Positions 1 through 39,464 of a stretch of DNA of 39,464 nucleotides are shown piece after piece. Each line of letters begins with the position of its first letter. Position 1 is the stretch's first letter. Location of the stretch: positions 1-39,464 of the forward strand of contig JBGSXG010000048.1 of the NCBI GenBank assembly GCA_041751485.1, in the 5' to 3' direction. The DNA comes from Minisyncoccia bacterium. Its GTDB lineage: Bacteria > Patescibacteriota > Minisyncoccia > Phycocordibacterales > CAJQIN01. A program made the translations under genes and the position numbers. A model generated the notes under the pieces. That model did not search any database. It worked only from the letters and a program-made list of their open reading frames with translations, and was not told the origin of the DNA.

Positions 1-1021
1 GGATATTATTATCGCTCGCTCTGATGTTCCTCTTGATAAAAAACGAAAAGAAAAGATTGCTACTTTTTGTAATATAAAAGCAGATCATGTCATCTCTGCC
101 CCGGACGTTGAGAGTATTTATGATGTGCCTATAAATTTTGAGAAAGATCATTTGGGAGATATTCTTTGTGATGTATTGTCTTTGAAAAAGAAAACAAAAT
201 CCCCAGGTCTCACAGAATGGAAGCGTTTTGTTCAGAAATCTAAGAATGGCAACAAAATGGTTAACATTGCCGTAGTTGGTAAATATTTTGATTCAGGGGA
301 CTTCGTACTTTCTGATGTGTACATCTCTGTCTTGGAGGCAATCAAGTACTCATCTTATAAAAACAACACTAAAGCTAAAATTCACTATATCAACTCTAAA
401 GACATTGAGAGTGGAAAGCTGAAAGTTCAAGAGTTAAAAAAATATGATGGCATACTTGTTCCGGGCGGTTTTGGAGAAACTGGCATTGAGGGTATTGTTA
501 CAACTATTCGTTATGCTCGAGAGCATAAAATTCCGTATTTCGGATTGTGTTACGGTATGCAGTTGTTGGTTCTTGAATTTGCTCGTAATGTCGTAGGTCT
601 TGCCGGAGCACATACAGCTGAGATTAAGCCAGAAGCTAAGTATGTAGTTATTGATATTATGCCAGAGCAAAAAGAGTTGATGAAAAAACAAAAATATGGA
701 GGCACAATGCGACTTGGTTCATATCCTGCCATCTTAAAGAAGGGCACTATCGCTAGACGAGAGTATGGATCTATAGAGATTATGGAACGTCATAGACATC
801 GATACGAAGTTAATCCTGAGTATATTGCACGCTTGCAAGATGCCGGCCTTGTATTTTCTGGCACTTCTCCAGATCACCGCTTAATGGAAATTGCAGAATT
901 GCCCAAGAAAACCCATCCGTTTTTTGTTGGTACCCAGTTTCACCCCGAATTCCAAGCCAGACCCTTGGCACCGCACCCACTTTTCAGCGCTTTCATCAAG
1001 GCATGTCTTAAGAAAAACTAA
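1..1021 (+). CDS. pyrG: CTP synthase, C-terminal glutamine amidotransferase part (5' end lies outside the window; frame open from nt 2)
   Basis: The frame of ORF 125..1021 stays open back to nt 2 (DIIIARSDVPLDKKRKEKIATFCN...). Class-I GATase motifs are present: VPGGFG, GLCYGMQ (nucleophile Cys), HRHRYEVN, QFHPEF. Stop TAA at 1019-1021. Confidence 0.9.
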   Translation, partial: DIIIARSDVPLDKKRKEKIATFCNIKADHVISAPDVESIYDVPINFEKDHLGDILCDVLSLKKKTKSPGLTEWKRFVQKSKNGNKMVNIAVVGKYFDSGDFVLSDVYISVLEAIKYSSYKNNTKAKIHYINSKDIESGKLKVQELKKYDGILVPGGFGETGIEGIVTTIRYAREHKIPYFGLCYGMQLLVLEFARNVVGLAGAHTAEIKPEAKYVVIDIMPEQKELMKKQKYGGTMRLGSYPAILKKGTIARREYGSIEIMERHRHRYEVNPEYIARLQDAGLVFSGTSPDHRLMEIAELPKKTHPFFVGTQFHPEFQARPLAPHPLFSAFIKACLKKN

Positions 1022-1032
1022 AAGCTATTAAC

Positions 1033-1584
1033 ATGGAATGGATAGATCTAAAAACAATATATACAATCTTGCACATATTTGGTGCAGTTTTTGGTGCCGG
1101 AGGAGCATATGTTTCTGATGCAATGTTTTTCGCATCGATTAAAGACGAGGTTATTTCTAAAGTAGAGCTCCGTTTTCTAAAGATTGGTAGCATTTTTGTA
1201 TGGGCTGGATTAACCCTGGCTATCATTTCGGGCTTGCTGTTGTTTTCAACAAACCCATCTGGTTATTTGGACTCTTCAAAATTTCTAGTTAAGGTCTGTA
1301 TTGTGCTGGTCATATTTCTCAATGGTCTAGTTTTCCATTTAACACATCTTCCAAGAATGCACCGACACGCCGGACACCACTATCCATCGTCTGATGAATT
1401 TACAAGAAAATCAAAACTTCTGCTGGCTAGTGGAGTGGTCTCTGTCACTTCTTGGACTTTTGTTTTAATTTTGGGATCTCTTCGTAGTATTCCGATTGAT
1501 TTCACAACAGCCCTTGTTGGCTACGTTGTTTTTGAAGTCGTGGCAGTTTCCATAGCGATCGTTTTTTCAAAGAAGCTGTTGTAA
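1033..1584 (+). CDS. hypothetical polytopic membrane protein
   Basis: 183-aa ORF starting 12 nt after the pyrG stop. It has about 5 hydrophobic helices and a His-rich loop (HLPRMHRHAGHH). No family motif recognised. Confidence 0.5.
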   Translation: MEWIDLKTIYTILHIFGAVFGAGGAYVSDAMFFASIKDEVISKVELRFLKIGSIFVWAGLTLAIISGLLLFSTNPSGYLDSSKFLVKVCIVLVIFLNGLVFHLTHLPRMHRHAGHHYPSSDEFTRKSKLLLASGVVSVTSWTFVLILGSLRSIPIDFTTALVGYVVFEVVAVSIAIVFSKKLL

Positions 1585-1614
1585 TAATTCGTCGTAACAT
1601 TTGGTAATAGTTAT

Positions 1615-2112
1615 TTAGTGAGCTAAGGCTGTCCTCTCTAAGATTTTTCGGGCCTCTTTGTTTTGAGGAACTTGTTCATCTTTGGCCGTATAGTAGGATT
1701 CTACTATAAGGATTAATTGCAGTGGAGAGAAGTCTGCATAATTTCCTAGCAACACTTTCTTTACTTTATTACGTGCTTTGGTTGTTAGACCCTCCAAGAC
1801 AATATCTTTTCTATAAGATGGGACAAACAAGTACAATGCCTCCGGATTATACAGCCGGTCGCTTCTGTCTACTGCTTCTCGAAGTTGGCGTACAATGTCT
1901 GCGCGAACTTTGAAGCTATTAGGACCGAACGTAGAAGCATATTCGTACGGTGACATTTCCTCGTCTGAATAGTCGCGGTCACTTATGTGTACGTTATCTA
2001 TTTCATTAATGATACCTTCATGGGCAAGATAAAGAATTGCTTGCTGACCTCCGCAGACAACAAACATTGTTCTCGTACTGCCAAATTGAGGCAGGAAGTT
2101 ACTTATGTGCAT
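1615..2112 (-). CDS. eRF1-like / Host_attach (baeRF-like) family protein, tentative
   Basis: 165-aa ORF. The pattern TMFVVCGGQQAILY...(acidic loop)...FKVRADIVRQLREAV...ALYLFVPSYRKDIVLEGL...KVKKVLLGNYADFSPLQL resembles the Host_attach layout (N-terminal beta-strand 'vvvadg..A.i', central 'L.LvAp....lr..L', 'kdlt' segment). Recognised by eye only. Confidence 0.4.
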   Translation of the reverse strand: MHISNFLPQFGSTRTMFVVCGGQQAILYLAHEGIINEIDNVHISDRDYSDEEMSPYEYASTFGPNSFKVRADIVRQLREAVDRSDRLYNPEALYLFVPSYRKDIVLEGLTTKARNKVKKVLLGNYADFSPLQLILIVESYYTAKDEQVPQNKEARKILERTALAH

Positions 2113-2414
2113 ATTTTATTTTATTGTTTAAATAGTAAACAATGAGGGGGGTGCTCTACCGTTAGGTAAAGCTTTGATCGCCAGTAGTATGCTTGTTCGA
2201 CGTCTGCCGAGTGAAAATGAGGTCGCACTCACGCGACAGCAAGCTGATTAATGATAATCTTCTTGCGATGTGTATCGTTAACTATAGCTTTGTGCCTTGT
2301 GGAAAAGCAAGAGGATAACATTGTGGATTGGCTGGGGAGAGCAAGTGGACAACAATGCGTCACTTTATTAAAACCCGCCTTGGGTTTTGTGGGCATAACT
2401 GTTACTGTGTAGAT

Positions 2415-2864
2415 ATGTTAGAAATTGGTACATTAGCACCGGAATTCACTCTTCCGGATCAAGAAGGTACGCAACACTCACTATCCGATTATCGTGGTGG
2501 TTATGTTCTTGTTTATTTTTATCCTAAAGATGATACACCTGGTTGTACTAAAGAAGCTTGCGCTATTCGTGATGTGTGGAAAGAATTCGAAGAAGCTGGC
2601 ATTACTGTTTTGGGTATTAGTAAAGACAGTGTTGAGAGCCACAAGAAGTTTGTTGAAAAATACAAATTACCTTTTACGTTGTTGTCTGATCCTAGCAAGG
2701 AAGTTATTCAAGAGTATAAAGCCCTCCGCGGAGTTTTTGTATCTAGAATGTCGTATCTTATTGACCCCGATGGGAATATCGCTAAAACGTACTCGAAAGT
2801 GGATCCAGCTGTACATGCTGAAGAGATTTTGAAAGATAAAAAGAGTCTTTTAGGAAAAAATTAA
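2415..2864 (+). CDS. bcp: thiol peroxidase Bcp/PrxQ (peroxiredoxin)
   Basis: FYPKDDTPGCTKEACAIRD (PxxxTxxC peroxidatic Cys plus resolving Cys 5 residues later). ATG 2415 (MLEIGTLAPEFTLPDQ) was chosen as start because the 29-aa upstream extension of ORF 2328 is not peroxiredoxin-like. Confidence 0.85.
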   Translation: MLEIGTLAPEFTLPDQEGTQHSLSDYRGGYVLVYFYPKDDTPGCTKEACAIRDVWKEFEEAGITVLGISKDSVESHKKFVEKYKLPFTLLSDPSKEVIQEYKALRGVFVSRMSYLIDPDGNIAKTYSKVDPAVHAEEILKDKKSLLGKN

Positions 2865-2948
2865 AACCTCTTGATATTTATTGTTAGAAGAGTAGTGTGA
2901 TGTTTGGAAATTCTATCTCTACAAAATAACAAAAAAGGAGTCTTTGAG

Positions 2949-3668
2949 ATGAATCTGGGACAGCAAATAAAAGTTCTTTTTGATTTGTATGGTCGGAGGA
3001 ATGCAATTCATTTTCGGGGAGAAACTAGATTTCTGGCTCTGCACGATAGTGTCAGGATGCTAAATAAGCTTCTTCGAAAAGGTGAGACAGACAAAGAGGT
3101 TCTTGGAAAGATGCTTGCTGCTGTGTTTGCTTGGACCTGTGCTATTGCAGACAGTTTCATTGATTTGGAATTAGTAAGGGAACTCTGTAATAAGTACCCG
3201 CACTTTGGTTGTGCATACTGTAGGCAAAAAAAATGCATGTGTAGTGAGGATAGACAGTTTCAGTACAAAGAGTATCAGTCACTTCATCCGCAAAGGGAAT
3301 GGACTATTTCCGAGTGGTGTGCCCATCTCGACGAAGTCTATGGCGCAAACAACAGGGCAAGGGGTCTTGGGCAGTGCTTACTTCGTTTGTATGAAGAGAT
3401 TTCTGAAGCTGAAATCACGGTGTTGACACATGTCCATCACGCTGATAAGTCGGTCGACGATCTAAGGAAGTACACCGCCAGAGAGTTTGCCGATGTCTTT
3501 GCTTGGATTTTCTCACTAGCGGCCTTGCTCGAAGTGGATCTTCAGTTAAGTGTTGAGAATGCCTATAATGCGGGGTGCCGCCGTTGTGAAAGAAGGGTTT
3601 GGTGCAATTGCCCTAATCCAGCAATGATTAGCGCCCGTGTCTCAGTAGGTTCTCGTTTTGGTGAATAA
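2949..3668 (+). CDS. tandem MazG-like (all-alpha NTP pyrophosphohydrolase-like) protein with two Cys knuckles
   Basis: AAGGAG lies 8 nt upstream of ATG 2949. There is an internal duplication. Half 1 ends ...AAVFAWTCAIADSF...KYPHFGCAYCRQKKCMC. Half 2 has LYEEISEAE...EFADVFAWIFSLAALLEVDL...AGCRRCERRVWCNC. The E-E-x-x-E / E-x-x-D acidic motifs are retained only in half 2. Confidence 0.55.
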   Translation: MNLGQQIKVLFDLYGRRNAIHFRGETRFLALHDSVRMLNKLLRKGETDKEVLGKMLAAVFAWTCAIADSFIDLELVRELCNKYPHFGCAYCRQKKCMCSEDRQFQYKEYQSLHPQREWTISEWCAHLDEVYGANNRARGLGQCLLRLYEEISEAEITVLTHVHHADKSVDDLRKYTAREFADVFAWIFSLAALLEVDLQLSVENAYNAGCRRCERRVWCNCPNPAMISARVSVGSRFGE

Positions 3669-3700
3669 TCAAGTGCTCCCGTATTTTTAGGGGGCATTTT

Positions 3701-4825
3701 TTAATGATGGTGCGTATGACTATGAACACTTTTTAAGTCTTCTTTGCTTCTTAAGAGCCAGACAGCTAAGGCGGTGGTTATAGGAACAGTAGCTATTAGG
3801 CCAATACTACCAACAATAGCGCGTACAATTTCTGTGGCGAAGATTTCATTGTTTATTATTTCCATAAAAGAAGATTCTGATCTAGAGAAAAGCATCAAAA
3901 GAGGGAGGGATACTCCGGCATAAGCTAATACCAGAGTATTAACTAAAGCGCTGACGTGCTCACGTCCGACACGGATGGCTTTCTTATACACTTCTTTTTC
4001 TCCCAAGTGTTTCCCGGCTGATTTTAGCTCAGCTACTACAGCAACTTGTGTGACGGCAATATCATCTAGGACTCCCAAAACACCAATGATAATACCTCCA
4101 AGTAAGAGTCCTCGTAGGTTTAGCATTCCTTCGGTGCTTATGTTTAAAAAGGCAGTATCATCAGAAAAGAAACCACTTAGTGTAGCGATACGTACGGAGA
4201 CATAAGCAAGAATTCCAGTTAAGATGATGGCGATAGTTGTACCGAGGAAAGCCACTAATGATTGTTTGTTAAAGCCGTGGGTAAAGAAGACCGCTACGAA
4301 AAGAATAACTGCACCGATTATGATGCTGACTAGTACTGGAGAATAGCCGTTTATTAAAAGTGGGAGTAGGACAAAGATAATGACAGAAAAACTACCAATC
4401 AGAGAAAGCAGGGAACGTAAGCCTTGCTTACCACCGAATAGGATTACCACTCCGGCAAAAAGGGCCGTTAAGAGTATTAATGGGCCACGTCGATCAACAT
4501 CTCGCACTGAATAAATACGTTCTCCATTTGTAGTTTCAAAATAATAGATGAAAAACTTTTGACCCTCTTTTAGTTCAATGTAGTCATTATCAAATCGTAC
4601 GAGTTCGCCTGTCTGTGGTCCGTCAGTAATCTCAGCGCTAATTTCTTGAATTGTTGTTAAGGCTCCAGTTCCAGGCAAGATCTCTTCTCGTGTACTATGC
4701 ACTTCTGTCACGCGTGCAGATGCAAAGCCCTGTAGACCATCGCCAGAAACATATGCTAGGGCAGGAGTACCCGTAAGCACAAACAGAAATAAGCCTACTA
4801 GAAGTAATGTGCGCAGTCTTTTCAT
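3701..4825 (-). CDS. YibE/F-family membrane protein with C-terminal His cluster
   Basis: Start placed at MKRLRTLLLVG (ATG 4825), 10 nt after the upstream regulator's stop. Signal/anchor, then an extracytoplasmic ~110-aa domain, then 6-7 TM helices. C-terminus is HSHTHHH. Family call made from overall architecture by eye. Confidence 0.6.
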   Translation of the reverse strand: MKRLRTLLLVGLFLFVLTGTPALAYVSGDGLQGFASARVTEVHSTREEILPGTGALTTIQEISAEITDGPQTGELVRFDNDYIELKEGQKFFIYYFETTNGERIYSVRDVDRRGPLILLTALFAGVVILFGGKQGLRSLLSLIGSFSVIIFVLLPLLINGYSPVLVSIIIGAVILFVAVFFTHGFNKQSLVAFLGTTIAIILTGILAYVSVRIATLSGFFSDDTAFLNISTEGMLNLRGLLLGGIIIGVLGVLDDIAVTQVAVVAELKSAGKHLGEKEVYKKAIRVGREHVSALVNTLVLAYAGVSLPLLMLFSRSESSFMEIINNEIFATEIVRAIVGSIGLIATVPITTALAVWLLRSKEDLKSVHSHTHHH

Positions 4826-4835
4826 ACTAAGTATC

Positions 4836-5258
4836 CTAGCATTTTTTACACACTCGGCAGATACCAAAAAACTCAAGTGTGTGGTCGAGTGTCCCAGAAA
4901 ACATTTTGGATGTTTGTTTCAGTTTTTTCTCGACAGAAGGGGGGAGACAAATGTTTATGTGTTCACGAGTTCCGCACTTAGTACAGACAATGTGATGATG
5001 GTGGTGATCTTGGAATTCATAATAATTTTTGGAATCCCTAAAATCAGTTTGATAGATAATACGACTCTCTACTAGTTGGTCTAGGATTCTGTATACTGTC
5101 GACTGGTCAACGTGTTTTTTAACTGCTTTGTACACATCAGGCACCGATAGGGGTTTAGAAGCTTTCATTAGGGCAGACAATACGCATACGCGCTCTGTCG
5201 TAACTTTTAGACCTGTTTGTTGCAGAATGTGTTCTGATTGTTGTTGCTTTTTTTTCAT
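4836..5258 (-). CDS. zur: Fur-family metalloregulator, Zur-like
   Basis: wHTH N-terminus (TTERVCVLSAL...VYRILDQLVE), HHHHH metal site, and two CxxC pairs (CTKC ... CRVC). Start taken at MKKKQQQ (ATG 5258) because a TATACT -10 lies 7 nt upstream. Flanked by zinc-type genes. Confidence 0.8.
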   Translation of the reverse strand: MKKKQQQSEHILQQTGLKVTTERVCVLSALMKASKPLSVPDVYKAVKKHVDQSTVYRILDQLVESRIIYQTDFRDSKNYYEFQDHHHHHIVCTKCGTREHINICLPPSVEKKLKQTSKMFSGTLDHTLEFFGICRVCKKC

Positions 5259-5260
5259 AT

Positions 5261-5278
5261 TTTGTAGTATACTACAAA
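5261..5278. promoter_or_regulatory. 18-bp perfect palindrome TTTGTAGTATACTACAAA, candidate Zur/Fur box in the divergent zur / ZIP promoter region
   Basis: Perfect inverted repeat located 3 nt from the zur start codon. It overlaps the TATACT -10-like hexamer of zur (minus strand, plus coordinates 5266-5271). A second imperfect repeat AAATGC-N9-GCATTT lies at 5276-5296. Confidence 0.5.
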
Positions 5279-5322
5279 TGCGAATAATTTGCATTTAGAA
5301 TTATTAAAGACTTTATTTTTAT

Positions 5323-6198
5323 ATGATATACGTTATTTTTGCTTCTGTCGCTATTATGCTCGTTTCTCTGGCTGGTGTTTTTTCTGTATGGAAAAGGGCT
5401 GGGCAGATTATCGAAAGAAATACTAGTTTTCTGGTTAGTTTTGCTGCGGGTGTATTTTTGATTGTTTCTTATAATCTGGCCATGGAGGTGCTTGAACACG
5501 GAGAAAGTATCCTAGAAAGTCTTATATGGATTGGTGTTGGTGTCTTTGGTATATTGGTGTTTTTTAGAATTTTGCCTCATTTTCATCATCACCACGATGA
5601 AAATGAAGAGGAGCATGCCCACTCGCAGATTGATGTGCGCAGAATTTTGATAGGAGATGGTGTGCATAACATTGGCGACGGAATATTGATTGCTGCAAGT
5701 TTCGCAGTTTCTCCAGTAGTTGGGTTTATCGCTACTTTTAGTGTGTTTGTTCACGAGTTGGTTCAGGAAGTATCTGAGTTTTTTGTTTTGCGTCAGGCAG
5801 GTATGTCAGTTAGGAAAGCTTTGTCGATAAACTTTGTTGTGTCTAGCACTATCCTTATAGGCGCTTTGGGTGGATTTATTTTTCTAGAAACGTTTGAGGC
5901 TATCGAGATGCCACTTTTGGGCATTGCAGCGGGTTCTTTCTTTGTCGTGGTTATTTACGACCTCATCCCGCATTCAGTTCGTAATTCACGTGGCAAGACC
6001 CATCATCTTAAGCACATAGTTTGGTTTTTTGCTGGTGTTGCTATGATGTTTTTTCTCGGTACTATTTTTGGACATGGACACGGAGATGATGACCATGATC
6101 ACGATCGCAATCATTTAGAAGAATTCCACCACGTAGATGAGGATGAGCACGATCATGAAGAGAACCATGAGGATGATCACGGACACGACCACCAGTAA
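5323..6198 (+). CDS. zupT: ZIP-family divalent metal (zinc) transporter with His-rich loop and long His/Asp/Glu tail
   Basis: ZIP signature helices HNIGDGILIA and HELVQEVSEF. Loop HFHHHHDENEEEHAH. About 40-aa C-terminal tail GHGHGDDDHDHDRNHLEEFHHVDEDEHDHEENHEDDHGHDHQ. Confidence 0.85.
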   Translation: MIYVIFASVAIMLVSLAGVFSVWKRAGQIIERNTSFLVSFAAGVFLIVSYNLAMEVLEHGESILESLIWIGVGVFGILVFFRILPHFHHHHDENEEEHAHSQIDVRRILIGDGVHNIGDGILIAASFAVSPVVGFIATFSVFVHELVQEVSEFFVLRQAGMSVRKALSINFVVSSTILIGALGGFIFLETFEAIEMPLLGIAAGSFFVVVIYDLIPHSVRNSRGKTHHLKHIVWFFAGVAMMFFLGTIFGHGHGDDDHDHDRNHLEEFHHVDEDEHDHEENHEDDHGHDHQ

Positions 6199-6259
6199 TT
6201 GTATTTAGTGAGTCTGGTATAATCTAAATATTAACAGAACGCATAAAAAAGTACTTAAT

Positions 6260-6658
6260 ATGATACAAAAATACATTGGCCATCGGCCTGATTTAGGAAT
6301 TCTAGTTTTGAGAATTGTTATCGGTGTGGCTTTTATTGCCCACGGATATGCAAAGTTTGCTGGAGGTATCGAAAATGTGGCTGGATTTTTTACCACATTG
6401 GGTATTCCAGCAGCACTTCTTATGGCTTGGATAGTTGCACTTGTTGAATTCGTAGGTGGTCTTGCAATCCTTTTGGGTGTTGGTACACGACTTGCGGCAC
6501 TTCTTTTGGCGGTGGTGATGGTTGTGGCTATTGCTACTGCTAAATTCCCGCTTGGTTTTTTGGGTGGGTACGAGCTTGATGTAGTTATCTTAGGAAGTTT
6601 GATCGCGCTACTACTTGGTGGATCAGGTAAGTATGCTGTTTTAAAAGAAAGAGATTAG
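6260..6658 (+). CDS. DoxX-family membrane protein
   Basis: 132 aa, 4 TM helices. LGILVLRIVIGVAFIAHGYAKF...GIPAALLMAWIVALVEFVGGLAILLG is typical DoxX. Confidence 0.75.
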   Translation: MIQKYIGHRPDLGILVLRIVIGVAFIAHGYAKFAGGIENVAGFFTTLGIPAALLMAWIVALVEFVGGLAILLGVGTRLAALLLAVVMVVAIATAKFPLGFLGGYELDVVILGSLIALLLGGSGKYAVLKERD

Positions 6659-6684
6659 AGATTAGAGTTTGGAAAATAGAAAAA
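6650..6684. repeat. phased heptamer array agagatt|agagatt|agagttt|ggaaaat|agaaaaa
   Basis: Read directly from the sequence. It begins inside the last doxX codons. Confidence 0.7.
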
Positions 6685-6685
6685 G

Positions 6686-6718
6686 AAAACCCCCGAAGCC
6701 TAAGGCTTCGGGGGTTTT
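6686..6718. terminator. bidirectional intrinsic terminator (AAAACCCCCGAAGCC-TAA-GGCTTCGGGGGTTTT)
   Basis: Perfect 15-bp stem including an A-run and a T-run, placed between the convergent doxX (+) and truB-like (-) genes. Confidence 0.75.
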
Positions 6719-6726
6719 AAACTTTA

Positions 6727-6808
6727 ATTTTAGGCTTGATTAGAATTTAGGACTTAGAGTTTGTAGTTTAGTAGTTCTCTAGTCTCCAATCTCTAACGCC
6801 TAGTGTCT
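6727..6808. repeat. TTAG/CTCT-word heptamer-like array
   Basis: TAG at 6748, 6755 and 6769. The phase is perfect in 6781-6808 (agtctcc|aatctct|aacgcct|agtgtct), with one phase slip upstream. Confidence 0.55.
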
Positions 6809-7517
6809 ATTTTAAAATTTCCGTTCTTCTTAATTTCAAAAGTGTTGTCGGAAAAGAAAATTCTTCTGCCAGGCCTCTAATAAAAGTTCCGCTAGACACA
6901 TGTAAATCAACTTTAAAAACCTGCATATCCTTTGTCGCATCTTTAAAAAATTCTTTCCAACAATTTAAAATATCTTCTTGTCTAAAATCACCAGAAACTT
7001 TTTGTATGGAAGATTCGATATCTTTACGAACTTCTTCAGACTTTATGTTGTCTATAGAAATTAAACTCGAGTCTCTAATTGAGACCTTTTGAATAGGGCG
7101 GTTAATCTCTGTATTGCCTGCTTTAAAGTGATCAAAGAGCTTTATGCCGCCTACTGTTTTCCCAGAAAACCACGGGTAAGTTTGCTCAGTAATCTGTTTT
7201 AAATCTGAAATCTCTTTCTCCAAAATACTCCAATTAATTGGAGTATTTTTGGTACGCGCAATCAGTCCGAGAGTATCCCCAGTGTCCGTTGATACTCCTG
7301 CTAGAAAAGTAGCTGTATATATTTTGTCGTAGCCAAGGTGTTTTTTTCTATCAGCATTTTCTTGCTTGCCGACTAAAATCAGCATCACTCCCTCTGCCAT
7401 TGGATCTAGGCGTCCGGCATACGAAAGAGTTTCTTCTTTTAATTCTGGGCGTTCTTGTCTGATTCGATCAAGAAGTTCGAGTGGTGTTTCGCCTCGAAGT
7501 TTATCTACCAGTAACAT
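6807..7517 (-). CDS. truB: tRNA pseudouridine synthase, TruB family (short, no PUA domain)
   Basis: LLVDKLRGETPLELLDRI...SYAGRLDPMAEGVMLILVG (catalytic Asp motif xLDPxAxG), followed by GVSTDTGDTLG. Confidence 0.7.
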   Translation of the reverse strand: MLLVDKLRGETPLELLDRIRQERPELKEETLSYAGRLDPMAEGVMLILVGKQENADRKKHLGYDKIYTATFLAGVSTDTGDTLGLIARTKNTPINWSILEKEISDLKQITEQTYPWFSGKTVGGIKLFDHFKAGNTEINRPIQKVSIRDSSLISIDNIKSEEVRKDIESSIQKVSGDFRQEDILNCWKEFFKDATKDMQVFKVDLHVSSGTFIRGLAEEFSFPTTLLKLRRTEILK

Positions 7518-7529
7518 ATAAAAATTGTA

Positions 7530-9311
7530 CTACACTTTCGCACCGTTTCTTTTGCGTAGAGTTTCTGTTAGAAACTTCTTTCGTAGACGTACATCTTTTG
7601 GGGTTATCTCTAAGTATTCATCGTCTCCCATGATTCCAAGGCCTCGCTCAAGAGTTAGCTCAAATGGGGGAGTAAGCTTGATAGTTCCATCTGATCCGGA
7701 TGCTCGCATGTTAGTCAGCTGTTTTCCTTTAGTTGGATTAACCACCATGTCTTCTCCTTTTGATGTATAACCAACTACCATACCTTCATATACTTCTATC
7801 CCAGGACTAATGTATAAGACACCTCGATCTTGTAGGTTTGCTAGTGAGAAACCGAGAGCTTTGCCAGTTGCCATTGATATCATTGAACCGTACTCAGTTT
7901 TTTTGATTGCACCGGCATGTGGCATAAAAGCGTGGAAGACAGATGTCATAATACCTTCTCCCTTGGTGTCGATAACAAATTCATTTCTATATCCCAAAAG
8001 TCCACGAGTAGGTGTGTGGAAGGTTAGGCGTTTTTGGCTGTGATCATCTACCATATTAACCATTATGCCTTTTCGATTTCCCATTTTTTCAATGATGCTT
8101 CCTGTGAATTCATCAGGGACCAAAATGGTAACCTCTTCAAAGGGTTCGTGCTTTACGCCAGCTATATCTTTTTCGATAACTTCTGGCTGAGACACTGCCA
8201 TCTCAAAACCTTCACGTCGCATGTGCTCCAAGAGGACCGCCAAGTGTAATTCCCCACGACCGTAGACTTTCATTGCACCATCATCAAAAGAAAGGTGTAG
8301 CCCAACGTTTACTTCCAATTCTTTTTCTAGGCGATCTCTGATCTGTCGTGAGGTTAGGAATTTCCCCGTTTTTCCTCCAAAAGGAGAGTCGTTTACTACA
8401 ACATTAAGAGATAGGGTTGGTTCATCGATAGTGATAGCTGGCAGGAGTTCAACACTCTCATTGTCGCCAAGTGTTTGGCCGATAAAGATTTCTGGAATAC
8501 CGGCGATCATTACGATGTCTCCAGACTGTGCTGAGTCAACAGGTTTTTTCTCAAGACCTTCAAAAGTAAACAGTTTTGTTATTTTTCCAGAAAATGTTTC
8601 ATTATCGTGGCTTCGAACAAAAACATTTTGTCCGTCTTTGACTGTTCCTTTATATATACGGCAAATACCCATACGTCCCAAGAAGTTGTCATAGGCTAGG
8701 TTGAACACTTGTGCCTGAAGCGGGGCATCTGTATGAGTATTAGCAGGTGGAACCTCTTCTAGAATCATATCTAATATAGGAGTTAGGTCTTTGGCTTCAT
8801 CTGCCATATCTCTTTTAGCCACGCCATTTCGGCCGATAGCGTAGATCGTTTTAAAGTTCAGTTGTTCGTCTGTGGCTCCTAGGTCAAAGAAAAGTTCATA
8901 GACTTCATCGTGAGCTTTTTTAACATCAGCTGCTGGCTTGTCGATTTTATTCAAAATCAGAATTGGCTTAAGGCCTAGCTCCAGGGATTTCTTCAAAACA
9001 AACTTTGTCTGAGGCATTGGACCTTCAGAAGCATCAACCACCAAAAGTACTGAGTCGATTGAACGCAAAACACGTTCTACTTCTGATCCAAAATCGGCGT
9101 GGCCTGGGGTATCAAGAATGTTGATTTTAGTATCTTTATAAAAAACAGAAGTGTTTTTGGCATAGATAGTAATACCACGTTCTTTTTCAAGATCGTTGGA
9201 GTCCATTGAAACTCCGGCGTTTGTGGCGCCGGTTTGTTTTAGAATCTCGTCTGTTAGGGTTGTTTTCCCGTGGTCGACGTGAGCGATGATTGCAATGTTT
9301 CTAATTTCCAT
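7530..9311 (-). CDS. typA: translational GTPase TypA/BipA
   Basis: [13 protein letters not shown] (G1), DTPGHADF (G3), NKID (G4). EF-G-like domain order in a 593-aa protein. Confidence 0.92.
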
Positions 9312-9350
9312 GAAGTTTTAGAGTACGACACAAATGGTTAAAAAGCAATG

Positions 9351-9461
9351 GAGAGACGAGCTTCTTGCTTTTGGCTTTTAGGTGTTAGCTTTAAACCCCA
9401 GAAGCCCACGGCTTCTGGGGTTGTTCCTAAAAGCTAACAGCTAACAGCTAGAAGCTAGTCC
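9351..9461 (+). repeat. composite dispersed repeat: heptamer flank (gacgagctt..ttggcttttaggtgttagctt) + GC hairpin 9394-9422 + (CTAACAG)n array 9427-9461
   Basis: The flank plus hairpin recur in reverse complement at 37025-37094. The hairpin is AACCCCAGAAGCC-CAC-GGCTTCTGGGGTT. It lies in a divergent promoter region (typA <-> helicase), so it is not a conventional terminator there. Confidence 0.75.
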
Positions 9462-9570
9462 TGTGGTTTGACATTCTACACGATAAATGCTACTGTATTG
9501 ATCTTACTGAATATCGATAGTATATCTACATATCGCTGTTCGTTAAGCGATTATAGATAATACAATAGAT

Positions 9571-10848
9571 ATGAATAACTCAAATGGATCTCGAGGTTCT
9601 CGAGGTCGACAAGGCTCACGTCAAAGTGGGCGTAGGACCTTTAATGGAGGTTCTCGTAATAATAGTGGAGGAGGACGACGCTTTGGCGGTGGCTCTTCAC
9701 GTGGAAGAGGTGGACGTGGCGGTGGCCGAAGATTCGGTGCCAAGACTATTCACCCAGACAAATTTATCAACCGTAATCCAGTAATGCAGACGGCAGAAAA
9801 TTATACTCCTGTTCATACATTTGCTGACTTTGGATTCCATTCTCACATTGTTGATAACCTAACAAAGAAGGGTTACGTACATCCAACTCGTGTTCAAGAT
9901 GAGGCCATCCCGCACATTTTAGCTGGACGTGATGTTGTGGGTCTTGCAAATACTGGCTCTGGTAAAACAGCTGCTTTTGTTCTGCCTATCATTCAAAAAA
10001 TCAAAACCCAAACAACCAAGGAGCAAGTTTTGGTTATTACACCAACAAGGGAGCTAGCTCAACAAATTCAAAAAGAATTGGAACAGTTCACTCTTGGTAT
10101 GCAAATCTACTCAGTAGTTTGTGTTGGAGGACTTGGTATTCGACCACAGATTAGTGGACTAAGACGCGGACCACACGTAGTCATTGGAACACCAGGACGG
10201 TTGAAAGACCTTTTGAAACAGGGAGAATTGCGATTGGACAAAACTACAACACTCGTTTTGGATGAGGCTGATCATATGCTTGATATGGGATTCTTGCCAG
10301 ACGTTCGGTTTATTACAGACGCATTGCCAAAGAAAAAGCAGTCATTGTGTTTCTCTGCAACTCTAGCTCCTGAGATTACTCGACTACTTGATACAATGCT
10401 TGTTGATCCTGTTACCATCTCAGTACGAACTAGCGAGACTGGTGAGCATATTGCTCAGGATATTATCAGAGCCAAAACTCCAGATGAAAAAATGAAAGAG
10501 CTAACGCGAATGCTTTCACAGGATAAATTTGAAAAAGTTTTGATTTTCGGAGAAATGAAGCACAGTGTTCAGAAACTTGCTGATATCCTAACTAAACAAG
10601 GATACGCAGCTACTGCAATTCATGGTAATAAATCACAAGTTCAGCGACAACGTGCTCTTGATGCATTTAAAACAGGAAAGGTTAACATTCTAGTTGCTAC
10701 TGGTGTGGCCGCTCGTGGACTGGATATCCCTAACGTTTCTCACGTTATTAACTTCGATCAGCCAAATACTCACGACGAATATGTTCACCGAATCGGTCGA
10801 ACCGGCCGAGCCGGCAAACCCGGACAGGCTTACACTTTCGTAGATTAA
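9571..10848 (+). CDS. DEAD-box ATP-dependent RNA helicase with N-terminal RGG/RS-rich tail
   Basis: Motifs ANTGSGKT (I), PTRELA (Ia), DEAD (II), SAT (III), HRIGRTGRAG (VI). The first ~57 aa are Arg/Gly/Ser/Asn low complexity. Confidence 0.9.
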   Translation: MNNSNGSRGSRGRQGSRQSGRRTFNGGSRNNSGGGRRFGGGSSRGRGGRGGGRRFGAKTIHPDKFINRNPVMQTAENYTPVHTFADFGFHSHIVDNLTKKGYVHPTRVQDEAIPHILAGRDVVGLANTGSGKTAAFVLPIIQKIKTQTTKEQVLVITPTRELAQQIQKELEQFTLGMQIYSVVCVGGLGIRPQISGLRRGPHVVIGTPGRLKDLLKQGELRLDKTTTLVLDEADHMLDMGFLPDVRFITDALPKKKQSLCFSATLAPEITRLLDTMLVDPVTISVRTSETGEHIAQDIIRAKTPDEKMKELTRMLSQDKFEKVLIFGEMKHSVQKLADILTKQGYAATAIHGNKSQVQRQRALDAFKTGKVNILVATGVAARGLDIPNVSHVINFDQPNTHDEYVHRIGRTGRAGKPGQAYTFVD

Positions 10849-10850
10849 AC

Positions 10851-10882
10851 AAAAAATCCTAGGTTTAACCTAGGATTTTTTG
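10851..10882. terminator. bidirectional intrinsic terminator
   Basis: AAAAAATCCTAGGT-TTA-ACCTAGGATTTTTT, between the convergent helicase (+) and GIY-YIG (-) genes. It overlaps the 3' end of the latter. Confidence 0.7.
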
Positions 10883-11115
10883 TTTACGAGTTTTAGTTTT
10901 TCTTTTCTTGATAACCTTTTTATTTCGGCTTCGCGTTTAGAGGCACTACTTCGGTTTGAGCTTTGTTCTGTGTAAACAATTCTTTTAGCACCATGTGCTT
11001 TGGTGTAGTGTCCGCCAAGTCCTTCCTTGTGTTCCTGAAAACGTCTTTTGATGTCGGTAGTGATACCAGTATAAAGCGTGCCATCATTGCATTTAAGAAT
11101 ATAAACAGTGTACAT
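10870..11115 (-). CDS. GIY-YIG nuclease-family protein (UPF0213-like, stand-alone domain)
   Basis: MYTVYILKCNDGTLYTGITTDIKRRFQEHKEG... shows the GIY-(x10)-YTG motif plus a conserved R..EH. Confidence 0.8.
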   Translation of the reverse strand: MYTVYILKCNDGTLYTGITTDIKRRFQEHKEGLGGHYTKAHGAKRIVYTEQSSNRSSASKREAEIKRLSRKEKLKLVNKKS

Positions 11116-11235
11116 ATATTATATGTAGTATATCTTTTTCTTAGAATAAGATATTTGTGTCTTGCGTAATCTATATATTTATTGTACTATATTAATAGAT
11201 CTTTTACTCTAACAAGGAAGAAACGAGGTGTTCTT

Positions 11236-11466
11236 ATGGCAAGATTTCTGTTCGGAGCCGTACTTACGTCTGCCTTTTTGGTTGGCTGTGGGCAAGAAAG
11301 AATGAAAATCTACGATACGCGTGCTCCCGGCGGGTATGCGTACGTGACCGTCCACCAGGACCTGTCTGGCAATTGGTACTATCTGTACGACGGCAGGAAG
11401 GTCTTCGTTGACCGGTCCCCCGGTTCCGACACCGATCCACGGGCTCCCGGCAAACCGACTTGGTAA
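11236..11466 (+). CDS. small lipoprotein, hypothetical (GC-rich islet)
   Basis: MARFLFGAVLTSAFLVGC has a lipobox (LVGC). GAGGTG lies 6 nt upstream of ATG 11236. G/C-rich third codon positions are unlike the neighbouring genes. Confidence 0.5.
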   Translation: MARFLFGAVLTSAFLVGCGQERMKIYDTRAPGGYAYVTVHQDLSGNWYYLYDGRKVFVDRSPGSDTDPRAPGKPTW

Positions 11467-11493
11467 GCCGATCTTCTCTTTCTGTTCTAAATC

Positions 11494-11523
11494 ATCCGCG
11501 CGCTCACCACGTGCGGATTTTTC
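11494..11523 (+). terminator. intrinsic terminator
   Basis: ATCCGCGCG-loop-CGTGCGGAT stem followed by TTTTT. Confidence 0.6.
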
Positions 11524-11621
11524 TTGAAATTAATAGGTTTTGGATTTTAAAATTGCTGGCAGTAGTGTGGGACGAAGTTAGAAATTTTATAGCAGACTAA
11601 AGTTAAGAAAAAGACGAACAA

Positions 11622-11873
11622 CTAAGTTCGTCTTTTTGTAAGCTTCGTAATGTCGGACCCGTCGACCTTCCAATACACAAAGCATGGGTCATCCTCATCA
11701 GGTTCACAACAACCGCAGTCGTCATCGTCCTCCCAGGCGATGTGTGCACCCTCTGGCGTCTTGAAAACGTGAGGTCCATCATGAGCATACTCCAGAACGC
11801 ATTCTGCAATATAATGATCGGCTCTAAGGCCCAGAACATCTTCTTGTCTTGGAACTATGATTCCACACTGCAT
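11622..11873 (-). CDS. hypothetical acidic Cys-cluster protein (GC-rich islet)
   Basis: Start taken at MQCGIIV (ATG 11873), preceded by AAAGGAA. The protein contains WEDDDDCGCCEPDEDDPC. The hairpin AAAGACGAAC/GTTCGTCTTT at 11609-11638 overlaps the stop. No family recognised. Confidence 0.4.
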   Translation of the reverse strand: MQCGIIVPRQEDVLGLRADHYIAECVLEYAHDGPHVFKTPEGAHIAWEDDDDCGCCEPDEDDPCFVYWKVDGSDITKLTKRRT

Positions 11874-11948
11874 GGGGTTCCTTTCTGCATGCATAGGTTC
11901 TTCAAAAACTCTATGTTTTATCTACACAAGAGTCAAGATGTACGATTG

Positions 11949-12019
11949 CTGCCAGACTTGGACTCGAACCAAGATAACATCCTCCAGAGGGATGTGTCCT
12001 ACCATTAGACGATCTGGCA
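11949..12019 (-). tRNA. tRNA-Gln (anticodon CUG), CCA not encoded
   Basis: A manual cloverleaf folds cleanly. Acceptor stem TGCCAGA/TCTGGCA (U1:A72), discriminator G73, D-loop AATGGTA. Anticodon stem CATCC/GGATG with loop CU-CUG-GA. T-arm CTTGG-TTCGAGT-CCAAG. Length 71 nt. Confidence 0.85.
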
Positions 12020-12116
12020 ATAGAACTACAATACTTAAGAAAACACTTTATTTCAAGGCAATAGACTAAAGGGCTCTAAAATAGTAAACTGGGTTTAAGT
12101 TAAATTTAAATAAATT

Positions 12117-12872
12117 ATGCAAAACCAAACAAGATTAATCATTCTTTCCGTAGTAGGCCTCATTGTAATAGTTGCAGGTATATTCCTTATAATAAACCGC
12201 GTATCTCAACCAGAAGAACAGCAAGTGTCTACTGATGAGCCTGTAAATATCGTCTTAGACTTTTATGATTCATGGGCAGCTGCGGCTCGAGCAACAAGTA
12301 CCGATCCTTATCAAGAAGGGCTAGATAATGAACCGCTTCTAGGTAAAGACCTACGAGACAAACTAGCAGACTCAAAAGAACAGTTCGAAACTGGCACCGA
12401 TCCTGTATTGTGTCAGACAACAACGCCTGAGGTTATTACCGCACGAGTATCATATGTGCTTGATGATGAGGCTCAAATACTTATCCTCTCTAGAGACGAA
12501 GGTCTGGGCGGACAATCTGTTGCAACCCTAACTAAATTAAACGATGGTTGGTACATCAGTGACATAACATGTTCTGCTGGTGAGTTCGGAGTTGATCGAG
12601 AATTCAGTTTTGAAAAAGATGGATACGTGTTGAAAAATCCAGCACTTGGTGGTATCTACATTATTTTTGAAGAGGATGGTGTCTTTGGAAATGCAGCGCC
12701 GCTTGTATTTGGTCCACAGAGTATGTGTACTGATGTTGATGGAAATGAATCAGTCTGTAATTCAGATTCATTTGGAGAAAAAGAAAAAGCTTTGGTCCGA
12801 GGACAGATGTCAGAGGTAGGGGTAGACGTACAGCAACTTCATTTTCTTGAAGGGGATTTGTCTTTTGAGTAG
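12117..12872 (+). CDS. hypothetical membrane-anchored exported protein
   Basis: 251-aa ORF with an N-terminal TM helix (LIILSVVGLIVIVAGIFLII) and an acidic soluble domain containing conserved-looking Cys pairs. No motif recognised. Confidence 0.5.
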   Translation: MQNQTRLIILSVVGLIVIVAGIFLIINRVSQPEEQQVSTDEPVNIVLDFYDSWAAAARATSTDPYQEGLDNEPLLGKDLRDKLADSKEQFETGTDPVLCQTTTPEVITARVSYVLDDEAQILILSRDEGLGGQSVATLTKLNDGWYISDITCSAGEFGVDREFSFEKDGYVLKNPALGGIYIIFEEDGVFGNAAPLVFGPQSMCTDVDGNESVCNSDSFGEKEKALVRGQMSEVGVDVQQLHFLEGDLSFE

Positions 12873-12923
12873 TATCTTTTTGTTTGTGTGTGAAGTACTA
12901 CAACTTGCTATACTTATTAATGT

Positions 12924-13508
12924 ATGAAAAAAATTCTTGCGGCTCTTCTTGTGATTATACTTATCCTGGCGGTAGGATTTTTTTGGCTGAATAATTATAT
13001 ATACCAGGAAAAACAAGCTGATGTGGACACTTCTCCGGCATGGAAGAACATTTCCTACGTTATTGATGGAGACAGCATTACCCTTGGGGATGGTTATGCT
13101 GAAGAAGAGAATATACATGGCTCGGATTCAACAAAGAGTACTCGCTATTTCGGCAATGAGCTATTCACAGATTTGAATAGTGACGGACGAGAAGATGTTG
13201 TCTTTTTGCTTACTCAAGAAAACGGAGGTTCTGGTGTATTCTTTTATGTTGTCGCCGCACTCAATACAACCGATGGGTACAGAGGTTCAGACGGGTACCT
13301 TCTTGGTGATAGAGTTGCACCGCAGACCACTGAGGTGAGTCAAAATCCTCGGCACAAAAATGTTGTTGTCGTGAATTACGCCGATAGGAATGTCGGTGAT
13401 CCGATGACAGCACAGCCATCTGTTTCTAAAAGCGTCTATCTCAAGTTGGACATAGAGTATATGCAGTGGGGTATAGTGGTTGCTGATTTTGAGGGAGAAT
13501 CGATATAG
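12924..13508 (+). CDS. hypothetical membrane-anchored exported protein
   Basis: 194-aa ORF with an N-terminal TM helix and a DLNSDGREDVVF (Ca-binding/FG-GAP-like) segment. Confidence 0.5.
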   Translation: MKKILAALLVIILILAVGFFWLNNYIYQEKQADVDTSPAWKNISYVIDGDSITLGDGYAEEENIHGSDSTKSTRYFGNELFTDLNSDGREDVVFLLTQENGGSGVFFYVVAALNTTDGYRGSDGYLLGDRVAPQTTEVSQNPRHKNVVVVNYADRNVGDPMTAQPSVSKSVYLKLDIEYMQWGIVVADFEGESI

Positions 13509-13540
13509 ATTAGTAATTTTGATATAACATAATAATACCT

Positions 13541-13993
13541 ATGCAAAAACTAGAAAAAACAATTTTTATAAACGCACCAAAGGAAAAAGTTTGGGACATC
13601 ATGCTTGGTAAAGACACTTATGAGGAATGGACCAAAGTCTTTTGTCCAACATCAACATATGAAGGGGATTGGTCTGAGGGCTCAAAAATGCTCTTTTTAG
13701 GAACTGATGAAAATGGTGAGAACGAAGGCGGTATGGTTAGTCGCGTTGCTAAAAATGTGCCGTACGAATATATTTCTGTTGAACATCTAGGTATTATCGA
13801 AAAAGGCGTTGAGGATACCACTAGCGAAAAGGCCAAGTCATGGGCACCAGCATTTGAGAACTATACCTTCAATGAAAAATATGGCGGTACAGAAGTTGCG
13901 GTGGACCAGGATCTTGATGATAAATACATTAAAGAGTTTGGAGAGATGTGGGATAAGGCGCTTGAGAAGTTAAAAGAATTAGCAGAGAAATAA
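13541..13993 (+). CDS. SRPBCC-superfamily protein (AHSA1/START-like)
   Basis: N-terminus KTIFINAPKEKVWDIMLGKDTYEEW, a length of ~150 aa and a C-terminal helix are typical of Aha1-like SRPBCC proteins. Confidence 0.7.
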   Translation: MQKLEKTIFINAPKEKVWDIMLGKDTYEEWTKVFCPTSTYEGDWSEGSKMLFLGTDENGENEGGMVSRVAKNVPYEYISVEHLGIIEKGVEDTTSEKAKSWAPAFENYTFNEKYGGTEVAVDQDLDDKYIKEFGEMWDKALEKLKELAEK

Positions 13994-14009
13994 TTAATAA
14001 CAAATTTAC

Positions 14010-14420
14010 ATGAAAAAGTATATTCACATTATTCTTAAGATCGTTCTGTCCTTGGTTCTGATTTCTCCAGTTCTCGGTATTTTGGGTGTCTTTCCGCCTC
14101 CTACTCGTGATTTGTACAACACAGATATTGCTTTTTCTTTTATCGAGATGCTTACAGAAGTTGGATATGTAAACTACATTATGGCCCTTGTGTTCATTTT
14201 GGCACTTATTGCTTTGTGGACCAGGCGCGAGGCACTTGCCGCTCTGTTGATACTTCCAGTTACCGTGAATATTGTTGGCTTCCACGCATTTATTGATGGC
14301 GGGCTATTCACTGCCGGTGCGATTATGGGCAATGCTTTATTTTTAATCAACCTATACTTCCTCTGGAAAAATCGATCAGAGTATAAACCTTTATTGAGTG
14401 GTAAAAAGACGGCTGCGTAA
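14010..14420 (+). CDS. hypothetical 4-TM membrane protein
   Basis: 136-aa hydrophobic ORF. No motif recognised. Confidence 0.5.
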   Translation: MKKYIHIILKIVLSLVLISPVLGILGVFPPPTRDLYNTDIAFSFIEMLTEVGYVNYIMALVFILALIALWTRREALAALLILPVTVNIVGFHAFIDGGLFTAGAIMGNALFLINLYFLWKNRSEYKPLLSGKKTAA

Positions 14421-14491
14421 GCGAAAATAATAAAATCGACTTAATAGATTTATGAAGTAAACGTTAGAGTTTTGGGGTCAGAGTCTTGTAG

Positions 14492-14520
14492 TTGACATAT
14501 CGGTATATTTTATAGATAAT
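14492..14520 (+). promoter_or_regulatory. sigma70-like promoter TTGACA-N17-GATAAT
   Basis: Consensus -35 hexamer, 17-nt spacer, and a good -10 about 40 nt upstream of ATG 14561. Confidence 0.5.
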
Positions 14521-14560
14521 AAATAAAGATTTTGGAACACCCCTTGTGGAGATTTTTGTT

Positions 14561-14920
14561 ATGGCTAAGCGTAAGTACCGTTGGTTTGTCGAACCGGTTG
14601 GAGCCCATACCAACCAATGCATTTACGATCTCATCAAAGGAACAGAAGTGGATGAGCTCCTGATAGACGGCGACGAAGCGGAAGACGGACGAGGCCACTC
14701 TGTGTACGAGTGTTCTCGCGAACAACTCAATGCTATCAAGAATAGTTTGAATGGCTCTGACATGCAGGCGCACTTTTGGGTACGAGAAGGTAACGGCAAG
14801 TATCGTAGGTGGCAACCTGAAGCTATTCGGAAGGCTAGCCGTCTAAACAGGCTTCGGAAAAAGCTGAAAGGTCAGGCTGTTTTTCCTTTTGCTCGGGGCG
14901 TTTCGTCTAAAACAGCATAA
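14561..14920 (+). CDS. hypothetical basic protein (GC-richer islet)
   Basis: GGAG lies 9 nt upstream of ATG 14561 (MAKRKYRWFVEP...). Lys/Arg-rich C-terminus. No family recognised. Confidence 0.45.
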   Translation: MAKRKYRWFVEPVGAHTNQCIYDLIKGTEVDELLIDGDEAEDGRGHSVYECSREQLNAIKNSLNGSDMQAHFWVREGNGKYRRWQPEAIRKASRLNRLRKKLKGQAVFPFARGVSSKTA

Positions 14921-14947
14921 GCTTGCACCTGTTCTTGTGCACTCAAG

Positions 14948-14974
14948 CCACCTCAAACGCGAGGTGGTTTTTTT
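14948..14974 (+). terminator. intrinsic terminator
   Basis: CCACCTC-AAACGC-GAGGTGG followed by T7. Confidence 0.7.
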
Positions 14975-15036
14975 ATCTCAGTATTTTTGGAATTTTATAT
15001 TTTTAAGATTGAGAGTTGGTGTGGAGCGGCCATATA

Positions 15037-15065
15037 TTGATTTTTATTATATATTGTGCTATAGT
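15037..15065 (+). promoter_or_regulatory. sigma70-like promoter TTGATT-N17-TATAGT
   Basis: Hexamers and spacing read from the sequence, about 60 nt upstream of ATG 15127. Confidence 0.4.
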
Positions 15066-15126
15066 TTTTAAGGATTTACCAGTGTTACTTGAAATAAACA
15101 ACTACTAAAAAAGAAAGGAGGCAGTC

Positions 15127-15828
15127 ATGCCCAGGCAAGAAATGAAAAAATCTGGCATTGGAAGCTGGCTGTCTCAGCTTTCTACACGAGAGGCAGAGCG
15201 AGTCAGTTGGGATAATTCTCGGATGGTTGATAACGTTCGGAAGTTGAATTTGCCTATGGATATTGATTTTGGCACTTTTGACGATCTGGATCAGCTGATG
15301 TTATCTGTTCCAGTAGAGTTTCAGAAGAGTTCGGAATTTCGGTTTATATTTCGGTGTGAATCGAAAACAAACCGAAACGATGTGCGACGTAAGCTGTTCG
15401 TCTCTTTCCGTGAAGGAGTCAAGTTTTTCAAGCAGCTTCGCAGTCAGGGATTTAGCTTTTGGTGCAATATCCGCGAAGTGAAAGTTCCAGACTTTGCCGG
15501 TACTTTTATCATCAATGCTCAGAAGCAGAAGATGGTGATTGAACTTTGGCCAGGTCGACACCTGGAGCTTGATAATCCGGGCGAGCGTCAAGATCAGTTC
15601 GAGGTTTTCAGCGGTTGCTACAACCCGGGTTCTCCGTCGTTCGATTTGCATATAAACTGGTCGGACAACAGCACTGTTGGGCATCGTACAATCGCTGTTC
15701 AGGCAGTACAGTATCTAGCGCCTCAGCTCAAGTTGGTAGAAAGTGTGTATGTTGAGTTCTATTGGCAACACACTGTAGGCACACGGTTCATTGCTTTGTC
15801 CGAAGATCCGTTCTGGACGAAGTTTTAG
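15127..15828 (+). CDS. hypothetical protein (GC-richer islet ORFan)
   Basis: This is the strongest SD in the window (AAAGGAGG, 5-nt spacer). 233-aa soluble protein. No motif recognised with any confidence. Confidence 0.55.
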   Translation: MPRQEMKKSGIGSWLSQLSTREAERVSWDNSRMVDNVRKLNLPMDIDFGTFDDLDQLMLSVPVEFQKSSEFRFIFRCESKTNRNDVRRKLFVSFREGVKFFKQLRSQGFSFWCNIREVKVPDFAGTFIINAQKQKMVIELWPGRHLELDNPGERQDQFEVFSGCYNPGSPSFDLHINWSDNSTVGHRTIAVQAVQYLAPQLKLVESVYVEFYWQHTVGTRFIALSEDPFWTKF

Positions 15829-15832
15829 GCCC

Positions 15833-15867
15833 ACGCCACGCACCCTTACGGGAGTGTGGCGTTTTTT
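15833..15867 (+). terminator. intrinsic terminator
   Basis: ACGCCACGCACCC-TTAC-GGGAGTGTGGCGT followed by T6. Confidence 0.7.
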
Positions 15868-15884
15868 GCTATACTGACCTTATT

Positions 15885-16295
15885 ATGAAAGAAGATCAAA
15901 TATATTGGGTAGGGCAAAAAGCCTTTATCGAGAAGGATGGGGAAGTTTTAATTTTCATCACTCCCTCTGGAGAACCGGATTTCCCTGGAGGTAAAATCCA
16001 AGAGGGAGAAGATAATTTGGCAGAATCTTTAAAACGAGAAGTTCTAGAAGAATCAAATTTAGAAATCGAAGTCGGAGAACCTTTTGCTGTGTGGCAAAGG
16101 GTATTTCCAGAAAATCACAAGTATGCCGGAAAGATGATATATCTAGTGGCTTTCAAGTGTAGCTATGTTTCTGGCGAGTTAAAACTTAGCGATGAGCATA
16201 AAGATTTTCGCTGGGTAAATAAAGATAATTATAAAGAAGTTGATAATGGCGGAGAATACTTCAAAACATTAGATAAATATTTTAAATCTTTGTAG
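15885..16295 (+). CDS. NUDIX hydrolase
   Basis: Nudix box GGKIQEGEDNLAESLKREVLEESNL (GX5EX7REUXEEXGU). Start at MKEDQIYW (ATG 15885), because the longer ORF 15762 runs through the upstream terminator. Confidence 0.8.
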   Translation: MKEDQIYWVGQKAFIEKDGEVLIFITPSGEPDFPGGKIQEGEDNLAESLKREVLEESNLEIEVGEPFAVWQRVFPENHKYAGKMIYLVAFKCSYVSGELKLSDEHKDFRWVNKDNYKEVDNGGEYFKTLDKYFKSL

Positions 16296-16299
16296 TTTA

Positions 16300-16390
16300 G
16301 ACGTTAGATTTTTGAGTTTTGAACTTTGAATTTTGAGCTTGTTTAGAGTTTCGATTTTAGAACTTAGAATTTCCTATCTAGTATCTTTGA
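16300..16390. repeat. 13-unit phased heptamer array
   Basis: gacgtta|gattttt|gagtttt|gaacttt|gaatttt|gagcttg|tttagag|tttcgat|tttagaa|cttagaa|tttccta|tctagta|tctttga, with no phase slip. Confidence 0.8.
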
Positions 16391-16405
16391 TATACTAGAT
16401 AGGCG

Positions 16406-16798
16406 ATGCAACAATACGCTACTTATATAAAACCAGAATGGGCGCCTCCGGCCGAACTGTTTAGTCCAGTTTGGACTGTTCTCTATATTTTAATAGCCAT
16501 TAGCTTCGGGGCGGTCTTTTTAGCCGTAGCTCGCAAGCGCTTACCGACGCGCATCTTGTGGCCTTTTGTCCTGAACTTGTTTTTCAATATAATTTTCACT
16601 CCCATTCAGTTTGGCCTGCAAAGCAACCTACTTGCCAGCATCGATGTTATCTTGGTCGTGGCCACCCTTGTTTGGGCTATGATCAGCATCTGGCAATATT
16701 CTGGTTTCCGCTGGGTAGCTATCGTTAATATTCCATATCTCCTCTGGGGCAGCTTTGCCACTGTCTTACAGCTGACCATTACGTTTTTGAATTGGTAA
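16406..16798 (+). CDS. tspO: TspO/MBR-family protein, N-terminally short
   Basis: KPEWAPPAELFSPVWTVLYILIAISF and the C-terminal W/F-rich helices match TspO. An in-frame TAG 6 nt upstream prevents extension, so the usual first TM helix is missing. Confidence 0.7.
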   Translation: MQQYATYIKPEWAPPAELFSPVWTVLYILIAISFGAVFLAVARKRLPTRILWPFVLNLFFNIIFTPIQFGLQSNLLASIDVILVVATLVWAMISIWQYSGFRWVAIVNIPYLLWGSFATVLQLTITFLNW

Positions 16799-16818
16799 GG
16801 TTTTGGCCACTTAACAAG

Positions 16819-16884
16819 AAATAAGCCCAAATTCTGGCCTAGACCGGTAATTTCAATGGGTAATACACAGTATCACCCGTTTAT
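16819..16884 (+). repeat. dispersed repeat, copy 1 (32-nt block AAATAAGCCCAAATTCTGGCCTAGACCGGTAA + GGGTAATAC-ACA-GTATCACCC hairpin)
   Basis: The 32 nt at 16819-16850 are identical to 18442-18473. The hairpin part matches 20053-20085 and 24401-24430. Confidence 0.85.
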
Positions 16885-16981
16885 TTTGGTGTTTGAGGGG
16901 TGAAAACAGAAGTAGTTGCTTTTAAAGTTTTTTTGACTAGTATGCAAAGCAGAACTCCACCACCAACAGAAAGGTTTCGAG

Positions 16982-17692
16982 ATGAAGATTAATGTCCCAT
17001 CATTACCTCTGGCGGCAAACGTCTGCGATCAGTTGCTTCGAGAAGTGTACAGAAATGATTCTTGGAGCATGGCCCATGTTGTCATGAACCCGGGCGCTTA
17101 TTCACTTCTTCATGAGCATCGTGTTATGGACGAAGTCTATGCAATCACCCGAGGCTCGGGAGAACTTATTGTGGGCAGTCTGTCGTATGAGGTGCGGGCA
17201 GGATCAGTCGTTCACATTCCGGCGAATATCCCACATCAGTTCTACAACACTGGCCTCACGAGTCTTGAACATCTTGTACTCGCCGCACCGGCGTTTGACC
17301 CTGCTGATGTCATCGTTGCTGAAAAACAGGATACACCTCATACAACGAATGTTCCGGTTACATTTCCTCAGGTTGTCGAATGTTTTGATGGCGCCAAAAT
17401 TATTCCGTACGAATTGCCTGGGATCGATCTTTCTTTTGCTTTTGGCTGGGTTATTAATGACCCGGCTCGGCACAAGGCGCCGCACTACCACAAACGAACC
17501 TCCGAGTTCATATTCGTGGTCGAAGGTAAGGGCACTGTTGAAATTGGTGACAGGTCTGTGCCCGTCGAAGCTGGTGATTGGTTAGAAGTTCCAGTTGGAG
17601 CGGACCATGCTATCCGCAACAAGGAAGATCAATACATGATCGCACTCTGTATCTGTTCTCCTCGTTTTGATATGGCAGATGTTCATTATTGA
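16982..17692 (+). CDS. bicupin protein (two cupin barrels)
   Basis: Two cupin motif sets: HEHRVMDEVYAITRGSGEL...HIPANIPHQFYN, and HYHKRTSEFIFVVEGKGTVE...VPVGADHAIRN. Visibly GC-richer than the backbone. Confidence 0.7.
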   Translation: MKINVPSLPLAANVCDQLLREVYRNDSWSMAHVVMNPGAYSLLHEHRVMDEVYAITRGSGELIVGSLSYEVRAGSVVHIPANIPHQFYNTGLTSLEHLVLAAPAFDPADVIVAEKQDTPHTTNVPVTFPQVVECFDGAKIIPYELPGIDLSFAFGWVINDPARHKAPHYHKRTSEFIFVVEGKGTVEIGDRSVPVEAGDWLEVPVGADHAIRNKEDQYMIALCICSPRFDMADVHY

Positions 17693-17720
17693 TGATTTAT
17701 TCGAGTTGAATATCACCAAG

Positions 17721-17748
17721 CCCACGGCGGATCGCGCCGTGGGTTTTT
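17721..17748 (+). terminator. intrinsic terminator
   Basis: CCCACGGCG-GATCG-CGCCGTGGG followed by T5. Confidence 0.7.
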
Positions 17749-17800
17749 ATAAATATTAGACATTACTCAGTATGTTATTGAAATGTACTATAATAATGTT

Positions 17801-18403
17801 ATGGAATTATCTTTTAAAATCCAACAATCTACTCCGCGAGCATTTCTCTTTAAAGATGACGGGCTAGTACCCAACTCAACGTTGTCAGTGTTGGTGTATA
17901 AGAGAGCAATTGATTTCTCTGGATTAGAACAAGGAGAAGCTGAAAAACAAATCGATGCTCACGTGTCGCAGAATGATTGGTATCGAGATTGGACGTATCA
18001 TGTGTATCCATTTTTGCATTATCACAGTACGGCGCATGAGGGACTCATTATATATTCTGGAAAAGCAACAATTCAAATTGGTGGTAAGGGAGGGGAGATT
18101 CTCACAGTAGCTTCGGGCGACATGATTATTATTCCCGCTGGAGTAGGGCACGAGCGTTTGCTGGAATCAGATCAGCCCGAAGAGCGAAAGAAGGAAATCG
18201 AAAGTCTTCTAGCTTTTGGTATATATCCAAATGGTCAAAAATGGGATTTTATTTCTGAAGATCTAAATGCATCTGAGGATGGAGGACAAAATATACATGA
18301 TGCGCAAGTACGAAAGACTGCTCTTGTGAATATCCAAGACCTGCCGATGCCACAATACGATCCTTTGTATGGAGCGGATGGTTTAACTGATTTGTGGAAG
18401 TAG
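17801..18403 (+). CDS. cupin-domain protein (YjlB-like)
   Basis: HYHSTAHEGLIIYSGKATIQIGG...IIIPAGVGH is a cupin core. Start set at ATG 17801 because TATAAT (17789-17794) sits 6 nt upstream. The ORF track's ATG 17783 lies upstream of that -10 hexamer. Confidence 0.6.
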   Translation: MELSFKIQQSTPRAFLFKDDGLVPNSTLSVLVYKRAIDFSGLEQGEAEKQIDAHVSQNDWYRDWTYHVYPFLHYHSTAHEGLIIYSGKATIQIGGKGGEILTVASGDMIIIPAGVGHERLLESDQPEERKKEIESLLAFGIYPNGQKWDFISEDLNASEDGGQNIHDAQVRKTALVNIQDLPMPQYDPLYGADGLTDLWK

Positions 18404-18441
18404 GGAGTCTCAGTTTTATGGACTTGGGGGCGGTTTAATAA

Positions 18442-18505
18442 AAATAAGCCCAAATTCTGGCCTAGACCGGTAAATTAAGGGGGTAAAACTATAGATTACT
18501 TCTAA
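18442..18505 (+). repeat. dispersed repeat, copy 2 (identical 32-nt block + degenerate hairpin GGGTAAAAC-TATA-GATTACTT)
   Basis: 18442-18473 is identical to 16819-16850. Confidence 0.85.
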
Positions 18506-18623
18506 GTTGGCAAGAGAGTCCGCCGGCTCGAAAGTTGTGGGGTATTTTGGTTTGTCTTGGGGAAATGAAATAGAAGATAGGATGCCAAAACATTTGACCA
18601 TTAACATTTGACGAAATTTAAAA

Positions 18624-18658
18624 GATTAGAAATCAGTTTTTAGATATTAGTTTTTAGT
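18624..18658. repeat. phased heptamer array gattaga|aatcagt|ttttaga|tattagt|ttttagt
   Basis: Read directly from the sequence. Confidence 0.7.
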
Positions 18659-18676
18659 TTGCTATAATAATTTCAT

Positions 18677-18871
18677 ATGAAAAATAAAAATTATTACACG
18701 ACAACAGCTATATTATTTGTGGTTGTTGCGGTGCTGCACTCTGTTAGAGTCATTTTGGATCTGCCATTAGTAATCGGATTATATGAAATCCCAATGTGGC
18801 TTTCCTGGGCAGCAGTTGTCGTAACCGGCATTTTGGCATACCACGGTTTTCGTTTGAAGAGAAGGGGGTAG
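18677..18871 (+). CDS. small 2-TM membrane protein, hypothetical
   Basis: 64-aa ORF with two hydrophobic helices. TATAAT lies 8 nt upstream of the ATG. Confidence 0.4.
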   Translation: MKNKNYYTTTAILFVVVAVLHSVRVILDLPLVIGLYEIPMWLSWAAVVVTGILAYHGFRLKRRG

Positions 18872-18892
18872 GAATTTGCTAGAATATAGCCG

Positions 18893-19567
18893 ATGATTAC
18901 TGCTCGTTTATTTGGAGTTGATATTAGGGATTGGGTCCATACGCCTATAGATTGGCGGGATGCTTCAGCGTTGACGCTCCTGGCCTCTAATGCATTTGTT
19001 TTTGTGTTGGTCCTTCTGGGGCGTGTCTCCATGTCTGATGTGTTGTTTATTTATCTTATTCAAGGAGTGGTGATTGGCTGTGTGCATTTGATAAAGCTCT
19101 TTTTTATAAAAACCGCACCTATTGATCCCACCGATTTGTCACCTAGGGAACAGCTGAATCCGCTAAATCATTCAAAAGGTGGTTTGGCGGTTCATTTTTT
19201 ATACTCATACTTATTCACACACTTTTTATTTTTTCTGATAATTGAGGGTATGTTTGAGCCGGTTTCGTATAGTAACGCTGGGCTAATAGTGGCAATCAGT
19301 GCTTTTGCAGTGCACCATGCTTTTTCTTTGATCTTGAATGTTAGAAAAGATACAGAGGAATACATTCCGGCTCGGACAGCGGTGTATTATCCATCCATGA
19401 GAGTGTTACCGTTGTTCGCTGTTATATTGATACCTTCTCTAGTCTCAGCTGTTTGGGCAAACGAGACACTTTTTATTTTTGCAGTTTTCGTTGCTCTTAA
19501 AACATATGTAGACTTGAAACTACATTCTTTTGAGCATAATGTTGTGTTTAAAAAGAAAAGGGTTTAG
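18893..19567 (+). CDS. hypothetical polytopic membrane protein (possibly DUF6498-like)
   Basis: 224 aa with ~6 TM helices. TGCTAGAAT lies 7 nt upstream of the ATG. The family guess is weak. Confidence 0.45.
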   Translation: MITARLFGVDIRDWVHTPIDWRDASALTLLASNAFVFVLVLLGRVSMSDVLFIYLIQGVVIGCVHLIKLFFIKTAPIDPTDLSPREQLNPLNHSKGGLAVHFLYSYLFTHFLFFLIIEGMFEPVSYSNAGLIVAISAFAVHHAFSLILNVRKDTEEYIPARTAVYYPSMRVLPLFAVILIPSLVSAVWANETLFIFAVFVALKTYVDLKLHSFEHNVVFKKKRV

Positions 19568-19597
19568 TTTGTTCTGCTATCCAGAAGCACACCATAT

Positions 19598-19632
19598 CTA
19601 ATTTCTATCGTCTAAACTCCAACCTCTAATTT
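19598..19632. repeat. phased heptamer array ctaattt|ctatcgt|ctaaact|ccaacct|ctaattt
   Basis: Read directly from the sequence. Confidence 0.7.
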
Positions 19633-19674
19633 AAACGGGTTTAATCCCATTCAAATTTCCGTTACAATGTTTAT

Positions 19675-20043
19675 ATGTTTGAAATTTTAACTTTGTTCGT
19701 GGGGCTTGTTATCGGCGGAGGCATTGCCTGGCTATTTATTAAACGCCGGACGGCAGAGCTTGCCGACGAGCTTCGTCGTACTGAGTGCGAAAAGACTGCG
19801 CACGAGGAAATAGCATCTAGTTTGGATGAGTATAACGTTCGTTTGCAACAAGAAAAAGATGAGCGAAAAGAGTCAATAATAAAAAAGATCCAAGAAGACG
19901 TTTCTATTCAGAACAATGAGGTGGCTGATATGTTTGAGGTATCTCGCAAAACTGCCTATAACTACTTAGAAGAGCTGGAGACAGAAGGGAAGATAAAGCA
20001 GGTTGGATCTGCTGGCCGACATGTAATCTACAAAATGGCTTAA
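19675..20043 (+). CDS. membrane-anchored winged-HTH protein
   Basis: N-terminal TM helix (ILTLFVGLVIGGGIAWLFI), a charged coiled segment, and a C-terminal HTH (NNEVADMFEVSRKTAYNYLEELETEGKIKQVG). Confidence 0.5.
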   Translation: MFEILTLFVGLVIGGGIAWLFIKRRTAELADELRRTECEKTAHEEIASSLDEYNVRLQQEKDERKESIIKKIQEDVSIQNNEVADMFEVSRKTAYNYLEELETEGKIKQVGSAGRHVIYKMA

Positions 20044-20089
20044 ATAGGTCATTTCAATGGGTAATACACAGTATTACCCATTGAATTTT
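20044..20089 (+). repeat. dispersed repeat, copy 3 / terminator hairpin TTCAATGGGTAATAC-ACA-GTATTACCCATTGAA + T4
   Basis: Perfect 15-bp stem at 20053-20085, immediately after the stop codon. Confidence 0.8.
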
Positions 20090-20111
20090 GGCTTTGCAGA
20101 GCTATTTTATA

Positions 20112-20137
20112 TTTTGGCGGTCCGACCGCCAAATTTT
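20112..20137 (+). terminator. second hairpin TTGGCGG-TCCGA-CCGCCAA + T-run
   Basis: Read directly from the sequence. Confidence 0.5.
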
Positions 20138-20165
20138 CTAATCTCCAATGTCTAAACTCTAATTC
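20138..20165. repeat. phased heptamer array ctaatct|ccaatgt|ctaaact|ctaattc
   Basis: Read directly from the sequence. It uses the same unit types as 19598-19632. Confidence 0.7.
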
Positions 20166-20180
20166 TTGTGGAAAAGCCAC

Positions 20181-20210
20181 TTGCAGAGTATACCCACTAG
20201 GGGTATACTC
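20181..20210 (+). promoter_or_regulatory. copper-operon promoter (TTGCAG-N17-TATACT) overlapped by a CsoR-type operator GAGTATACCC-ACTAG-GGGTATACTC
   Basis: Perfect 10-bp inverted arms with a C-tract and a G-tract at 20186-20210. The -10 hexamer ends 6 nt before ATG 20216. Confidence 0.6.
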
Positions 20211-20215
20211 GAAAC

Positions 20216-20485
20216 ATGCAAGAAAATATAAAAAAGAGCATCACTACTCGTCTTCGAAAAATCGAAGGTCAGATTCGTGGTCTACAAAAGATGGTAGATG
20301 AAGAGAAGTATTGTGTTGACGTCATCACACAATCATCAGCTATTCGCAGCGCATTGTCAGCTGTGGAAGATTTGATGTTGGAGAATCATCTGTCCGAGCA
20401 TGTTATTCATCAGATGAAACAAGGTCAGGAGAAAAAAGCAGTGGATGAAATTATTAGCGTCTTTAAAAAATCTAAGAAAAAATAA
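20216..20485 (+). CDS. csoR: CsoR/RcnR-family metal-sensing repressor
   Basis: RLRKIEGQIRGLQKMVDEEKYCVDVITQSSAIRSAL... Ligand positions are C33, H58 and H62, with the same 25/4 spacing as C36/H61/C65 of characterised CsoR. Confidence 0.85.
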   Translation: MQENIKKSITTRLRKIEGQIRGLQKMVDEEKYCVDVITQSSAIRSALSAVEDLMLENHLSEHVIHQMKQGQEKKAVDEIISVFKKSKKK

Positions 20486-20488
20486 TAT

Positions 20489-20932
20489 ATGGAGAATAAA
20501 AATTCTACTATCATAATAGCTTTACTGACTCTTGTGGTCGGTTTGCTATTTGGATATCTAATGGGCACAAGGGCCACTTTTGGTTTTCTATTAATGGACA
20601 ATATGCATGAAGATGCTGGAAGCTATCATATGCACGATGGAGTAGGTGATCATATGTACGAGGATGAGATAGTGGCTCGTGATGGAGCTATGATGCACGC
20701 CATGGATGAGATGATGCTTGGCTTCCGAGGTAAAAGTGGTGAGGAGTATGAAGAGGCATTTCTGCGCGGGATGATTGTCCATCATCTAGGCGCTGTTGAA
20801 ATGGCCGAAGGTTTGTTAGAGGAGACAGACAGACCGGAATTAGTTGAATTGGCTGAAAACATTATAGAAACCCAGTCGGTAGAAATAGACCTTATGAAGA
20901 GCTGGTTACAAGATTGGTTTAATAGTAATTAA
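20489..20932 (+). CDS. DUF305-family protein with Met/His-rich N-terminal region
   Basis: FLRGMIVHHLGAVEMAEGLL...AENIIETQSVEIDLMKSWL is the DUF305 core. MHEDAGSYHMHDGVGDHMYED is Cu-ligand-like. Confidence 0.8.
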   Translation: MENKNSTIIIALLTLVVGLLFGYLMGTRATFGFLLMDNMHEDAGSYHMHDGVGDHMYEDEIVARDGAMMHAMDEMMLGFRGKSGEEYEEAFLRGMIVHHLGAVEMAEGLLEETDRPELVELAENIIETQSVEIDLMKSWLQDWFNSN

Positions 20933-20937
20933 TTAAT

Positions 20938-21429
20938 ATGAAAAACAATACAATTATTACAGTTTTAGTTATCGTGGTTATCGGAATTGTTGGGTTTATG
21001 GCTGTGCAGTCGTCAAATCCGCAAAATATTATAAACAACACTCCAGATGGTGAATATATAGCTTCAGCGATTGTTCATAAATCTCCAAGTTGTGGATGTT
21101 GTGGCGTGTATGCTTCGTATCTTGGAAAGAGAAATTTTGATGTGGAGATTTCAGACATGGAAGATTTAAGGCCGATAAAAGAAAGCCTAGGGGTGCCGTA
21201 TGAGCTGGAGAGTTGTCACACTACAGAGGTTGCTGGTTATGTTGTTGAAGGACATATTCCAACTGAAGCCATTGAAAAGCTACTTAGCGAGAAGCCAGAT
21301 ATAAAAGGTATCGGTATGGCCGGAATGCCTTCTGGATCTCCCGGAATGCCTGGACCAAAAAATGGTGACTTTGTGATCTATGAGATTACACACGATGTAG
21401 AAAAGGGCGAAGTCTTTATGACTATCTAA
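20938..21429 (+). CDS. DUF411 (CopG-like) metal-binding protein
   Basis: SPSCGCCGVY...LESCHTTEVAGYVVEGHIP...GMAGMPSGSPGMPG is the canonical DUF411 motif string. Confidence 0.85.
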   Translation: MKNNTIITVLVIVVIGIVGFMAVQSSNPQNIINNTPDGEYIASAIVHKSPSCGCCGVYASYLGKRNFDVEISDMEDLRPIKESLGVPYELESCHTTEVAGYVVEGHIPTEAIEKLLSEKPDIKGIGMAGMPSGSPGMPGPKNGDFVIYEITHDVEKGEVFMTI

Positions 21430-21951
21430 ATGAGACAAATAATGAAAAAATATTATTTTCTACCTTTAGCTTTAATAGCACTTGTTCCTAAAGTCTCACT
21501 GGCACACTGTCCACTCTGTACCGCCGGAGCTGGAGCTTTAGCGGTGACTGCAGCTTACTTCGGTGTTTCGTCTATTGTGGTTGGTATTCTGATTGGTGCT
21601 TTTGCTCTGGCTCTGAGCCTGTGGCTTGCCGGTGCTCTTAAGAAGAAATACATTCCGTACCAGAGACAGATTTTAACTGTCTTAATTTTCTTGGGAACAG
21701 TTGTGCCGATTATGCCATTGGTTCGAGAGTATGCTCCGTTGTATGTATCGTTTTTAGGCGAGTATGGCACGACTTACACTATAAACTTGTACATCTTTGG
21801 AGTAGTCATCGGTGCGCTCATTATGTTCCTTGCTCCTTTCTTGAGTAAAGGTTTGACTAAAGTGCGTGGTAAGCAGATTCCATTTCAAGGTATGGGCATA
21901 ACGCTGGTTCTTTTAGTGGTTGTCTCTGTAATTGTTCAAGTATTAGCATGA
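21430..21951 (+). CDS. hypothetical membrane protein with HCPLC motif
   Basis: Signal/anchor, then AHCPLCTAG, then 4-5 TM helices. The start abuts the previous stop (TAAATG). The alternative start ATG 21442 is equally possible. Confidence 0.5.
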   Translation: MRQIMKKYYFLPLALIALVPKVSLAHCPLCTAGAGALAVTAAYFGVSSIVVGILIGAFALALSLWLAGALKKKYIPYQRQILTVLIFLGTVVPIMPLVREYAPLYVSFLGEYGTTYTINLYIFGVVIGALIMFLAPFLSKGLTKVRGKQIPFQGMGITLVLLVVVSVIVQVLA

Positions 21952-22385
21952 ATGATCTAGCACTAGTTCTTATCGGCATCAGTATTCTTTTTGCACTGTT
22001 TATATATGTGCGGACTTATACCAAACTGAAGGCCTGTGCTTTGTGTGCAGCCGTATCGCTGACCTGGATTGTTTTGTTAGTTGCTTTTTATTTAGGTGGT
22101 TCGGTGCATATTTTGTTGCTCGGTATTTTGGTAGGTACTAGCATCACCGGAATCTCTTATTTGTTGGAAGAAAAACTGACTAAAGAATATCTGCTTTTTA
22201 AGTTACCGTTTTTTCTGACTTTGGTATCTGTAGCTTATATGGTGATAGAGAAAATAGTTGTTCTAGAGGCTTTGATTATCTTGGCGACATTATGGATAGT
22301 TTCTGGGGCTTTGTTTGTAAATAGAGATGCTGAAAAGTTGAAAGGATTGGCAGGAAAGATTATTAGCTGTTGTAAAAATTGGTAA
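21948..22385 (+). CDS. hypothetical 5-TM membrane protein with CALC motif and C-terminal CC
   Basis: ATGA overlap with the upstream gene. KACALCAAVSLTW lies at the start of TM2. The C-terminus is IISCCKNW. Confidence 0.5.
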   Translation: MNDLALVLIGISILFALFIYVRTYTKLKACALCAAVSLTWIVLLVAFYLGGSVHILLLGILVGTSITGISYLLEEKLTKEYLLFKLPFFLTLVSVAYMVIEKIVVLEALIILATLWIVSGALFVNRDAEKLKGLAGKIISCCKNW

Positions 22386-22389
22386 ATAT

Positions 22390-24381
22390 ATGGAATGTTG
22401 TAATAGCGAAAAAACACATAAACATGAAGGTCATGGGCAAGGTGGACACGGCATGAGCCATGGGGATGCCGGTACATATTTGAAAAGATTTTGGATAGTG
22501 ACATTTTTGCTGGTGCCATTGGTTTTGGTTCATCCTGAGGTGGCCGAATTTTTGGGGCTGGGCGAGTTGGGAATAAATAAATGGATTCAGTTCGGTTTGG
22601 CTACTGTTATCTTCGGCTTTTCTTTAGTCTTTTTTCAACATGCTTGGCATGAGATTAAAGCTCGAGCTTATGGAATGATGACCTTGGTTTCTCTGGCGGT
22701 TGGCTCTGGTTTTCTGTTCTCTGTTGTTTCTACTTTTGTGCCGGCACTGCAGGCTGAATTTTATCTCGAAATATCTACTTTGGTTTGGGTGCTTTTGTTT
22801 GGACACTACTTAGAAGCCAAATCAAGCGGAGCGGCAGGCAATGCTTTGCAGGAAGTTGCTAAGCTTTTGCCAAAGCAGGCGCATAAATTAGAAGGTGGTA
22901 AAGAAGTTGATGTAGAAACTAGTGCTTTAAAAGACGGGGACACTGTTTTGGTTAAGCCGGGTGAGAAAGTGCCGGCTGATGGGGTGGTTGTATCTGGTTC
23001 GGCTAATGTTGATGAGTCGCTCATTAGCGGTGAGTCCAAGCCTGTTCAAAAGGAAAAAGATGCAGAGGTAGTAGCTGGTTCAATTTGTTTAGATGGGTCT
23101 TTGACCATAGAGATAACTCGCGTGGGTGAGCATTCAACCATCGGACAGATCCAGAAACTAATCGAGCAGGCTGGAAAAACAAAACCTCGCTCCCAAAGGA
23201 TTGCTGATAAGGCCTCAGCTGTTTTGACTTTTGTGGCCGGACTGACGGCTTTGTTTACTTTGTTGATTTGGACTTTAGTGGTTGGCCAGACTTTTGTCTT
23301 TTCGATTACTCTGGCTATTACGGTTTTGGTTATTGCTTGTCCGCATGCACTGGGTCTTGCCATTCCGACAGTAACGACCATCACTACTTCTTTGGCAGTA
23401 AAGAATGGTTTCTTTATTAAAGACATGTCTAAAGTTGAAACTATTCGCAAGGTTGATTATGTCGTTTTTGATAAGACCGGAACACTGACTAACGGAGAGT
23501 TTGGAGTTAGCAAGGTGGTCCAAGCTGAAGGAGAAGATAAAGAAAATGTTTTGAAGATTGCAGGATCTTTGGAGCAACATTCATCTCATATTATTGGACA
23601 GTCGATACTTGCATATGTTCGCGGGCAGAATATTAAGGTTTCAGAGATTTCTAATTTTAAAAATGTAGCTGGTCAAGGTGTTAGGGCCGAGGTGGATGGT
23701 GAAGAATACGTAGTGGGTAATGGAAAGATCATAAATGATCTAGGATTAAAATATGAAATGCCAGAAGAAGAGGGCACTGTGGTCTTTGTGGCAAGTAACA
23801 CAAAGGTTTTGGGATATATTGTTCTCTCGGACACTATTAAAAAATCGTCGTTTGATGCGGTGAGCAAATTGCATCAGATGGGCATTAAGGTGGCAATGCT
23901 TACGGGAGATAATAAGCAGGTTGCCGAGTCGGTCTCTAAAGAACTTGGAATTGATACGTACTTTGCTGAAGTTCTTCCGGAAGATAAATATAGACACATA
24001 AAAGAATTGCAGGAAAAAGGTAATACAGTTTTGATGGTTGGTGATGGAGTTAATGATGCTCCGGCTTTGACGCAAGCTGATGCTGGTGTGGCCATTGGAG
24101 CTGGAACTGATGTGGCGGTGGAGGCCGGCGATGTTGTTTTGACTGGAAGTGATCCTAAGGATGTCGTATCGCTTATTTCTTTGTCTCGGAAAGTTTACGT
24201 TAAAATGATTCAGAATCTGGTGTGGGCACTGGGCTATAACGTGGTGGCTATTCCGGCTGCGGCTGGAGTGTTTGCCTTTTGGGGATTTTTCTTAAGGCCG
24301 GAGATTGGAGCCTTGGTGATGTCATTGTCTACGGTTATTGTGGTGGTCAATGCTCTGACTTTAAAGAAAATGAAGTTTTAG
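22390..24381 (+). CDS. copB: P1B-type copper-transporting ATPase, CopB-like (CPH motif, His-rich N-terminus)
   Basis: DKTGTLT, SGES, GDGVNDAP, and the TM motif ACPHALGL. The N-terminus is MECCNSEKTHKHEGHGQGGHGMSHGD, with no CxxC HMA domain. Confidence 0.92.
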   Translation: MECCNSEKTHKHEGHGQGGHGMSHGDAGTYLKRFWIVTFLLVPLVLVHPEVAEFLGLGELGINKWIQFGLATVIFGFSLVFFQHAWHEIKARAYGMMTLVSLAVGSGFLFSVVSTFVPALQAEFYLEISTLVWVLLFGHYLEAKSSGAAGNALQEVAKLLPKQAHKLEGGKEVDVETSALKDGDTVLVKPGEKVPADGVVVSGSANVDESLISGESKPVQKEKDAEVVAGSICLDGSLTIEITRVGEHSTIGQIQKLIEQAGKTKPRSQRIADKASAVLTFVAGLTALFTLLIWTLVVGQTFVFSITLAITVLVIACPHALGLAIPTVTTITTSLAVKNGFFIKDMSKVETIRKVDYVVFDKTGTLTNGEFGVSKVVQAEGEDKENVLKIAGSLEQHSSHIIGQSILAYVRGQNIKVSEISNFKNVAGQGVRAEVDGEEYVVGNGKIINDLGLKYEMPEEEGTVVFVASNTKVLGYIVLSDTIKKSSFDAVSKLHQMGIKVAMLTGDNKQVAESVSKELGIDTYFAEVLPEDKYRHIKELQEKGNTVLMVGDGVNDAPALTQADAGVAIGAGTDVAVEAGDVVLTGSDPKDVVSLISLSRKVYVKMIQNLVWALGYNVVAIPAAAGVFAFWGFFLRPEIGALVMSLSTVIVVVNALTLKKMKF

Positions 24382-24430
24382 GGGTTAATAAAGCCACTTT
24401 AAACGGGTAATACTATAGTATTACCCGTTT
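24382..24430 (+). repeat. dispersed repeat, copy 4 / terminator hairpin AAACGGGTAATAC-TATA-GTATTACCCGTTT
   Basis: Perfect 13-bp stem at 24401-24430, preceded by GGGTTAATAAAGCC (compare 18428-18450). Confidence 0.8.
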
Positions 24431-24448
24431 ATTTGTTACACTAGTTTT

Positions 24449-24499
24449 ATGAAAACCATCTATTTTGTACGGCACAGAGAGAGTCATGAAAATATATGA
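24449..24499 (+). pseudogene. 16-codon remnant resembling the N-terminus of a histidine-phosphatase (PGM-like) gene
   Basis: MKTIYFVRHRESHENI* can be compared with the family start xIYLVRHGESxxN. TACACT lies 6 nt upstream. The stop overlaps the next ATG (ATATGA). This is very tentative. Confidence 0.2.
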
Positions 24500-24885
24500 A
24501 CGACATTTACACAACAATCGAAAAGATTATTAAAACGCAGGCTAAGGAGGAGGGCTTGGTGTTAAAGAAAGCCGTCTTAGACAGTGTAGCTAAAACTCCC
24601 AAACGGCAGCTTCACGCATACGGATCGAAGAAAGTGCAGATTGGTAAACGAAAACCAACGCAGACTTATGTGGTGGGTTGTATGTTGAATAAAAAAACTA
24701 TCGGATTCTATTCAATGGCGGTGTATGCTTTTCCTAAAAAATTTGATCTTTCTCCGGAGATGAAAAAGACCCTGAAAGGTAAGTCTTGTTTCCAGATTAA
24801 AGAGCTGGATAAGAAAACGGAAAAAGAATTAGAGAAGATTGTAGCCAAGAGTATTGCTTTGTTTAAAAAAGAAGGGTGGGTTTAA
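24496..24885 (+). CDS. hypothetical protein (possibly DUF1801/YdhG-like)
   Basis: 129-aa Lys-rich ORF. The pattern ...KKTIGFYSMAVYAF...LKGKSCFQIKELD...LEKIVAKSIALFKK is weakly reminiscent of DUF1801. Confidence 0.4.
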   Translation: MNDIYTTIEKIIKTQAKEEGLVLKKAVLDSVAKTPKRQLHAYGSKKVQIGKRKPTQTYVVGCMLNKKTIGFYSMAVYAFPKKFDLSPEMKKTLKGKSCFQIKELDKKTEKELEKIVAKSIALFKKEGWV

Positions 24886-24985
24886 AATTGTTCATAATTT
24901 AAACATGTAATAACTGGCACATACAGACGTCTTCTCTATTAGATAGCCCTCCTCATGGGCTAATTAAAAGTTAAATAAAAAGACC

Positions 24986-25330
24986 ATGAATAAAATTATA
25001 TTTAGTATGGTCTTGGCGGGTCTGTTTCTGTTGGGTGTGCCGACATATGCATCGAGTTACCAGTATGTAAATACTAGTGGTGACCTCAGCGTAGTGACGG
25101 CAGACAGCTCAACAGAAGCAATACGAACAGCACCGAACATTCACCCAAACAGTGGAGTAATGCTCCTAAGTGGAGTCGGTGGAGATGATGCGAATGTCTC
25201 AGGACAAAACTCATATTTGTACATGGATGCTAATGGAGAACTTAGAACAGTTTCAGCAAGTTCATCTGAAGATGCTTTGAGCAGTTCAGTAAACAGACAT
25301 CCTAACAGTGGGGTAATGCTAGTTTCTTAA
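24986..25330 (+). CDS. small secreted protein with two ~45-aa internal repeats
   Basis: Signal peptide, then SYQYVNTSGDLSVVTADSSTEAIRTAPNIHPNSGVMLLS and SYLYMDANGELRTVSASSSEDALSSSVNRHPNSGVMLVS. Confidence 0.55.
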   Translation: MNKIIFSMVLAGLFLLGVPTYASSYQYVNTSGDLSVVTADSSTEAIRTAPNIHPNSGVMLLSGVGGDDANVSGQNSYLYMDANGELRTVSASSSEDALSSSVNRHPNSGVMLVS

Positions 25331-25344
25331 TTTGCCAAGATAGT

Positions 25345-25378
25345 AAGAAAACAACGAGTTAAAATCCGTTGTTTTCTT
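25345..25378 (+). terminator. intrinsic terminator
   Basis: AAGAAAACAACG-N10-CGTTGTTTTCTT forms a 12-bp stem. Confidence 0.6.
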
Positions 25379-25509
25379 CTGGGTTAGGGCTCTAAAATAA
25401 GCCTTTCTTTCTGTGCTATAATGGCTATAGGCAAAAAATCCGCAAAGGCAGTTTCTTTGTGACAACAAATGCGGAATAGAAAGGTTATTCACTAATTTTA
25501 AAATAAAGT

Positions 25510-26424
25510 ATGAAAAATACATTAATTGCTATTGTTATCATAATTGTTCTTGCTGGTATTGGAATATTTGTTTTTATGAGCAACGGACAGGACACAGATC
25601 TTACAAGAGATGATCAGAATGCTGAGCAGAGAGATGCTGATCAAAATCAAACAGAAGACGAGGCTGAGCAAGAATATGCAACTCAGACAGTTATCGGCTC
25701 ATCCGTTGAAGGACGAGACATTACTGCATATCACTTTGGAACAGGAGACACTGAGATCTTGCTTATTGGTGGAATTCACGGAGGATATTCGTGGAATACT
25801 GCTTTGTTAGGAAATGAATTTGTATCGCACTTTAGCGAAAATGAAGGGGCGGTGCCCGAAGGTGTGCGACTAACGGTTATTCCAGTAATGAATCCTGATG
25901 GATTAAATAAGGTGGTATCTGATACATCTGATTTTGTGGTAGGCGATGTCAACACTTCTTCTGAGGTGCGCATTAGTGGACGATTTAACGAAAACGGTGT
26001 TGATCTAAACCGAAACTTTGATTGTGTGTGGCAAACTGAAGGTGTGTGGCAGAGCCGTACAGTTAGCGGTGGAGATGCACCATTCTCAGAACCAGAGTCT
26101 CAAGCTGTGCGAGATTATGTAGAGAGCAGTAACCCTGATGCAGTAGTGGTTTATTACAGTTCTGCTGGAGGTGTCTTTGCTTCAAGTTGTAACAATGGAG
26201 TCTCGGATGAGACTGCTGGTTTGACTAACTTGTATGCACAAGCTTCAGGGTACGCAGCTTTTCAATCATTCGATTTTTACGAAATTACTGGAGATATGGT
26301 GAACTGGTTGGCTAAGGAAAATGTTCCGGCTATTAGTGTCTTGTTGACTAACCACACAAGTATTGAGTGGGACAAAAATATTGCAGGAGTGGAGGCAATG
26401 ATTGAACAGGCAACTAATAACTAA
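25510..26424 (+). CDS. M14 carboxypeptidase-like protein, membrane-anchored, active-site residues substituted (likely pseudo-enzyme)
   Basis: Paralog of 26545..27399, sharing GGIHGGY.WN, NPDGL and GVDLNRNFDC. Differences from the paralog are S for E in HGGYSWN, Y for H in VYYSSAGG, and L for E in SVLLT. Confidence 0.75.
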   Translation: MKNTLIAIVIIIVLAGIGIFVFMSNGQDTDLTRDDQNAEQRDADQNQTEDEAEQEYATQTVIGSSVEGRDITAYHFGTGDTEILLIGGIHGGYSWNTALLGNEFVSHFSENEGAVPEGVRLTVIPVMNPDGLNKVVSDTSDFVVGDVNTSSEVRISGRFNENGVDLNRNFDCVWQTEGVWQSRTVSGGDAPFSEPESQAVRDYVESSNPDAVVVYYSSAGGVFASSCNNGVSDETAGLTNLYAQASGYAAFQSFDFYEITGDMVNWLAKENVPAISVLLTNHTSIEWDKNIAGVEAMIEQATNN

Positions 26425-26448
26425 TATCTAATATCTAATATCTAATAA
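26414..26448. repeat. near-perfect tandem heptamer (CTAATAT)n, 5 units
   Basis: ctaataa|ctaatat|ctaatat|ctaatat|ctaataa. It starts in the last codons of the gene and includes its stop codon. Confidence 0.85.
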
Positions 26449-26465
26449 CGCCGACCTGCGGTCGG

Positions 26466-26542
26466 GACAGATAACAAGTGACATTTGACTTGTGACAATT
26501 GACTAAGCACTAAGAACTAACAACTAAGTACTAAACACAGTT
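26466..26542 (+). repeat. 11-unit phased heptamer array (xACxxxx), forming the SD-less leader of the next gene
   Basis: gacagat|aacaagt|gacattt|gacttgt|gacaatt|gactaag|cactaag|aactaac|aactaag|tactaaa|cacagtt. Confidence 0.85.
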
Positions 26543-26544
26543 CT

Positions 26545-27399
26545 ATGAAAAGAATCATCGGGATCACAATTGGCATTATTATTTTAGTGGTCCTTGCGGT
26601 GGTTTTTTGGCCCGAGGCACAACCTGAAATAGCACAGGAGCCAGAGCCAACTCAAGAATGGACTCAGGAGGTAATTGGAAGCTCAGTGGAGGGTCGCTCC
26701 ATTGAGGCTTTTACCTATGGAGATGGGCAGACAAACTTGCTTTTCGTTGGTGGAATTCACGGAGGATATGAATGGAATAGTGTCTTGTTGGCTTATGCTG
26801 TTATGGATCATTTGGAAGAAAATCCGGATGTAATACCGGATGATTTGCAGGTTACTATTGTCCCTTCGGCTAATCCGGACGGACTCTTTACTGTTTTAGG
26901 AGTTGAGGGACGCTTCTCGGCCACTGAGGTGCCAGCAGGGGTAGATACTAGTGTTGGCAGATTTAATGCTCGCGGAGTGGACTTGAATAGAAACTTTGAT
27001 TGTAAGTGGGCACCGGAAAGTACTTGGCGTGGACAGACAGTCAGTGCTGGGACAGCACCTTTTTCAGAGCCAGAAGCTAGAGCTATAAAGAGCGTGGTAG
27101 AAAAGTATGCGCCGAGTGCCGTGGTCTTTTGGCATAGCCAAGCTAACAATGTTTATGCTTCTGAATGTTACGAAGGCGTTTTGCCAGTTACATTAGATGT
27201 AATGAACTTATACGCACAGGCTGGAAATTATGGAGCTGTGGAAGTTTTTGACGCTTATCCTGTAACTGGAGATGCCGAAGGCTGGTTGGCTTCGATTGGT
27301 ATTCCGTCCGTGACTGTTGAGTTAGAAACAAGAAATAGTATTGAGTGGGAGCGTAACTGGGCAGGTATGCGGGCATTGTTTGAATATTTTACAAATTAG
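26545..27399 (+). CDS. M14-family zinc carboxypeptidase, membrane-anchored
   Basis: IHGGYEWN (His/Glu ligands), NPDGL, GVDLNRNFDC, FWHSQ (third ligand His), and TVELE (catalytic Glu). Confidence 0.8.
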   Translation: MKRIIGITIGIIILVVLAVVFWPEAQPEIAQEPEPTQEWTQEVIGSSVEGRSIEAFTYGDGQTNLLFVGGIHGGYEWNSVLLAYAVMDHLEENPDVIPDDLQVTIVPSANPDGLFTVLGVEGRFSATEVPAGVDTSVGRFNARGVDLNRNFDCKWAPESTWRGQTVSAGTAPFSEPEARAIKSVVEKYAPSAVVFWHSQANNVYASECYEGVLPVTLDVMNLYAQAGNYGAVEVFDAYPVTGDAEGWLASIGIPSVTVELETRNSIEWERNWAGMRALFEYFTN

Positions 27400-27419
27400 A
27401 TATGGTATTCTAGGTAGTA

Positions 27420-28640
27420 ATGTCTAAGAAGATTGTGATTGTCGGTGGCGGTTTTGGTGGAGTCTACACTGCACGAGCGCTTGCTCGTATGGATAGACAG
27501 TATGATGTAACACTTATAAATCGTACTAACTATTTTCTTTTTACCCCACTTTTGCATGAAGTGGCAACTGGGGCTTTGTCTGAAGAATCTGTTGCCGAGC
27601 CTTTGCGTGAAGTTTTCAGAAAAACTAATGTCAAGTTTTTGCAGGCTGAAGTGACAAGTGTGAACAGGAAAAACAAGACTCTGGTGGCTGGTCAAGATGA
27701 GCTTGGCTACGACTACTTGGTTTTAGCCACAGGTGCTGATACGAACTTTTTTGGGGCATCTAAAGATGAGAGCTGTTTTACGCTGAAGAATTTGGATGAT
27801 GCTGTTAGGATGCGTGATCATTTGATAGATAGAATCGAGCAGGCTTCTGCTGAGGAAAATACAGAAAAAAGAAAAGAACTGCTGACTTTTGTGGTTGTTG
27901 GAGGTGGTCCGACCGGAGTGGAGTTGGTGGCTGAAATGGCGGAGTTTGTTTTTGATACGCTGTGTGATGGATACACTAAGACTTCTATAAAAAAGAGTGA
28001 TGCTCGGGTTATTTTAATACATGCCGGCCAAGTTCTTTTGGGGCAATTTTCTCCAAAAGTGCAAAACTATGCTCGGAAGACTTTAGAAAATAAGGGCATA
28101 GAGCTTTTGTTGGGCACGCGTGTTCAAAAGATTTCTGACGGACGAGTTTACTTATCTGAAGAGGAGATAATAAAAGCTGGTACGATTGTTTGGACTGCTG
28201 GAGTGGCTGCTCAGATGCCTGATTTTAATGACGAGCCAGTCTTGGATGAGCACAAGCGCCTAAAGGCCGATGAGTACTTGCGTTTGGCAGGAGAGGTGGA
28301 TGTTTTTGTTTTGGGAGATGTGGCGGGTGATAAAGGCGAGTCGCCTATGCTGGCTCAGGTGGCTGTTTCGCAAGCAAAGATGGTGGCTGGTAATATTTGC
28401 GCTTCAATTCGAAATAAAAAACTACGTTCTTTTGTATTTAAGAAAAAAGGAATGCTTGTATCTTTGGGTCAGTGGAATGCGGCGGGGGATATTGGACCAT
28501 TTGTTTTGAAGGGTCGGTTTACTTGGTGGCTATGGCGGACGATTTATCTTTTTAAATTTAACTCATGGAGAAAGCGCCTGAGAATTGTCTTTGAATGGAC
28601 TATTAATTTGTTTTCAGCGAGAGACACTACTAGAGCGTAG
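27420..28640 (+). CDS. ndh: type II NADH dehydrogenase (NDH-2)
   Basis: Two dinucleotide-binding motifs (IVIVGGGFGGV and VVVGGGPTGVE), a ~400-aa single-subunit layout, and a C-terminal amphipathic/membrane segment. Confidence 0.88.
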   Translation: MSKKIVIVGGGFGGVYTARALARMDRQYDVTLINRTNYFLFTPLLHEVATGALSEESVAEPLREVFRKTNVKFLQAEVTSVNRKNKTLVAGQDELGYDYLVLATGADTNFFGASKDESCFTLKNLDDAVRMRDHLIDRIEQASAEENTEKRKELLTFVVVGGGPTGVELVAEMAEFVFDTLCDGYTKTSIKKSDARVILIHAGQVLLGQFSPKVQNYARKTLENKGIELLLGTRVQKISDGRVYLSEEEIIKAGTIVWTAGVAAQMPDFNDEPVLDEHKRLKADEYLRLAGEVDVFVLGDVAGDKGESPMLAQVAVSQAKMVAGNICASIRNKKLRSFVFKKKGMLVSLGQWNAAGDIGPFVLKGRFTWWLWRTIYLFKFNSWRKRLRIVFEWTINLFSARDTTRA

Positions 28641-28656
28641 GGATAATGACAAAAAT

Positions 28657-28686
28657 ACCCCCCGAAGCGCAAGCGCTTCGGGGGTT
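28657..28686 (+). terminator. GC hairpin CCCCCGAAGCGC-AA-GCGCTTCGGGGG (same family as 6686, 9394 and 37025)
   Basis: 12-bp perfect stem 17 nt after the ndh stop. The T-run is weak (TTATTA). Confidence 0.65.
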
Positions 28687-28850
28687 ATTACTAAGCACTG
28701 ACCTCCTGTTTGACTACTGTTCTACCTGTGGTACCATTAGGGATGTAAACGTGTCTCATAGCAATGTATTTGTATGTGAGGGGATCGATCGTTTTACAGG
28801 TCTCGACTTAGTCGAGGCGCTCATTTACAAATAAAACATTGTTTCAAGAA

Positions 28851-29111
28851 ATGGAAAAGAAGCTATATGTCGGAGGCGTATCATACGACTCTACCGACGA
28901 TTCTCTGAAGTCTGCTTTTGAACAAGCTGGAACCGTTGAATCTGCATCTATCATCATGGATAAGATGACAGGACGATCAAAGGGTTTTGGTTTTGTTGAA
29001 ATGGCAACTCCAGAAGAGGCCCAGAAAGCTATTGAAATGTTTGACGGTCAAGAAATTGATGGTCGACGTGTCAAAGTTAACGAAGCCCGACCAAAGAAAG
29101 AGTGGAACTAA
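28851..29111 (+). CDS. RRM-type RNA-binding protein
   Basis: RNP-2 LYVGGV and RNP-1 KGFGFVEM. 86 aa counted from ATG 28851. Confidence 0.85.
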   Translation: MEKKLYVGGVSYDSTDDSLKSAFEQAGTVESASIIMDKMTGRSKGFGFVEMATPEEAQKAIEMFDGQEIDGRRVKVNEARPKKEWN

Positions 29112-29121
29112 CTCTATCTAC

Positions 29122-29149
29122 AAAAACACCCTTTAATAAGGGTGTTTTT
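29122..29149 (+). terminator. intrinsic terminator
   Basis: AAAAACACCCTT-TAAT-AAGGGTGTTTTT. Confidence 0.75.
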
Positions 29150-29193
29150 GTTTGGTATACTATTAAGGACTTTAATAGTAAATTTTAAGACGA

Positions 29194-29877
29194 ATGAAGT
29201 TTAATCTTTTAGACGTAGAAAGTGCTGAAAAAACTGCAGCCATTGAAAAGCTAGTTGCTCAGAGTACACCCAGGGCCGATTTTTTCTTTTTTATTTTTTT
29301 ATCAACTGCTATGGCTACACTGGGTATTCTTATCTCTAGCGTGCCGGTTATTATTGGTTCAATGTTGATTGCTCCGATGCTTTATCCAATTTTGGCCATA
29401 GGTATGGGTTTGTCTATCTCTGATCCAAAACTTATTAAGCGATCTACTTACACTTTCGGACAGTCAGTGTTAGTGGCATTGCTATCGTCAATCTTCGTGG
29501 CCCTTTTCTTTACTGAAAGGGAAGCTTTGAGTTTTATTACTATTATCGTTAGGACAGATGTTGCCTTGATTGATGTTGGAATTGCGGTGGTTGCTGGACT
29601 TGCGGCTAGTTTTGCTTTGGTTAGACACACCCTTAATGAGTCTTTTCCTGGTGTGGCTATTTCTGCAGCCTTGGTACCTCCTCTTGCTGTAGTTGGCATT
29701 GGCGTAATTCGTCTTGATTGGGAGCTTATTCGAGGATCGTTTCTGCTCTTTGTCATCAGTACTGTGGGTATTATTTTGACAAGTTTGTTTGTTTTTGCGC
29801 TGTTTAACTTTCATAGCAAAAAGAAATTGGTTCATGATGCCATAGAAGAGGAAGATAAAGAAGTAAAAAGTTCATGA
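29194..29877 (+). CDS. DUF389-family membrane protein
   Basis: ...IIGSMLIAPMLYPILAIGMGL... and repeated hydrophobic segments are typical of DUF389. Confidence 0.65.
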   Translation: MKFNLLDVESAEKTAAIEKLVAQSTPRADFFFFIFLSTAMATLGILISSVPVIIGSMLIAPMLYPILAIGMGLSISDPKLIKRSTYTFGQSVLVALLSSIFVALFFTEREALSFITIIVRTDVALIDVGIAVVAGLAASFALVRHTLNESFPGVAISAALVPPLAVVGIGVIRLDWELIRGSFLLFVISTVGIILTSLFVFALFNFHSKKKLVHDAIEEEDKEVKSS

Positions 29878-31085
29878 TTGAACTATTGCCATTCTTTCTC
29901 ATATTGTTTGTTGGTGTATTTTTTGCTGAGGTTTTTGCACGCTTGCATTTGCCATGGGTAGTCGCCCTGATTGTCGGAGGTATTGTCATTGGTCCATTTG
30001 GTTTCGGACTTTTTGAACCTAGTCAGACTATGGAGTTTTTGGGACAGCTTGGTTTGGTGTTCTTGATGTTTATGGCTGGTCTTGAAACACGCTTTTCAAG
30101 TTTTAAAGAAATTGAACGTACGGCTTTTCCTCTAGTCTTACTTAACGGTGGAGTACCAGCACTTGTGGGTGTTGGCATCGCGCTTTTATTTGGATATGGT
30201 TGGGTTGGTGCATTGTTGTTAGGGCTTATTTTCATGTCATCTTCTGTTTCAGTTGTAGTTCCTTCTCTACAATCACGAGGATTATTGTCGAGCCGAGTTG
30301 GGCACACTATCGTAACTACAGCTATTATCGAAGATGTTGCTAGTTTGGTGCTTCTTTCAATACTTTTGAATAAGGCGGATCCGGTAACATCACTTCCTCT
30401 GCCACTCTTTTACCTACTTGCTGTTCTTTGTTTGGTGGTTTTGCGATTCTTGGTTCCGAAGATTCGCTTTTTCTTTGCGCATACCGGCGATCAGGAGGTT
30501 AAAGATGTTTTTCAACAAGAGCTCCGTTCAGTGTTTGTTATTCTTATCGGTATCGTTATCATCTTTGAACTCTTAGGGTTACATCCTATTATTGCCGGCT
30601 TCTTTGCTGGATTTATTCTTTCCGATACTGTAAACAGTCGGTTGCTGAAAGATCGTTTGCAGGCCATTAGCTACGGAGTCTTTATTCCCATTTTCTTTAT
30701 TTTAATTGGTGCGCGTACAGACATTACTATACTATTTGCCTTCTCGGCTATCGCTCTTTTGGCAGTTACTATTTCAGTTGGATTTATCTTTTCAAAACTT
30801 ATTTCTGGATATGTTGGTGCTCGTTTGGAGAAATTTACAAAACCCCAATCTTTATTGGTGGGCGTTTCTACTATTCCGCAACTTTCAACCACTTTGGCGG
30901 TGGCTTTCTCTGGAGTACAGTTCGGGCTGATTGATCAGGATTTGGCATCAGCAATTGTGATACTTTCGGTTGTTTCAACCCTGGTGACCCCTCTTTTGAT
31001 CAATTGGGCGGCACGTAAGGTTAATGAAGATGATCTCAAGAATGTGGTACAATTTAGTCAGCCCGAAATAGAACATAAATTATAA
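29874..31085 (+). CDS. cation:proton antiporter (CPA2, Na+/H+ or K+/H+ exchanger family)
   Basis: 403 aa with ~12 TM helices. LGLVFLMFMAGLE and the FFILIGARTD-type motifs are present. ATGA overlap with the upstream gene. Confidence 0.85.
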   Translation: MIELLPFFLILFVGVFFAEVFARLHLPWVVALIVGGIVIGPFGFGLFEPSQTMEFLGQLGLVFLMFMAGLETRFSSFKEIERTAFPLVLLNGGVPALVGVGIALLFGYGWVGALLLGLIFMSSSVSVVVPSLQSRGLLSSRVGHTIVTTAIIEDVASLVLLSILLNKADPVTSLPLPLFYLLAVLCLVVLRFLVPKIRFFFAHTGDQEVKDVFQQELRSVFVILIGIVIIFELLGLHPIIAGFFAGFILSDTVNSRLLKDRLQAISYGVFIPIFFILIGARTDITILFAFSAIALLAVTISVGFIFSKLISGYVGARLEKFTKPQSLLVGVSTIPQLSTTLAVAFSGVQFGLIDQDLASAIVILSVVSTLVTPLLINWAARKVNEDDLKNVVQFSQPEIEHKL

Positions 31086-31090
31086 AAAAT

Positions 31091-31378
31091 ATGGACACAT
31101 TGATGAAGGCAGATATATTTTTCTTCATAACCAGCGTAGTGGTAATACTTTTGGCAATCCTTGTTGCTGTAATGTTGGTATATATTGTTCGAATTTTGAG
31201 AGATGTAAAACACATTTCTTCCAGGGTTCGGGAGGAAGGGGATAAAATAATAGAAGATGTTGATGAACTTCGGCAAGATCTTTCCCGAGAGGGAGCGAAA
31301 TTTACTGGAGTAGTATCAGTATTTAGTGGTTTTTTATCAAAACAGGCAAAGAAATTAAAAGTTAAAAAAACAAAATAA
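31091..31378 (+). CDS. small membrane-anchored coiled-coil protein (DUF948-like)
   Basis: N-terminal TM helix followed by a charged helical region. Confidence 0.4.
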   Translation: MDTLMKADIFFFITSVVVILLAILVAVMLVYIVRILRDVKHISSRVREEGDKIIEDVDELRQDLSREGAKFTGVVSVFSGFLSKQAKKLKVKKTK

Positions 31379-31382
31379 TAAT

Positions 31383-31772
31383 ATGGCTAAGAAAAAATCA
31401 AATCACACAGGTACAAAAGTAGCTCTAGGTATTGGTGCTGGACTTGCTGTTGCAGCTGCTGCTGGAACAGCTTGGTTGTACGGCACAGAGAAAGGAAGAA
31501 AGACAAAAAAGAAACTATCTTCTTGGATGCTTAAAGCAAAAGGTGAGGTGTTGGAGAAGATTGAAAAGATGGGTGATGTAACGGAGGAGAAGTATCATGC
31601 AGCTGTTGGGCAGGTAATGAGCAAATACAAGAAGATGAAGAATATTTCTGCTAGCGAGGTTGCTGTATTAGAAGCAGATTTGAAAAAGCATTGGAAGAAT
31701 ATTCATAGTATGGTTTCTCCTAAGAAAAAGGCGAGTGTTAGAAAGCGACCAAGAACTGCTAAGAAGAAATAG
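31383..31772 (+). CDS. YtxH-like protein
   Basis: KVALGIGAGLAVAAAAGTAWLYGTEKGRKTKKKL (Gly/Ala anchor followed by a basic helix). Confidence 0.5.
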   Translation: MAKKKSNHTGTKVALGIGAGLAVAAAAGTAWLYGTEKGRKTKKKLSSWMLKAKGEVLEKIEKMGDVTEEKYHAAVGQVMSKYKKMKNISASEVAVLEADLKKHWKNIHSMVSPKKKASVRKRPRTAKKK

Positions 31773-31774
31773 AT

Positions 31775-31809
31775 AAATTAGAAGTTAGAATATAGAAGAT
31801 ATAAAAAAC
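31775..31809. repeat. phased heptamer array aaattag|aagttag|aatatag|aagatat|aaaaaac
   Basis: Read directly from the sequence. Confidence 0.7.
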
Positions 31810-31834
31810 TGAAGCGCTTGCGCTTTAGTTTTTT
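31803..31834. terminator. bidirectional terminator A6-CTGAAGCG-CTTG-CGCTTTAG-T6
   Basis: Located between the convergent ytxH-like (+) and MFS (-) genes. Confidence 0.6.
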
Positions 31835-33020
31835 ATTTTGTATCTGCTATTCGGAGTGAGAATAGGATACCCAGAAACATTAGAAGGCCTGTTGCTATAA
31901 ATAAATGTTCAAAGGTTCCAAAGATTAGTATCGGTGTGGCTAGTAATGGCCCGATAATATAGGCCACTGGTTCGGTGCCTCGGAAAACGCTTATGATGTT
32001 GCTGTTGTTTTGATTAACATGTTTGAAAAAATAACTCTCTGTCATAATCTCCACAAGGCTTGCTCCAACACGGGTAACAAAAAGGGTGGCGGCTAGAAAG
32101 AAAAAGATTGGTGTTTGGATCAAGGCAAAGATAATTGTTGAGAAACCAATAATTATAAAGCCGATGACCATTAGTTCTTGTTCGCCAAATCGCGTGTCCG
32201 CAAGATAGCCTGCCGGTATTTGGAATAGCAAGAATGGTAAAAGCATAATGGTTAGCATTAAGCCGATTATCTGCCAGGTAAATCCTAGAACAGTGTATAG
32301 ATATACTGGTGTGTAGATAACCATAACAGCATAGAATAGTTGTAAAAGAATACGAGTCCATAAGACGTTTCTTAAGTCTTTGTTTTGTTTGAATGTCTGG
32401 ATGGCATGAGACATACCATCATGGGCCACGATTTCTACAGAATCTTTCCTTAGGTATCTAGCAGTAATCAAGAGGGTCGGTATTATGAAGAAAGATGAGA
32501 ATAGGTATACTCGTGTGTAATTTTCTGTTTCTCCAAGCAAGAAGCCAGCAATTGTAGGTGAGATGATTAAGGCTGTGTTTGAAAGAGACAAATACAGACT
32601 TCGGATTCTGCCAGTCTTTTCTTCTATGCGAGAAGCGTTTTCAAGAAATAGATCGAAGAAGTAGACTAAGCTAACCAAAACACCTCTGTATAGTACGAAG
32701 CTAATCAAGACAATTGGCGGGATAGATACAAAAGACAACAGTAGGACCATAATCAGTTCTAGCACGAGTAGAAACAGGGTTATGCTGTACGCGCCGAAAC
32801 GTCGTATAGCTGTTGGAGCGTAAAACAGTATGAGCAGGGTTAGTATTGAGCCGGCACTAAACAAAAGCCCGACATATCGAGCTTGAATAAACTGCTCGAT
32901 AAAGGTCGAGTTAATGTAGAAAATTACATAGGCGTGAAATGACAGCAGTATGAAAGATACAAATACTGCTAACAAACTACTGGTGTATGTTCGAGGTGTT
33001 TCTGGTCGATCTTGTATCAT
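31833..33020 (-). CDS. MFS transporter
   Basis: 395 aa with ~12 TM helices and a central loop. The protein is generically MFS-like. Confidence 0.7.
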   Translation of the reverse strand: MIQDRPETPRTYTSSLLAVFVSFILLSFHAYVIFYINSTFIEQFIQARYVGLLFSAGSILTLLILFYAPTAIRRFGAYSITLFLLVLELIMVLLLSFVSIPPIVLISFVLYRGVLVSLVYFFDLFLENASRIEEKTGRIRSLYLSLSNTALIISPTIAGFLLGETENYTRVYLFSSFFIIPTLLITARYLRKDSVEIVAHDGMSHAIQTFKQNKDLRNVLWTRILLQLFYAVMVIYTPVYLYTVLGFTWQIIGLMLTIMLLPFLLFQIPAGYLADTRFGEQELMVIGFIIIGFSTIIFALIQTPIFFFLAATLFVTRVGASLVEIMTESYFFKHVNQNNSNIISVFRGTEPVAYIIGPLLATPILIFGTFEHLFIATGLLMFLGILFSLRIADTK

Positions 33021-33026
33021 GATTCG

Positions 33027-34931
33027 TTATACTCCAAGTATAACAGGAATGATGATTGGTTTCTTTGAGGTCTTTTGAACAAGGAACTTCGTGATGTCTT
33101 TTGTTACGCGTTCTTTTACGTAGTCGAAGTTGATAGGGTTCATACCTTTTGTAGATGTTTCTACACTTCTTTTTATAACAAGACGTGCTTGTCCTAGCAG
33201 TTCCTGGGATTCTCTTAAGTAGACAAATCCACGAGAGATAATGTCTGGACTCTTTTTTAGCTTACCAGTTTTAGTGTTGATGCTAGCAATGATTACGAAC
33301 ATACCATCTGCAGAAAGCATTTTTCTGTCTCGGATAACCACGTCTTGCATATCACCAACAGTGGTTCCTTCAACCATCATTTCTTCATAAGGAGCACGTT
33401 CTTTCCGTACAGATATTTTCTGCTTATCGGGTGCAATTTCTATGATAGAGCCGTTTTCAGGAACGACAATATTTTCGTCAGGCACACCAAGCTGGCGAAC
33501 CATTTCGGCATGCATCTTTAGCATATAGTGGTATCCGTGTACTGGCATAAAGAATTTGTAAGGAATTTGTCCGTGGATCCACTTCAACTCATCACGACGA
33601 CCGTGACCAGAAACGTGAACGTCTGAATCAAGGTAGGTAATGATGTGTGCGTTGTGTCGGTATAGGTTGTCTTTAAGTTTGGTTACAGCCCTTTCATTTC
33701 CAGGAATAACGGATGAAGACAGAATGATAGTATCTTGGTTGGTTAGCTTTATGTGTTTGTGGGTATTGTTAGACATACGCATCAATGCGGCAAATTCTTC
33801 GCCTTGAGCACCTGTAGCCAGAACCATAATCTTATGAGGAGGATGATTTCGCATCTCTTCAATCGGGATGACATGATCCAGCTCAACTAGATTTAGGTGC
33901 CGAACGATTTCCATATTTGTTTTCATGCTTCGTCCCTCAAATACCATTTTTCGTCCGTATTTTTTGGCGATTTTGATGAACTCAATGATTCGCTCTACTT
34001 GAGAGGCAAAAGTGGCTATCGTTAGACGTCCTTTGGTTGATCCGATAATCCGGTCGATATTGGCTATAACATCGTCTTCAGAAATATTCCATCCTGGTCT
34101 ATCGATATTGGTCGAGTCCATAGTAAGCAGAAGAACATTTCTATCTTTGAAAAATTCGTATTGCTTCACTTCAGCTTCCACTGGAACTCCATTCTTGTTT
34201 TCAACACGAACGTCTCCGGTATTAACGATGTCCCCAAGTGGTGTTTCGATGATAATACCGGTTGAATCGGGGATAGCGTGTGTTAGTCCAAAGAAACGAA
34301 CTTTTAGGTGTTCGGTTATGGGGATGGCCCCACCTTCTTTATCAACAACTTTTAGGTTGAGTTTTGGTAGATGGGGATGCTCCTCTTGACGCTTTTGAAT
34401 TAGGATAGAACCAAATTCTCGAGTGTAAATAGGAGGATTACCAAGTTTGTCTATAAGGTAGGGAATGCTTCCTATGTGGTCTAAGTGTCCGTGTGTGATT
34501 ACTATGGCTTTTATCCTGTCTTTCCGCTCCTCAAGATATTTTATATTCGGCAAGATGTAGTCAACACCCGGTGTGTCTTCGTCTGTGAACTGTATTCCAC
34601 AATCAATTACGATGATGTCTCCCTTGTATTCAACTACTGTCATATTTCGGCCGATCTCTTCTACTCCTGAAATAGGAATAATACGAAGGTTTTCTCCTGC
34701 GGGCGGAATAACAACATGTTGTTGTCGTTTGCGTGGACTTCTGTTGTTATCGCTGGATCCGTTTCTAGGACGGTGTCTGTTTCCAGATCTCCTATTGCCA
34801 CTGTTGTTATTACCGGTGTTTCTTGAGTCGTTATTATTTCGTCTGTTTCGAGACGGTGGTCGGCGTTTTGCAGGCGCTGTTGCATCTGCACTCCACGCAC
34901 GCATGCGTGGTTGTGAATCTGTTTTTTCCAT
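33027..34931 (-). CDS. rnj: ribonuclease J with ~75-aa N-terminal Arg/Asn/Ser-rich extension
   Basis: ITHGHLDHIG metallo-beta-lactamase motif, beta-CASP layout, and a C-terminal domain. The core is ~555 aa. Confidence 0.9.
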   Translation of the reverse strand: MEKTDSQPRMRAWSADATAPAKRRPPSRNRRNNNDSRNTGNNNSGNRRSGNRHRPRNGSSDNNRSPRKRQQHVVIPPAGENLRIIPISGVEEIGRNMTVVEYKGDIIVIDCGIQFTDEDTPGVDYILPNIKYLEERKDRIKAIVITHGHLDHIGSIPYLIDKLGNPPIYTREFGSILIQKRQEEHPHLPKLNLKVVDKEGGAIPITEHLKVRFFGLTHAIPDSTGIIIETPLGDIVNTGDVRVENKNGVPVEAEVKQYEFFKDRNVLLLTMDSTNIDRPGWNISEDDVIANIDRIIGSTKGRLTIATFASQVERIIEFIKIAKKYGRKMVFEGRSMKTNMEIVRHLNLVELDHVIPIEEMRNHPPHKIMVLATGAQGEEFAALMRMSNNTHKHIKLTNQDTIILSSSVIPGNERAVTKLKDNLYRHNAHIITYLDSDVHVSGHGRRDELKWIHGQIPYKFFMPVHGYHYMLKMHAEMVRQLGVPDENIVVPENGSIIEIAPDKQKISVRKERAPYEEMMVEGTTVGDMQDVVIRDRKMLSADGMFVIIASINTKTGKLKKSPDIISRGFVYLRESQELLGQARLVIKRSVETSTKGMNPINFDYVKERVTKDITKFLVQKTSKKPIIIPVILGV

Positions 34932-34967
34932 TACTATGAGTTAATTTCTAATTGATTACTAATATTT

Positions 34968-36692
34968 TTAGTCGACAAAAATTTTCCACACTTTTTCTGT
35001 TTCTATGTACCATTCGTGAACGTTGTTAAACCTGTCTGAAGATACAACCATGTTGTCTATGGCAACATTTTGTACTTTATTAGGAATGATGTACGTGAAA
35101 TAAGGTGAATAGATAAACACAGCTGGGATATCGGTCTCGATTTCTTGTATGAATGAGGAGAAGAGTTCTTGTCTCTGTGTAGTATCGCTTATTACTCTAG
35201 CATTCTCAACTAATTTGTCTACTGTGATGTTTGTGTATTGTGCGATATTTAGCCCGGGATCGTTTCGTCCTGATGAGTGCCAAAAAGGATATAGATGTGT
35301 GTTTCTACCAAGGACTATTCCAAATAGAAGCGTTTGGTAGTCTCGTGGACGGATGACGTTTTGGTTGAGGTCGTTGGTATTGAAGATCTGCAATGTTACA
35401 TCTGCATTCAAAGCTTCCCATTGTTTTTCAATTAGTTCGGCTGTTTGAATAAGCTCTGGATTATTTGCTGTTGAAATAGAAAAAGATAATCTTTCGATAC
35501 CTTCGTCGGTTTCTCGTTCGTATATTCCAGTTCCCTCATTGATTTCCCAGTTGGCATTTTCTAAACGGCCTCTGGCTGTATCTATAGAATAGTTTGATAT
35601 TTCTTTAGAGAAAGAAGGGATGGCGGTATCTATTGCTTTAGCAAAATCTCCAAAGACTTCTTGCACGATAGCTTGTCTGTCTAGGGATTCTGATAGAGCT
35701 AGACGCACTTCATTGTTTAATAGGGCAGGACTTTCGTTTTGGTTGAAGAAAACACCAAAAACTCTTGGGAGCAGGGTCTTATAAACAGTGTTTCCTTCTT
35801 TCGAAGAAATGTTGTTGTATTCTCGCAAAGAGAATCCATGCACAGTGTCGATGTTATTTTTATTGAAAGATTCGATGAGTTGTTCGTTGTCTTGGTATAG
35901 TCGGACAATGATGCGGTCAATATAGACTTCTCCAAGCGCATAGTTAGCAAAAGGAGAAAGCTCGTAGTGTACGGGTAGTCCGCCAGAATTGTATCGAACA
36001 GAACGGACTCGATATGGTCCAGCGCCGACTGGGTCAACGTTAAATCTACTGAATTGGAATTGGTCGACACTGATACCTTGCCAGATATGTTTTGGCAGGA
36101 TGCCAAGGGTAGTGTTTTCTATGAAAGGTTCAAAGGGCTCTGAAAGGGTAAATTGGATGTCCCTGTCAGAAAGAATGACAACACTAACACCTTCCCAGTG
36201 TGCCCGTTTGGGGCTTCTAAGTAACGTGTCTTGAGCCATTTGGATAGTGAAAGCCACATCTTCTGTAGTTAGGGGTTCTCCGTCGTGGAATACAAGATTG
36301 TCTTTGAGTCTGAATGTGTAGGTTTTTCCGTCTTCTGAGATCGTGTAGGATTCTGCCAAGGTTTCTTTATATGTGCCGTCTGGCATAGCTCTGGTTAGTC
36401 CGGCATAAACTAGGGCCGTCATATCTTGATCAGCATCAGAAATTGCTAAAATTGGATTTATAAAACGTGGTGTTCCAACAATACCTTCGCGCAAAATACC
36501 TCCACGAGAAGGTACCTCGACTTGAAGATTTTGGTTGACCGAAAAGATAAGAAGAGATGCAGAAACAAGACAAACTACTAATGCCAGAAAGAAAATAACT
36601 TTTTCTGTAATTGGAAATCGTCTAACGGCATTCCCGATTTTTTGTATTATTTCAATATGAAATGGACGTGTGAGAAAATATAAAAATTTCAC
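34968..36692 (-). CDS. family-5 solute-binding protein (peptide/nickel SBP fold), membrane-anchored, no cognate permease nearby
   Basis: GTG start and an N-terminal TM helix. ...GIVGTPRFINPILA...YAGLTR...YTFRLKDNLVFHDGEPLTTEDV... is typical of SBP_bac_5. Confidence 0.8.
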   Translation of the reverse strand: MKFLYFLTRPFHIEIIQKIGNAVRRFPITEKVIFFLALVVCLVSASLLIFSVNQNLQVEVPSRGGILREGIVGTPRFINPILAISDADQDMTALVYAGLTRAMPDGTYKETLAESYTISEDGKTYTFRLKDNLVFHDGEPLTTEDVAFTIQMAQDTLLRSPKRAHWEGVSVVILSDRDIQFTLSEPFEPFIENTTLGILPKHIWQGISVDQFQFSRFNVDPVGAGPYRVRSVRYNSGGLPVHYELSPFANYALGEVYIDRIIVRLYQDNEQLIESFNKNNIDTVHGFSLREYNNISSKEGNTVYKTLLPRVFGVFFNQNESPALLNNEVRLALSESLDRQAIVQEVFGDFAKAIDTAIPSFSKEISNYSIDTARGRLENANWEINEGTGIYERETDEGIERLSFSISTANNPELIQTAELIEKQWEALNADVTLQIFNTNDLNQNVIRPRDYQTLLFGIVLGRNTHLYPFWHSSGRNDPGLNIAQYTNITVDKLVENARVISDTTQRQELFSSFIQEIETDIPAVFIYSPYFTYIIPNKVQNVAIDNMVVSSDRFNNVHEWYIETEKVWKIFVD

Positions 36693-36719
36693 GATACGTT
36701 GTGTGTGGGTGTTTGGTCG

Positions 36720-36941
36720 CTATAGAAGCAAAGCGGCAACTGCAGAGAGTGCGAATAGAGTGGCAAGAGCAATAGTTGCTCGAAAGAGCATTTTTTCACC
36801 CCCGCGACGTGTGTGATGTACTGAACCGCCCATATCGCCACCACCCAAAGCACCTCCAAGACCCGCTTCAGAGCGCTGAAGCAAGATAGTAATAATAAGA
36901 AGGACAGAAAGAATTATCTGAACTATAGAAATAATTGGCAT
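36720..36941 (-). CDS. secG: preprotein translocase subunit SecG
   Basis: MPIISIVQIILSVLLIITILLQRSEAGLGGALGGG... Start ATG 36941 is preceded by TGCTATAAT plus 7 nt. Confidence 0.8.
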   Translation of the reverse strand: MPIISIVQIILSVLLIITILLQRSEAGLGGALGGGDMGGSVHHTRRGGEKMLFRATIALATLFALSAVAALLL

Positions 36942-36993
36942 AAGAGTGATTATAGCAGGTGTTATTTTTATGGCAACAGATGGAATAGGCACT

Positions 36994-37100
36994 GGAGATT
37001 AGACGTTAGAGATTGGAGATTAGAGAATCCCCCGAAGCCAAGGGCTTCGGGGGATTCAAGAAAGAAGCTAACACCTAAAAGCCAAAAGCTCGTCCCTCTC
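36994..37100 (-). repeat. composite dispersed repeat (reverse-complement copy of 9351-9422): heptamers ggagatt|agacgtt|agagatt|ggagatt|agagaat + hairpin 37025-37057 + flank aagctaacacctaaaagccaaaagctcgtc
   Basis: The reverse complement of 37065-37094 is gacgagcttttggcttttaggtgttagctt. This matches 9355-9391 apart from a 7-nt insertion in the latter. Confidence 0.8.
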
Positions 37101-37102
37101 TC

Positions 37103-37130
37103 TTGATTTATGCTGGTATTTCCTTATAAT
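37103..37130 (+). promoter_or_regulatory. groES promoter candidate TTGATT-N16-TATAAT
   Basis: Hexamers read from the sequence, about 30 nt upstream of ATG 37160. No CIRCE inverted repeat is present. Confidence 0.45.
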
Positions 37131-37159
37131 TGGGCACACATTAGAAAGTAACTATACAT

Positions 37160-37477
37160 ATGTATATGGTACAGAAGGCAAAAAAAGCTATTTCAATTAT
37201 CCCGTTAGGAAACAGAGTTCTGGTTGAGCCTGTTAGTCCTGAAGAAAAAACAGCATCCGGAATTATTTTGCCAGATACGATTGATAAGGATAAGCCGGAG
37301 CAAGGTAAAGTTATTTCTGTTGGTGAAGGGAAATTTGATGATGGGGCTCGGGTGCCAATGACGGTTAAAAAGGGTGATACTGTTGTTTTTTCAAAGTATG
37401 GTTATGACGAAGTTAAGATTGATGGAACAGAATATTATATTATCGAAGAGGATAAAATCCTAGCAATCATAAATTAA
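37160..37477 (+). CDS. groES: co-chaperonin GroES
   Basis: IIPLGNRVLVEP...ASGIILPDT...GKVISVGEG...GDTVVFSKYG. ATG 37166 is an alternative start. Confidence 0.9.
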   Translation: MYMVQKAKKAISIIPLGNRVLVEPVSPEEKTASGIILPDTIDKDKPEQGKVISVGEGKFDDGARVPMTVKKGDTVVFSKYGYDEVKIDGTEYYIIEEDKILAIIN

Positions 37478-37502
37478 GGAGCGGAGCGACTATAATTTAT
37501 TT

Positions 37503-37564
37503 GCCCCGTGAATTCTTTGCGGAGCAAAGACAGGATGCGAAGCAGACTGAAATTCACTCGGGGC
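37503..37564 (+). promoter_or_regulatory. structured element in the groES-groEL spacer
   Basis: The outer stem pairs GCCCCGTGAATT with AATTCAC(TC)GGGGC. An inner hairpin CTTTGC-GGA-GCAAAG is present. No T-run follows. Confidence 0.4.
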
Positions 37565-37572
37565 TCTCGAAC

Positions 37573-38730
<1,158 letters not shown>

Positions 38731-38754
38731 CGCATTGCTAAACTAACTTGTGGT

Positions 38755-39267
38755 GTGGCCGTGGTTCGAGTTGGGGCGGCAACTGAGACAGAGATGAAGT
38801 ATTTGAAACTTAAGATTGAGGATGCCGTTAACGCCACAAAGGCTGCTATCGAAGAAGGAGTTGTTGCTGGAGGAGGAAGCTCTTTGGTCCACACGGCTAA
38901 GAAAATTGCTGGAAAGAAGATGGCAAGTGCAGAAGAGCAAATTGGTTATGACATTGTTGTTCGAGCGCTTGAGGCCCCATTGCGACAAATTGCAATAAAT
39001 GCAGGGAAAGAAGATGGAGCTGTGGTTGTTGAAAAAGTCCGAAATGCTGGAGAGAAGTCTGGTTATAACGCTCTTTCTGGTGAGATTATTTCAGATATGC
39101 TTAAAGCTGGAATTATTGATCCGGTTAAAGTCGAGCGAGCGGCGGTTCAAAATGCAGCCTCAGCGGCAGCGATACTTCTGACTACTGAAGCGGCTGTTAC
39201 AGAAGAGCCTAAGGAAGAGAAGGGTGATGCCACTGGAATGGGAGGGGGAATGCCGGGGATGATGTAA
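38755..39267 (+). CDS. groEL: chaperonin GroEL, C-terminal part, same frame as 37633..38730 (homology resumes right after the TAA at 38731; GTG 38755 is only the first possible restart)
   Basis: RIAKLTCGVAVVRVGAATETEMKYLKLKIEDAVNATKAAIEEGVVAGGG...GGGMPGMM, a typical GroEL C-terminus. Confidence 0.85.
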   Translation: MAVVRVGAATETEMKYLKLKIEDAVNATKAAIEEGVVAGGGSSLVHTAKKIAGKKMASAEEQIGYDIVVRALEAPLRQIAINAGKEDGAVVVEKVRNAGEKSGYNALSGEIISDMLKAGIIDPVKVERAAVQNAASAAAILLTTEAAVTEEPKEEKGDATGMGGGMPGMM

Positions 39268-39304
39268 TGATTTTCAACGAGCCCTTGGGCGACTATGAAA
39301 ATCA

Positions 39305-39455
39305 TTATCCCGTTTCACTTTTACTTCGAATTATAAAAAGAGCGCGTGTCCGAATAGGACAACCTTTATGGGTGAAGCGTGCTTTTTTGTATAGTATGCG
39401 TATTTTACTTTAACACCATGCGCGAAGGTATTTCGTAAAAGTGGAACTGGGATAA
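39305..39455. repeat. ~20-bp imperfect inverted repeats enclosing ~110 nt downstream of groEL
   Basis: TTATCCCGTTTCACTTTTAC (39305-39324) pairs with GTAAAAGTGGAACTGGGATAA (39435-39455). That is 7 + 9 perfect pairs around a 4/5-nt mismatch. The window ends 9 nt later. Confidence 0.5.
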
Positions 39456-39464
39456 TGAATAGAA

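Follow-up and report, generated by a model that had tools for sequence, protein, structure and literature searches.

Intergenic heptanucleotide repeats were recognised in bacteria about 35 years ago and form the commonest class of long SSR, and to our knowledge there is neither an accepted reason for the 7-nt unit nor an accepted role. The name STRR for the cyanobacterial repeats reportedly goes back to Mazel et al. 1990; the classical STRR words CCCCAGT, TTGGTCA and CAACAGT are mostly G/C-richer than the CTAA words described here, and some lack stop triplets. As summarised in a later paper (PMC4692102), heptanucleotide repeats were first described in Calothrix PCC 7601. Published accounts rank heptamers first in abundance among long SSRs, put forward polymerase slippage as a hypothesis for their origin and report 7-nt indels between strains (PMC4679880, PMC4692102). 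According to the summaries in the same papers, the LSSR survey of Mrázek et al. 2007 found heptamers as the top class, with an intergenic excess and a scattered phylogeny, and proposed slippage; these summaries report no shared core or orientation rule. Furthermore, MacGregor 2015 (PMC4679880) described TAACTGA direct repeats between genes of marine Beggiatoaceae and of some Cyanobacteria and Bacteroidetes.

Here we analysed a single MAG contig of 39,464 nt from an uncultured bacterium, hereafter the window, with a GC content of 41% and with best protein matches to Paceibacteria/Parcubacteria. On these matches we rejected a cyanobacterial source, which the GC content and the heptamers had first suggested. 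Over its 27 intergenic spacers 40 nt or longer (4,155 nt) the identity at lag 7 is 0.334 compared to 0.270 in 300 dinucleotide-preserving shuffles (z = 9.8), with harmonics at lag 14 (z = 4.1) and lag 21 (z = 2.2), whereas the same autocorrelation shows period 3 only in coding DNA. Arrays, called at 70% or more lag-7 identity in 28-nt windows, cover 364 nt of about 4,500 intergenic nt versus 40 nt of about 35,000 coding nt, the latter all located at gene ends. Under the same window criterion, no intergenic arrays were found at lags 5, 6 and 8-12; at lag 4 there are 20 nt in intergenic DNA, and the 127 nt at lag 6 lie entirely in coding DNA. TRF independently reports period 7 at 6650, 6754, 9427, 16310, 16342, 18635, 26412, 26502, 36995 and 37595, and the pattern (CTAANNN)5 with up to two mismatches has 9 matches on the contig against 0 expected.

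These results partly bear out, on this contig, the preliminary description of this DNA, which had placed period 7 in intergenic DNA with nothing comparable in coding regions and had proposed both the autocorrelation and the shuffle control; the 13 coordinate ranges that it cited all contain arrays in C-T-A-A register. Its claim that most non-coding spacers are arrayed was too broad: of 25 spacers with 40 nt or more, only 7 individually reach a z of 3 or above and some 4 others a z of about 2, the remainder having no signal, and about one quarter of the intergenic gaps on the contig hold degenerate CTAA-core heptamer arrays. The 16 arrays comprise 75 units in 11 separate spacers, spread over 31 kb of this one 39-kb contig of the genome, and because they lie in so many spacers with differing tails, we rejected a single local duplication as their source. 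The arrays and the hairpins around them are as follows.

6647-6684, minus strand: heptamer array, CTAATCT-type on the minus and AGAGATT/TTAG-type on the plus strand (TRF, lag-7), overlapping the TAG stop (6656-6658) of the plus-strand gene 6260-6658.
6686-6718, unstranded: GC-rich hairpin AAAACCCCCGAAGCC-TAA-GGCTTCGGGGGTTTT, copy 1 of a four-copy family (terminator scan, fold), between convergent genes and with the shape of a bidirectional terminator.
6738-6809, unstranded: two abutting opposed arrays, 6738-6774 TTAG-type on plus and 6775-6809 CTAG/CTAA-type on plus; the second adjoins the stop of truB (6807-7517, minus strand) and shows 88% complementarity with 36995-37027.
9355-9463, unstranded: palindromic module in the divergent bipA/DEAD-helicase spacer (TRF, fold), made of a TTAG-type array 9360-9394, hairpin ACCCCAGAAGCC-CAC-GGCTTCTGGGGT 9394-9420 and a CTAA-type array 9426-9461.
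16294-16373, minus strand: array of two TTAG-sense sub-arrays directly 3′ of the TAG stop of a NUDIX gene (spacer z = 6.3).
16374-16403, unstranded: AT-rich palindrome CCTATCTAGTAT-CTTTGA-TATACTAGATAGG, separate from the array (fold), overlapped by an extended -10-like TGATATACT 9 nt 5′ of the TspO ATG (16406).
18622-18660, minus strand: heptamer array, TTAG-type on plus, 86% complementary to 26412-26446 (TRF), directly followed by an extended -10-like TTGCTATAAT.
19597-19632, plus strand: degenerate CTAA-sense array between tandem plus-strand genes (2-mismatch pattern).
20113-20166, plus strand: terminator-like hairpin TTTGGCGGTC-CGA-CCGCCAAA 20113-20133, then a CTAA-sense array 20137-20166, 87% complementary to 36998-37028.
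26412-26449, plus strand: the cleanest array, CTAATAA/CTAATAT x5 (TRF 93% matches, exact pattern match), starting within the final codons of the gene for M14 peptidase 1, whose TAA stop (26422-26424) it holds in register.
26449-26540, plus strand: M14-1/M14-2 junction with hairpin CCGACC-TGC-GGTCGG, then a GTGACAn/TTGACTn stretch of 14-nt period (spacer z = 8.1); its 3′ part is an ACTAAGN x5 array that finishes 4 nt 5′ of the M14 peptidase 2 ATG (26545).
28657-28690, unstranded: GC hairpin CCCCCGAAGCG-CAA-GCGCTTCGGGGG, family copy 4, 3′ of the NDH-2 stop, with no flanking array.
31773-31832, minus strand: TTAG-sense array (TTAGAAG-type) directly 3′ of a TAG stop (31770-31772), then hairpin AAACTGAAGCG-CTTG-CGCTTTAGTTT, with convergent genes on either side (z = 3.3).
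36992-37095, unstranded: module in the divergent secG/groES spacer (TRF, repeat search, fold), with an array 36992-37029, CTAATCT-type on minus, that runs straight into the called secG start (36992), hairpin CCCCCGAAGCC-AAG-GGCTTCGGGGG 37029-37053 and a CTAA-sense array 37066-37095 toward groES.
37587-37630, plus strand: CTAA-sense array ACTAAnn x5 in the groES-groEL spacer, ending 2 nt before the groEL ATG (37633), 3′ of a structured stem-loop at about 37503-37564 and itself predicted to be unpaired.

The region 16300-16390 had been presented as 13 units with no phase slip. We found six units in register 0 at 16297-16338 (TTTTGAA-type), a slip of +4 nt and four units at 16343-16370 (TTTAGAA-type), matching the TRF rows 16310-16336 and 16342-16372, while the last three supposed units are the arms of the palindrome at 16374-16403, which has a 12-bp stem. 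As it overlaps the -10-like element near the TspO ATG, we infer that this palindrome is a candidate operator. The related claim that several arrays begin within the last codons of the upstream gene does stand: those at 6650, 16294, 26412 and 31773 start in or at the upstream last codons, with the stop triplet of the gene in array register. The sigma-70 promoter and terminator scans were uninformative on the arrays and useful for the hairpins only. A known structured RNA was ruled out, the sole Rfam match at the gathering threshold being tRNA-Gln 11949-12019, and a CRISPR- or TIGR-like array was set aside because the unit is 7 nt and spacers are absent.

A C-T-A-A core is common to all 16 arrays and conserved to an equal degree in every one of them, with the tails (positions 5-7) being array-specific. 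Within the core, C1 (95%) and A3 (96%) are the most conserved bases and T2 (79%) the least, and in about one fifth of the units (CCAA, CAAA) the core lacks a stop. Units of the same array resemble each other more (mean Hamming distance 2.24 versus 2.94 overall; 1.45 versus 2.08 for positions 5-7), a similarity that none of 2,000 label permutations reached, and perfect neighbouring copies are present (CTAATAT x3, CTAACAG x2). Array-specific tails on a shared core fit a model in which the arrays grew by local slippage.

The preliminary description did not recognise a described element class, but intergenic heptanucleotide repeats are documented (PMC4679880, PMC4692102), and the arrays on this contig are a real case of this repeat type, known from cyanobacteria and other bacteria, rather than a new class. 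They combine what characterises STRRs and 7-nt LSSRs, namely tandem 7-nt units beyond chance, a non-coding location, dispersed loci and a sporadic distribution. Like cyanobacterial STRRs, they occur at many loci in several word variants, sometimes as inverted pairs, and about one third of the (CTAANNN)5 loci among the matches listed are cyanobacterial; the TTTTGAA word of 16310-16336 also occurs as a heptamer 5′ of start codons in Nostoc PCC 7120 (bioRxiv 10.1101/2022.06.06.494920). Unlike STRRs, which have large cyanobacterial genomes as hosts, they reside in a streamlined Paceibacteria (CPR) genome and are short (4-6 units), degenerate and of a single CTAA core throughout. The likeness to the LSSRs of Mrázek et al. 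2007, as far as the summaries describe them, lies in the 7-nt unit, the intergenic bias and the scattered distribution, although that survey is older than CPR genomes.

The TAACTGA repeats (PMC4679880) are similar in several respects: they are heptamers with stop triplets, forward (TAA-sense) copies lie directly 5′ of SD-less starts with an occasional reverse copy after a stop, close relatives lack them and have shorter spacers at the same junctions, and the flanking genes, essential ones included, have no functional theme. Forward arrays at SD-less starts are found here at 26494-26540 (ATG 26545), 37587-37630 (ATG 37633) and 36992-37029 (minus strand, called start 36992). However, the units on the contig are CTAAnnn variants, a family of another word in another host phylum and not one exact heptamer, and therefore the arrays are not members of the TAACTGA family and the likeness is limited to position and orientation. 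In contrast to the TAACTGA repeats, they also lie beside a GC hairpin that is itself repeated, and make up modules that are palindromic.

Next to this contig, the closest relatives in the collections reach 85% identity for BipA and about 70% for NUDIX. The preliminary description had suggested looking for period 7 in relatives, and it is not shared: in four of them, with BipA 81-85% identical, the lag-7 z is between -0.8 and 0.9. Because the same code gives z of about 0 in these four, both a general Paceibacteria trait and an artefact of the method were ruled out. In one relative (L006) the two genes of the orthologous tandem M14 peptidase pair are separated by 4 nt, versus a 120-nt array-filled junction here. 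Across species-representative genomes (CTAANNN)5 occurs at a minimum of 120 loci in many phyla, with about 37 in cyanobacteria, about 26 in Bacteroidota, 11 in Acidobacteriota and 5 in Patescibacteria among the matches listed, as assigned by record title; most of the listed loci carry additional period-7 arrays, chiefly intergenic, and other periods are uncommon. Absent from the four relatives and scattered over many phyla (among the matches listed), the repeat has a sporadic distribution, and the lack of signal in the relatives matches the sporadic and strain-specific occurrence published for heptamer repeats (PMC4679880).

We also found that the arrays have a polarity relative to genes. Using crude longest-ORF gene maps for the cross-genome tests of orientation and position, the CTAA sense faces the nearest gene in 74 arrays out of 95 (21 opposed, p = 4e-8) among the matches listed, and this holds in all four spacer types and alike at start and stop boundaries. 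On the contig, about 11 of 14 arrays follow the rule by our reading of the array listing. Among the matches listed, the median position is 27 nt 5′ of starts for CTAA-sense and 6 nt 3′ of stops for TTAG-sense arrays, and TTAG arrays adjoin stop codons about four times as often as CTAA arrays. For other heptamers the orientation trend is weak and non-significant (Spearman p = 0.08). Generic A/T-skew polarity was rejected as the cause, given this non-significant trend and the weak polarity of array-free spacers (0.0 vs 0.08). Stop-codon seeding as the sole cause was rejected too: it predicts equal numbers of TAA-sense arrays at TAA and TAG-sense arrays at TAG, and the counts are 9 versus 40.

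Our preferred reading, to which we assign a probability of roughly 0.6, is that these are heptanucleotide tandem repeats of the STRR or long-SSR kind that multiplied within the non-coding DNA of a single Paceibacteria (CPR) lineage, as supported by a period 7 that is real and intergenic only and by the lack of signal in four relatives. Short C-T-A-A-n-n-n words would expand locally by slipped-strand mispairing and then decay by point mutation, leaving the degenerate arrays with array-specific positions 5-7 that we observe. The expansions would be tolerated outside ORFs only, because 7 cannot be divided by 3 and stops are present on both strands in most units; the arrays would therefore accumulate at gene boundaries, where they sometimes supply or absorb the stop codon of the gene, in line with their confinement and the in-register stops. 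An orientation filter may then act, with the A-rich, G-poor and unpaired CTAA sense facing the nearest gene and TTAG facing away, a geometry seen in the data for which selection is a plausible cause; its effect would be an unstructured A/C-rich stretch 5′ of start codons in a genome that barely uses SD motifs. Finally, copies of some modules are present in more than one spacer, often beside the four-copy GC-rich palindromic hairpin, and inverted arms turn a whole spacer into a single long palindrome. The net result would be chiefly tolerated spacer filler, perhaps mildly useful as leader or trailer, with no dedicated machine. Of the four roles proposed in the preliminary description, two fit: slippage-generated filler agrees with the likeness of units within arrays and with the different lengths of the M14 junction, and unstructured A/C-rich leaders agree with the predicted folding of the CTAA-sense arrays, with their place directly 5′ of groEL and secG and with the scarcity of SD-like motifs.

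Certain observations speak against slippage alone. It leaves unexplained the one 4-nt core in all 16 arrays; furthermore, loci far apart repeat one irregular succession of variant units, and the orientation is strong for CTAA/TTAG with just a weak trend for other heptamers. An identical 25-mer is also present in one unrelated Leptotrichiaceae-like contig from the metagenome scan, which hints at either a sequence-specific process or convergence.

A possible but unlikely alternative, raised in the preliminary description and by MacGregor, is that the arrays are functional translation-control pads. Under this hypothesis, CUAA heptads on the 5′ side would form an unstructured, G-poor leader that serves as standby site or enhancer where initiation does not depend on an SD, the closure of three frames just 5′ of the start would provide insulation or termination-reinitiation, and UUAG heptads after the stop would be a reserve of stops in all frames. 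As previously supposed, SD motifs are hardly used in this genome, with an SD-like motif at about 5 of 50 starts on the contig. CTAA-sense arrays are predicted by folding to be unpaired and directly precede groEL and secG, ending 2-4 nt before groEL and M14-2 and entering the called secG start; the median distances from starts and stops given above for the matches listed are also as expected. A similar proposal exists for the Beggiatoaceae TAACTGA repeats, and Nostoc reporter data hint at effects on expression (PMC4679880; bioRxiv 10.1101/2022.06.06.494920). However, most genes on the contig have no array and close relatives have none, some arrays lie 50-110 nt away from any start, and at another locus (L127) a long CTAA array precedes a normal SD.

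The all-frame stop insulator, the part of this hypothesis that relies on stop codons, is weakly supported. The heptamer words do carry TAA/TAG on both strands, as had been noted, and beyond what unit composition predicts: this is the case for 7 of 10 window arrays versus 2.6 expected, and in other genomes for 77 versus 48 expected (p = 3e-6, among the matches listed). But T2, which every stop requires, is the least conserved core base and a fifth of the units have no core stop. Furthermore, the orientation rule is the same at starts and stops, which stop function does not predict because either orientation gives sense-strand stops.

It is rather improbable, in our estimate, that the CTAA-toward and TTAG-away geometry reflects a specific conserved molecular interaction instead of neutral slippage. 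The candidates would be a single-strand-binding protein with a footprint of about 7 nt, or ribosome loading and release in lineages with low SD use (Cyanobacteria, Bacteroidota and this CPR genome). If true, heptamer repeats would be a widespread, convergently recruited punctuation layer at gene boundaries.

Very unlikely is the hypothesis that the arrays are cooperative sites for a nucleic-acid-binding protein of about 7-nt footprint. Cold-shock domains span 6-7 nt, and a cold-shock-domain protein, ribosomal protein S1 or an RRM protein could bind RNA or ssDNA; the contig itself carries a gene (28839-29111) for a small protein with an RRM domain. On duplex DNA a nucleoid or regulatory protein may be considered, by comparison with the ctxAB promoter of Vibrio cholerae and its TTTTGAT heptads, repeats that are reported to recruit regulators (bioRxiv 10.1101/2021.05.14.444153). 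S1, Csp and CsrA have been proposed as TAACTGA-repeat binders (PMC4679880). The core is uniform over 16 arrays with drifting tails, as a recognition motif would be, and the conservation of C1 and A3 exceeds the need of stop function. Against this, all proposed binders are candidates only, the word tails are highly variable, the flanking genes (chaperonin, secG, peptidases, NUDIX, TspO, bipA) have no common functional theme, and the arrays occur alike at starts, at stops and between convergent genes.

Equally doubtful, the arrays could stem from small non-autonomous palindromes of REP/REPIN or MITE type (hairpin core, heptad arms), as their arms or footprints, or else repeated insertion and excision at a CTAA-type target could have made and spread them. 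The hairpin family CCCCnGAAGC...GCTTCnGGGG has four single copies with nearly identical stems, two of them in divergent promoter regions, positions in which a terminator would seem to serve no purpose, and is absent across 82 kb of relatives. Distant spacers share dispersed copies of 25 nt (100%, with 9367-9391 complementary to 37065-37089), 33 nt (88%) and 31 nt (87%), and modules with matching irregular unit order. Folding shows inverted heptad arms at 9355-9463 and 36992-37095, and as ssDNA the former makes one long imperfect hairpin (dG -35.3 kcal/mol, z = -8.6). The sporadic phylogenetic distribution would also agree. However, no transposase, RAYT or integrase was found among 47 ORFs scanned of about 50 on the contig, no element ends or target-site duplications could be clearly defined by eye at these two modules, the arrays at 16294, 19597 and 37587 have no hairpin while the hairpin at 28657 has no array, and the homogeneity within arrays points to local growth. 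The resemblance to REP/REPIN (PMC3116915) is that of a short GC-rich repeated intergenic palindrome, missing in relatives and in some cases placed where a terminator is unneeded; it differs in having 4 copies, no RAYT among the ORFs scanned and no inverted doublets seen in 39 kb, and the heptad arms are a feature of the arrays here and not of REP.

Read as heptanucleotide repeats, the arrays on this contig place that class inside a streamlined CPR genome that hardly uses SD motifs and has near relatives free of such repeats, so that even very compact genomes can be invaded, and quickly. With a single core common to all arrays, the contig is a clean case. It also exposes a simple and testable cross-phylum geometry (74/95, and TTAG at stops about four times CTAA, among the matches listed) that any mechanism must account for. 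At a practical level, such arrays may mislead the calling of start and stop codons and break short-read MAG assemblies.

Using a longest-ORF gene map of the window (41% GC, ~89% coding), we measured how often bases match at lags 1-30 in the 27 spacers that are 40 nt or longer (4,155 nt in total) and set this against 300 dinucleotide-preserving shuffles. We found that intergenic identity at lag 7 reaches 0.334 versus 0.270 in the shuffles (z = 9.8), with weaker peaks at its harmonics, 14 (z = 4.1) and 21 (z = 2.2), whereas the coding DNA of the window shows a period-3 signal only. Stretches whose lag-7 identity reaches 70% or more across four units add up to 364 nt of intergenic but only 40 nt of coding DNA, and these 40 nt lie at gene ends. 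The same test found no intergenic arrays in the window at lags 5, 6 and 8-12; lag 4 gave 20 intergenic nt and lag 6 gave 127 nt, all coding. Independently, Tandem Repeats Finder (TRF) placed period-7 arrays at most of the coordinates cited in the preliminary description, and (CTAANNN)5 with at most two mismatches occurs nine times in the window for zero expected. Collectively, the lag-7 excess, the array test, TRF and the pattern counts establish that the intergenic period 7 of that description is real and far above chance. Its claim that most spacers are heptameric is wrong, however: of 25 spacers at least 40 nt long, only 7 are significant on their own (z >= 3), some four others are borderline, and about half show nothing.

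Spacers with an individual lag-7 z >= 3 (forward-strand positions)
6659-6806, spacer
9312-9570, spacer
16296-16405, spacer before the TspO gene
26425-26544, junction of the tandem M14 peptidase genes
31773-31832, spacer
36993-37159, spacer
37478-37632, spacer before groEL

The window makes up a complete contig of 39,464 bp. Its gene content (groES-groEL, secG, bipA, a DEAD-box helicase, truB, NDH-2, metal-homeostasis genes and many small proteins without family match) fits an assignment to Paceibacteria/Parcubacteria, and its NUDIX and BipA proteins best match Paceibacteria/Parcubacteria MAGs of the candidate phyla radiation (CPR). BipA identity to the closest relatives compared is only 81-85%. 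Because the same code gave zero arrays in ~82 kb around bipA in four relatives (lag-7 z from -0.8 to 0.9), the signal is specific to the lineage of the window. This excludes both a phylum-wide trait and a method artefact. Furthermore, the M14 pair is orthologous in the relative L006 (56% and 62% identity), where its junction measures 4 nt versus 120 nt in the window, nearly all of it heptads. Between the two CTAA arrays of this junction, at 26466-26500, the period doubles to 14 nt (GTGACAT TTGACTT GTGACAA TTGACTA), which yields repeated TTGAC(A/T), -35-like hexamers.

Phased on the strand reading CTAA (TTAG on the other), all 16 arrays (75 units) give the consensus C(95%) T(79%) A(96%) A(83%) n n T(56%). 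Positions 5-7 are array-specific, with a mean Hamming distance of 1.45 within arrays versus 2.08 between them, and none of 2,000 label permutations gave a whole-unit within-array distance as low as observed. For the CTAA core, conservation is equal whether units of one array or of different arrays are compared (0.79 vs 0.86). Array-specific tails on a common core would be expected from local expansion of different seeds under a family-wide core constraint.

The preliminary description recognised no described element class, but intergenic heptanucleotide tandem repeats are documented. Passages in two papers describe three heptamer families in Calothrix PCC 7601, present heptamers as the most abundant, phylogenetically scattered long simple-sequence repeats of many bacterial genomes, and propose polymerase slippage as the explanation (PMC4679880, PMC4692102). 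MacGregor reported TAACTGA repeats in Beggiatoaceae, Cyanobacteria and Bacteroidetes, with shorter spacers in close relatives without repeats and 7-nt indels between Cyanothece strains (PMC4679880); Rehm et al. found heptamers strongly over-represented intergenically in Xanthomonas and Nostoc, including inverted pairs (PMC4692102). In Nostoc PCC 7120, TTTTGAA/TTCAAAA heptamers lie upstream of start codons (bioRxiv 10.1101/2022.06.06.494920), and TTTTGAA is likewise the TRF consensus at 16310-16336. Our literature search found no paper tying heptamer repeats to Patescibacteria. We favour, with a probability of about 0.6, the reading that the arrays are slippage-generated heptanucleotide repeats of the cyanobacterial (STRR) or long simple-sequence kind, newly seen in a CPR lineage. 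Slippage would generate the units, frame and stop constraints would confine them to spacers, and selection would set their orientation, with the A-rich, unpaired strand toward the gene.

A (CTAANNN)5 scan of 185,579 species-representative genomes, with phyla taken from record titles, returned at least 120 loci. Among the matches listed are ~37 from Cyanobacteria (Nostoc, Microcoleus, Stigonema, Moorena, Rivularia and others), ~26 from Bacteroidota, 11 from Acidobacteriota, ~10 from Bacillota, ~8 from Planctomycetota plus Verrucomicrobiota, and five from Patescibacteria (two Saccharibacteria, one Gracilibacteria, one Paceibacterota, one unclassified). Most of the 8-kb loci among these listed matches hold further period-7 arrays, predominantly intergenic, and arrays of other periods are uncommon there. 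A metagenome scan for a 25-mer present twice in the window hit one contig, PDWI01031936.1, in which a 150-nt, ~21-unit CTAA-sense array (1704-1855), followed by a normal SD, fills an ABC sugar permease/lacZ junction and has that exact 25-mer in common with two window spacers. As the LacZ of this contig most resembles proteins of Leptotrichiaceae and Bacilli, the CTAA word family recurs in an unrelated phylum, by either convergence or transfer between unrelated bacteria.

A typical window spacer runs from stop through TTAG array, hairpin and CTAA array to start, an order that about 11 of 14 arrays obey by reading of the array listing. We tested this orientation on the at least 120 (CTAANNN)5 loci with crude ORF maps. 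In tandem spacers among the matches listed, the median distance of CTAA-sense arrays is 27 nt to the following start and 111 nt to the preceding stop; for TTAG-sense arrays it is 6 nt to the preceding stop and 123 nt to the following start (relative position in the spacer 0.83 vs 0.05, p = 1.3e-5). With CTAA on the top strand, arrays among these matches lie closer to the gene on the right in each of the four types of spacer (divergent 12 to 2, convergent 20 to 5, the two tandem types 25 to 9 and 17 to 5; overall 74 to 21, p = 4e-8, or 72 to 19 with one array per locus). Equivalently, CTAA reads toward the nearest gene and TTAG away from it. A stop lies within 15 nt of 40 of 83 TTAG-sense but 9 of 83 CTAA-sense arrays among the matches listed (Fisher p = 1.6e-7); 28 of these 40 stops are TAG and 22 are in array register. 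The asymmetry is real because ORF-calling artefacts would affect both orientations equally, each carrying sense-strand stops. Heptamers without CTAA show the same polarity as a weak trend (Spearman 0.21, p = 0.08), and array-free spacers only a slight A/T polarity. The anecdotal forward and reverse placements of MacGregor's TAACTGA repeats agree with the rule. We consider this cross-phylum rule, as drawn from crude ORF maps of the matches listed, the most valuable by-product of the analysis.

The units had been proposed to be stop words, and their arithmetic holds: CTAA contains TAA and its complement, TTAG, contains TAG. Stop-bearing arrangements are indeed enriched given unit base composition: 7 of 10 window arrays carry stops on both strands versus 2.6 expected, and 197 non-seeded arrays from other genomes, among the matches listed, carry stops on 0/1/2 strands in 28/92/77 cases versus 46/103/48 expected (p = 3e-6). 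However, three results argue against stops as the selected feature. T2, without which no stop is possible, is the core base conserved least, and about one fifth of the 75 units have no stop at the core (CCAA, CAAA). The orientation rule holds alike at start and stop boundaries among the matches listed, and most window genes and all genes of the relatives do without arrays. We treat stop content as partly a filter, in that only stop-bearing heptads would be harmless when expanding across a gene end, and partly a by-product of arrays that absorb or supply the gene's own stop codon. The stops concerned, all in array register, are TAG at 6656, 16293 and 31770 and TAA at 26422; an overlap of arrays with upstream gene ends had been noted before.

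A dedicated translational function of the arrays is doubtful. CTAA-sense arrays stop 2-4 nt short of the groEL and second M14 start codons, and one extends into the called secG start. The genome is SD-poor, as proposed before, with an SD-like motif at only ~5 of ~50 predicted starts in the window. Many starts have a TGnTAnnnT-type extended -10-like box 6-9 nt upstream of ATG (for example at 10870-11115, 12924, 16406 and 18893). Scarce SD motifs and these boxes together suggest that leaderless or SD-independent initiation is widespread in this Paceibacteria genome.

The array between the NUDIX and TspO genes (16300-16390), described as 13 units without a phase slip, does consist of TT[TA]GA words, but in two sub-arrays: six units in register (16297-16338) and, after a 4-nt slip, four units in a new register (16343-16370), a division also made by TRF. 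Its last three units are arms of a palindrome with a 12-bp stem at 16374-16403. This palindrome (CCTATCTAGTAT-N6-TATACTAGATAGG), a candidate operator, overlaps the extended -10-like TGATATACT of a probably leaderless promoter, 9 nt before the TspO start codon. That the arrays themselves form a protein-binding array is improbable.

Heptamer arrays in the window frequently border hairpins. Between the divergent bipA and helicase genes, a TTAG array lies on the left and a CTAA array on the right, so that 9355-9463 is predicted to form a single long, imperfect hairpin (dG -35.3 kcal/mol, z = -8.6); arrays with one orientation only are predicted to stay unpaired. Four copies of a GC-rich palindrome, CCCCnGAAGC...GCTTCnGGGG, lie at 6690, 9396, 28659 and 37029; arrays border three of them, and the ~82 kb of the four relatives hold none. 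Several dispersed array pairs repeat their variant units in an identical irregular sequence, a pattern that slippage acting on each array independently would not yield.

Dispersed array pairs (forward-strand positions; second member complementary)
9367-9391 and 37065-37089, 100% over 25 nt
6775-6807 and 36995-37027, 88% over 33 nt
20133-20163 and 36998-37028, 87% over 31 nt
18625-18659 and 26412-26446, 86% over 35 nt

Under the slippage reading, arrays would partly have spread between spacers along with the small GC palindrome; an origin in mobile elements is unlikely.

The groES-groEL spacer holds a stable stem-loop at 37498-37564 (GCCCCGTGAATTC...GAAATTCACTCGGGGC), after a TATAAT box (37491-37496) and upstream of the CTAA array and groEL start; the 143-nt segment 37490-37632 containing it has a fold z of -3.7. 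It gave no Rfam match at the gathering threshold and might serve in processing or regulation, or form the leader of an internal promoter. The groEL frame (37633-39267) is intact except for one in-frame TAA at 38728-38730 (...FDVEKLD*RIAKLTCGVAVVRVGAATE...), which falls at the Glu of E. coli GroEL (KLQERVAKL). It looks like a GAA to TAA change; possible sources are an assembly or consensus error, a variant in the population, or a pseudogenised groEL.

A second, non-heptadic dispersed repeat lies downstream of the TspO, cupin and HTH genes (16819-16895, 18442-18489, 20020-20096), in three copies of 48-61 nt, 67-90% identical, within 3.3 kb. Copies 16835-16895 and 20036-20096 contain a hairpin, which at 20056-20082 reads AATGGGTAATAC-ACA-GTATTACCCATT. 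A perfect inverted repeat with 20-nt arms at 10846-10886 (TAAACAAAAAATCCTAGGTT / AACCTAGGATTTTTTGTTTA), located precisely between the stop of the DEAD-helicase gene and an 81-aa GIY-YIG gene convergent with it, probably acts as a bidirectional terminator. Finally, 28839-29111 (+) encodes a 90-aa protein made up of one RRM_1 RNA-recognition motif (E = 1.7e-22). Cyanobacteria, in which heptamer repeats are most abundant, typically have small RRM proteins.
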